Assembly (NCBI GenBank): GCA_951406725.2
Contig: OX597819.1
Span: forward strand, 48,608,001 to 48,672,000
Length of the DNA stretch: 64,000 nt
Direction: 5' to 3'
DNA from: Octopus vulgaris
Lineage: Eukaryota
The notes under the pieces are model-generated. The model had not been told where the DNA came from and ran no database searches. It saw only the letters and a list, made by a program, of their open reading frames with translations. The position numbers were made by a program, and so were the translations under genes. Of this stretch, positions 1 through 64,000 are shown one piece after another; position 1 is the first letter of the stretch, and each line of letters opens with the position of its first letter.

Positions 1-72
1 TCACGTTGTTCTTTTTTCTTGCTTGTTCTAGTTTGGATTGACTATATATATATATATATATAATTAAAAATG

Positions 73-119
73 AGGGTGTCTGAGAGACACCACCATGCCG
101 AAATAACAGTCGAAACCCT
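73..119 (+). ncRNA. Decayed type I hammerhead ribozyme-like motif
   Basis: agggtgtc/gaaaccct stem I (7/8 pairs), shortened core TGAGA, stem II gaca/tgcc, GAAA...GTC; next to a (TA)n tract. Confidence 0.4.
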
Positions 120-338
120 GACTATAAAAACCACATTAAATGTTCGTTATTATATTCACTGCAGTGTTTATTTTAACCATATCGTGCTTATGGGGTGTTT
201 TGGCGGGCAATTTAACTGGCCGTGTGCATACGTACATATGTATGTATGTATGGACGTTCGTATATGTAAGTATATCGTTTGTTCTGCATATATATATCTG
301 TATTTATGTATATATATATATATACACACACATACACT

Positions 339-379
<41 letters not shown>

Positions 380-380
380 A

Positions 381-431
<51 letters not shown>

Positions 432-669
432 GGGTATGTATTTTAGAGATTTTATTGTTTTAGCAAAGAATCTCTGCTTTTGTTAATTTCAACAGTTCTT
501 CAGAAACCAAAAGATTTTGGATACGTAAATGTAAATGCGGCAAAATTATTTTCAAACAGGTTTTTGTTATCCAAGCATTATAAATATGGTGTCAAAGAAA
601 TTAGAGATAGAAAGAACAATCAAAGTCATTACATATCAAGTGTATCTTTTTACTTTTGATGAGTAAATA

Positions 670-1265
670 GTGTGATGTGGGCTCTGAATGCAGAAGACAT
701 GTGAAGGTTAAAGAGGAATGAGGCTAGTATGTTTCACTGGATGTCTTAATGTAAGTGTTCATGTTCGACAGAGTGTTAGTGTATTGAGAGAGAAGTTAGA
801 CATAAGAGGAATTAGATGCTGTGTACAAGAGAGAAGATTACACTGGTTTGGTCATGTGATGTGGATGGATGCCAACAGCTCCATAAAGAATTGCTGGTCT
901 CTCAAAGTAGGTAGAACATGTAGAAGTGGGAGACCCAGGAAGACATGGGACGAAGTACTGAAGAATGATCTCAGGAGAGATGGCAAAGGACTGGGATGCC
1001 TAGCGACTTGCTGTACTCAAGAAGACCTATGATCCACAGCCAAAGTGTTAAGTCTGACCTCACTGGTGGAGAGTTGTCCTACAAAAGTCCTGTGCCGGTG
1101 CCATGTAAAAAGCACTCATGTGGTGTCACATAAACGCACTCAAGAGGTGCCATGTAAAAACATCCAATACACACTGTAAAGTGGCTGGTGTTAGGAAGGG
1201 CATCTGGCTGTAGAAACCATGCCAAATCAGACTGGAGCTTGGTGCAGCTCTGCAGCTTGCCAGCT
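670..1265 (+). mobile_element. RTE-clade LINE 3' fragment (end of RT ORF plus part of 3' UTR)
   Basis: Peptide VHVRQSVSVLREKL..VQERRLHWFGHV..GRPRKTWDEV matches the ORF at 51695-52591; followed by the ttaggaagggcatc tail motif. Confidence 0.85.
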
Positions 1266-2275
1266 CTCACCAATATGGTGTGTGGGGCATTGTTTCCCAT
1301 TCAAACTGCTCCAGCCTTTCGAATGTCATCCTCGCTGTATGTGGCTGAGCATTATCCTGATGGAAGAACACCTTTTGCCTTGAAACCAAAGATGGTCGTT
1401 TTCCTTCTAGCACTGACTTAAGCTGCTCAAGCTACTCACAGTAGATCTCCTTTGTTATCATTTGGTTTGGGTTTAAAAGTTCAAAGTGCACTAAACCATT
1501 CATATCCCACCACACAGATAACAACACCTTACGTAGGTGAAGACCTTCTTTAGCCTGGGGTGCCAGTGTTTCTCCTTTCCCTACTCACTGTCTTCAGCAC
1601 TTGACATTTTCATAGCGAACCCATTTCTTATCACTAGTCACGATTTGGTCCAAACAAAAAGGTTCATTCATGAGATGTTACAGCAAAGAAGTGTACACAT
1701 TCACTCTCTGCATGCAATCAGACTTGGAAAGTTTGTGAGGAACCCATTGACCTAATTTGCTGACTATTTCGATGGCACACAGGAGTCGATGAATGGTTGA
1801 ATGACCAAATCTAAACTTCTCTGCTAGTTTCTCAACAGTTACAATGGGATTTTTTTTCCACCTGGGTTTGCAGGACATCCTCATTGCGCTCTACAGATCT
1901 TCCAGGATGAGGCTCGTCTTCTAGGCTATAGTTTCCAGCTTGGAATTTCCGGAACCGCTGTTGACACTGGTTTACACTTATTGTCCGATCCCCATACACT
2001 GCATTAATATTCCTTACACTTTTCGTTATGTTGTTGCCTTTATTGAAATCATAAAGCAAAATATGCCGAATATGCTCCTTTGTCACTTCCATTATAGCTT
2101 TGAAAAAAATAACTGTTAAAATCGAACTACACTCTTCAAAGCTTGTACTAAGAATAAATACAAGGTAAAATTATTACCTGCTTTTATAGCAAGTTGATGC
2201 AGGTAGTTTATCCCATCCCTCTCCAACTTTTAGTTCATGCAATTGAAAAAACCACATTATTTATGAGATGACTCA

Positions 2276-2276
<1 letters not shown>
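1266..2276 (-). mobile_element. Mariner transposon, decayed, 3'-truncated transposase
   Basis: MEVTKEHIRHILLYDF..., WVPHKLS, VWWD, FHQDNAQPH motifs across frameshifts/stops; terminus at 2276 followed by TA. Confidence 0.9.
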
Positions 2277-2353
<77 letters not shown>

Positions 2354-2747
2354 TATATATAGTAAGTATATTTTCAGTGACCAGTGGTTGTGTGTAACCT
2401 TGTTATGCCAATGACCAATGAGAACCATGTAATTTTCTCTGACTGATTCCGTGTTGTGTCATTTTTGAGTGACTTAACCCAGCTGTGTTTTTGTCTATAT
2501 GGCCAGTTGTTGTTTTTTCATTGTTGTCTGATGTACCCAATCATTTGTTGTCATTTTTCTAATAAACTCAAACACACAGCACCGTAATACAATATAATCC
2601 AACGTTACTTAAAATACATCAAACCCTTATTTATAATTATTATAACCCTTACCAAATATGGTCTTTTCCATACCGATAAATCTACTAGGTGAAATTGATT
2701 AATTTTATTAAATTAATTACATTCCACCCTTTATTGCATATATATAA

Positions 2748-3495
2748 TGTGGCCGTAGCCAGTACCGCATCGAATGGCCTCTGTGCTGTGGGCACGTAAC
2801 AAACACCATCCGATCGTGGCCGTTCGCCAGCCTCATCTGGCACCTATGTCGGTGGCACATAAAAACACCATCCGAAGACCCGGCAAGACTAGTCAGGCCA
2901 TAACCCGTGGCCCTTACCTGGGACGTAGTCAGTCCACCTGTGCTTACCTTCCTTCTTGTGACACTTGTGAAGACCTGTTGAGGCAAGTGAAAATCAAAAC
3001 AAATCAAAATAGATGAACATCAATGGAATTTGTATCTTTGTGGAAAATACCAGTGCCGGTGGCACGTGGCACACAAGAAAACCATCCGAACGTGGCCGTA
3101 GCCAGTACCGCATCGACTGGCCTCCGTGCTGTGGGCACGTAACAAACACCATCCGATCGTGGCCGTTTGCCAGCCTCATCTGGCACCTGTGTCGGTGGCA
3201 CATAAAAACACCATCCGAGCGTGGCCGTCTGCCAGCCTCGTCTGGCACCTGTGTCGGTGGCACATAAAAAAACACCATCCGAGCGTGGCCGTTTGCCAGC
3301 CTCGTCTGGCACCTGTGTCGGTGGCACATAAAATCACCCACTACACTCTCGGAGTGGTTGGCGTTAGGAAGGGCATCCAGCTGTAGAAACACTGCCAGAT
3401 CTGACTGGACTGGTGCAGCTTTCGGGCTCCCCAGACCCCAGTTGAACCGTCCAACCCATGCTAGCATGGAAAGCGGACGTTAAATGATGATGATA
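2748..3495 (+). mobile_element. RTE 3' UTR/tail copy with about 7 internal 60-70 bp units
   Basis: Repeated ggcac(g/a)taaaaacaccatccga units, ttaggaagggcatccagctgtagaaac, (gat)n end. Confidence 0.85.
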
Positions 3496-3611
3496 TATAG
3501 TTATTTGTATCTATCTGTCTATCATCTAACTATCTATCTGATTGAATCTTCCATGTATTAACATGTATCTCCTTGCGACAATGTAAACTTTCATTTAATC
3601 AAGATATCCTT

Positions 3612-3696
3612 GGCCTGAAGAGTAACCTGCAGTATACACCTTGCTTGGATATTTACCACTTCTGAGGGTCCACTTGCTATGAGACATATGTAGCAC
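3612..3696 (+). ncRNA. Decayed hammerhead-like motif
   Basis: CTGAAGA at 3615; GAGAC-ATAT-GTA at 3681-3692 (GAAA mutated); weak stems. Confidence 0.35.
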
Positions 3697-3740
3697 AGCG
3701 GATTTTATCTACTCAATTCCTTAACTCTTATATATATATA

Positions 3741-3947
3741 TGATGGGGTGCTGAAAAAGTTCCTGACTTTAAGGGTATCACAAAAGGCTTGGTTGGAGGC
3801 CCAACCTTCTAAGTTCTTTTACTGGGCTTAGAAAAACTGAAGGGCCGCTGCAGTAAGTGTGTGAATCTGAGAGGAGAACATGTTGAATAAAATCATAAGC
3901 AACTGATCCTCCTGTATTTTCTTTCAATAAAAGCAAAGAACTTTCAT
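3741..3947 (+). mobile_element. Mariner-derived MITE (second copy 29548-29762)
   Basis: Terminus ggggtgctgaaaaagttcctg after TA; inverse similarity to 29548-29762; transposase C-terminus-like KCVNLRGEHVE*. Confidence 0.7.
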
Positions 3948-4099
3948 ACACACACACACACACACACGCATACATAAATACATACATAAATAAATACGAA
4001 GCTCTAACCAAAATATGACTAAGTTTTAACAAGAACTCTTTTTTTTCATGAATAATCTTTTTTTTCATATCATCTTAAAAATCTTTTTAAGTTCAATTT

Positions 4100-4440
4100 G
4101 CTGCAGTGCAATAAATTTCCTAAGATCCATTGATGTTTCAAGATCTTCCAAACTTTTCAAGTCTTTATCTTCTGAAAGCAATGGTTCAGATGGTTGTTGC
4201 TATTGATGCTTTTTAAAAAAAAAAAAAAAACTTTTAAGAGCAAATCATGAGACTGCTGTTGCATATATTTTGTAGTCAATAATACCAGACTTTGAGACCA
4301 TTGATGTATCAGTTGCTCTCAGCAACCAAGAAATAGTTTGAATGTAATATCTAGCATTAGTTTGTTCTTAAGAGGTATTCCTGTGTGTTGGGTTTTGCAT
4401 TATATTTTGCTATTAATATAGATATCATGACTAATCTTAT
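4100..4440 (-). mobile_element. Possible highly decayed Penelope-like GIY-YIG region
   Basis: Minus-strand PLKKQTNARY resembles the PLE motif preceding the GIY-YIG domain; heavily disrupted. Confidence 0.25.
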
Positions 4441-4729
4441 ATTTTATTTTGGGATATTCTATAGTTGTATTATTAACTAACGTTTTTATTTTATTTAATT
4501 TTGTTGTTTTTGTCTTGTGCTGTTATTATTATTATTATTTATATCCAGCCTAGCTCTCTTGTTGTTTAGTCCCATGCCAGGTTGACTGATTAGACATACA
4601 ATCAAAAGCATTCCAGCCATGGCCGTCCCATCAATTATTCAGGCATCTCATATAATTTTACATTACTAATTATAGCATTAGTTATCTTTTTTTAAGATGC
4701 TATAGTGTTTTTAAAGAAGTTTAGTTACT

Positions 4730-4930
4730 ATTTATATGATATAATATGCTGTCATAAATATAAATGATATAGTGTGCTGCAGTTAATATATATGATAAAG
4801 TGTGCTGTAATGTATACATGTGATAAAATGTGGTGTAATTAATATATATGATAAAGTGTGCTATAATATGTATATATATGATATACTCTGCTGCAATAAA
4901 TATATATGATATAGCATGCTGTAATATGTA
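4730..4930. repeat. Degenerate ~28-30 bp minisatellite, resuming at 5833-5995
   Basis: Unit atatgatatagtgtgctg(c/t)aataaat repeated on both sides of two RTE-tail insertions. Confidence 0.75.
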
Positions 4931-4964
4931 TGTGTATATATGTATATATATGTATGTATTTTTG

Positions 4965-5011
<47 letters not shown>

Positions 5012-5015
5012 GTAT

Positions 5016-5318
5016 CCCGTGTCGGTGGCACGTAAAAGCACCATCCGTTCGTGTCCGTTGCCAGCATCGCCTGGCCCCGTGCCGGTGACACGTAAAAGCA
5101 CCATCCGTTCATGGCCGTTTGCCAGCTCTGTCTGGCACCTGTGCAGGTGGCACGTAAAAACACCCACTACACTCGCGGAGTGGTTGGCGTTAGGAAGGGC
5201 ATCCAGCCGTAGAAACACTGCCAGATCTGACTGGGCCTGACGAAGCCTTCCAGCTTCACAGACCCCAGTTGACCTGTCCAACCCATGCTAGCATGGAAAG
5301 CGGACGCTAAATGATGAT
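5016..5318 (+). mobile_element. RTE 3' tail copy
   Basis: Three ggcacgtaaaagcacc units, conserved tail, (gat)n. Confidence 0.85.
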
Positions 5319-5322
5319 ATAT

Positions 5323-5833
5323 ATCATCATCATCATCATCACCACTATCATCGTTTAACATCTGTTTTCCATGCTGGCATGGGTTGGACAGTTTGACTAA
5401 GGTCTGGAAAGCCAGTGGCTGCACCAGGCTCCAATCTGATCTGGCAATGTTTCTATAGCTGGATACCCTTCCTAACTTCAACCATTCCGAGAGTGTAGTG
5501 AGTGCTTTTTACAGGCATCTGGCAGAGGAACCAGTCAGGCAGCCCTGGCATTGATCATGTTTGGATAGTGCTTTTTACATGCCGCTGTCACAGGAGCCAG
5601 TCGGTGGTTACTGGCATTGGCCATGTTTGGATGGTGCTTTTTATGTGCCACCAGCACAGGAGCCAGTCAGGTGGCCCTGGCATCAATCACATTTGGGTAG
5701 TGCTTTTTACATGTCACCGGCATGGGAACCAGCCAGGAGGCACTTGCATCGACCTTATTCAGATGGTGCTTTTTATGTGCCACTGGCATGGGAGCCAGTC
5801 AGGCGGCACTGACATTGACCATGTTTGGATGGT
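5323..5833 (-). mobile_element. RTE 3' tail copy, older, about 5 units
   Basis: (cat)n then reverse tail with repeated ggatggtgctttttatgtgcc units. Confidence 0.85.
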
Positions 5834-6055
5834 TGTGCTGCAATAAATATATATGATATAGCGTGCTCTAATGTATATATATATATATATTAAATTTGTT
5901 TATGGGAAATGTTTTGAATATGCAAATAAAGCTCCAATTCTATTATGCTGGCCACACACACATGATATAGTGTGCTGAAATAAATATATGATATGGCAAG
6001 TCCACATTTCTCCTTTAAGAGCATAGGGTTAATTTCCTGGTTTCTCTGGCATATA

Positions 6056-6619
6056 TTGGATTGTCCAGAAAGTTTGTGCCGATTTATAGTAGCTTACTTT
6101 TCGACTTATTTTAGAACATGGTTGAGTCCATAATATAGGATTTGACTACACCTCCATTTAGAGTACAGTTTAAGCTATCTTTTTGTGGAAAAAGGTTTAT
6201 GTTCCTATAACCTGTGTTAATTCTGTAACCCTTTAAAATGGAAGATAAGAAAGTTCATTTTCGGCACTTGATGCTTTGGGAACCAGACAAAAATTGCTGC
6301 AGCTCAGCTGGGATGAGTTACCCCACCCTCCATATTCACCAGATATTGCTCCTTCGGATTTCCACTTATTCAGGTCTTTGCAGAATAGTCTTGATAGAAA
6401 AATTTCAATTCCTTGGATGACGTAAAAAGATACCTTGATGAATTCTTTGCCATGAAACCACCTCAATTCTGGGAAGATGGTATTTTCAAGTTAAAGAAAA
6501 GATGGAGATGCATTGTGCAACAAAATGGTTCATATTTGGTTGATTAAAAATGTAATGGCAAGTATTTATTGACCTTTTCTTTCCTTTAAAAGTTGGCATG
6601 AACTTTCTGGACAACCCAA
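6056..6619 (+). mobile_element. Internally deleted mariner with both TIRs
   Basis: TIRs ttggattgtccagaaagtttgtgccga / ttggcatgaactttctggacaacccaa flanked by TA; MEDKKVHFRHLML joined to WDELPHPPYSPDIAPSDFHLFRSLQ. Confidence 0.92.
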
Positions 6620-6624
6620 TATAT

Positions 6625-6810
6625 TCCTTCATGGATGAGAAACTGCTCTGTTACAGGATTACTCATTTTAATCAGCTGAGTGGACTGGAGCAACATGAAA
6701 TGCAGTGTTTTGCGCAAAAACACAATGCATTGCCTGGTCCTAGAATCGAAACCACAATCTTATGATCAGGAATTCAACACTCTAACCACTAAGCCATGCA
6801 CCTCCACATG
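6625..6810 (-). mobile_element. tRNA-derived SINE (related copies about 7290-7430, 10270-10580, 20030-20260, 44297-44930)
   Basis: A box tggcttagtgg, B-box-like ggtttcgattc, body ttcatgttgctccagtccactcagctg. Confidence 0.75.
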
Positions 6811-7974
6811 TATGGTATAACTTGATGTAATAGATATGTGATATAGTGTCCAACCTATGCCAGTATGGAAGACAGACATTAAATGACGACGACGACGATG
6901 ACGATGTGTTGCAATAAATATACATTGAAGGTGAGGAAGTGACAGAGTTGTTTGATTCCAGATAAAATACCTCACATTATTTATTCCTACTCTCTGTGAT
7001 CTGAGTTCAAATTCTGCTGAGTTCAACTTTGCCTTTCATCCTTTCAGGGTCGATAAAAAAGTATCAATCTGGGGTGGTATATTGGTGGAACAATTAGAGA
7101 GCGTCAGGTGAGATCCGGGCTCTCTTTTGGTTATGATTATAGGGTTCAGTTGATCCAATCAACCAAAAAGCCTGCTCCTGAAATTAACATGCAAGTGGCT
7201 GAGTACTCCACAGACACTTGTGCCCTTAACTTAGTTTTCAGGAAGATTCAGATTCAGCATGACATGCAGTCTAACAAGGCTGGCCCTTTGAATTATATCT
7301 ACGACCCATTTTCACCAGCTGAGTGCACTGGAGCAACAAGAAATATTGTCTTGCTCAAGGACATGAGACATCGCTGGGAATTGAACTCATGATCTTATGA
7401 CTGTGAGCCAAATACCTTAACCACTAAACCTTCTCAGTATTTGTTCTGCCTCAGCATTCTGACAGCAATGCCTGTAATGACACTTATGCCGAGCTGCAGT
7501 GTCTCAAGTCAGTGTGACCTTTCTCAGATAAACGTTGGTGGCATGGGGTAGGGAGGAGACTTGTATGCATGGGCAGCTACTTACTTTGAGTCTTTTGTTC
7601 ATTATGGAACCTAAGCCATTGATGACTTTTCTCCCCTAATGACTTTGAGCAGTCTTTTCTGTTTCTCTCCAGTTACATCCTTACTCTTTTGACCTTGCAG
7701 TTTACTTTCAGATTTTGCCGCAACGGTGTCATACGTTTCTTTTAGAGAAGGACTTCCTCTCTAATGTTTCATTGCTTTTTGAATTCTTTTACTCTTTCAC
7801 TTGTTTCAGTCATTTGACTATGGCCATGCTGGAGCACTGTCTTAAAGGGTTTTAGTTGAAGAAATTGACCCTAGGACCTATTCTTTGTAAGACTAGTACT
7901 TATTCTATCAGTCCCTTTTGCTGAACCACAAAGTTACGGTGACATAAACACATCAACATCGGTTATCAAGCGAT

Positions 7975-8850
7975 CTGCAAGGACTGAAGGCAAGGAGTTG
8001 GCTCTGGACTTCTGCAGTTCACTTTTTCTTTGTGTTCCTGCAATCCTCTTCTCTTCATAGGAAGTGGAACTTCTGCTAGGGCAGCTTCAAGGCAGGGAAG
8101 TCTGATAATTATGTTTTCCAGATGTTGGGATTGATCTCAAGGCTCTTTAATGAAGCTTTGAGTGTATCTTTGAAGTGCTTTTTCTGTCCTCTTTGCATGC
8201 ACTTGCCCTCTGTCAGACATTCAAACAAGGTGGCCTACCTACCTGACTGGGATTCTACTCAGCAGTGTGTTGATGCTTAGTAGATAAACTTGAGAAAGAA
8301 CCTCCATGTTTTTAGGACCTTGAACCTCCAGCGATCTGAATGCTGAGCCCCCCTCCCCACCGGCAATGCACATATCAATGTAATTGTCAATGCTTACAGA
8401 TCTGGGGAGTGTGCTGCTTCTGAGGTGCATGAACTTAACAACAGCCTTCGATATAGAACCAGCTATCACTATAGAATCAGCTATCACTGTCCAAGGGTTC
8501 CCCTTGGACAGTGATAGCTGGTTCTATATACAGCTTCTGCAGGGCAGGTTGATACATGCTCTCTGTCTTCTGAGTACTGATTATGAGGTCAAAATTGTTG
8601 CAGGAAGTAGAAAAGCAGTTCATGCTCTGCTGTGTCTGGGCCTCTGTGGCAATGTTAAGTGCATTGTTGTCTGCAAACAGGAAGTTGCAGACTGAGTCCT
8701 CTTCCACCTTGGTTTTGGTCTGTACCTGCCGCATGCTGGAGAGTTTGCCATCAGTCATGATTTTTATCACCTTGCTGGTTTTGTCATTGTTGCAGAAGGC
8801 CTCTGATAGCATAGCTGAGCACATAATGCTGAGCGGTGTAGGCATGTGTT
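7975..8850 (-). mobile_element. RTE/BovB-like LINE RT remnant
   Basis: DGKL..QTKTKV..FLFADNNAL..QQSMNCFSTSCNNFDLIISTQKTESMYQP; GQKKHFKDTLKASL downstream. Confidence 0.8.
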
Positions 8851-8999
8851 CACATTGGCAAATAACAGTGGTGCTTGTATGTTCAATATAATGCAGTGTT
8901 AGACTCATAAATTTCACAAATCAATGTTTATAGTTGAATTTGTAAATTACTTTGCTTAACTGTAGTTTGTTTTCAAACTTTTATTCTTGCAATTTGATG

Positions 9000-9420
9000 T
9001 TGGTGAAGAGATTTTAAATTTTCTTGCTCTGGTAATATAATTATTAGTGTTACTTTATGATTAAGTGTTATCCATGCTGTGTTCAGTTTAACGAGTGTTT
9101 TTAATAACATATTTCTTTCTTCTAAAGCCAGGAGGCATTTAGTTCATATAATATACTTTATATGTGATGTGTTTGTTTTTACTGGGTGTTGTGTCTGCTG
9201 TAGCTATTGTGCTAAATTGTTTTTGTATTGTTGCATTGTTCAATAACTCAGTCTACTAATTTATTTGAATATTTGTTATTAACCAGCATTTGCTTTATTC
9301 CATTGATTTCTTTGAGTAGTGCTGCCATTTTTCTGAGTCTAGTTGATATTACTGAAATTATATAACTACAGGAACATTTGTTATGATCATGCATAGAAAG
9401 GGCTTTATTAGTGATTATCA
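9000..9420 (-). mobile_element. Penelope-like element ORF remnant (RT thumb/linker)
   Basis: Minus strand reads KEINGIKQMLVNNKYSNKLVD, then KVYYMN*M and IYYQSKK, matching PLE linker motifs. Confidence 0.6.
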
Positions 9421-9658
9421 TGTAGATTAGGGCTTCTCAAATTGACTTCAGAATTCCTAGTAAAAATTGTAGGGTTTCGCAAGATAAGCTGTCTTTAAAT
9501 AAAATTTAAACTGTACTGTCTAAATGGTTTCAGGTTCAGTCCCATGGAATGCCATTTTAGGCAAGTGCTTTCTACTATAAGCTTGGGCTGAACAAAGTCT
9601 CTTGAGTGGATTTGTTAGATGGAAACTAAAAGAAGCCTGTCGCATATATATATGTATG

Positions 9659-9692
<34 letters not shown>

Positions 9693-9799
9693 TGTATGTA
9701 TGTATATACCACTACCACCACCACCACCATCATTTTATGTCCGTTTTCCATGCTGGGAGGAGTTGGACAGTTTGGCAGGAACTGGTAAGGCCAGGGGTT

Positions 9800-10265
9800 C
9801 AAATCAAATCAAATCAAATCAGAAATCAGAACCAAAATTGAAGTCGATCAACATCAATGGAAATTGCAGCTGCGATACCAGTGCTGGTGACACGTAAGCA
9901 AACCATCTGATCGTGGCCGTGGCCAGCGCCTCCCCGACTGGCCTCCGTGCCAGTGGCACGTAAAAAGCACCATCCAATCGTGGCCGTTGCCAGGCTTGCC
10001 TGGCCCCCGTGCCGGTGGCACGTAAAAAGCACCATCTGTCCGTGGCCGTTTGCCAGCCCCGTCTAGCACCTGTGCGGGTGGCATGTAAAAAGCACCCACT
10101 ACACTCACAGAGTGGTTGGCGTTAGGAAGGGCATCCAGCCGTAGAAACACTGCCAGATCAGACTGGGCCTGGTGCAGCCTTCTGGCTTCCCAGACCCCAG
10201 TTGAACCGTCCAACCCATGATAGCATGGAAAGCGGATGCTAAATGATGATGATGATGATGATGAT
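9800..10265 (+). mobile_element. RTE 3' tail copy, 4 units
   Basis: ggcacgtaaaaagcacc units, conserved tail, (gat)n. Confidence 0.85.
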
Positions 10266-10873
10266 ATATAAAGACCCCGCTTCAGTCATGAAGGACCATA
10301 GGATTGTACCTACAAACGTCCAGGCAAGGTCTTTTATGGAAGACCAGCAGTTGCCCATGTCTCCCTTTTTCATGCCACCAGTATTGTTCAAGAGAAGAGC
10401 AAAGTCCAATACAGCTTGGCACCACTGATGTCGCAAATCATTTCTACAGCTGAGTGAACTGGAGCAACATGAAATAAATTGTCTTACTCAAGAACACAAC
10501 ACATAGCCTGGTTCATGAATGGAACTCATGACCTCTCAATTGTAAGCCCGACACTCTAACCACTGAGCCATGCACCTTTACACTCACATATATATATATA
10601 TTTATATACATGTGTGAGTGTGTGTGTTTGTCCTCCACCATTGCTTGACAATTGGTGTTTGCTTGTTAATATCCTCATAACTTAGCAGTTTGGCAAGAGA
10701 GACCAATGTACCAGTAGAAGCTCATAAAAAAAAATGTCTAGCAAAAAATGTTTATCATTTGAAATTAGTAAAGAAAGGGGACAATGTTACTTATTGAAGG
10801 AAAGGGCAACTTTTTCCATGAAACTAAAGTCAATCAAAGACAGATTACTATCGAGTGAAACTAAATTACTATT

Positions 10874-11440
10874 CACACACACATACAAACACATGTGTGC
10901 ACATGCACACAAACACATCCATACACATACAACACACACACATGCATCACACACAGGCAACACACACACAAACATGTGACACACTCTCACACACATGCAA
11001 CACACCCACACTCATGCAACACACACACATGCAATATACACATGGAATACACACACACATGCAACACACACATACACATACAACACACACACACATGCAA
11101 CACCCCACCCCCACACATTGAACACACATTTACACACACACACACACACACACAAATACACACATGCAACATTCACACACATATGCACATGCAACACATT
11201 TACACGCAACACACACACACACAACACACACATACCTGTGCACATGCAGGCAAACACATACACACACATGCAACACACACACATACACACATGCAACACA
11301 CACATATACATGAAACACAAACATATACATAACACACACATACACATGCGACAAACACGCGCACACACACACATGCAGCACACGCACACACACACTGAAT
11401 ACATACACACATGCACACACTCACACACACTAACACATGT
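10874..11440. repeat. Long imperfect (CA)n tract with recurrent cacatgcaa
   Basis: Directly visible. Confidence 0.95.
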
Positions 11441-12544
11441 ATACAGAATTGTACTTGTTTGACAGAAGATTTGATCTGAGATAGTGCCTTTGAAACTGAG
11501 ACAGTTACATCATGGAAGAGTTATGGTAGCTGCTTAAAATACAAAACATATTTGCTTTTGTTTTGCTTTGTATTAATATTACATAAAAGAAACAAAAAGA
11601 AAAATGCTGCACATCTATATCCTGGTCATTGACACTTTCCTACTGAATAAATACATTTAGATATGCACTCACTCACACACATACAAAAGCACACACACAC
11701 ACACACACACGTTGAGACATATGTTTGTTTATATTTGGAGGCAAAGCAACCAACAAGCTAACTGGAGATACAGTTACTTTAGAGAAAGCAAATAATTGAA
11801 ATTTGTGACATAAAAAAAGCTCAATGACCATCACCGGAAGTGTTGGAATTTAAAGATGTCAGTTAGATGCCAGAAAAAAAAATTTTGCAGTTGAGATTAT
11901 GTGTGTTTATAGTGCAAGTTATGTCCTGCAACAAGATAGGTGACAACTGGGTCAAACTAGCTGTCACTTTGTTGTCAGTGATGAAAGCAAGTACAAATAA
12001 GTGCTGTGTGAATGTGTGTGTGTGTACATTGTGTGTGTGAGAGAGAGAAAGAGCAAGAATGTGTGTGTGTGAGAGAGAGAAAGAGCAAGAATGTGTGTGT
12101 GTGTGTGTGAATGCGTATGTTTGCAATTTATTTGGTATTCCAAAGAGAAAGTGCAATACTTGTGGCATGTTGTAGTCTTTCATTTAGTTCTTTTTTCTGT
12201 ATGAAGTGATGACTTACTGCTTTTATTGTGATAGTGAAGTTGTTGGTAATTTCAAAATTCCAATGTGGCACTTTCACAAAATTCTATAAGGAAGTTAATT
12301 GAGGGCTTCCTGAACAGATATCCCAGATCATTAAGTGGTGGGTTTGTTATCTGTATGGGATTTATTTATTTATCTATTTATTCTGTTTTTTTTTGGTAGC
12401 CATTGTCAGTGGAGGGAAGAAAAGCAGAGATGAGCTGATATTTCTGATGGAGTGGATATAATGTTATTTGCATACAAAGGGTTACAATTGAATATGGTTA
12501 AGGGGAATTAAAATGAAAAGCTGGTGGTTGAAATAAGTAATCCA

Positions 12545-12953
12545 CAAGGGATGTCTACCTTGTGGAAGAAGGAGACCCAGGAAGACATGGGATGAAGCTG
12601 TGAAGGCCAATCTCAGAATGCTAAGCCTTATGAAGGAGATAACAAAGGATCAAGATCTGGCTCCTTGCTGTACTCAAGAAGACCTATCCACCACAGCAGA
12701 CGTGGTACTGGTACTGCTGCCACATGAAAAGTATTGTGCTGGTACCATGTTAAAAGCACTGGTGCTGGTGCCACTTAAAAAACACCTAGTACACTCTGAA
12801 AAGTAGTTGGTGTTAGGGAGGGCATCTGGCCATAGAAACCATGCCAGAACAGACAATGGAGCCCGTTGTGGCACCTGGTCAAATTGTCTCTGGTTAAACC
12901 ATCCAACCCATGCCAGCATGGAAAACAGACGTTAAATGATGATGATGATGATG
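12545..12953 (+). mobile_element. Old RTE 3' fragment
   Basis: GRRRPRKTWDEAVKANL, then tail and (gat)n. Confidence 0.8.
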
Positions 12954-13699
12954 TGAAAGTATGTGGGCTAGTGTTCGGGGTGTTATGCTTACAATCTTTA
13001 GGTTGTTGGCTTAATCCCTGCACTGGGCAGCATATTGTGTCTTCGTGTAAGGGTCTTTGTTTCATGTCGCTCTAATCTGCTCTGCTGAAAATGAGTACCA
13101 GCTCTCTCTCTCTCTAGCTTTCACATTTTGAATGCTCTGTTGGATCAAAAACAGGAGAGCCAAGAAGGTGACTATGTCAGCTTATGACTATTTAGGTACC
13201 TGAAACAATTAGTGAAAATATGATACATGTTACCAAGCCATATTGACTTGTGAGTGACAGCTGTTGTTTAGTTTTAAGGAATGCCTGAAATAATTCTTTC
13301 TAACATTGGCACAAGGCCTGAAATTTGGGGGAGGTCGTTAAGTCAATTAAATTCACCCCAGTACTTGAGCATTACTGTATTTTACTGACCCTAGGCCAAA
13401 TTGATCTTAGCAGGATTTGAACTAAGAACAAATACCTTGAAGCATTTTGTCCAGTGCTCTCATGATTCTGCCAATCTACTGTCCTAAAGGAATACTTGAA
13501 GTAATGGTAATCTGTTATTAGTGACATTATGACTGCATGCCAAGTTAGAAATTCTGTAATGAAGTGGTTCCTCTAAATAACTAAGTTGAAACAGAAAAAA
13601 GTTCTCGTCAGAAACTATTTTTTTCCTACACTAGTTTAAAAGACTCATTGAAGTTGTATTGGAGTTGTTAAATTTAGATAAGTCAGTTTATAACATAGA

Positions 13700-14560
13700 A
13701 GTTACTGATAAACATTTTCCATGACTACCTTGTTTCTAATAAGAGCTGGCTGACTGTTTTAAAATCTAAGACTAGAACATGTAGTCTGTATTTTAAAGAT
13801 ATAACAAGTATTTTTAAACAAAGGTCTGCTGACTTCCCTGTAATTATTATTTCTTCAAAATTTTCCGGGATGTTTATAAAAGGCATGTAAGTCTCATATC
13901 TTGGAATTTCCTTCTACTTTCTAGATAAACATTTTCCATGGCTAGCCTGTTTTGAATAAGAGCTGATTGTTTATAATTTAGGAGTAGAACATCTTCCCTA
14001 TTTTAGAATGTAATTTGGGGCATGTGAGGAATAATAACTCACTTTGCAAATATGTAAGACAAGTATTTCTAAACAAAGATTTGCTGACTTTGTGCTAATT
14101 TATATTTTGTCAAAATTTTCCAGATTTAGACTCCATTTGTACTTAAGGATTATATGTATATCTTATTTCTTGGTCCCTGGCCTCTCTGTCTTTAATAATA
14201 GCTGGAAACAAGGATTTCTAGACATTATAATAATTTAGATTGTGCCAAAATTTTCCAGTGTTTTAAGATGATATGTAGATATTGTATCTTGGAGTCACTC
14301 GAAGTTTCTTGATAAACATTTTCCATGGCTACCTCAAAATAACTGTTTTATAATTTAGGAGTAAAACATATAGGCCCTATTTTAAAGGTAGCGTAAAGTA
14401 TGCAAAGGAATTTCTAGATAATAACTTTGCAAATGTATAAGACAGGTATCTTCAAATAAGGTTTTGATTTGTGTTAATTTTATGTCTTTAAAATTTTATA
14501 ACATTAAATACCTTCTGTGCTTGAAGTTGATATATAAACCTCATTTCCTGGAAGCTCTAT
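13700..14560. repeat. Degenerate tandem repeat, about 220-390 bp units
   Basis: gataaacattttccatg at 13707, 13924, 14311 with co-linear downstream blocks. Confidence 0.8.
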
Positions 14561-14770
14561 GAATTGTTACTAGAGAGAGCTACCAATCCTGGATGATTAA
14601 GGAATTGATCACTGCTGATTTTTTTCCCAAAACTAAACTCATAAAAGCTTTAGTAAGTAGACAGGACATATTTTGAGAAGACAAAGAGCTTTTGAGTGAA
14701 AAGGGTTGGGCTTGTTTCCAAATTTCTGGATATGTGTCTGTATTTGAGAGCAAGTGAACAATATTACACA

Positions 14771-14789
14771 TGGTGACCTCTAGTGGCCA
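14771..14789 (-). promoter_or_regulatory. CTCF-like motif
   Basis: Minus strand TGGCCACTAGAGGTCACCA resembles the CCAC(C/T)AG(A/G)GGGC consensus. Confidence 0.35.
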
Positions 14790-15764
14790 GTTAATGTAAG
14801 GGAGAAAATCGTTTCTACGTAATATTTGGTGGGATTAGAATATTACAGTTTGATGAGAATATTTTTTAAAAAGAAATTATTAGAATTCTGTTAAGGCATT
14901 TGCAGTTTTTTTATAGTGACATGTTATATATATATATATATATATAAAAATTCAATACTACAAAAGAATTCATCATGCAAAAGAGACTATCAAAATAAAA
15001 GAAATACACACAAAAAAAAATTCCAAAATTCATAATGATTTATGATTTGAAACATATTTATAGTTTGAAAACAATGGTGTTTTATTCATGAGGTTTTGGA
15101 ATCAGTGAAAAAAATGTAGGGAATTTTCTGTGAACAGATCCGTACCCACTTACCTTAGAAAATCATTGTTAATAGACAAAATTCATAAATAAGGGTTTGT
15201 TACAACTCATATTCTTTTGTAGAAAAACCTTTGTTATTTATTAGCAATTTGTGTAGGATGTTTTTTTTAATAAAATCTTTTTATCTTGCTTTTTTTCTTT
15301 TGTAATTATTGGCAATTGTGTGGTTGTGCAGTGATAGTGAAAATATGTATTGTTTTGATGTGTAGATACTTGAATGCATACCCTGCATTCACACGCACAT
15401 ATATGATCATAATGGTGATCATCACCATTCTGACACACTCTTTTCCATGCATGCATGGGTTGGATGGAATATATTGAAGTAGATTTTCTATGACTGGATG
15501 CCTCACCTGTTTCCAAGCAAACTAATGTTCCCCATGGCCAGACATGTTGTTGCTGAATATTGGAAGTGCATGATATTCATTTACAACAAGACAAGGATGC
15601 ACAAAAATATACACACACTGATATTAATGGCTAGGTAAACCAATGATTTGTCTTTGATGGTCAGTGTTGGGCTTTAGTAAAATATACTTGCTATGCAGTA
15701 GAATTGAACCAAAAACCATGTGGTTGGGAAGCAAAGGTTGTCTGTCTGCACCAATACATATATT

Positions 15765-15998
15765 AAGGCGGCGAGCTGGCAGAACTGTTAGCACGCCGGG
15801 TGAAATGTGTAGCCGTATTTCGTCTGCTGTTACGTTCTGAGTTCAAATTCCGCCGAGGTCGACTTTGCCTTTCATCCTTTAGGGGTCGATAAAATTAAGT
15901 ACAAGTTACACAGTGGGGTCGATGTAATCGACTTAATCCGTTTGTCTGTCCTTGTTTGTCCCCTCTATGTTTAGCCCCTTGTGGGTAATAAAGAAACA
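15765..15998 (+). mobile_element. SINE, full-length young copy (family A)
   Basis: aaggcggcgagctggcagaa head, B box gagttcaaattcc, gtcgactttgcctttcatcc body; near-identical inverse copy 24656-24886, many decayed copies. Confidence 0.85.
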
Positions 15999-16678
15999 AT
16001 ACATATATGCATACACATACACATAAGAGAATCATCCGAATGTGGCTGTTACCAGCGCCATCACGACTGGCCTCGTGCATCCAGCCATAGAAACATTGCC
16101 AGATCAGACTGTGCCTGGTGCAGCCTTCTGGCTTCCCAGACCCCAGTTGAACCGTCCAACCCATGCTAGCATGGAAAGCGGACGCTAAACGAAGATGATG
16201 ATGATGATGATGATGATACTTATACCCACACACATACACATATGCAAGCACACACATACACATACCCACACATATACACATATGCAAACACACACACAGA
16301 AGGCTGACCTGGCAGAGTGGTTAAAGTACCAAACAGAATGCTGCACAATATTTGTTCTGATTCTCTGCACTCTGAGCTCAGATCCTGCCAAAGTTTACTT
16401 CATTTTTCAGTGTTTTGGGGCTTATGAAGATATATCAGTTCTCTCTTTGGGATTCAGTCATACAGGCATGGTTGTATAGATATAAATTTCTTTCTCCTGT
16501 AACCCCAGGCCATCCAATCATATATATGATAGCTGTCTACTAGTGACTGAGGAAGACCATCACTGGCCAATAAGAATATAGTGTTCTCAGATAAAATTAC
16601 AATTTACACTTCTGGCAGCTGCACTGGTGACTAATGAACTCAGCTCTTGATACACATACACACACACATAGAAATATA

Positions 16679-16734
<56 letters not shown>

Positions 16735-17231
16735 TAATAATAATGATAATAAAAATAATAATATATATATAAAACTTGGAAAAGGATGCGTGGCGTTCAG
16801 TCATATAATAATATAAATAATATATAAAAATATGCATATATACATACATATATGACATACCTACATCTATATGTATATATACATGCATATATGAGTACAG
16901 GACATCAAAAAAGAAAAACGTTGAACACAAGGAGAAACGAAAACATAAAAACAAAAACATAGAAATGAACTTTTTACGCACAACAAAAAACAAACAAACA
17001 GAGAAACGAGACATACAACATAAAGAATATTCCCCCTTTTCAGTTGTCCCTGTTTCAACTACTTTGCATTTCAAAAGCAAGGACAAGACACGACTTCATT
17101 GAAACAGTCCTTCCTGCAAAACAAATTAAATAAAATTGGGGATTTTTTGTGGAGGGTGAAAGTGGTAACAAGAACAGGACAGTGAGAACAAAACAGTAAA
17201 AACAAACGGTGAGGGCTGTTAAACCAAGATG

Positions 17232-17575
17232 ATGAGAAGATGAATGGGGACATAACGTTGCCATCACTAGTGATCACTCCAAACACCATGATGTTGATTG
17301 GGTGTTAGATTTTTATCACTCTTAGTACATGTCCTCAGATTGTACTGTCTGCAAATTGACACCCAAACACTCTGAGATATTTGTATTGGCAGTTTCTGCA
17401 TGAATGCCAAGCAGTACAGCATGTCATTTTCAAATTTCTGGCTGAGTGAATTACGTCATGGTGCTCTTTTTCTGACAGGCGGTGCTCAACTGACCCTATT
17501 ATACTGTGTAGCTGACAGAATACAGAATCAAAAACAAACAATGCACATGCACAAAATAAAAAATATAAAGCAGTG
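17232..17575 (-). mobile_element. Tc1/mariner-superfamily remnant, internally deleted
   Basis: HPINIMVFGVITSDGNVMSPFIF resembles the maT/DD37D-type catalytic region. Confidence 0.6.
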
Positions 17576-18059
17576 ACATCGAATAGCTATTCGATGTTGC
17601 TTGGTTGAATAAGTATTTAATTATTAGTACTCTCAAACGTGTTTAATCCAGAAACACGTTTGTGGTTGATCAAATTGTGTGGATTCGTTATTTTTTTCTC
17701 TTTACCTACGTGAATTAAGAGTATTGCTGTCTGGGAGATATCTTATGGTGGAGGAATAGTATTTAACTGCTATTTCTAAATTTCGGTATGTGGTGAAGCA
17801 ATTTGCTGAACCCTAATTATAATTATGCTTATAATTATAGAATTTTTGTATATATTTATATATATATATATAGGGAAAAAATAAGTTCAAAAGAGAACAA
17901 TTCAAACTTTTTGAGAGGTCCAAAAAGAGAAGAATGATTTCTTAAGAAGATGCATCATATTCATAAAAAAAGCCAGAACAAGTAATAAGAATATGAAAAT
18001 GAAAATGAAATTTTCAACTACTATTTTCCTTTTCCTTTCAACTACTTTACATATATACA

Positions 18060-18095
<36 letters not shown>

Positions 18096-18251
18096 TGTAT
18101 GTATGTATGTATGTATGTATGTATGTCTGTCTGTCTGTATGTATGTATGTATGTATGTATATTGCTATAGGTAGATAGATAGACAGATAAATAGCTTGCT
18201 ATAATACTAGATGATTTCAAATAGGTCTTGAGCTGTAGTTCTAGTAATGTA

Positions 18252-19146
18252 TGAGGTCTGATCAATAAGTATCCAGACTGTTGCTATAGTAACGAAGCTA
18301 AAGCATGCAGAGTAAAGCTGCTTGGCACAGATTGACCTTGAACTCTGCTGTGCATGCACACTAAGTTTTAACATTTTAGCTCACTTCCCCTGTTTACAGA
18401 AGTGCTTGGAAGTAACATGTATAATGTGTGATCGTTGCATTGACCATGACAGAAAAATTTGTCATGGCAATACCTGCTCAGAGGCCTATGCAAAGTTGCA
18501 GAAGGTTTATGAAGAGGAGTGTATGAGTCACACACAAGTGTATGAGTGGTTCAGACGTTTCTAAGATGGCCAAAAAAATGTTGATAGTGAGGAACATTCT
18601 AGGAGACCTGCAATCAGCAGAACTGAGAAAAACTTCGCAGATGTGTGTGTAGCTGTGAGGAGAAATCATTGAATCACCATTTGTGAGTTATCAGAGGATG
18701 TGCAGATTAGGTATGGTTCGGTTAAGTCCATTATTACTGAAGATTTGGGTATGAGATGTGTGTCTGCCAAATTTGTGCCAAAACTGCTTTCATCTGACCA
18801 AAAAGACACTCAGGTTTCAGTTGCACAAGATCTACTTGATCGTGTAGTAAACAATGAAAACTTTTAAAAAAGTTTGCATTGGCCTCTGAGCAGGTATTGC
18901 CAAGCATTTGTCAAAATTTGAGGCAGATTCTCTGCTCAACTTTCTTTGTCATGGTCAATGCGATGCTCTCACATTATGCATGTTAATTCCAAGCACTGCT
19001 GTAAACTGCAGAAGTGAGCTAGAACATTAAAACTTAGTGCACATGCACAGCAAAATTCTAGGTCAGTCTGTGCTAAGCGGCTTTACTTTGTGTGTTTTAG
19101 CTTTGTTCTTATGACAACAGTTCGGATACTTATTGATCAGACTATG
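18252..19146 (+). mobile_element. Mariner derivative with two inverted 5' ends
   Basis: About 250 bp inverted arms including the transposase start; internal MSHTQVYEWFRRF and AKFVPKLL; TA flanks. Confidence 0.85.
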
Positions 19147-19199
19147 TATAGCTATCTACATCAACCAGAAAGGAAACAGTAGTTCCACCAACCAATACA

Positions 19200-19470
19200 A
19201 ATGGCAAAAGGACATTTATAATCTACTACAAAAATCAAGTGAATGCTAATTATAAAACTGATGAAAGAGTTTTGAGTGGATAATTAAATTAAATGTACAT
19301 TGCACTAATCTTGAAGATAAATTAGATTTCGTTATATACCATAAAATTTCAAAACTAGGACATCTCCTTTCAAGTAATAGCAAATATACTAACATCAAAA
19401 GCCATTCTCACAAATTGAACAGTTTAAACAACACCATGACTCACTCATAAGACAACTGACACAAGAATAA
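19200..19470 (+). mobile_element. Penelope-like ORF remnant
   Basis: IYYKNQVNANYKTDERVL at about 19221 is a PLE linker motif. Confidence 0.6.
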
Positions 19471-20859
19471 AAGGAATGAACCCTGCCAACTATGTCTAAT
19501 ATTGATTGTTCTGGTAAGAGGTCTCACGCTGAAGTATGCAATGTAATAAATAGAATTTTCTTGACCACTTGATGTCGTACCATATCACATATTAATGGAA
19601 TCTGTAAGAGAGTTTTAATAGATGAATGATAATACATCTCTAATAATAAAGTGAATGTTAATATACTTAATGTAATGAACTAGAATTTGAAATTAATTAA
19701 AATTTCACATGTGATGAGCCAAAAAATAAAATAAATAAAATCATTATTCTTACATCCATCTTTCTGCTTGCTATTCATCGAGGAATCATATGGGTAGAGT
19801 CATCAGGCATCTTGTCAATAAATCCCTGTCAGAAGCAACTATCATTATACTTTCCAATACAAATACCAGCTTGGTGCCTGGTATGCATAAGATCTCCAAG
19901 AGCCGCAATATGAAAAGGGTTTGAAAGAATAACCACACTGCATTGTTTGTCATGTGGGTTTACAATGGATGTGTTTGGATCTTAGGTAGAGGTTTCTGTT
20001 TGAAAAAAATAAACTGCAGTCTTCACTCAGATGCATTGCTTAGTGGTTAGGGTGTTGGGTGTTGGACTCATGATTGTAAGATTGTGGTTTCGATTCTTGA
20101 ACCAGGTAGTGTGTTGTGTTCTTGAGTAAAAAACGCTTCATTTCATGTTGCTCCTGTCCACTCAGCTGGTAATAATGAGTAATCCTGTGATGGATCTGTG
20201 TCCCATCCAAGGAAGATTATATACATCAGAAAGACTGGGAAAACAGCCCTATGCTCATTATGGAGTAATGTGGTACAACCAGCAATAAACTTGCAATTTG
20301 TTCTGAGGCATGGTGTGGGAACACAAAGGAAATATGCCCCAGGATCCTGAAGTGAGTCCTGGAGGGAACAACTGTTAGTAATTGGGGAAAAAATTATTAT
20401 GTTAATTATTGATTTTGGTCAAGATGAGCAAAGTGACAACTCTCACAATATAATTTAAATTAATTTCAAAATAAAATACAGTGGTGAATAAATGTGATCT
20501 TTGCCAGTATGAATGGCGACAAACCTTGTTTCAGAGTGCTGGCTCAGGTGCTTTTCACATGGCTCCAGCATGGGTAATTTTTATGTAGCACTGTCATGGG
20601 GGCTGCTGTGGTAGATGGGTCTTCTTGAGCACTGCAAGGTGCCAAATATCTTGGTCCTTTGTTATGTCCTTTGTAACGCTCAGTGTTTTGAGATTCAGCC
20701 TACATTCAATTCAAATGTGCAGCCCTTCTCTGAATGTGGTCTAACATGTATGTGTATGTGTAACACCAGCACTTTTCCAGATGTGGAAGCAGTATGCCAT
20801 TTATGAGTTCTTCATCTGAACTTTGTTGAGGGTTAATAGTTGTTGGTGTGTGGGTGGAG

Positions 20860-21630
20860 ACAGGTGTAACAGCACTTTAAACATGCCTTACTAGACACTA
20901 CTTGTCACAACTGACTAATTTACAGAATGAAATGGGGACATTTGGAAGCTTGCTAGACAGTAAAGTTTTGTGTTAAATTGGTGGGCAAAAATGCTACAGA
21001 AATTTATGAACCGCTCAAGATGGCATATAGACAAACTTTTTTGTTGGCTGAAGAGTTTTAAGGATGGTAGAAAGGTGGTGAATGATAAGAGGTGTTGGAG
21101 GGGGAAAGAGCTGACTGAACATCAGAGCTGGTTGAGAAAATTCATAATTTTCTGAATGAAGACTGTTGTGTGTCTAAAAAGACACCATACAGTCTGGAGT
21201 TGGTGTGGTAACTGTACACAGGATTATTCATGAAGATCTGAACATGTGCAAAATTTGTGTTAACTTTGTTTTCAGGGTGCTCAGTGATGACCATCCTGAT
21301 AACCAGCTACTTGATAGAGCTGGGTATCAGAACTGTCCTCCACCCTTTCTATAGTAAAAAAAACCTTGCTCCCTGTGACATTTGACTGTTCCCAAAGTTG
21401 AAGCAGAACCTCAGGAGCAATCATTTTGAGAACAAAGGAGGCTGTGACAAGGATCTTGGACACCTTCATTTTGGATGACTTCCATGAGGCCTTTATGAAG
21501 TGGCTGGAGCCCTATAATATGTGCATTGAAGTCAGAAGATCCTGCTTTGAAGGAGAATAGAGCTTTGTACTTCTTTGAAATTAATAAATGTCTGGCCCGT
21601 AAGTCTGTAAACATTTGGAATGTACCTTTG
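20860..21630 (+). mobile_element. Decayed mariner
   Basis: VKFCVKL..KNATEIYE, IIHEDLNMCKIC, LAPCD..LFPKL motifs; terminus before TA at 21631. Confidence 0.75.
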
Positions 21631-21682
21631 TACCTTGTGTGTGAGTGTGTTTATGTGTGTGTATATATATATATGTTTGTAT

Positions 21683-21738
<56 letters not shown>

Positions 21739-21742
21739 ATAT

Positions 21743-22046
21743 ATAAGTAATAAGGATGTACAGGTGTTAATACATTACAGCCATTTCAAGTGGCTCAATT
21801 TAATTGACAAATGAAAACATGACATCAGTTCAAAATAAACCGCTCTCTTCAGATGCTGATGACCATATAGATTTGAAACACAAAGGATAAACCATTTTTC
21901 AACCATGTTGTTTGAAATCTATATGGTCATCTGCTACTGAAGAGAGCGGTTTATTTCAAATTGGTGTAATGTTTTCATTGATCAACTAAAAGGGGCCACT
22001 TGAAATGGCTGTAATGTATTGACACATGTACATCCTTGTTACTTAT
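21743..22046. mobile_element. Foldback element with a hammerhead motif in each arm (inverted pseudo-LTR-like)
   Basis: About 135 bp imperfect inverted arms; CTGAAGA...GAAATGGCTGTA on - (21772-21856) and + (21933-22017). Confidence 0.7.
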
Positions 22047-22159
22047 TCACATTCCGTTCACCTTACTTGGGGCTGTGTGGACTATACTGAACTGGCAAGG
22101 TGCCTCAATTTAAGTACCTAATTTAATTGAATCTCAATTATATATATATATATATATAA

Positions 22160-22495
22160 TTTCAACAATTGAGGGTAAAATTAATTAATTAATCAATTTC
22201 ACCAAGTATTCAGTATACAAAGGGACCATTTAAGGCGAATTCAAATTATTACATTATATAAAAGGGCTTAGTAAAATAAATTACTTTGCCGCATACTGAA
22301 CTCATTAGAAATAGCAGCTAAAAAAAAAACTTTTTTAAAAACTATTTCCAATACTTAAAGAAAACCTCTCTCATATGAGAGAGGTTTTCTTTAAGTATTG
22401 GAAATAGTTTTTAAAAAGTTTTTTTTTTAGCTGCTATTTCTAATGAGTTCAGTATGCGGCAAAGTAATTTATTTTACTAAGCCCCTTTATATAAT
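22160..22495. repeat. Dispersed repeat ending in a 243 bp near-perfect palindrome (22253-22495)
   Basis: Arms mirror around ctcatatgag; linear relatives at 17700-17850, 29140-29440, 37878-38065. Confidence 0.85.
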
Positions 22496-23189
22496 ATATA
22501 TATATATATATAATACAAATAAGAAACTGGAGGAACAGATTCATTTCAATCATTGACTTACAGATATTACCAATTCATATTATTTATTAACTACATAAAT
22601 AGTGGAATACACTCATAACCCCTATCTCACTTTGTACTATATATATATATATACTGTATTGCTCGCACCCAATACATATAATATAGAAATGAAGGTTCTT
22701 AGTTCAAATCCAATTTAGTGTAATATACACATATTGATGGACAAACACCTGAGGATTGGAGATTAAACTGATTGAAGCATGAAGTACATGTACATAATCC
22801 TTCGTTTCTAAAGATGATAAAACAAATATTATCATTGTATTGAACTGTTTCAGATAACTGTTTATTGTTTTTTTTTTGTGCATCATAATTTATGTTGTGG
22901 TGAAATCTCATAATTATACATCCCATTGTATACCTTTCTTTGTGTAGAAATATGGATAGTTTGTTCAAAAAATTAATACAGTGCACACCACACTTGCACA
23001 CATACACATACATGCACACACACACATACATGCACATACACACTCATGCATGTGTACACATGCACATACATCCAATGGATTCTTTGAATTACCATCAACC
23101 TAATTCACTCATAAGGATTTGGTCAGCCTAGGGCTATAGTAGAAGACACTTGCTCAAAGCTCCACACAGTAGGACTGAACCTATCATCA

Positions 23190-23540
23190 TTTAATATCCA
23201 TTTTCTATGTTGGCATGGGTTGGAGAGTTTGACAGGAGCTGGTCAGGCCAAGAGATGCACCAGGTCCCATTGTCTGTTCTGGCATGGTTTTTATGGTTGG
23301 ATGTCTTTCCTAATGCCAGTCACTTTACAGAATGTACTGGGTGCTTTTTACGTGTCACTAGCACCAGTGCTTTTTATGTGACGCCATTACCTGCACTTTT
23401 GACGTTGACACCCTCACTAGTGCTTTTTATGTGGCACCAACAATGGTGCTTTTTATGTGTCACCACCACAAGTGCTTTTTATGTGACACCATCACCAATG
23501 CTTTTTATGTGGTACTATCACCTGTGTTTTTTATGTGATG
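23190..23540 (-). mobile_element. Old RTE tail with ~22 bp tandem units
   Basis: Reverse tail followed by repeated gtgctttttatgtg(a/g)cacc. Confidence 0.7.
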
Positions 23541-23561
23541 CATATCTTCATGTCTATTTCA

Positions 23562-23945
23562 ATATTGGTTATTTCCCCAGAAGCTGGAGTTTTGCTAATT
23601 TTTTTGTACTTTGGGTGGTTATTTTCTTTTTAATGATTCTTTTTTCAATTAAGAATTTCAGCCTCGTTAATTGATTTTTAAGTTGAACACACCTAGCAAT
23701 TAGTGACAGTAGTTTTATCAAAGCTAAGTTGACCCACAGCTAAATTCTAACACATAATACTGAAATAGTAAGGTCTCGAACTAATTGGTATTTCGTTAAG
23801 GCATTCACCTTAAAAAAATCAATTAGTGTAGCTAAATTTCTTAATTGGAAAAAAATATAAAAACAAAATAACTATCTAAATTAACAATGGAAAAAACAAC
23901 AAAAAAAATTAGAGAAATCCCGGCTCCTTGGGAATTAACCATTAT
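23562..23945. mobile_element. Old MITE-like element with about 130 bp inverted arms
   Basis: tggttatttccccagaagctgg..ttttcaattaagaa mirrored by ttcttaattggaaaa..ccggctccttgggaattaacca. Confidence 0.55.
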
Positions 23946-24065
23946 CAATGAAATAAGCGTAATACATACATACATGCATACCTACATAATACATACATAC
24001 ATACATACATACATACATACATACATACATACATACATACATACATACATACATACATACATACT

Positions 24066-24624
24066 TATAATAATTTGGGACAGAGAAGAGAAACTGTGTA
24101 CAGTTGTGGAAATTAGCTGCCCAGCAGATATTAACATAAAGCTGAAGATCAGAGAAAAAGAGAATATCTACTCTGAACTATTGAGAAGTCTGCAGTTACT
24201 CTATCCAGACTAGAAGTTCAGGTTTATACTTGTAATTATTGGGTCCCTGGGATATGTAATACACTGCCTAAATACCAATCTTGAGAAATTAGGCTTCTCA
24301 AAACCAGAACGGAGAAAGCTATTTTGAAGATTACAGATCCAATCCAGCACTGGAACTGTAAAAATCTGTAAAACTTTCCAGAAATTTATCATTTAGATAT
24401 ATATGAGCATGTCTAGATATGCAACTATATGCATGAGAATACATACATAAAACAAACATACAAATATGCACATATACATACATACATACATACATACATA
24501 CATACATACATACAAAAATACCCTATTGTTGATGTTGAAATTCCAATGAAGGAGCCTTGGATCTAGGTTAGAAACTGGCTCTTTCTCTATTGGCAAGAAA
24601 TCTTGAAATAAAACTGAACAATGA
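24066..24624 (+). mobile_element. 3' end of an RLE-type non-LTR retrotransposon within (CATA)n
   Basis: IIIWDREEKLCTVVEISCPAD..KENIY..L..VIIGSLG resembles a restriction-like endonuclease; (cata)n on both sides. Confidence 0.75.
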
Positions 24625-24655
24625 CATACATACATACACACACATACATATATAT

Positions 24656-24886
24656 CTCTTTACTACCCACAAGGGGCTAAACACAGAGGGGACAAACAAG
24701 GACAGACAAACGGATTAAGTCGATTACATCGACCCCAGTGCGTAACTGGTACTTATTTAATCGACCCCGAAAGGATGAAAGGCAAAGTCGACCTCGGCGG
24801 ATTTTGAACTCAGAAGGCAGCGGCAGACGAAATACCGCAAAGCATTTTGCCCGGCATGCTAATGATTCTTCCATTTCGCCGCCTTA
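24656..24886 (-). mobile_element. SINE family A copy
   Basis: Reverse complement of 15765-15998. Confidence 0.85.
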
Positions 24887-25231
24887 CACACACATATACA
24901 TATACATACATACATACATACATACATACATACATGCACAAGACCAATTTGAATTTACAACCATGAAAGTGAGGATACCAATACACACACACATACACTT
25001 GGTGTTCCAACTATTCTTGTTGCTACTGCTAATTTAGAGTTGTCATTATTCTTTACATTATCACTATAGGTAAAAGTTTGAATAGATGCAGATGTGGCTG
25101 ACTGGTTAAGGTGTTTGCTTCCCAGCCATGTGGTGATGAGTTCAATCCTACTCTGTAGCACAGCACTTTCAGTAACTGTCTTCTTTAAAAGCCTTCTGAT
25201 TGGATTTGGTAGATGAATCCTAAAAAAAGCA

Positions 25232-25264
<33 letters not shown>

Positions 25265-25269
25265 TACAT

Positions 25270-25581
25270 ATGGAAATTGTAGCTGTGATACCAGTGCCAG
25301 TGGCACGTAAGTGAACCATCCGAACGTGGCTGTTGCCAGCGCTGCCCTGTCGGGCGTGAAAAGCACCATCTGACCATGGTCGTTTGCCAGCCCCGTCTGG
25401 CACGTAAATAGCACCCACTACACTCACGGAGTGGTTGGCGTTAGGAAGGGCATCCAGCCGTAGGAACATTGCCAGATCAGACTGGGCCTGGTGCAGCCTT
25501 CTGGCTTTCCAGACCCCAGTTGAACCGTCCAACCCATGCTAGCATGGAAAGCGGACCCTAAATGATGATGATGATGATGAT
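25270..25581 (+). mobile_element. RTE 3' tail copy
   Basis: Units plus conserved tail, (gat)n. Confidence 0.85.
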
Positions 25582-25929
25582 ATATGAGTAATAATTTTAT
25601 ATTCATGTATACACCTTGTAGTATGCTGTGTAAAGCCCTTTCACAGTATTCAGCTACCTGATGTCATCAATAGTATGGAGGTATATCCCACTGGATTTAC
25701 TTCAGGAATTCCTTTCTGTCCATAGGGTTTATAAAAATATGAGAGAAAGGAAATGGAATTCATGAGACTCTTTATCCACTACAATCATTTCATCCTATTG
25801 TGCACCGGTACTTTGATTGCATCTATGATGCACCACAAGTTTTTGTACAGCATCTCACCTGTGAGGTGCCAGTGCACAATTGGTTGAAGCAATCATAGTG
25901 AATAAAGAGTATTTTATTATGGTTGGTTC

Positions 25930-26397
25930 AAGGTCCCAACTAGACATATGGTGACATGGTGATGGAACAGAGTAATTGACAAGGCCATTATAGGAAAGAA
26001 ACAGGCTTGGAAGGACTGGAAGGATGATGGTTGCAAGGAGCTATATCAGGCAGCTAGAAGGGAAGCTAGGAGGTAGGTATATTTAGCCACTGGTGAAGCC
26101 GAAAGGGGTGAGGACCAGTGGCTTGACAGTGTGCCAAGGAAAATTGTGATATTGTTGGAGCGAAGTGTGTTCACATGGATGATGGTTCACTTGCAGTTAA
26201 TAACTCTGCAAAGAAAGAGGCTTGGAAGCGCCACTATGAAAGACTACTAAATGTAGAGAACGCATGGGAGAAGGAGAGTTTGCCTACTATGGATCCAACA
26301 GAGGGATCAGCAATCCAAATAAACAGCAGCATGGTAGATAAAGCCATAAAGGATATGAAGACTGGGAAAGCACCTGGTGCATCAGGAATCACTGCTG
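25930..26397 (+). mobile_element. RTE LINE internal remnant (linker before RT)
   Basis: KEAWKRHYERLLNVENAW..VDKAIKDMKTGKAPGASGITA. Confidence 0.8.
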
Positions 26398-26491
26398 GGT
26401 TGATAAAATAAGTACCAGTTGAACACTGGGGTCAATGTAATTGAATTATCCCTGCCCTCGAAATTGCAGGTCTTGTGCCAAAATTTGAAAC

Positions 26492-26534
<43 letters not shown>

Positions 26535-26539
26535 GTTAT

Positions 26540-27073
26540 TGAGTGAGAGAGCAGTGCATGCCGTCAAAGTGACACTGGGGTAAAATATACAAAGCCCAGT
26601 ATACCCATCACGACTACCTGGCTAATAAGGATACACTAGGTACATGCATCACAACCATATGTGCACGACATGGTGATCTCATATCAAGATAAATAGCTCA
26701 TGACCTTGCAGGTGGGGCCCAGTTAGAATTTTCTTCTGGTTGAGTAACCCATCCTGTCCAAAAGGTACCTGAATAAGTGTTGTTTAAGGATGTTGAACAA
26801 AACACCCATGTTTCCAGAGGTGAATTATTCAAACCCCAAAGAATCCCTCTAAACACATGACTATGATGCTCCCCCACTACTTCTGCTCATGATCAGAGAT
26901 GCACATAATCGTCAGCCACTAAGGAACATGTTCAACTGGTTAAGGTCAAACAACTGACAAGCAAATCTGTGGTATTGAGCAGAATATTTGCTGTAGCCCA
27001 TCTTTTATACCAAGACAAAACAATGTACATGATAACACTTCCAATCAGTTAAGATCAGAAGCCATGAGAGCCA
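26540..27073 (-). mobile_element. Non-coding ~530 bp element embedded in (TAA)n
   Basis: (tta)n on both sides; reverse complement matches 37454-37875. Confidence 0.75.
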
Positions 27074-27082
27074 TTATTATTT

Positions 27083-27144
<62 letters not shown>

Positions 27145-27738
27145 ATAATTTTCAGTATTGCCTAGTTACTAAATACTAAATCTTTAGACTCACTTTATGT
27201 TAATTTCCTCTGGCTCTTTCCAAATTACAGCTGAAGCTCCAAAGTTAAAATCATTTATCCTTAATATTATTTGTGCTGAATGCTGAAGGTAAGAAACTGT
27301 TGATCAGAAATCAGAAATTTTAAATTGTTGGTCAAAACATTTCAAAGAAGTTATTAGATTTTCCTCAATAAAAAGAAAAAAAAAAAAATGAATTGTCACA
27401 AATTGAAATCAGTGAAGAGTTAAATAACCTGTCTAGCTTCACAGAAATCTTTAATGCAACCAAACAATTGTAGAATGTTAAAACACCAGTGTCTGATGTC
27501 CGCTTTGCTGAAGCTAATGAACTAGATAGAAATGTATTAATTAATTTGTGAGGAGTACTGCTTTATTTGTTTTTGGTGAAGGGGAAGGTGATACCCCAAG
27601 AATTTAAAGACAATTCTGTCATCTTTGTGTACAAATAAAAAGAAAACAGACAGTGATGCAACTATAATAGAGAGATCTTGTTTCTATCAACATGCACGCG
27701 CATGTGTATGTATATGTGTGTATGTGTGTGTTTGCGTA

Positions 27739-27782
<44 letters not shown>

Positions 27783-28264
27783 TGAGAATATGTATATGTA
27801 TTGTGTGTGTGTATCTGTGAATGTATGATATATTTTGCTTAAGTATTATGAGACTAATAACCTGGTGTAGAATTCAGTATACATATGCTTCAGAATGAAA
27901 TGTTAGTTGAGTATGGAGTGGTGATAAGAAAATGCTATGCCAAAGGAATAAACAATTATCTTATGACTTCCATTAGCTTACAGCTGTTTCTGCTACAAAC
28001 TGCAGAGGACTCATAGTTGAGTGCCCGAGTAACACCTTATAGCTATGAATATGTAAATATTTCTAATTGCAAAACAGCCTCCTTATATTTAGCAAAACAT
28101 ATGCCCTTATCTAATATACTCCTCTCCTCCATAATAGCACCAATCATTTATTTTCTTCCAGAATTAGTGATGTTTAAAATGGCAAACATTTCCAATAGAG
28201 GACTGAAACCTAGTTACAGTTATTTTGTAGAATTTACTACAAACTTGTGTGTGTGTGTGTGTGC

Positions 28265-28295
<31 letters not shown>

Positions 28296-28304
28296 TGTGT
28301 GTAT

Positions 28305-28615
28305 TTTTCTCATAAGGTATTGGAATCTTACATGTATACCATTCTGCCTAAAAAATGGATCTACAAATTCAATATCCCTACATATCTCAAATCTATTTTC
28401 TTTCCTCCACCTCACTCTCTATTTTGTATCCCATCTAAATTAATTATTACTTAACCATCCTCTCACACCGTTTCCGATGAAGGGAGATAATTTTATAAAT
28501 ATCCTGGAAACAGCTATAAGACCTATCAATAAATGTTCTAATATCTACACAGCCTTGGTTTTTTATGTCATTACACAAAAAATTCTGAATAATTGTCACA
28601 TATTATTTTACAGAT
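28305..28615 (+). mobile_element. Hammerhead-bearing module, copy 1 (copy 2 at 43515-43910)
   Basis: Shared sequence from ctcataaggtattggaat; CCGATGA..GAAACAGCTATA at 28474-28518; ends at (TA)n. Confidence 0.65.
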
Positions 28616-29436
28616 ATATATATATATATAATACAAAATGGGACAAGAATGCAAAACATCCGGACAACTAGGTGATACAAAAAGGGACAACAAAACATCC
28701 AGATAGATGATACAAAAAAAAGGACGGGTCATTCAAAGCTTTCTATCCTCAGTCAAGAACTGGATCATCCTTGCAATTTCGGCCGATTTATCTTGAGATT
28801 GCTCCAATCTGGCCACCCCCAAGGAAAAACTAAGCTGAGAGCATTAGATTCTTTGGAAGAAAGCATCAAATGTATATGAAATCAAGGATGGAAAAACAGA
28901 CGATGTTACACGAATATAAATACAAAATACAATAAAATTAATAATAATAATAACAGGACATAACAGCAGACAGAACTGGGGATGAATTGAATTCAGCTGG
29001 CGTGTGTGGAAATGAAACCTTACGGCAGAGATACAAAACTTTCACAAACACAGGGAAGAATGTCGATGTGGCAGTGACCACAGTCAGATGCAAAAAGAGG
29101 GCTAGCAGTCTGGCTTATATATATATATATATAGCCCTAATTCTGAAATGCGCGTCCACGGATGACCAGACATTGATTGATTTTCGTTGCTTTACTCTCT
29201 GCCTCTGTGAATTATTTTCAAGTATTTTGGTTTCTCTAGGAGTCCCTTTTTAAAGTAGAAGAAACAGCTAAGATTTTTGGCTGCTATTTCTAAACTTTGG
29301 TATGTGGTAAAGCAAATCTTTGCTGAACCCTTTTATTAAGTATTACTTGAGTTTACCGTGAAATGGTCCTTTTTCATACTGAATTCTACTTGGTGAAATT
29401 ATTGATTACTTCTTAATTAATTAATTTTACCCTTTG

Positions 29437-29477
<41 letters not shown>

Positions 29478-29493
29478 TACATACATAAATATA

Positions 29494-29531
<38 letters not shown>

Positions 29532-29547
29532 TGAACATGCATACATA

Positions 29548-29762
29548 TAAAGGGGTGCTCAGCAGTTTCTGGCTTTGTGTAAGAGAAAATAAGGACAATC
29601 AGTTAATTATGATTCTATTCAACATATTCTCTTCGCAGATGTACACACTTATTCCAGCAGTCCTCTAATTTTTCCAAGCCCTCTAAAAGAACTTAGGAGG
29701 TTGGACCTACAACCAAACCTTTCACAATACCCTTACAGCCAGGAACTTTTTAGAACCCTCTA
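29548..29762 (-). mobile_element. Mariner-derived MITE
   Basis: Degenerate TIRs aggggtgctcagcagtttctggct / agccaggaactttttagaaccctc with TA flanks; matches 3741-3947. Confidence 0.7.
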
Positions 29763-29765
29763 ATT

Positions 29766-29807
<42 letters not shown>

Positions 29808-29809
29808 TA

Positions 29810-30010
29810 TATATGTTTCAACCAAAGATTGGTTCAGGCTATGTCTAACTCAATAGCACCACCTGATAGGATTTGCTAAATCCTTTTCAAATTAAGTTTT
29901 ATTTATGGTCCATTCAAGTAGTGAGTTCTTGTTGAGTGAGTCATATCTAGGTATGGGTGGCTTATCCAGTATTCCTTGAAGAAATCTGTCCAGAATCCAT
30001 TTAAAGGTGA
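29810..30010 (-). mobile_element. CR1/L2-group LINE 3' end
   Basis: FKWILDRFLQGILDKPPIPRYDSLNKNSLLEW C-terminal motif. Confidence 0.55.
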
Positions 30011-30199
30011 TATATATATATATTCTGTAAATAATAATAATGGTATTTTTTTATGAGCTTAAAGCTTATAGTGATCACTGTGCAAATGACTAAGGAAAAT
30101 AGTTCAACAAAACCATTCGCACCGAAATACACACACACACAGATAGATAGATAGATAGAAAGATATATATATATATATATTTACATATGTATGTACATT

Positions 30200-30282
<83 letters not shown>

Positions 30283-30284
30283 AC

Positions 30285-30316
<32 letters not shown>

Positions 30317-30418
30317 GTGTGTATGTATGTATATATATATATATGCAAATATATGTACATACATACATACATATATATATATACATATATATATGTAAAT
30401 ATATATACATATATATAT

Positions 30419-30460
<42 letters not shown>

Positions 30461-30849
30461 TGTACACATAATGTGTTTTGTTAGTGTTTCTAAGACTATA
30501 CATACAAGTACAAGAGAAAGCAACAACATGTAAAACACTGATAATGTTTTATTTTTTGTCTTTCCTTTGCCTAAGTTTTTGATATAAATAGAATTAACAA
30601 AGACTGCGTGTCTCTGTTGTGATATGTTTAGTCATTGTCTGTCACCTTACTGCCAAATCTATATTAGGTCCATCGATTAGTATGACATTACAGCAATGAA
30701 GACACATAGCCAGATAGATTATACAAAAAGGAAAGAGAGAGAGAGAGGTGTAAGTGGAGCAATAATGTCTAGAATTGTCTTTAGAAATATTGATTTCTTT
30801 TGAACGGGCACAAGGCCAATGTTTATAGACTGATTGGCATGAAGTTGCC

Positions 30850-31145
30850 CTCCAACTCACTCCAGCCACTGTCCAACAAACATCCTGGTTCCTCTCTCTG
30901 CATTTTTTATACTGCTTCTATTGTGGCCTCTGCTCCTCAGAGCTGATTGGTCTTATTCCACTACTGCTTAAGCACTACAGATCTGATTAATTCATGTCTC
31001 CTCTTCTTATCATCCATATTGTGTGCACAGCTACTCCCAAGCTCTGTAGTTGCTACCCTATCCAATCCTTCTTCCTCAGATCCCCCTGGAATTCCTTTCC
31101 TATCCATGTTTTCCCTTAAGCCATAGTTTAAGAGGAACATTAATC
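30850..31145 (+). mobile_element. CR1/Jockey-group LINE 3' remnant
   Basis: HPYCV..SFFLRSPWNSFPIHVFP C-terminal motif. Confidence 0.5.
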
Positions 31146-31335
31146 ATGATAGGCATGGTGATGTAGTTGAGAAGCTCACTTTGCAATCACATGGTTTCAG
31201 GTTCAGTCCCACTATGCAATGCCTTGGGTAAGTGTTTTCTGCTATAGCCTTAAGCCAACCAATTACTTGTGAGTGAATTTGGTAGTCAGCCGGAAACTGT
31301 CTGGAAGCCTGTCATATACATCTGCATGTATGTAC

Positions 31336-31366
<31 letters not shown>

Positions 31367-31614
31367 TGTATGTATGTGTATATAAATGTATTGTCATATG
31401 TGCATGCATGCACACACACACACACACACAAACACACATGTATTATTTAACCAGCAGAAGTTATAAAGTGACTCAAAAGCAGAAAAATTTAATTAGTGCC
31501 TATGCATCAAACTCCTGGTTTTGAATTACTTTGTAATTTCTGCCAATTGCACATATATATATGTACACTCATATTTGGAGTTCTATTTCCTGTTTGTATT
31601 ACCAAACTTATATA

Positions 31615-32480
31615 TAGGAATGTTATTTGGTATAAGCCCCCATTTTAGTAGTTCAGTGAAAAACTCACTGACCAAGGAGCTTTTTGAGAGCCTCAGTGGA
31701 AACTTCCCCTCTCCTCCAGCCAGTAGAAACCATCAAATATTTAATCACAACATGGTTAAGCTGTCATACTCCATCCCTTCTAACAGACATAATCCCTACA
31801 TAACAGACTAAAACTAATAGGCCAGATAAACAGGCCTCCACATTCAAATGGAGTTTCCAACACTATAGTAGTCCCCCTGAGCATAAGGGTATTGATGATA
31901 CCTCTCCCTGATAACTGGAGCAACCCTGTCAGCGATACCTCCACTCTTAATATATGTTACTCCATTGGGCTGGGGCACTACCGCCTAACACCATTCTTCA
32001 GAGCTCTATCACAGCTGGGGTCCATCCACACCCAACTGATCATCCTCTAATGAGGTGTGAGCCTGTAAGTCCTGCCAATTTAGGCCTGTACACATGTAAC
32101 TGTAGTGACTCTAGAACCTGCTCACTGAATAGGAAATGTCTGAGGTAAAACATGGTCTATAAGTGCACAGTGGGAACACCTAATGCCATTAGGTACTATA
32201 TTGGATCCTGCTGGCCTCATTAAGAGAAGGATTTCTGCCCTCCTACATTTCATTACCAACATCAGGCTTTGGTTGGTCATATCCCAAGCCAAATACATAT
32301 TCAAGTTCAAGCTGAAAGGAATCAAATTTAAAATCAATTGGTCAATTATTAAAGCAGTTCCTCTCCATCACCTCCTGGGCATTGGTGTGAGCTTTGAAAG
32401 GCAATTGCCAGTATTACAGCAGATGATCCATTCCTACTCAATAAGCATGATGAGCTGGTGATTAATTGCAAACACCACCT
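31615..32480 (+). mobile_element. Penelope-like element remnant (linker plus GIY-YIG)
   Basis: PHFSSSVKN..NHQIFNHNMVKLSYS; CNCSDSRTCSLNRKCL; VYKCTV; LKGIKFKINWSII. Confidence 0.8.
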
Positions 32481-33108
32481 ATGCAAGATAGTCTGCACTT
32501 AATACCTATGCAAGATAGTCTGCATCTTTTTATTAGTACCCTCTGTCCTTCCTCTTCCCTCACTCTGCATGATTAGCTGCATTTTGTCCATCTTTACATT
32601 CTGATGTCAACTTTGCCTTTCATCTTTTTGCAGTCAATGAAATAAGTACCAGTGAAGCACTGGAGTTGATGTAATCAACTTATCCCTTCCCACCAAAATT
32701 TCATACCTTGTGCCTATAGTACTAAGGATCATTATCATCATCATCATCATTGTAACAATTCTTGTTATGTTTTATTTTATTTTTATTTATTTTTATTTAT
32801 TTTATCTAGTTTCAGCTCACGAGCTGTGGCCATGCTGGGGTACCGCCATGTGTATATATAATATATATAATATACTTGATAACATTATTATGGGGTTGAT
32901 ATGTGTAAGTGTATATATGCATGTGTATGTGTGTATATTTATGGTTTATATATATGTATATATGTGTTATATGTGTGTATGTATGTATGTATGTATGTAT
33001 GTATGTATGTATGTATGTATGTTTGTGTGTGTGTATATATATATATATATATACATATACACAGTAGAATAATAAAGAGAAAATTCTTAGTACAGCATTA
33101 TATATACT

Positions 33109-33382
33109 TGAAAGAATGAATAGAGATGGCTTTTTTGAGGAGATAATTTTTATTTTAATCTTAATAATAATGTTTACAGTGAGTTTGATATGATTTTCAA
33201 GCTTCTCATAGCCGTTTTCAAATTGAAAACATACATTTTTCAATTTGAAAATGGCCACGAGAAGCTTGAAACTCATATCAGAGTAACTCACTGTAAACAT
33301 TATTAAGATGAAAATAAACATTATTATTAAGATTAAAATAAAAATTATCTCCTCAAAAAAGCCATCTCTATGCATTCTTTCA
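33109..33382. repeat. Foldback, about 120 bp arms
   Basis: tgaaagaatgaatagagatggc... mirrored by ...gccatctctatgcattctttca. Confidence 0.9.
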
Positions 33383-33389
33383 TATATAC

Positions 33390-33740
33390 TCTTTTACTCT
33401 TTTACTGCGGCCATGCTGGAGCACTGCCTTTAATTGAGCAACTCGACCCTGGGACTTATTCTTTTGTAAGCCAAGTACTTATTCTATCGGTCTCTTTTGC
33501 CGAACCGCTAAGTAACGTGGACATAAACACACCAGCATCGGTTGTCAAGCACAAATACACACACGCATATATATATATATATATATATACGACGGGCTTC
33601 TTTCAGTTTCCGTCTACCAAATCCACTCACAAGGCTTTGGTCGGCCTGAGGCTATAGCAGAAGACACTTGCCCAAGGTGCCACGCAGTGGGACTGAACCA
33701 TGTGGTTGGTAAACAAGCTACTTACCACACAGCCACTCCT
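33390..33740 (-). mobile_element. tRNA-derived SINE family B with internal microsatellite
   Basis: Matches 46935-47400; other copies 43940-44295, 46110-46527, 55366-55772, 58480-58905. Confidence 0.85.
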
Positions 33741-33750
33741 ATATGTATAT

Positions 33751-33803
<53 letters not shown>

Positions 33804-33805
<2 letters not shown>

Positions 33806-34340
33806 CATCATCATCATCATAGTTTAATGTCCCTTTTCCATGCTAGCATGGGTTGGATGGTTTGATTGGGGTCTGGCAAGTCAGGAGGCTGCACCAGGCT
33901 CCAGTCTGATCTGGTAGTGTTTCTACAGCTGGATGCCCTTCTTAACACCAACCACTCTGTGAGTGTAGTGGGTGCTTTTTACATGTCACTGGCACAGGTG
34001 CCAGGGGAGGCTGGCAATGGCCACGATCGGTTGGTGTTTTTTACGTGCCACCGGCACGGAAGCCAGTCAAGGCAGCGCTGGCATTGGCCACGTTCGGAAT
34101 GTGCTTTTTATGTGCCACTGGCATGGGTATCACAACTACAATTTCCATTTGATTTTTATTTTGATGTTGATGTACTTGACTTAATAGGTCTCCTCAAGCA
34201 CAGCAGGTCACCCTACGATCCAAGGTAAGCACAGTAGGCCGTCTTGCGATCCAAGGTACTTTGGATGGGCTGGGTCTGCTCACGTTATTTGTTGGGTCTT
34301 CGCAGTTACAGCATGTCTCCATAGGTCTCGGTCTTTTGTC
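33804..34340 (-). mobile_element. RTE 3' end (last codons, UTR, tail)
   Basis: TKDRDLWRHAVTAKT, internal units, (cat)n. Confidence 0.85.
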
Positions 34341-34941
34341 AATATATATGTGTGTGTGTGTGTGTGCATATATGCATATATGTATGTGTGTGTCTGTGTC
34401 TGTGTGTGCATCTGTGAGTGTGAGCATGTACATGCGTATCTGTATCCTATGTGTACATGTGAGTATTTGACTGGATGTATCACAAACCCTAGCAGCATTT
34501 AGAACCCTTTAAATGCCTTTCCAGCCCCCAGATGTATTATCTACTCACTTGCCTGTCTTCTCTTTCAGAAAGTTACATAAATGTGATTTTTGTCCCTACA
34601 TTTAGGTCAGTGGCTCACCCCGATTCTTTCCAACACCAGTCCACATTTGTGGTTGTGAGGGCTTGTGATCCAACCCAACTTTCTCCTCCTCCCCTTCCCC
34701 CGCTCCTTTTGCATCTCTTGGGTATTTAACCCCACTTAAATGTGGATGTTCTGCACCAAAAGCCAATTTGAAAGTTTTTCTCATGGTATCTACTACAGTA
34801 TAATTTGTTCTCATAGAACAACTATGTTTAAGTAGGGATAAATATTACCGCTTGGTATTAATATTCCCTCTGTTGCTAATATATATTTTTGGGGTATTTA
34901 AATATGTTATTGCATGTCTGTGACTTGCAATTCCTATTTTC

Positions 34942-35180
34942 ATCTGTCTGAAGGAGTGCCTGGTTATGCATACTGCCCTTATGAGGTGCATCTATGCATT
35001 GCATTAACATTGTAGCATCATATGTTACAGAATAAAAATTAAAAATAAATGTGCCCTTTTTAAAGCCTAGCTAGGCTCATGGGCCCAGTTTCCTGGTTTC
35101 TATGGCGTATGTGTTCCCCAGCTGGACAGGACGCCAGTCCATCGCAGATGTTACAGAATACTGAAACATATGTAACAGAT
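34942..35180 (+). ncRNA. Hammerhead motif interrupted by a SINE 3' fragment
   Basis: atctgt/acagat stem I, CTGAAGG, agtg/tact, GAAAC-ATAT-GTA; insert 35035-35147 with 13 bp TSD. Confidence 0.65.
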
Positions 35181-36191
35181 TAAAGAAAGAAGTACCCAGT
35201 TCAAGCCCATGTTCTTTTCTCTCCCAATATAAAACTCAACAATCATATTTAATTTAAAATCATCAAAACACAGAGAATATATGAGTCAAAAAAGCAGCCT
35301 GTACATGATCTTTCAATGTGCTAGAAAAAGCGACCAAACTTCTTTAAATCAATCCCAATTATCTTCAAAGAAACTGAAGGACACATTAGGTAGTGTAGTC
35401 CTAGACATGTAAAAAAACAAGATGATCATAACAGGAATACCCTTGATCATAGGTTCATTGATTAGGCCTCCCCTGGGACTAAACAACGACAACAACAACA
35501 GATCACACTTTACAGATGCAACTGACCAATACAACCACTTTGTCATTGCTCAACCTGCTAAAAATAGCAGCAAGATTTTCTCCAGATTGCACCATGTTGT
35601 CTTCAAAAGTACAGGATACATTGGACAGTCCTGGATATACTATGTCTGAAAAGAAAAAAAAAAAAAAAGAAACATGCATTTGATTACTTTTACTGAATCA
35701 GGCCAGACCTGAAGCTAATTAACAGCAACAGCTGACTATCCTATGCTGACTAAATTATTCTAAGAAAAAGCATTTAAGTCTTCTCATTACTCTGTGCTTT
35801 TATTATATAACCGCAATGTTTGTGTATATGCAGCTATGAATTCCAGTGAGTATCATTAACTCAGTAATTACTATGATAGAGGCATAATTATTCTAAGTAC
35901 TCTTTGCATTTTTCTTTTATCTTTTACTCATTTTAGTCATTGGATTGCAGCCATGCTGGGGCACCACATTGAAGGGTATTTAGTTGAATAAATAAGTCCC
36001 AGAACTTATTTTTCAAAAAATCTTATTCTATTGGTTTCTTTTTCCGAACTGTTAAGTTATGGGGATGTAAACAAACTGACACTGGTTGTTAAATGTTGAC
36101 ACAAAGACAGAGAGGGGGAAGGAGGGCAGGAGAGAGGGAGGGAGAGTGAAAAGGAAAGGGAGGGAGAGGAGAGGGAGAGTGAGAGGGAAAG

Positions 36192-36224
<33 letters not shown>

Positions 36225-36544
36225 AAGAAAGAGGGAGAGAGAGCTGGAAGAAATACCTCAAGGCTTTTTGGTACTCTAATGATTTTGCCAATCCATTTTT
36301 CTTGATAATTGCTTCTAGTTTAGAAGCAAGGCTAGCATTTTTGAGGGGAGAGAGCAGCTGAGTACAATTAACCCTCAGTATCTGACTGGTACTTTGAAAG
36401 GATGAATGACAAAGTCAACCTCAGCAGAGTTTGAACTCAGAGTGTAAAGCTAGAAGGAATGCTGCTAAGCATTTTTCCTGACATGCTAGCAATTTTACCA
36501 GCTTGCCACCTTGACAAATAACAACATCAGCAATAAAAATGATG

Positions 36545-36597
<53 letters not shown>

Positions 36598-36600
<3 letters not shown>

Positions 36601-37433
36601 GGACTAAACTAAATGCAAAAGAAATAGACAAAGAAAAATCCCAGTGATGGTTGAGAAGCTCAGGACTCAAAGTAGAGACGGAGGGATTTTTAATTGCAGC
36701 ACAAGACCAAAGCCTCCCCACCAGAAATTACCAAAAAACATATAATGAAAAGAAACATAACAAGTAGCTGCAGAATATGTGGAGATGGACAAGAAACAAT
36801 AAATCATATTATCTCTGGCTGCCCAGTCCTGGCTAAGAAGGAATGTATTCACAGACATGACAGAGTTGGGACCTACATACACTGGAAGCTATGCCCACAT
36901 TATGGAATAACAACAGAAAAAAGATGGTATAAGCACACACCAGAAAAGATCACAGAAAACGAGAAAGCAACCATACTCTAGGATATGCCAATACACACAG
37001 ATAGAGAAATTATGTCCAACAGGCCAGCTATAGTTGTCAGAGATCATGAAGAAAAAAAATGCTTTCTAATTGATGTATCAATATCAGTAGATATCAACGT
37101 GTCTCTAAAATAAATGGAGAAACTTTCAAAATCCAAAGACCTGGAAATAGAGGTAACTCGAATGTGGAATCTAAAAACAGAAACAATCCCTATCAGTAGG
37201 CGCATTAGGTATGATAAAAAAATATTCAGACAAATACATAACAAAAACACCAGGACTTACAAACACATATAACATACAGAAAATTGCACTACTGGGCACT
37301 GCACACACCCTACTCAAAACACTTTCAATACAGTAACCATCAAAGCATCACAACAAATCACAGCACATACCCAAGGCACACAGGGCTGCGCTCAGTAGTG
37401 AAGTGAAAGCACACTATAAAAATAAAACTACTG
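36598..37433 (+). mobile_element. R4/Dong-like non-LTR retrotransposon, 5'-truncated
   Basis: ETEGFLIAAQDQ, CCHC knuckle CRICGDGQETINHIISGC, RHD, RPAIV..LIDVS, KIALLGTAH; (taa)n on both sides. Confidence 0.9.
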
Positions 37434-37453
37434 AATAATAATAATAATAATAA

Positions 37454-37875
37454 AATGCCCTGATGCAGTACCAGGCAGTGGCTCTCGTGGCCTCTGATCT
37501 TAACTAATTGGAAGTGTTATCATGTACATTGGTTTGTCTTGGTATAAAAGATGGGCTACAGCAAATATTCTACTCAATACCACAGATTTGCTTGTCAGTT
37601 GTTTGACCTTAACCAGTTGAACATGTTCCTTAGTGACTGATGATATGTGCATCTCTGATCATGAGCAGAAGTAGTGGGGGAGCATCATAGTCATGTGTTT
37701 AGAGGGATTCTTTGGGGTTTGAATAATTCACCTCTGGAAACATGGGTGTTTCGTTCAACATTCTTAAACAACCCTTATTCAGGGACCTTTTGAGTGGGAT
37801 TGGTTACTCGGCCAGAAGAAAATTCTAACTGGGCCCCACCTGCAAAGTCATATGCTGTTTATCTTGATATCAGAT
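37454..37875 (+). mobile_element. (TAA)n-associated non-coding element, 3'-truncated copy
   Basis: Matches 26540-27073. Confidence 0.75.
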
Positions 37876-38068
37876 ATAAGTAATTAAGGGTTTAGCAACG
37901 ATTTGCCTCACCACACACCGAATTTAGAAATAGCAGTCAAAAAGTTTTGGCTATTCTTTCTACTTAAAAGGGAGATCCCAGTAAAACTAAAGCACTTAAA
38001 AAGCAAACAACGCAGGCAAAAGAGAAAGAAATGACGAAAATCATTCTATATTAATTCTATGATAATTG

Positions 38069-38109
<41 letters not shown>

Positions 38110-38113
38110 ACAC

Positions 38114-38325
38114 AACAATTGCAGCATGGAAGGTGTTTATAAGCCATTTAAGAAACACACAAAAGCTGTTCGATTCACTTCAACATTTAAGTTTAATTTG
38201 TCAAAATATTTTCGTCGCTAAAATCCGCGACCTGTTCACTGACAAAGTCCGTGCTGCATCGTGAATCGAACGGCTTTTGTGTGTTTCTTAAATGGCTTAT
38301 AAACACCTTCCACGCTGCAATTGTT
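38114..38325. repeat. Foldback with 65 bp arms and a structured loop
   Basis: aacaattgcagcatggaagg..gattcac / gtgaatc..gctgcaattgtt; between (TA)n tracts. Confidence 0.9.
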
Positions 38326-38379
38326 TTCGTTTCAGCACACGATCTCAGATCAAATTACTTGCTATGCGAGTACATCTCC

Positions 38380-38428
<49 letters not shown>

Positions 38429-38429
38429 C

Positions 38430-38501
<72 letters not shown>

Positions 38502-38753
38502 GTGCGTGTGTGTGTGTGTCTGTGCATCTGTGTTTAAACATACATATAGTGTGAAATGCATAGCAGTATTTTGTCCGTAATCATGTTCTGAGTTCAAATT
38601 CTGCCCAGGTCGACTTCGCCTTTCATCCTTTCGGGATAGATTAAATAAGTACCAGTTATGCACAGGGGTCAATGTAATCAACTTAATCCCCTCCCCACAA
38701 GCTGTGCTTGTGGCATAAATTTGAAATCATGCTTATTATCATCATCATCATCA

Positions 38754-38808
<55 letters not shown>

Positions 38809-39477
38809 TTATTATTATCATCATCATCATTATTACTTCATGAGATATCTTGTTTTTCACCTGTAAGTATATGAAAAATTTGATTCTTCTGAACTTTCAA
38901 CTGACAAAGGTTTCACATTAGCAAAAGTGTTATATGAAGCAAGAATACGCTTAAAACTTGACTATATGTATGTGTGTATCTTTGTGCATTTGCACCCATG
39001 TATGTATGTATGTGCACGCATGCATGTGCATATGTGCATCACAACCTGCCTTCCACATCTTATCTTTGCTCTGCACCACCATCAATCTTTCCCATCATCA
39101 CTTTTGCTTCTGCTTCTACCATCTTCATATAATTCCTATTATCTCTTTCCCCACTGCTGTTTGCTTTCCCCCCCTCATTTCCTTCGCCTTCTTTTTCTTC
39201 CTCCTCCTCCTCCTCCTCTTCCTTCTCCTCGTAACCTTCATATCAGTCCCTCCCACCATGATCTCCTCTCCAACCTGTTCCCTCTTATATTACCTCCCTC
39301 CCCCTCCTCTTATACTCTCCCCTGTACATGCCAGCTATTTCCTATCACATTTTCTCCTCTCAATCATCTGGTGTCTCCATAAATAGTCAGAAGCAGACAG
39401 GAGAAAGAGGAGTGGAGGGTGGAAGGGGGGTGTGTTTAAAATAAAAGGAAAAAGTCTGAATCAAAAATTCAAATGAA

Positions 39478-39760
39478 AACCACTACTACTACTGCTGCTG
39501 CTGCTGCCACTGCTGCTGCTGCCACTGCTGCTGCTGCCACTGCTGCTGCTGCCACTGCTGCTGCTGCCACTGCTGCTGCCACTGCTACTACTACTGCCAC
39601 CACCACTACCACCACCACCACCACCACCAAAACCACCACCACCACCACCATGATCACCACTGCTGCCACCACTACCATGTTCACTGCTATTATTACTATA
39701 GCTGCTGTTGCTGCTGCTGCTGCTACTACTACAACTACTACTACTACTACTACTACTACA

Positions 39761-39819
<59 letters not shown>

Positions 39820-39859
39820 CACGACTATTACCACAACAACTGCTATCATGGCTACTACC

Positions 39860-39894
<35 letters not shown>

Positions 39895-40019
39895 CTACTA
39901 CTACTACTAACAACATCACTACTATTACAATGATGATGACAACGACGACCACCACCATGACTACTAACCGCCATCACTACAGCCAGAACTACTTCTATTA
40001 CTACCACGACAACTACAAC

Positions 40020-40068
<49 letters not shown>

Positions 40069-40070
40069 AA
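39478..40070. repeat. Compound trinucleotide array (CTG/CCA/CTA/GAT)
   Basis: Directly visible. Confidence 0.95.
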
Positions 40071-40701
40071 ATAACAATAAATACACAAAGAGGAAGGGAG
40101 AAAAGATATTTACATTCTCCTTACAGGAATAAGGTGAAATATCTATTTAATGTCAAAGTTCTTTAGACACCATTGATGGAGACTTTAAAATGTGTCTACA
40201 TATTATTATTATTATCATCATCATCATCATCTATCATTATTATCATTATTATCATTATTATTGTAGTAGATTTTTACCTGAAGCCTGGTGTTGAAAAGCC
40301 TTCAAGCCATACGAGTTATAGTAATTTAGAATATGATAATTTGTGGAAGAAAAAGATCATATTAGATTTGGAGTTGATTGATTTATATTATATATGAAAG
40401 AATGTGTGGATTGAATATTTTTATCCTTAACTCTTTCATTATCATATATCTGTGGAAATACCTGTCTTTTATGAGTTTCAGTCATTAGACTGCGGCCATG
40501 ATGGAGCATCACTTTGAAAACTTTTAGTTGAATGAATCGACCCCCCCACCCCCAGTCTTTATTTTCTGTTTAAGCCTGGTACTTATTCTGTTAGTTGCTT
40601 TTTGCTAAGTTATAGGGATGTAAACAAACCAACACTGGTTGTTGAGCAGTGGTGGGGGACAAACACAGACACAAAGACACACATTCATATATATATATAT
40701 A

Positions 40702-41178
40702 TCATCATCATCATCATCATCATTTAACATCCGTTTTCCATGCTAGCATGTGTTGGACGGTTCGACCAGGGTCTGGAAGCCATGCAGGCTGCACCAGGCT
40801 CTAGTCTGTTTTGGCAGTGTTTCTATAGCTGGATGCCCTTCCTAACGCCAACCACTCTGGTTCAGAGCAGGTTGGCAAACGGCCACAATCAGTTGGTGCT
40901 TTTACGTGTCACCGACACGGATGCCAGTCAGGCGGCGCTGGCATCTGCCATGTTCGGACAGTACTTTTTACGTGTCACTGGCACGGGTGTCTTAACTACA
41001 AATTATATATATATTAAAACACCCAGTACACTCGCGGAGTGGTGGCGTTAGGAAGGGCATCCAGCTGTAGAAACACTGCCAGACTAGACTGGAGCCTGGG
41101 CGTCGAGCTCCCCAGACCCGGTCGAAACCGTCCAATAGCGCGGAAAACGGACGTTAACGATGATGATGATGATGATGA

Positions 41179-41182
<4 letters not shown>
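40702..41182. mobile_element. Two divergently oriented RTE tails
   Basis: (cat)n reverse tail 40702-41000, short TA run, forward tail 41015-41182. Confidence 0.8.
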
Positions 41183-41251
<69 letters not shown>

Positions 41252-41286
41252 TAGGTCTCTTTCTTTCTTTTGTTATCTTACCGTTT

Positions 41287-41341
<55 letters not shown>

Positions 41342-41349
41342 TTACATAT

Positions 41350-41687
41350 ATAAAATAGAGGAACATCGCAAAGCTGTGACACGAGGAGATATTGATAAAT
41401 TGGGTATAGCTGATAATGTATGGAAAAATGGAGACTACCTCCCCCTGTGGGATGAAGTTAAAATAATAGACAGAGAACACCACTGGAAAATATGAAACCT
41501 AAAAGAAGCAGCACATATGCTAGGACACAGTAACCTCCTAAGCAGACCAAATGCATATGGGAACTGGTATTAAGGAAGTATAGAAAAATATTAGATTTAT
41601 AAGCCCTAAAAATTCACCCCATAATTACCCACGGGCATATGGCGTAGTTCGATTCCAGTTCCAAGTTCGATTCCAGGCTGTGACTTG

Positions 41688-41730
<43 letters not shown>

Positions 41731-41845
41731 TTGAAAAATAACTTGGGAATGAGAACCCAGGTTTTAAATTTCCCCAAGACACCTGATGAAGGCTGGAGGG
41801 TATATCAGCCAGATGAGGACAAATATCCGTCAAATGTAAATAATG
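41350..41845 (+). mobile_element. Penelope-like 3' end: GIY-YIG C-terminus plus partial hammerhead
   Basis: [43 protein letters not shown]; CTGATGA-a-ggctg/cagcc at 41783-41810. Confidence 0.8.
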
Positions 41846-43514
41846 TAAAATAGCACTCTGTTGGTTATGACAACGAGGGTTCCAGTTCATCTTGTGAAAT
41901 GAATGTGCAAGTGGCTTGATCACTCCACAGACATACATACCCTTAACGTAGTTCTTAGGAAAATTCAGCATTACACAAAATGTGACAAGGCTAACCATTA
42001 AGCCATGCCCTAACACACACACATACACACACACAATGAGCTTTCTCACAGTTCCTGCTTACTAAATTCACTCACTAGGCATTTGTTGATCTGAGGGCTA
42101 TGCAGTAGGACTGAACCTGAAGCCACATGGTTGCAAAGCAAGCTTCTTAACCACATAGTCACACTTGCATCTAACATGAAATTTTGATGGAAGGGTTTTT
42201 TTTTTGTTTAGATCACTTTAAAATAGGAAGCTTGTATCATAACATCAGGCTGGTATTAAAAGAGTTACTTACTGGGGAGGTAAAAAAAAGAGAAAATGAT
42301 GGTATTACACTGTGAACCTTCATCATCATCATCGTTTAACGTCTGCTTCCCATGCTAGCATGGTTGGACGATTTGACTGAGGACAGGCGAACAAGATGGC
42401 TGCATCAGGCACCAATCTTGATCTGGCAGAGTTTCTACTGCTAGATGCCCTTCCTAACGCCATCCACTCTGAGAGTGTAGTGGGTGCTTTTATGTGCCAC
42501 CGGCACAAGGGCCAGTCAGGCTGTACTGGCAACAGCCATGCTCAAATGGTGTTTTTTTTACGGCAATGGAGAGAGTGAGCTAATGAACAGCTCATACATT
42601 TGATCACTAGAAGCAAGTCATCTGTGCAGATTATTCAGCAAGAAATAGCAGAACTGCCGTTCTTGGACTATGAGAGACTACAATCCCATTTGTTGGCGTA
42701 GACAAAGTGAACTGAACCTTTTTACTGGTTTTTGTCATTGGACTATAACCATGCTAATGGTTCTGCCAGCTCACCACTTTGAACATGAGAAATATTGGTT
42801 TCATATTTTGGCACAAGGCCAGCAATTTCAGTGGAGTGGGTAAGTTGATTAAATCAACTTCAGTGATCAACTCATACTTATTATATTGACCCCGAAAGGG
42901 ATAAAAGGAAAAGCCTGTCTTGACTCTATTTCAACTCAGAACATAACAAGAGACAAAATGTCCCTAGTCATTTAGCAGGTGTATTAAAGATTTTGTCAGC
43001 TTGCTGTCTTGAACAACAGAAGCATTAAAATGAGAGAAACATGAAAATGAGAGAAACCTTGAAATGTCTGGCATCAAATAAGTCAGCATAAGCAACACTG
43101 AAATGGCTAAGCCAAAACATCTCATACCATTATTTTGTTACAGTGTTGTGTAGTCTAACTATTGTTAGGGTTATTGGATCATACTAATCATTTTATAGGT
43201 GCAGGCTGTGTTATAAGAAGCTTGCTTCCAGTTATATGGCTTTGTGTTCAGTACCCACTGTGTGGGCACCTTGGGCAGGTGTCTTCTATTATAGCTCCTG
43301 GCTGACCAAAGGCCTTATGAGAGGATTGGTAGACAGAAATTGAAAGAAACCCAACACACACACACACACACAGAGGTTATGATAGGTAATGGTGTCATTG
43401 AGACCCGAAGGTGTCAGGTAATGCTGAATAAGTGGTATAGATAGACTGCAGTTAAGTTCCAGGTTCGGTGATTATGCGAATAATTGGTTCAATGTTGGTC
43501 ATATATCAGCGTGT

Positions 43515-43910
43515 GTATATAAAAATACACTCCCTATTTTTAGGTCACTTTGAATAAAACCCTGGATTCAATAACATTGTGTATAAACTCTATACTTGGA
43601 ATGACCAATTTTAAATTCTATTGGATTTTACTCATAAGGTATTGGAATATTATATATATTCTGCCTAAAAAAATGGATCTACAAATGCAATATCCTTACA
43701 TATCTCACATCATTTTCTTTTATTTTCTCCACCTCACTCTCTATTTTATATCTTATCTAAATTAACTATTTCTTAACCATCCTCTCACACCATCTCCAAT
43801 GAAGGGATATAATAAATATCCTGGAAACAGCTGTAAGATCTTCTATCTATAAATGTTCTAAAATCTACACAGCCTTGGTTTTTTTTATCTCATTATGGAA
43901 AAAATTAATA
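43515..43910 (+). mobile_element. Hammerhead-bearing module, copy 2
   Basis: atct-CCAATGA-ggatat/atatcc-GAAAC-AGCT-GTA-agat at 43792-43839. Confidence 0.65.
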
Positions 43911-44393
43911 ATATATATATATATTCTTTTATTCTTTTGTTCTTTTACTTGTTTCAGTCATTTGACTGTAGCCATGCTGGAGTGTTGCCTTTCATTGAAC
44001 AATGCCAAACCACTAAGTTATGAGGATGTAAACACACCAGCATCAGTGATCAAGCGATGGTGGCAAGACAAACACGGATACATACACACACACTCACACA
44101 CGCACACATACACACACACAAACACACACACACATATATACAACAGGCTTCTTTCGGTTTCCATCTACCAACTCCACTCACAAGGCTTTGGTCAGCCTGA
44201 GGCTATAGTAGGCGACACTTGCCCAAGGTTCCACACTGTGGGACTGAACCCAGAACTATGTGGTTGGGAAGCAAGCTTCTTACCACACAGCCATGGTGAA
44301 GGTGCGTGGTTTAGTGGTTAGGGTATTCGGCTCACAATCATGAGGTCATGAGTTCAATTCCCAATGACATGTTGTGTCCTTGAGCAAAATACT

Positions 44394-44756
44394 TTATTAC
44401 CCCTGCTTTGTTAAGATGGAGGTATTATTTTCAGTTGTGTTTGTTTGTTTGTCCATGGACAAGATATCTCAAGAACTGCTGGATGGATTTGGATGAAACT
44501 TTCAGGGATGTTTGGCCTCATGACTGGCACGAACTGGTTAGATTTTGGGATCAATCTAGTACCGGCCAAGAATTCTGGATTATTTGTCTGTTTTTTTTTT
44601 TAGTTAATTTTCGAGAGCGGTCAGGTTCATTTTTAGTATTCTTGTTTGTGAGAGCAGTCGAATTTATTTCGGATATTCTCATTTAAAAATTGAGAATCAT
44701 TGAGATGACATTGGTGTTGCCTTGGCAGAGGTTTGTGCTCTCTGAGTGTTCCTGTT
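44394..44756 (+). mobile_element. Helentron-associated (HINE/DINE-1-like) element nested in a SINE
   Basis: ttattacccctgc start, (gttt)n, gatggatttggatgaaact core, cttggcagagg subterminal repeat, 3' hairpin, T-rich site; SINE resumes after it. Confidence 0.6.
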
Positions 44757-44959
44757 TCATGTTGCTCCAGTCCACTCAGCTTGGCAAAAATGAGTAGTAC
44801 CTGAATTTCAAAGGACCAGTCCTTTCACAATCTGTGTCGAGTGCTCAGCCACTTGCACATTAATTTCATGAGCAGGCTATTCTGTTGATTGGATCAACTG
44901 GAACCCTCATTGTCATAAATGATGGAGTGCCAGCACAGCATATCTGTGTGTAAATATAT

Positions 44960-45387
44960 ATCATCATCACCATCGTTTAACGTCCGTTTTCCATGCTAGC
45001 ATGGGTTGGACGGTTCAACTGGGGTCTGGGAAGCCAGAAGGCTGCGCCAGGCCCAGTCTGATATGGCAGTGTTTCTACAGCTCAATGCCCTTCCTAACAC
45101 CAACCACTCCGTGAGTGTAGTGGATACTTTTTACATGCCACCTGCACAAGTGCCAGACGAGGCTGGCAAACGGCCACAATCGGATGGTGCTTTTTACGTG
45201 CTACCAGCACGGGGGCCAGACAAGGCTGGCAACAGCCACAATCGGATGGTGCTTTTTACGTGCCACCGGCATGGAGGCCAGTCTGGGTGGCGCTGGCAAC
45301 AGCCACGTTCGGATGATTCTCTTACGTGCCACCGGCACTGGTATCACAGCTACAATTTCCATTGATGTTGATCGATTTCAATTTTGA
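44960..45387 (-). mobile_element. RTE 3' tail copy, 4 units
   Basis: Reverse complement of 9830-10265. Confidence 0.85.
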
Positions 45388-45405
45388 TATATATATATAT
45401 ATATA

Positions 45406-45717
45406 TATCACGTGATCACGTGACCGACCAGACCATCAGATGTTACACATCGCTGGTCACAATGCGTTCGCATTGTTTTAGCCTTCGAATGATGCCACCC
45501 CGCTGGCTAAGCGAGCAGGCCAACAGAAGAAAGAGTAGGAGAAAGTGTGGTGAAAGAGTACAGCAGGGATCACCCCCCCCTGCTGGAGCCTCGTGGAGCT
45601 TTTTTTTTTTAGGTGTTATCACTCAATAAACACTCACAACGCCCGGTCTGGGAATAGAAACCGCGATCCTATGACCGCGAGTCCGCTGCCCTAACCACTG
45701 GGCCATTGCGCCTCCAC
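45406..45717 (-). mobile_element. tRNA-derived SINE, young copy (possibly octopus OR-type)
   Basis: Head ggaggcgcaatggcccagtggttagggcagcggactcgcggtc; ends in tcacgtgatcacgtga; flanked by (TA)n. Confidence 0.75.
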
Positions 45718-46934
45718 ATATATATACTCTCTTTACTCTTTTACTGGTTTTAGTCATTTGACTGTGGCCATGCTGGAGCAGCGCCTTTAGTCGAGCAAAT
45801 CGATCCCCAGAACTTGTTGTTTGTAAGCCTAGTACTTATTCTATTGGTCTCTTTTGCTGAACCACTAAGTTACAGGGATGTAAACACACCAGCATCGGTT
45901 TTCAAGCGATGTTGGGGTGACAAACACAGACACACAAACATATACACATACATATATATACATAATCTTTGTGTCCGTGTTTGTGCCCCCACCACTGCAT
46001 GACAACCAGTGTTGGTGTGTTTGTGTCTCCCTAACTTTGCAGTTCTGAAAAAAGAGACCCAATCAAATAAGTACGAGGCTTTAAAAACAAAATGTACACG
46101 GGTTGATTCATTTACTCTTTTACTATTTTACTTGTTTTAGTTATTTGACTTCGGCCATGCTGGAGCACCACCTTTTAGTCAAGCAAATCGACCCTAGGAT
46201 TTAATCTTTGTAAGCCTAGTACTTATTCTATCAGTCTCTTTTGCCGAACCACTAAGTTACGGTGATGTAAACACTCCAGCATCGGTTGTTAAGCGATGTT
46301 GGGAGTGGGGGGACAAACACAGACACACAAACACACACATACATATATATATATACATATGCATATGCGACGGGCTTCTTTCAGTTTCTGTCTACCAAAT
46401 CCACTCACAAGGCTTTGGTCGGTCCGAGGCTATAGTAGCAGACTCTTTGCTCAAGGTGCCATGCAGTAGGACTGAACCTGGAGCCATGTGGTTGATAAGC
46501 AAGCTACATACCACACAGCCACTCCTAAAATTCTTTTAGGTGGTGCACCAGTCTAATGACTGAAACAATTAAAAGATTAAAAGATAAAAGATTTCCTATA
46601 TTATTCTACTACTTTGTTTGTCCAGCATTATATCAAATACAAATATTTGTCAATTTTCTGCTGTGTTATTTCCATATTTGTGTTCTACATGTTATTTTGG
46701 AATGTGTGTTTTGTTGCTGCATGGATCCTCAGAAGGGAGAAATAATAACTTTTAATCTGTAGAGTTTGCTGAGGTGTATTTGCATTTCTAGTCGGTTGAA
46801 TATATAGTTGCCATGGGTGTGTGGATTGGATCAGATAGTAGCCATTCACCATGTTAACTTGTACTGCGTGCCTTATTTGAAGGAAGAATTTGTTTGCTAG
46901 ATTAATAATGGCTTCGGTGAAGAATTATTATTCA

Positions 46935-47400
46935 GGTGCAGGAGTAGCTGTGTGGTAAGTAGCTTGCTCATCAACCACATGGTTCCGGGTTCAGTCCCAC
47001 TGTGTGGCACCTTAGGCAAGTGTCTTCTACTATAGCCTCAGGCTGACCAAAGTCATGTGATTGGATTTGGTAGACGGAAACTGAAAGAAGCCCGTCATAT
47101 ATATGTATGATTTTGATTTTGATTTTTCCAGTTTCAGCTCATGAGCTGTGGCCATGCTGGGGCACCGCCATTGTATATGTATGTATATATATATATATGT
47201 CTGTGTGTCTGTGTTTGTCCCCCCAACATCGCTTGACAACTGATGCTGGTGTGTTTATGTCCCCGTAACTTAGCGGTTCGGCAAAAGAGACCGATAGAAT
47301 AAGTACTAGGCTTACAAAGAATAAGTCTTGGGGTCGGTTTGCTCGACTAAAGGTGGTGCTCCAGCATGGCCGCAGTCAAATGACTGAAATAAATAAAAGA
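46935..47400 (+). mobile_element. SINE family B, full length, with a nested tail fragment at about 47108-47172
   Basis: A box tagctgtgtggtaag, B box gggttcagtccc, ccttaggcaagtg, tail ccagcatggccgcagtc. Confidence 0.85.
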
Positions 47401-47721
47401 GTAAGTTATCTTATTAACTTCATCCACAGGTATAATACATATCTGTTTGTCTGTATGTTAATTTTTTTTTGGTGTGTGTATGGGGGGAGGGGTAATCTGT
47501 TTGCTTTTCTATCTTCATGTGTTCATGTCTCTCTCTCTCCCTCTCTTCCTTAAACACACGCACACACACTCATACATATACACAATCACACACAAACACA
47601 AACATTTATCTATCTATCTATCTATCTATACATGTATGTATATGAAAGAGGGCAAGAGAGAGAGATAAATGGATAGAGATACATTGGACATAGTGAAAAA
47701 CATGGATGGACCATTATGTAT

Positions 47722-47766
<45 letters not shown>

Positions 47767-47976
47767 CACCACCACCACCACCACCACCACCACCACCACC
47801 AACACTACCATAACCATCACACACAAACACATATCTGAAATGATGACTCATGTATGTATATATATATACATACACACACATACATATATACATACATACA
47901 TACATACATACATACATACAGACATACATACATACATACATACATACATACATACATACATACATACATACATACA

Positions 47977-48029
<53 letters not shown>

Positions 48030-48134
48030 ATACATACATATATATATATATTCACACACATGCACACATGCAAACACATACATATACACATAAATATTTT
48101 AATGTAAAATATATAATACAAATCAGTAAAATGA

Positions 48135-48169
<35 letters not shown>

Positions 48170-48495
48170 GCAATATAGATTGTCAAAATGATTTGAAGCA
48201 AATGGAAGAGGCTCTTACATTAACTACTATTTTATGCAGCACGTCTTTTAAAGTGATACAGTAAAACGGTTCATCTGAGAGAACACAACGGAAAAAGTTT
48301 CCAGAAAGCCTAAAACTCTAAACTGGCCTACATTTTGCAATCATTAAAGTTATAAACAGGATTAGAATAAATAATGGGGAGAGGGAAGTGGATGAATGAA
48401 AAATCTAGAAAAAAAAAAAAGTAACCTAAATGAAACAATCAGCAACAAAAGGAGGAAAGTGTTCTTTGTCATAAATATATGTATGCCTGCACATG

Positions 48496-48537
<42 letters not shown>

Positions 48538-48762
48538 TACATACACACACATGTATGTATATATGCATATATGTTTGTATGTATGTATATATATGTGTAT
48601 ATGTGTGTGTGTGTAAATATATATATATATATACATACTTATAATGTGGTTGTATGTGTATGAGTGCGTGTGTGCATACATAGAAATATGTTATTATATA
48701 GACAAGTGCATGTCTTTGTGTACTTATATATATCTATGAATAAGATCTCTCTCTCTCTCTCG

Positions 48763-48814
<52 letters not shown>

Positions 48815-50064
48815 ATATATATATATATGTATATATATATACATATAATATATATCAATATATAAAATGCATATGATGAGAAGGGATATTTTTGGTACAT
48901 GTGCATACTCATTGATGCAAGCATATAAATCCATAATAGATAGGTGCATGTGAGCCGCTTGAATTTGTGACTATACATACATACATACATACATACATAC
49001 ATGCCAACATACATACATACATACACACATATATATATACACACACACATATATACATGCATACATACATACATACATACATACATACATACATACACAC
49101 ATACATACATACATACATACATACACACATACATACATACATACATACATACATACATACATACATACATACACACATATATATATACACACACACATAT
49201 ATACATGCATACATACATACATACATACATACATACATGCCAACATACATACATACATACACACACATACATACATACACACATATATTCATGCATACAT
49301 ACATACATACATACATACATACATACACACATACATACATACATACATACATATATCAATATGTATTTAAATGCACATGCATACATGCACTGTACATATG
49401 TGGGAGTTTGGTGAATGCTATTTCTGCTCGTCTCATACTACTTTCAATCTCCTATCAAATATAACCAGGTTCCATCAGAAATAGAATACAATAGGAGCTA
49501 TTGGAATTCTTAAAGTAGGAATCAATAATAGCAATACCAAGTATTTTTTGTTGTTCTTGTTTGGTTTTCTTTTTATTAATTTCTAATATAAAATTAACAG
49601 TACATTAGAGGTACGCATCTCTGAGAGGGTTCATTAAATTGGTTTTGAACATTGTTTTTCATATTTCCATCTTAGAATAAGAATATGCAGAAATTGTCTG
49701 CATGTATGCAGTGAAATTTCTCTAATAATGCTAATTTCACCTCTTAAAACTATACACCAATCTGTATGTAATATGTCAAGAGTAATTTATTTTAAGCCAA
49801 ATTTTTTTTAAATTCTCATTAATTTAATATACTACACGTTCTTTTTCTTTTTTAATTAGAATTATAGGTTATTAGTGCTCTCATGATATTCCTAAGATGA
49901 AGTGTGCTGATAATGTTTAAAGTTATATGCTTCAGATATAGTCAGGACTGTGCAAAGCTGATAATAGTCCCAGACCAGATATGCGAACTCGTTGATATAC
50001 ACATCTGCTCATAGTGATGCATGTATACTGTCTGAAAATATGAATCTCTATCTCTCTCTCCCGC

Positions 50065-50110
<46 letters not shown>

Positions 50111-50355
50111 GGTGTGGATATATTTTGTTTAATGTACACAATATATAGTTATGGGCTACTAACAGTTTCATACACTGGTGATGTTGTCTATACAGGTTTT
50201 AATAACATGCCTAGAAAACACCTCTAAAGTATTCTGAAGCTATTAGTAGTTCATAAGTATATATTGTGTACATTAAGCAAAATTTATCTCTCACTAGATG
50301 GAGTACTTTTTTTGTCGATTTTACCTTAATGGAAAGGTAAGTTATATGTATATGC

Positions 50356-50394
<39 letters not shown>

Positions 50395-50398
<4 letters not shown>

Positions 50399-50970
50399 TT
50401 AAACAGGACTTCAAACATTAAGTCAAGGCAAATATCTCAAGTCATATACAAAATTATTATAGGAAGAAATTCAAATATTACAGTTCTTTCTGGGATATTC
50501 CCGAGTATGGGATATTCCGTCATCAGAGACAAATAGGGGGGAAAATATGGAAAATGAGAATGGTAAATATCAATAAGATGATAACATAAAGGAAGGGAAT
50601 AAAAAAATAAGGAGAGGGAAAGAGAGAAGAAAAAAGAAGCATAAAAGTTCATAGTTCAACTTTCTGAAATTATAGAAACCAGAGCATGAGTCCTTAGGTG
50701 TAATCCTGTGTAGATCCATGACCGTAAGTCTTTAGGTGCAATCCTATGTATATCCATGTGGGTTAAAGTCCTGATATAGTAGACATCCCAAGAAAAAGAT
50801 CTGAACATATCAACGTTCAATAACAGATATTATATATTCACTGCATCATCGGATATCTGCAATGGCTCCATAACTATTGTCTCGGCTATAACCTTGGAGC
50901 CCCAGTAATCCATTATAGCACTTACCTAGCATACCTAATCATTCGGATCACCCTTGAACTAAACCCCCAT

Positions 50971-50975
<5 letters not shown>
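50395..50975 (-). mobile_element. (TA)n-flanked module with decayed hammerhead
   Basis: Minus strand CTGATGA-stem II-GAAAGAACTGTA at 50474-50531. Confidence 0.5.
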
Positions 50976-51005
<30 letters not shown>

Positions 51006-51009
51006 TATC

Positions 51010-51076
<67 letters not shown>

Positions 51077-51152
51077 AATATAGGATAGAATCTTTTGAAA
51101 AAAATTTTTTTCGAAAGAAGTTTTTTCTTTTGCCCTTACTTATAAATTGTAT

Positions 51153-53212
51153 ATCATCATCATCATCATCATCATCGTTTAATGTCCGTTGTCCATGCTA
51201 GCATGGGTTGGACGGTTTGACCGGGGATCTGGGAAACCAGAAGGTTGCACCAGGCTCCAGTCTTATCTGGCAATGTTTCTACAGCTGGATGCCCTTCCTA
51301 ATGCCAACCACTCCGTGAGTGTAGTGGGTGCTTTTTACGTGCCACCCGCACAGGTGCCAGGCGAGGCTGGCAATGGCCATGGTCGGATTGGTGCATTTTA
51401 TGTGCCACCGGCATGGAAGCCAGTCGAGGCGGCACTGGCATCGGCCACAATTCGGATAGTGCTTTTTACGTACCACCAGTCCAGGGGTCCTGGCATCTGC
51501 CGGGTGCCAGTCATAGGATTGGTTCAATTTCGATTCCGATTTCGATTTCGATTTCACTTGCCCTAACAGGTCTTCGCAAGCAAAGGGGGTTGGCATGGGT
51601 GCCTGTCGTCGGATGAGGTTCGATATCGACTTCGCTTGCCTCAACAGGTCTTTGTGTGTCCAAAGGAGGAAAGGCATGCATAAGTGGGCTGGGCTCACTT
51701 GTCCTGCCTGGTCTTCTCACGTACAGCATATTTCCAAAGGTCTCGGTCGCTGGTCATTTCCTCAGTGAGGCCTAAAGTTTGAAGGTTGTGCTTCACCACC
51801 TCGTCCCAGGTTTTCCTGGGTCTACCTCTTCTACGGGTTCCCTCAACTGCTAGGGATTGGCACTTTTTCACACACCTATCTTTATCCATTCTCACCACAT
51901 GACCATACCAGCGCAATCGTCTTTCTTGCACACTACAACTGATGCTTCTTAGGTACAACATTTCTCTCAAGGTACTAACGCTTTGTCGAGTATGTACACT
52001 GACATTACACATCCATCGGAGCATACTGGCTTCATTCCTCGCGAGCTTACGCATGTCCTCAGCAGTCACGGCCCATGTTTCACTGCCATATACATTGGCT
52101 GTTCGTACACATGCATCATACAGTCTGCCTTTTACTCTGAGCGAGAGGCCTTTAGTCACCAGCAGAGGTAAGAGCTCCCTAAACTTTGCCCAGGCTATTC
52201 TTATTCTAGCAGTTACACTTTCAACGCACCCACCCCCACTACTGACTTGGTCACCTAGATAACGGAAGCTATCAACTACTTCTAGGTTTTCCCCCTGGAA
52301 AGTGACGAAAGTTGTTTTCTGCAGATTTTCAGAGGTTAATGCTCCCGAGCATCTGCCACATACAAAAACTATCTTCCCAGTTAGCCTTCCTTTGACATTG
52401 CTGCACCTCTTATGTGTCCATAGCTTACACTGAGTATATCTTATAGAGTTTCTACCTAAACCTTTTCTACAGATCGAGCAGGGCCATCTTCCTGAAGACA
52501 TTTGTGGATTGTCTACCTTCCTACTTATTAGTACTTTGGTTTTAGCTAGGTTGACTCTAAGGCCCCTCGATTCTAAACCCTCCTTCCACACCTGGAACTT
52601 CTCCTCCAGTTCTGAGTGTGACTCAGCAATTAGAGCAAGGTTGTCAGCATAGAGGAGCTCTCAGGGGCAACCTGTCTTGAATTCCTCCGTAATTGCCTGG
52701 AGGACTATGATAAATAGGAGGGGACTGAGTACTGAAACCTGGTGGACCCCGACCTCTACTTTGAATTCTTCTGTGTACATGTTGCCAACTCTAACCTTAC
52801 TTACGACATCCCTGTACATGGCTTGCACAGCCATCACCAGTTTCCTCATTGACCACCAGATAAGGGATCGGGGGACCCTGTCAAAGGCTTTCTCCATGTC
52901 AACGAAAGCCAGGTACAGGGGCTTATCTTTGGCTAGGTATTTCTCCTGCAGCTGCCTTACCAGGAATATAGCATCAGTGGTACTTTTCCCTGGCATGAAC
53001 CCAAACTTCATCTCATCTAAACTAACTCTCTCTCTAATTAGTTGGGCTATGACCCTCTCCATAACCTTCATTACCTGATCCAACAGCTTGATACCTCTGT
53101 AATTATTTGTATCTAGGGCGTCACCTTTACCTTTGTAGCAGTTGACTAGTATGCTGCTACACCAGTCATTGGGTATGACTCCTTCATGTATCACCTGGTT
53201 AACTATAACCAG

Positions 53213-53215
<3 letters not shown>
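51153..53215 (-). mobile_element. RTE-clade LINE, 5'-truncated (RT, C-terminus, 3' UTR)
   Basis: NYRGIKLL, FVDMEKAFDRV, VLSPLLF, YADN, YLG; one in-frame TGA at 52661; stop at 51695; (cat)n tail; 5' end abuts (TA)n. Confidence 0.95.
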
Positions 53216-53265
<50 letters not shown>

Positions 53266-53273
<8 letters not shown>

Positions 53274-53452
53274 ATATTTCGGAATGGTCATTTTGCCAGT
53301 TTAGCCAATAAAAATACACACACTATATATTTGGTGTTATTTTGCTTCAGTGTTATTTACTTTTTACATTAATCTTAATAACACCAAATATATAGTGCGT
53401 GTGTTTTTATTGGCTAAACTGGCAAAATGACCATTCTGAAATATAACAATAT
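53266..53452. repeat. Foldback with about 75 bp arms between (TA)n tracts
   Basis: ttgttatatttcggaatggtc..ggtgttatt / aataacacc..gaccattctgaaatataacaa. Confidence 0.9.
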
Positions 53453-53488
53453 CTGTTTCAACACATGACTTCACATAAAAAATCTTGC

Positions 53489-53535
<47 letters not shown>

Positions 53536-53847
53536 ATGCATTACACATCTCTGTTGTGGATTGCTATGTGGTTCATTAGAGGAGCTTTTTTATAATACAA
53601 ATTTATATATGTATACATTTATATTCTTTCTACTATAGGCACAAGGCCTGAAATTTTGCTGGGAGGGAGCTAATTACTTACATTGACTGCAGTGCTCAAC
53701 CAGCACTTATTCTCTTGGTGGTGAGAGGATGAAAACCAAAGTCAACCTTGGTGGAATTTGAATTCAGAATGTAAAGAACTAGAAGAAATGGCACTATGCA
53801 TTTTGTCTGGTGTGCTAGTGATCCTGCCAGCTCACCACCTTCATGTA

Positions 53848-53901
<54 letters not shown>

Positions 53902-54399
53902 AATACAGACACGTGTGTGTATGTGTGGTGTATGTGTATGTATATATGTGCATACATACACATGTAAACACACTCACACACACATACACATATATACATA
54001 TATATATATATGTATTTATATGTATATAGATATGTGTGTGTGTATAAGTGTGTGTATGTGCATGAAAGAGTGAGTATGTGTGTCTGTGTGCATATATGTA
54101 AATATTCAACCTCAGAAGCATTACAAAGGGTCTGCTGTCGCCAATATGAACTCATGACTCACTCAGCCATTTTGCTTCCACATTAACATAATAACTCATA
54201 ATTCCCCCATCCCACCCACCTACCCACTCCACACTGCTCCACCAGTCACTCAAGTCACTGAAGTCAACAGAGCTGATCATCTATTGATAGATATATTTGT
54301 CTGATCACAAAAAAATGTCAAGCAATTTACTCTCTTTATTCCTTTGGTGCATGGGATAAATATTTATCTTACCATGAAAACAATAGTAATGATCATAGA

Positions 54400-54440
<41 letters not shown>

Positions 54441-55256
54441 TGATGATAATAATTATTTTTCTTATTGGTTACTAGACCCTGAAACATTGAGGACAACAAA
54501 AGGGCAAAATACAAACACACAAAGTGGGGTTAAAACTGAGTGCAAAATACAGGTCAACATTAATTAATTAATTAATAATACAGGCTAGTCTGTAAATGAC
54601 TATCATTTCACACACAAACACACATGCACATACATACTCTCCACACACACATACACATACACATGTACACAGACACATACATACACATGCACACACATAC
54701 ATACACACACACACATATATATACACACATGCAAACACATACATACACACATAGTATTTAAAGCAATTTAAGGGTCACACATTATCATCAGCGTTGACGT
54801 CATCATCATCATCATTGTCATCACCATTTGATGTCTTTTTTCCATGCTGGCGTGGCTGGAATGTTCAACAGCAGCTTGTGAGACAGAGAAAAAGTATTAA
54901 GCTCCAATATTTGCTATGGCATGATTTCCATGATAGAATGCTTCCCTAACACCTATCATATACTTTATCCTGTCATCCCCGGGCATAAAGCCACCTCCCT
55001 CAATACTACTCCCCCTCTCAGTTGATGAGTGTCTTGTTCTGCGAGTTTCTTGGTGACCTCACTAATGCTGGCGTCACATAAAAAGTACCCAGTACATTCT
55101 CTAACATGGTTGGCATTAGAAAGGCATTAAGCCATAGAAACTATGCCAGAGCTGACATTGGAGTTCAATGAAGTCCTCTGCTTCATTGGTTTTTGTTGAA
55201 CTCTCTAACCCATGCCAGCATGGAAAAACAGATGTTAAACAAACAATGATGTTCAT

Positions 55257-55367
<111 letters not shown>

Positions 55368-55566
55368 TTTTACTTGTTTCAGTCATTTGGATGCAGCCTT
55401 GCTGGAGCAGCACCTGTAGTCAAACAAACCAACCCTAGAACTTATTCTTTGTAAGCCTAGTACTTATTCTATCAGTCCGTTTTTGCTGAACTGCTAAGTT
55501 ACGGGGACGTAAGCACACCAACATTGGTTGTCAAGCGATGGTGTGGGGACAAACACAGACACCCAA

Positions 55567-55606
<40 letters not shown>

Positions 55607-55773
55607 ACACAGACGAGCTTCTTTCAGTTTCTATCTACCAAATCCTCTCACAAGGCCTTGGTTGGCCTGAGGCTATAGTAGAAGACACTTGCCCAAGGTG
55701 CTATGCAGTGGGACTAAACCCAGAACCATGTGGTTGGGAAGCAAGCTACTTACCACACAGCCACGCCTGCACC

Positions 55774-55909
<136 letters not shown>

Positions 55910-56246
55910 TTCTATCTGTTGTTATTTATCTATCTAATATTGTATCTAATTTCTCCTCTATTAACTCTGCCAGACCAAGTCTCGCTCTATCATCTTTTTC
56001 AACCTCCGCGTATACGCGGTCCCCCACCACCAATACCGGATATCTCTATATTTTTGCTCCATCTATACCGGATGTTGTTTCTCCCACCACCATTATAGGT
56101 GTCTACTCTTGAACCCCCTCCTCAATACGCTATTTCACCATATTACCCTCTTGATATCCTACGTTCTACTTGCCTAAGAACCTGTCATCATTCTCTGAAC
56201 CACCCTCCCCACTGGTGCTCCCCATATTTCTGCCCCCCCCCCATAG

Positions 56247-56482
56247 AAAAAGCACCATCCGAACGTGGCCGATGCCAGACCCCTCTGGCACCTGTGCAGG
56301 TGGCACGTAAAAACACCCACTACACTCGCGGAGTGGTTGGCGTTAGGAAGGGCATCCAGCTGTAGAAACACTGCCAGACCAGACTGGAGCCTGGGGCAGT
56401 CCCTAGTTCCCCAGACCCCGGTCGAAACCGTCCAACCCGTGCTAGCGCGGAAAACGGACGTTAAACGATGATGATGATGATA
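56247..56482 (+). mobile_element. RTE 3' tail copy, young
   Basis: Units plus tail, (gat)n then (TA)n. Confidence 0.85.
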
Positions 56483-56546
<64 letters not shown>

Positions 56547-56596
56547 GATATATATATATATATATATATATGGTATAGTATATATGTGTATATATA

Positions 56597-56639
<43 letters not shown>

Positions 56640-56807
56640 ATAATATCAGGGTAATAAAGATTTTAGAAATTTTTACTACCAGTGGCCTAGCGTATAGAAA
56701 AATTAGTCAATAGACTATATATTATTCATACAATATACAGTGTACATTTAAATACATTAAGAGGTATCCATCTTAATGTGATACCTCTTACTGTGTTTAA
56801 ATGTATA

Positions 56808-56928
<121 letters not shown>

Positions 56929-57131
56929 TATATTTAAGTAGTTGAATGAATTATCCTAGTATGGATAATTCGGTTAACCAATACCCGGGTAGCAAATTCA
57001 CGTCAGAAAACATGGTTGAAACTACATGCCAAGGGCAGAGACCACGTGCTTTCATGTGGAAATTTGTGTTTTTTTTACTATAAATAAATGAGAGAATGGA
57101 GTTGAACGATGATTTAACAAAATTCCTTTAT

Positions 57132-57212
57132 TCTCGACATATGTTTCGAAGACTGCATATTCCTAAATCCGAAGGAATAAAGGGTGCATTATGCCGCCTT
57201 CTCATCAGGAAA
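57132..57212 (-). ncRNA. Type I hammerhead ribozyme, intact core
   Basis: tttc-CTGATGA-gaaggc...gtcttc-GAAAC-ATAT-GTC-gaga. Confidence 0.8.
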
Positions 57213-57634
57213 GACAAGGAACTTATGTCAGCATCATGACAAACAAAAACTTTTAGATGACTGCCCACACGGAGTCCATAGTGATAATGAGTGTTTCTTT
57301 AAAAAATATATATATATGAGATCTTGGTGAAACCTCATATATTTTATCCATATGTTGGTGTTCGGAAGGGCACCCAGCTGTAAAAACCGCAGAAATCCGG
57401 TGTAAGCTCCTGCCTGGCAGGCTCCTACACCAACCTGTGCTAGCATAGAAGACAGACATTAAACAATGATGATAATATATTATTCTTTTACAAGAATGTT
57501 GCTGACAGTGACTTCAAAGTTTTGGCTTTGTAAACCATTGTTAGACTGTGTAACCTTTGAAGTCACTGTCAACAATATTCTTGCATCAGAATAATAAATT
57601 TGTACCCTGCAAAAGTATAGAGCAACCCATGAGA

Positions 57635-57988
57635 TTACTTACTTGTACTTGTATCGACATTCACTCTGGGCGAGTTGAGTCAGCTTCTACTCATGGAAGA
57701 AGTTTTGTGGGAATATGTGGATTTCACAAGCGGTCCCCAACAATCCCGCATGTGGAGACATCCTGTTTGCCACAGATTGTCTGCAGATGCAGGGACAGAA
57801 TGACCAAGGAGCCACCGGTTGCCGAAGCAGACACTCCGAAGATTTTCACCAGAGCCCCGTCTGCTGGGTTGTGGGCCTAATACCACTCGGTGTCAGACCA
57901 ATCCACCTTGGGTTGCCCTACCAGGAACCGAAGTTCCCGACTGCATAGCTCTGACACTACCCGTTGCCAGCGTCCCCACCACCGTACA
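57635..57988 (-). mobile_element. Short GC-rich retroelement resembling an RTE 5' UTR with a (tacaag)n tail
   Basis: gagctatgc..ggtagggcaacccaagg motif; three cTTCGg loops; tail tacaagtacaagtaagtaa. Confidence 0.5.
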
Positions 57989-58434
57989 TAAAAGCAAACA
58001 TTATTGTGTGTGTGTGTGTGATTGTAAAAGTAAGATCCAAGGATCCTGGTATGGGAAGTTAATAAACTTTGAGAAGCCTGTAGAAGGTATAAAAACAACT
58101 TCCAAGAACAATAGTGGGGTTTATTGGCATAGAGAGCTGTAAATTTTTCCCATATCGAAGTTTGATAAACTTAAAAAAGTTATTTTATAGTTCACGGTTA
58201 GCAACTACGGTTGCTGTTTATGCAAATAAAAATCCAAATTTAGGGAATGGAGTAGGTAAAATCCAGGCTCCATATGTTTCCTGGCTAGCAGAACCTTGGA
58301 AATAATAATTACTCAATGAGGGATACTCCATCAGCTACTTATCAGGCTGAATGTACTTCAGTTAAATGAAGGTTACATTATCATCAAGAGATTCCAAGTT
58401 TACTTGCAAGAGATTTGATACATACATACATACG

Positions 58435-58467
<33 letters not shown>

Positions 58468-58708
58468 GTATGTACTCTTTTTACTTTTTTACTCTTTTAC
58501 TTATTTCAGTCATTTGACTGTGGCCATGCTGGAGCACTGCCTTTAGTTGACCAAATCGACCCCAGGACTTATTCTTTGTAAGCCTAGTACTTATTCTATC
58601 GGGCTCTTTTGCTGAACCGCTAAGTTACAGGGACATAAACACACCAGCATCGATTGCCAAGCGATGTTGGAGGGATAATCACAGACACACATACAAATAT
58701 ATATACAA

Positions 58709-58739
<31 letters not shown>

Positions 58740-58934
58740 TATATACGATGGGCTTCTTTCAGTTTCTGTCTACCAAATCCACTTAAGGCTTTGGTTGGCC
58801 CGAGGCTATAGTAGAAAACAGTTGCACAAGGTGCCACACAGTAGGACTGTACTCGGAACCATGTGGTTCGTTAGCAAGCTACTTACTACACAGCCACTCC
58901 TACACCTGTTGAATCAAGTAAAACCAATATCATA

Positions 58935-59948
58935 GCTATGGCCAGTGCCCCCTGACTGGCTCCTGTATCAGTGGCACATGAAAAACGCCAACAGATCGTG
59001 GCCGATGCCAGTAACCCCTGAATGGCTCTTGTGCCGGTAGCACATAAAAAGCACCATCCAAATGTGATCGATGCCGGGCCCAGCTGACTGGCTCCCATGT
59101 ATGTATGTATCATCATCATCATCATCCTTTAACATCTGATTTCCATGCTGGTATGGGTTGGACTGTTTGACTGAAGTTTGGAGAGCCAGCGGCTGCACCA
59201 GGCTCCAATCTGATCTGGCAATGTTTCTACAGCTGGATGCCCTTCCTAACAGCAATAACTCCGAGAGTGTTGTGGGTGCTTTTTATGTGCCACCAGCATG
59301 GGAGCCAGTAAGGTGGGCCTGGCATTAATCACATTTGGATGGTGCTTTTTATGTGTCACCAGCACAAGAGCCAGTCATGGGGTATTGGCATCGGCCACAA
59401 TCGATTGCTACTTTTTATGTGCCACTGGCACGGGAGCCAGTTAAGGAGTACTCTCCACAGCTATAATATTGGTTTTACTTGACTCAACAGGTCTTCTGAA
59501 GCATATCATGTCACCCAACACATCAGGTGCATTCTTAACAGGTCCAGACGTGCATGACTGTGATCTCACTTTAGTTGCCAGGTCTTCTCAATCACAGTAT
59601 ATCTCCAAAGGTCCTGGTCTCCCGTCATTGCCTCTGTGAGGCCCAATCTTTGGAGGTCATGCTTCACCACCTCATCTTATGTCTTCCTGGATCTACTTCT
59701 TCCACAGGTTCCTTCTACAGTTAGAGAGTGGCACTTCCTCACCCAGCTGTCTTCATTCATACATAAAACATGACCATACCAGCACAGACACCTCTCTTGC
59801 ACACCACATTTGATGCTTCTTATGCCCAACTTTTCTCTCTGGGCACTTACACTCTGTCACATATGCACACTGCCATTACACATCCAGTGAATCATACTAG
59901 CTTCATTTCTTTCAAGCCTGCGCATGTCCTTGGCCCATATTTCACTGC
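58935..59948. mobile_element. Forward RTE UTR fragment (58935-59100) plus reverse RTE 3' fragment (59110-59948)
   Basis: Unit motifs; minus strand RNEASM and VVKHDL homologous to 51695-52100. Confidence 0.8.
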
Positions 59949-59950
59949 TT

Positions 59951-60007
<57 letters not shown>

Positions 60008-60354
60008 ATTATTATTAATATTAATAGTAATTTTTGTTGACTTTTATAGCTTTATAATTTCATGAACTGAACCATGGTTTTAATTATTATTTTTCATCTC
60101 CCTATGTGTTAGTTTTTTAAAACTATTAGCCAAATATGTATAATAACTGTGCTTATTAATATTATTATATACACTGATAAATATTTTGTTTTATTTTGTT
60201 TTGTTTACCTTGCATTATTGTACCAATGAGTATTATATTATACAAGTGCAGCATTATGAAGTTTATGCATAAGTTTTTATATTTTACATTTTTATATTTT
60301 TATATTTATATGTATATGGTAAAATAATTTTTTCACAATTATAACAAATTTAAT

Positions 60355-60464
60355 TCTCTGAAGAGGCCGTGGCGCATCCTTGTTAATACCTCATTTATAC
60401 CTGCCTTTATGGCTTATAGGTTAAATGAGGTATGACTGCCCTTGCTGCCGAAACAGCTGTCAGA
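60355..60464 (+). ncRNA. Type I hammerhead ribozyme, intact core, 85 nt stem II
   Basis: tct-CTGAAGA-ggc...gcc-GAAAC-AGCT-GTC-aga; internal perfect 12 bp helix 60386-60397/60422-60433. Confidence 0.82.
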
Positions 60465-60645
60465 TATGATTTAATTACATATTATATTTGAAATTTTATA
60501 CTTATATCTCTTTGTATATTTACCTTTACTGTATATTTTGTATAATGCCTTTACTGATATGTAATGGTGTAATAAAGTATTGATTGGGTATCATCTGATA
60601 GTTGATGTTTTATTGATTTAAGTATGTTTCTCCATTTTCTAATTT

Positions 60646-60820
<175 letters not shown>

Positions 60821-60879
60821 ATATATATATATATGTATATATAAATTAATCAAAATAAAAACATGATGCCAAGGATTCA

Positions 60880-60957
60880 GTGGTACATATGTTTCGGGCC
60901 TTTATTAGACGGATTTATAACAATGCATAATGTATGTCTGTGGCCTTCTTCAGTCGC
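60880..60957 (-). ncRNA. Type I hammerhead motif, stems partly decayed
   Basis: CTGAAGA-aggcc...ggccc-GAAAC-ATAT-GTA. Confidence 0.6.
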
Positions 60958-61274
60958 GCACAACAACTTCCACAAGGACATTGTATTACATCAAAAATTC
61001 TTGGTTGGGGATGCAAATCCTCTCATTCGCGTACGACATAATGCGGCAACAGCATAAAAATGAAGCGTCCATCTCGTTCTTCTCTCAATGTAGAATGAGG
61101 AAATTTGGATGTTGAAGTAATGTAAATAAATTAATAAATATATATATACATATATAAATATATAAATGCAGACAGACGTGAAGGAACCTGGTAATAAGAG
61201 TAAATAGAGATAAAGATGGAGGGGCGAGAATTCAGGACGAAGGATAAGAAATATATAAAAAGTGTAAGTATAGA

Positions 61275-61490
<216 letters not shown>

Positions 61491-62176
61491 CGTATGTATG
61501 TTTGAGGATATATATATCATGCCAGCATGGGAAAATGGATGTTAAAGGATGATGGTAATGATAAATATATTTAAGCCTTTGACTTTTCCTATTCAAAGGG
61601 TTTTTTAATCCAGTATTTGCATGCTATTATTTAAAGCTTTATCTGCTTCAAGATTCATTGTGCCCCCACAAAAAAGAATTATTTCACATTCTTTTGAAGT
61701 TTATAAATTCTTATGACATCAACCATATATATGTTCGAAGAAGAACACTGAGTCTTTTCAGATTGTTGACAAGCGAAATTCTATTCTTTCCGTAGACAAA
61801 AAGAAAAAGTGGTTGTTACTATGATTGACAAAATGTAGAGAGAGTTTGAATGTTATTGTCCTTGATATAATTGTAGTAGCAGTCAAAAAGTTAGCTGCTG
61901 GTCATTGTTATCAACTCAGGTCAGTTGCTGTCTGTCATCTCTGTTGGCTGTCTCCTATGGTATCTGTCAATGCTCTCTGCAGTGCAGCTAAGGTGTGCTG
62001 CATATATACTGGTGGATAGGTTCACAGAGACAGGTGCAAAACCTGGAATTGTTGCTGAAGCCCATTCTGGATGAAGTCATGATTGGTTAGATTTTGTTGA
62101 TCACATAGGTAATAATCTAGCAAATAGCGACACTGGATATAGTAATCAATTCTGGAATATTCCTACAACACACACA

Positions 62177-62246
<70 letters not shown>

Positions 62247-62328
62247 ACATATATATATATATATCAATAATAATAATAATAATAAGAATTATTATGAAGT
62301 AGCATAGTATTACCTTTAATTCCTTTAT

Positions 62329-62634
62329 ATCATCATCATCATCATTCATTTAGCGTCCGTTTTCCATGCTAGCATGGGTTGGAGCACTGGGGTCTGTGAA
62401 GCCAGAAGGCTTCATCAGGCCCAGTCAAATCTGGCAGTGTTTCTACGGCTGGATGCCCTTCCTAACGCCAACCACTCCGTGAGTGTAGTGGGTGCTTTAC
62501 GTGCCACCCGCACTGGTGCCAGACAGAGCTGGCAAACGGCCACGAACGGATGGTGCTTTTTATGCCACCGGCACGAAGGCCAGGCGATGGCAACGGACAC
62601 GAAACGGGGCGGTGCTGGCAACGGTCGCGAAACG

Positions 62635-62635
<1 letters not shown>
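62329..62635 (-). mobile_element. RTE 3' tail copy
   Basis: (cat)n, reverse tail, shortened units. Confidence 0.8.
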
Positions 62636-62668
<33 letters not shown>

Positions 62669-62701
62669 CTTCAAATAGACCTACACATGTTTCTGCATAC
62701 A

Positions 62702-62733
<32 letters not shown>

Positions 62734-62993
62734 GCATTTAAGAGAGAAGCATGCACACATAAACAGCTCAAAAGTAAATGGACACTTTCCAGTATACCAT
62801 TTTAAATGTGCAGACACTACTCATTAGTATGATGTCCAAATGAGTTAAACCAATAAAAACTGAACAAAGCATGTCTACTAAATACTAGATTAAATATTTA
62901 TATGTATCAAATGACATTTGTTTCTAGAAATAAATCTTTTAAAAAATGGTGGCGTCTACTTACTTTTCAGATGTCTGTGTGTGTGTGTATATA

Positions 62994-63029
<36 letters not shown>

Positions 63030-63057
63030 TGTATGTATGTATGTATGTATGTATCTA

Positions 63058-63142
<85 letters not shown>

Positions 63143-63150
63143 ATATATAT

Positions 63151-63677
63151 AACCTCATCCGACGACAGGCACGTATGCCTACCCCCCTTTGCTTGCGAAG
63201 ACCTGTTGGGGCAAGTGAAATCGGAATCGAAATTGAACCAATCCTATGACTGGCACCCGGCAGATGCCAGGACCCCTGGACTGGAGATACGTAAAAAGCA
63301 CTATCCGAATCGTGGCCGATGCCAGCGCCGCCTCGACTGGCTTCGTGTCGGTGGCACGTAAAAAGCACCATCCGAATTGTGGCCGAAGCCAGTGCCGCCT
63401 CGACTGGCTTCCGTGCAGGTGGCACGTAAAATGCACCAATCCGCCCGTGGCCGATGCCAGCCTCACCTGGCACCAGTGCAGGTGGCATGTAAAAAGCACC
63501 CACTACACTCATGGAGTGGTTGGCGTTAGGAAGGGCATCCAGCTGTAGAAACATTGCCAGATAAGACCGGAGCCTGGTGCAGCCTTCTGGCTTCCCAGAT
63601 CCCCGGTCAACCGTCCAACCCATGCTAGCATGGAGAACGGATGTTAAACAATGATGATGATGATGATGATGATGATA
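63151..63677 (+). mobile_element. RTE 3' UTR copy close to 51153-51620
   Basis: Matches the minus strand of the long RTE, with one extra unit. Confidence 0.9.
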
Positions 63678-63682
63678 TATAT

Positions 63683-63852
63683 AGGCGCAGGAGTGGCTGT
63701 GTGGTAAGTAGCTTGCTAACCGACCACATGATTCCAGGTTCAGTCCCACTGCGTGGCATCTTGGGCAAGTGTCTTCTGCTATAGCCCCGGGCCGACCAAT
63801 GCCTTGTGAGTGGATTTGGTAGACGGAAACTGAAAAACCCTGTCGTATATAT

Positions 63853-63892
<40 letters not shown>

Positions 63893-64000
63893 GTTTGTGT
63901 GTCTGTGTTTATCCCCCTACCATTGCATGACAACGGATGCTGGTGTGTTTACGTCCCCGTCACTTAGCAGTTTGGCAAAAGAGACCGATAGAATAAGTAC
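63683..64000 (+). mobile_element. SINE family B, cut by the window edge
   Basis: ggcgcaggagtggctgtgtggtaag head; internal microsatellite. Confidence 0.85.

Follow-up and report, generated by a model that had tools for sequence, protein, structure and literature searches.

The foldback at positions 21743 to 22046 of the window (the whole 64-kb stretch of DNA analysed) raises the question of which kind of element left a hammerhead ribozyme motif in each of two inverted arms, and by which route. The imperfect palindrome described in the original prediction was confirmed. The arms (21743–21891 and 21898–22046, 149 nt each) are 85% complementary, and the RNA fold of 21700–22200 (-223 kcal/mol, z = -20) was equalled in stability by none of 100 shuffles. 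The apex is crossed by independent DNA contigs, one from X1 (organism A) and one from X5 (organism B), which span 21753–21971 with one and two differences, respectively, under two species labels; the foldback is therefore not an assembly artefact. The features of the locus are as follows.

21686–21742, no strand: (TG)n(TA)n left flank, from the sequence
21743–21899, minus strand: left arm, an element's 3' end with 5' truncation, whose short (S) end lies 33 nt past the hammerhead cut; inner boundary from comparison with other copies
21772–21856, minus strand: type I hammerhead of the left arm, stem I of 4 bp, core CTGAAGA at 21852–21846, GAAA at 21787–21784
21900–21907, no strand: filler at the head-to-head junction, repeating a 6-nt word of the left arm; boundary approximate, from the sequence against other copies
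21908–22046, plus strand: right arm, a second 5'-truncated 3' end, reaching the S point; from the inverted repeat and copy comparison
21932–22018, plus strand: type I hammerhead of the right arm, core 21937–21943, GAAA 22002–22005, cut after 22013
22047–22140, plus strand: one-sided tail of 94 bp, reaching the long (L) end at 127 nt past the cut site; from comparison of family ends
22141–22158, no strand: (TA)n target remnant, common to the foldback and the neighbouring insertion; from the sequence

The foldback consists of two decayed, 5'-truncated 3' ends of Penelope-like elements (PLEs), placed head to head in a TA repeat, the coding sequence being gone. An unpaired extension of about 90 bp followed by (TA)n had been noted from the letters alone and was found at 22047–22140 (94 bp); it corresponds to the PLE 'tail'. 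No target-site duplication was readable in the flanks of the foldback. The locus as a whole is very probably a decayed, 5'-truncated head-to-head insert of a Hydra-clade PLE with one short end and one end bearing the 94-bp tail, likely produced by two reverse transcriptions on one RNA. A further repeat, judged by contig depth, lies at 21437–21621; it may resemble the end of a mariner transposase.

On its minus strand, the left arm reads gcat-CTGAAGA-gagcgg..ccactt-GAAATGGCTGTA-atgt, letter for letter as predicted, with C3 at 21852 and a GUA cut site after 21776. Stem II has five of six pairs, loop II comprises 46 nt, and stem III has 2 bp with a self-complementary 8-nt word. The claim that the right arm repeats this motif on the plus strand holds for the core (C3 at 21937) and fails for stem I, where the two inner pairs are lost because tgcta stands in place of gcat; one stem II pair is gone as well. 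A hammerhead descriptor matched the left arm and did not detect the right one. It found three motifs in the 64-kb window compared to 0.1 per shuffled window (40 shuffles); descriptors with short spacers would overlook a long loop II. Among the best 150 of 249 Rfam matches over the window (E ≤ 5), no hammerhead family was present, and these listed matches were microsatellite and hairpin look-alikes only. A C.A mismatch in stem II is common to the two arms, as is the stem III word ATGGCTGT, where the family majority reads ACGGCCGT. In the window, ATGGCTGT and ccactt represent CpG-type changes, by which the predicted stem III duplex drops from -14.1 to -4.7 kcal/mol. The ribozymes of the foldback are probably inactive, as predicted from the damaged stems and from the long hairpin that an RNA running through both arms would form.

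The right arm and the 94-bp extension together are the 3' end of a dispersed repeat family, termed old family here. In a search of its own 2.8-Gb genome, arm plus extension gave 1910 first-look candidates, of which 40 were scored, and the arm alone 1324; neither figure is a copy number. Apart from the window copy, the scored copies are 80–88% identical to the right arm and extension. Old-family copies have variable 5' ends and two fixed 3' ends, at about +33–40 and +127 nt after the cut. The 114 distinct 3' ends in the loci fetched, a few of which come from related families, comprise 49 short (≤50 nt after the cut), 59 long (≥105 nt) and 6 intermediate ones; 55 of the long ends fall in the 120–129 nt bin, and a microsatellite lies within 30 nt of the end in 91 of the 114. 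With tail-free queries, the two classes are about equally frequent (21 short, 17 long and 3 between; 22 short, 23 long and 2 between). The majority sequence of the 88 copies spanning the ribozyme, a consensus whose inspection had been proposed at the outset, keeps by sequence the full core (each position in 74–85 of 88), pairs in stems I to III and has the stem III palindrome ACGGCCGT. In the parent element, this hammerhead is predicted to cut tandem transcripts, aided by dimerisation through stem III.

Walking upstream through the genome in three steps crossed about 1.8–2 kb that is T-rich and non-coding, then reached a disrupted frame, on the same strand as the hammerhead, which ends in a GIY-YIG-like domain. 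The RT and GIY-YIG pieces lie on the unit's strand, and a same-strand endonuclease remnant is located about 1.8–2 kb upstream of the unit in three loci (L052, L112, L114). The Pfam GIY-YIG match on an old-family piece was weak (E 0.022, under the cut-off). A search with an RT-thumb piece returned 6310 candidates, including young sister families with intact frames of 980 and 1090 aa; the best old-family pieces are 45–67% identical to the intact 980-aa frame. Two intact sister frames are:

L118:3026–5968: frame with two long Asn-rich inserts
L122:3169–6441: frame with two long Asn-rich inserts

RT and GIY-YIG are thus encoded in a single frame upstream of the repeat end, broken in the old family and intact in the sisters. 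Linear copies of arm plus extension, which the original prediction suggested looking for at the ends of PLE frames, do occur at the 3' end of RT/GIY-YIG frames. The variable 5' ends, the one-sided tail and the upstream RT/GIY-YIG frame bear out its reading of the foldback as a PLE insertion with an inverted partial pseudo-LTR. In the 3' UTR, a coding reading of the A-rich strand opposite the hammerhead was ruled out, since the endonuclease sits on the hammerhead strand and the sister UTR has no real frame on either strand.

The parent is most likely a PLE of the Hydra clade, to judge by linker and endonuclease motifs and by the sister families. The consulted part of Craig et al. 2021 (PMC8557442) describes this clade (e.g. 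Hydra-1_Obim, Penelope-13_HM) as PLEs with a C-terminal endonuclease, RWK and DKT motifs, a CxCX5C linker, CxxC/CxH around E and N, and a length generally under 3 kb. By alignment, the CxCX5C linker precedes the endonuclease in the old family (L076, L074, L077) and in the sisters; CCHH is absent, and CxxC and CxH flank the conserved E and N (L087 in the old family, and the sisters). RWK/RWR and DKT are present in the sisters L118 and L122, and the N-terminal RT part with these motifs was not recovered intact in the old-family copies fetched. A canonical hammerhead and a (TA)n target, both Hydra-clade traits, are found in the old family. The CX2-5CxxC linker and CCHH motif of Neptune/Nematis are absent from the aligned frames, and an assignment of the protein to Neptune was ruled out by the motifs. 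Naiad traits are not matched, as the endonuclease is C-terminal and a hammerhead is present. Pfam gave no match on the two intact sister frames (980 and 1090 aa), and tblastn of a sister frame against the 64-kb window gave none either. A homolog search returned 31 proteins of 541–788 aa, among them a single named record, from octopus, 68% identical over 21% of the query, which makes a cephalopod host likely. When the old endonuclease piece was compared with longer proteins, 61 candidates came up and none was scored.

As far as the consulted text of PMC8557442 extends, the likeness to the Hydra clade includes the order of RT, CxCX5C linker and GIY-YIG, the RWK, DKT and CxxC/CxH motifs, a type I hammerhead in sense orientation close to the 3' end, its stem III short and palindromic, the (TA)n target, and a note of an inverted 5'-truncated copy for Penelope-13_HM. 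In contrast to the length given there (<3 kb), the sister units measure about 4.7 kb (4713 bp in the sister family Y1), with Asn-rich inserts and a 3' UTR of 1.6–2 kb. Two long Asn-rich inserts, as in L118 and L122, are described for Adineta Penelope elements in the part of PMC3846280 consulted. Loop II has 43–46 nt here compared to 3–10 nt in the published table, as seen in part, and the hammerhead of the Octopus bimaculoides Hydra family (2507 bp, 8-nt loop II according to the supplement of PMC8557442, consulted in part) differs from that of the foldback.

The sisters have a 3' UTR of 1639 nt, a long-loop hammerhead that keeps the fold with different stem sequences, a short end at about +36 and a long end at about +155. 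Each of the two ends is preceded by a motif (immediately, in the case of the short end) that the old family has in common with three young ones. At tandem junctions of the sisters, the ATG is positioned about 55 nt beyond the long end and about 210 nt after the cut, and five read-through ends of sister families show the pLTR running into the ORF start (partial tandem). No such ORF-start junction was found among the old-family loci fetched (L116 inspected by eye). Poseidon PAc of Anolis carolinensis (Frangieh et al. 2024, PMC11167929) likewise has a tail delimited by two 3' ends beyond the hammerhead, and an AT-rich target; it differs in clade and in its ORF, which starts inside the hammerhead instead of about 210 nt after the cut as in the sister family. 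The Y1 3' UTR contains a long pyrimidine tract. Contigs over the Y1 hammerhead and tail were seen in presumed RNA runs; contigs cannot show ends, strand or level.

As an insertion, the foldback is an ordinary fossil, the head-to-head arrangement with a one-sided tail being already published for PLEs. Head-to-head arms, one-sided tail, microsatellite target and lack of a readable target-site duplication all agree with the pattern in the consulted parts of PMC8557442 and PMC3846280. The tails of 90–120 bp exceed the 30–40 bp stated there, and the pairing of ends was counted here and is near-strict. Compared to the published work consulted, these tail lengths, the 46-nt loop II, the near-strict pairing of short with long ends and the one-haplotype arms go further. 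Long Hydra tails were not found in any paper of the literature searched, which was mostly open-access. In the published Hydra table, as consulted in part, 10 of 24 consensus ends lie at +30–48, 9 at +114–153, 4 between and one at +355, if each tabulated position is read as marking where its window begins; these distances hint at a clade-wide long tail.

Old-family head-to-head pairs combine a long with a short end in 28 of 30 rows; the other two include an intermediate end, and neither long with long nor short with short was seen. A query that included the tail yielded 12 of the 30 rows, and three of the 30 represent a single locus (L152) with two adjacent inserts. Y1, found without the tail, shows the same combination in 13 of 15 two-ended inserts and no pair of like ends. 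One of its two deviant inserts has a +95 end and duplicates the junction of a different insert; the other has a +16 end. Four Y1 ends have no partner in view. Near certainty attaches to what was observed: how the foldback is built, which family it belongs to, that this family has two fixed 3' ends and an RT/GIY-YIG frame upstream, and that short ends pair with long ones. Among the 15 Y1 short ends listed with their motif, 10 carry a G ahead of (TA)n at the position that is T in the read-through template (e.g. L119:7259–7300); TA-like words occur in that template at both the short and the long site. Two near-full-length young elements stand head to head in L120/L121 (C2:37.62 Mb), with one short and one long outer end.

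The two arms of an insert resemble each other more than they resemble other copies. In Y1, 13 of 14 inserts show no difference between their arms at family-variable sites (1–11 sites each, four of the concordant pairs resting on one or two sites), and in L118 the arms disagree at 2 of 11. Arm-to-arm divergence is 15.5% in 19 old-family pairs versus 18.2% to other copies, and 13.3% versus 18.8% in the foldback itself. The subfamily base N7 is identical in 11 of 12 old pairs; the remaining pair is G/T, and A never occurs with G. Junctions were surveyed in ten loci, giving nine rows and eight independent cases. The arm reaching further 5' is the short one in three (by about 60–390 nt), the long one in three and neither in two, L166 and L179 having symmetric junctions. 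Overlaps of 5–7 nt were present in four of the eight, and gaps or fillers of 2–30 nt in the other four.

Near-universal pairing of a short with a long end would fit two copying events begun on one RNA. We slightly favour a course in which one cDNA is started from the short and one from the long site, both copy the hammerhead region, stop early and are joined by microhomology or filler. An RT-endonuclease would nick both strands of a (TA)n tract, and the two nicked 3' ends would each prime reverse transcription of one and the same RNA, from the short site in one case and from the long site in the other. The polymerase behind would displace the cDNA ahead of it; both cDNAs would halt early, and their ends would join by microhomology or filler. 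Such a twin start on one RNA accounts for the pairing, for the shared haplotypes and for either arm being the longer one. The hammerhead is present twice because it is located just upstream of both start sites; at the foldback, the ribozyme is a passenger. A caution on the mechanism is that deletions after insertion, in the middle of the palindrome, could produce junctions of the same kind.

The twin start is supported by in vitro work on a Poseidon protein, which extended both strands of the target, starting at two internal sites that correspond to the tail; speaking against it, no preference for either strand was seen at the two start sites (PMC11167929). As far as consulted, the literature (PMC11167929; PMC3846280) regards as open how PLEs come by their one-sided tails and head-to-head arrangement. 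No paper on PLE integration by twin priming was found by title and abstract, the level at which the literature was searched for it. The near-strict pairing, the shared haplotypes, the end motifs conserved in four families and the intact young frames make the twin-priming model directly testable. In L1 twin priming, two nicks prime two cDNAs, microhomology joins them and an inversion results. The L1 pieces do not overlap, whereas here both cDNAs would copy one stretch from two fixed sites.

A bolder version is offered tentatively. According to it, every two-ended insert would stem from one dimeric RT-endonuclease on one RNA, each subunit with its own start motif (about 35 and about 125–155 nt after the cut) and priming opposite target strands. 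The tail would be the distance separating two starts that must both occur, and occur together; Hydra-clade tails would have three times the reported length, and non-coding hammerhead repeats would integrate likewise, without needing a rolling circle. Obligate twin priming with a long clade-wide tail was not found in the mostly open-access literature searched.

The strongest competitor of the twin start, which we nevertheless consider rather unlikely, is a snap-back, proposed for Adineta Penelope palindromes in the consulted part of PMC3846280. The first strand would prime itself, possibly on antisense RNA, and the hairpin would then be resolved in such a way that one arm lacks the tail. This route explains the shared haplotypes and the symmetric junctions of L166 and L179 as well. 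It predicts, however, that the long-end arm reaches at least as far 5' as the short one; the three contrary junctions need later deletions, and an extra step is required to stop at one fixed short site.

It is highly improbable that the unit is a non-LTR retrozyme, i.e. a tandem hammerhead repeat making circular RNA. The type I hammerhead with a palindromic stem III is that of animal retrozymes, for which dimer-assisted cleavage of short-stem-III hammerheads was shown in axolotl (PMC7229834, consulted in part) and is likely here by way of stem III, and the neighbouring element is such a tandem unit. The consulted part of a preprint (bioRxiv 10.64898/2026.07.22.740005) argues that retrozymes derive from PLEs; the word 'tail' does not occur in that part. 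Unlike the animal retrozymes in the consulted parts of these two sources, the old family belongs to a coding element, its copies being nested 5' truncations of it, and no head-to-tail array of the unit was present among the fetched loci. Five direct-repeat rows trace to two matches that had been split, one of them encountered twice, and to a single pair of adjacent inserts.

Equally improbable is a functional, retained two-ribozyme hairpin or small-RNA source, for which the stability of the fold, its presence under a second species label and the closeness of its arms (13.3% versus 18.8%) could be adduced. The stems are damaged in both arms, however, and one RNA carries only one ribozyme, since the two hammerheads sit on opposite strands. 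Over the 88 copies, the core (92%) is hardly better conserved than loop II (90.5%) or the flanks (87–89%). With this uniform decay, and core and stems both intact in only 14 of 88 copies, there is no sign of selection after insertion. The least probable reading, a MITE or DNA foldback transposon with a chance hammerhead-like motif, would suit long inverted arms in a TA context (the family of 38114 in the window does have fixed ends) and is refuted by asymmetry in most copies, variable 5' ends and junctions, a tail on one end only, longer copies running into the RT/GIY-YIG frame, and an intact majority core in place of the identical ends, target-site duplications and lost core named in the original prediction for an ordinary MITE.

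The suggested connection between the foldbacks and the ribozymes of the window was upheld in part. It applies to 22155–22498, a 5'-truncated head-to-head insert of a young, very abundant 560-bp tandem retrozyme-like unit (summed contig depth about 1e6 versus about 40 for single-copy pieces). This unit carries a hammerhead (GUU site), which is cut off in the window copy. The long end lies on the minus and the short end on the plus strand, about 95 bp apart, and all seven two-ended loci of this insert family, judged by eye, combine a long with a short end, which suggests PLE-type integration of a retrozyme-like repeat. The connection does not extend to the two other hammerheads, which lie outside foldbacks and belong to families other than that of the foldback at 21743:

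60358–60461, plus strand: type I hammerhead from another family; its core halves are separated by 85 nt that fold into a long stem II, it has a GUC site, and (TA)n follows after about 190 nt
57208–57136, minus strand: type I hammerhead from a third family; 54 nt separate its core halves, and it has a GUC site

Nor does it extend to two further foldback families, in each of which no hammerhead was found by descriptor in 15 loci. The foldback at 38114–38382 has a tail of about 55 bp in (TA)n, the same ends in 15 of the 15 best loci and a variable middle; it looks as if copied as a ready-made unit. A head-to-head insert of a young family is located at 53216–53500, with two ends about 50 bp apart (a tail of about 50 bp) and variable junctions; it is Naiad-like by form only. 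The common cause is likely PLE-type integration, not the ribozyme. Further foldbacks lie at 33101–33388, 50117–50288, 56579–56932, 57474–57600 and 5015–5661, and longer inverted pairs near 18256–19142, 40687–42493, 45733–47404, 58904–59492 and 62329–63667.
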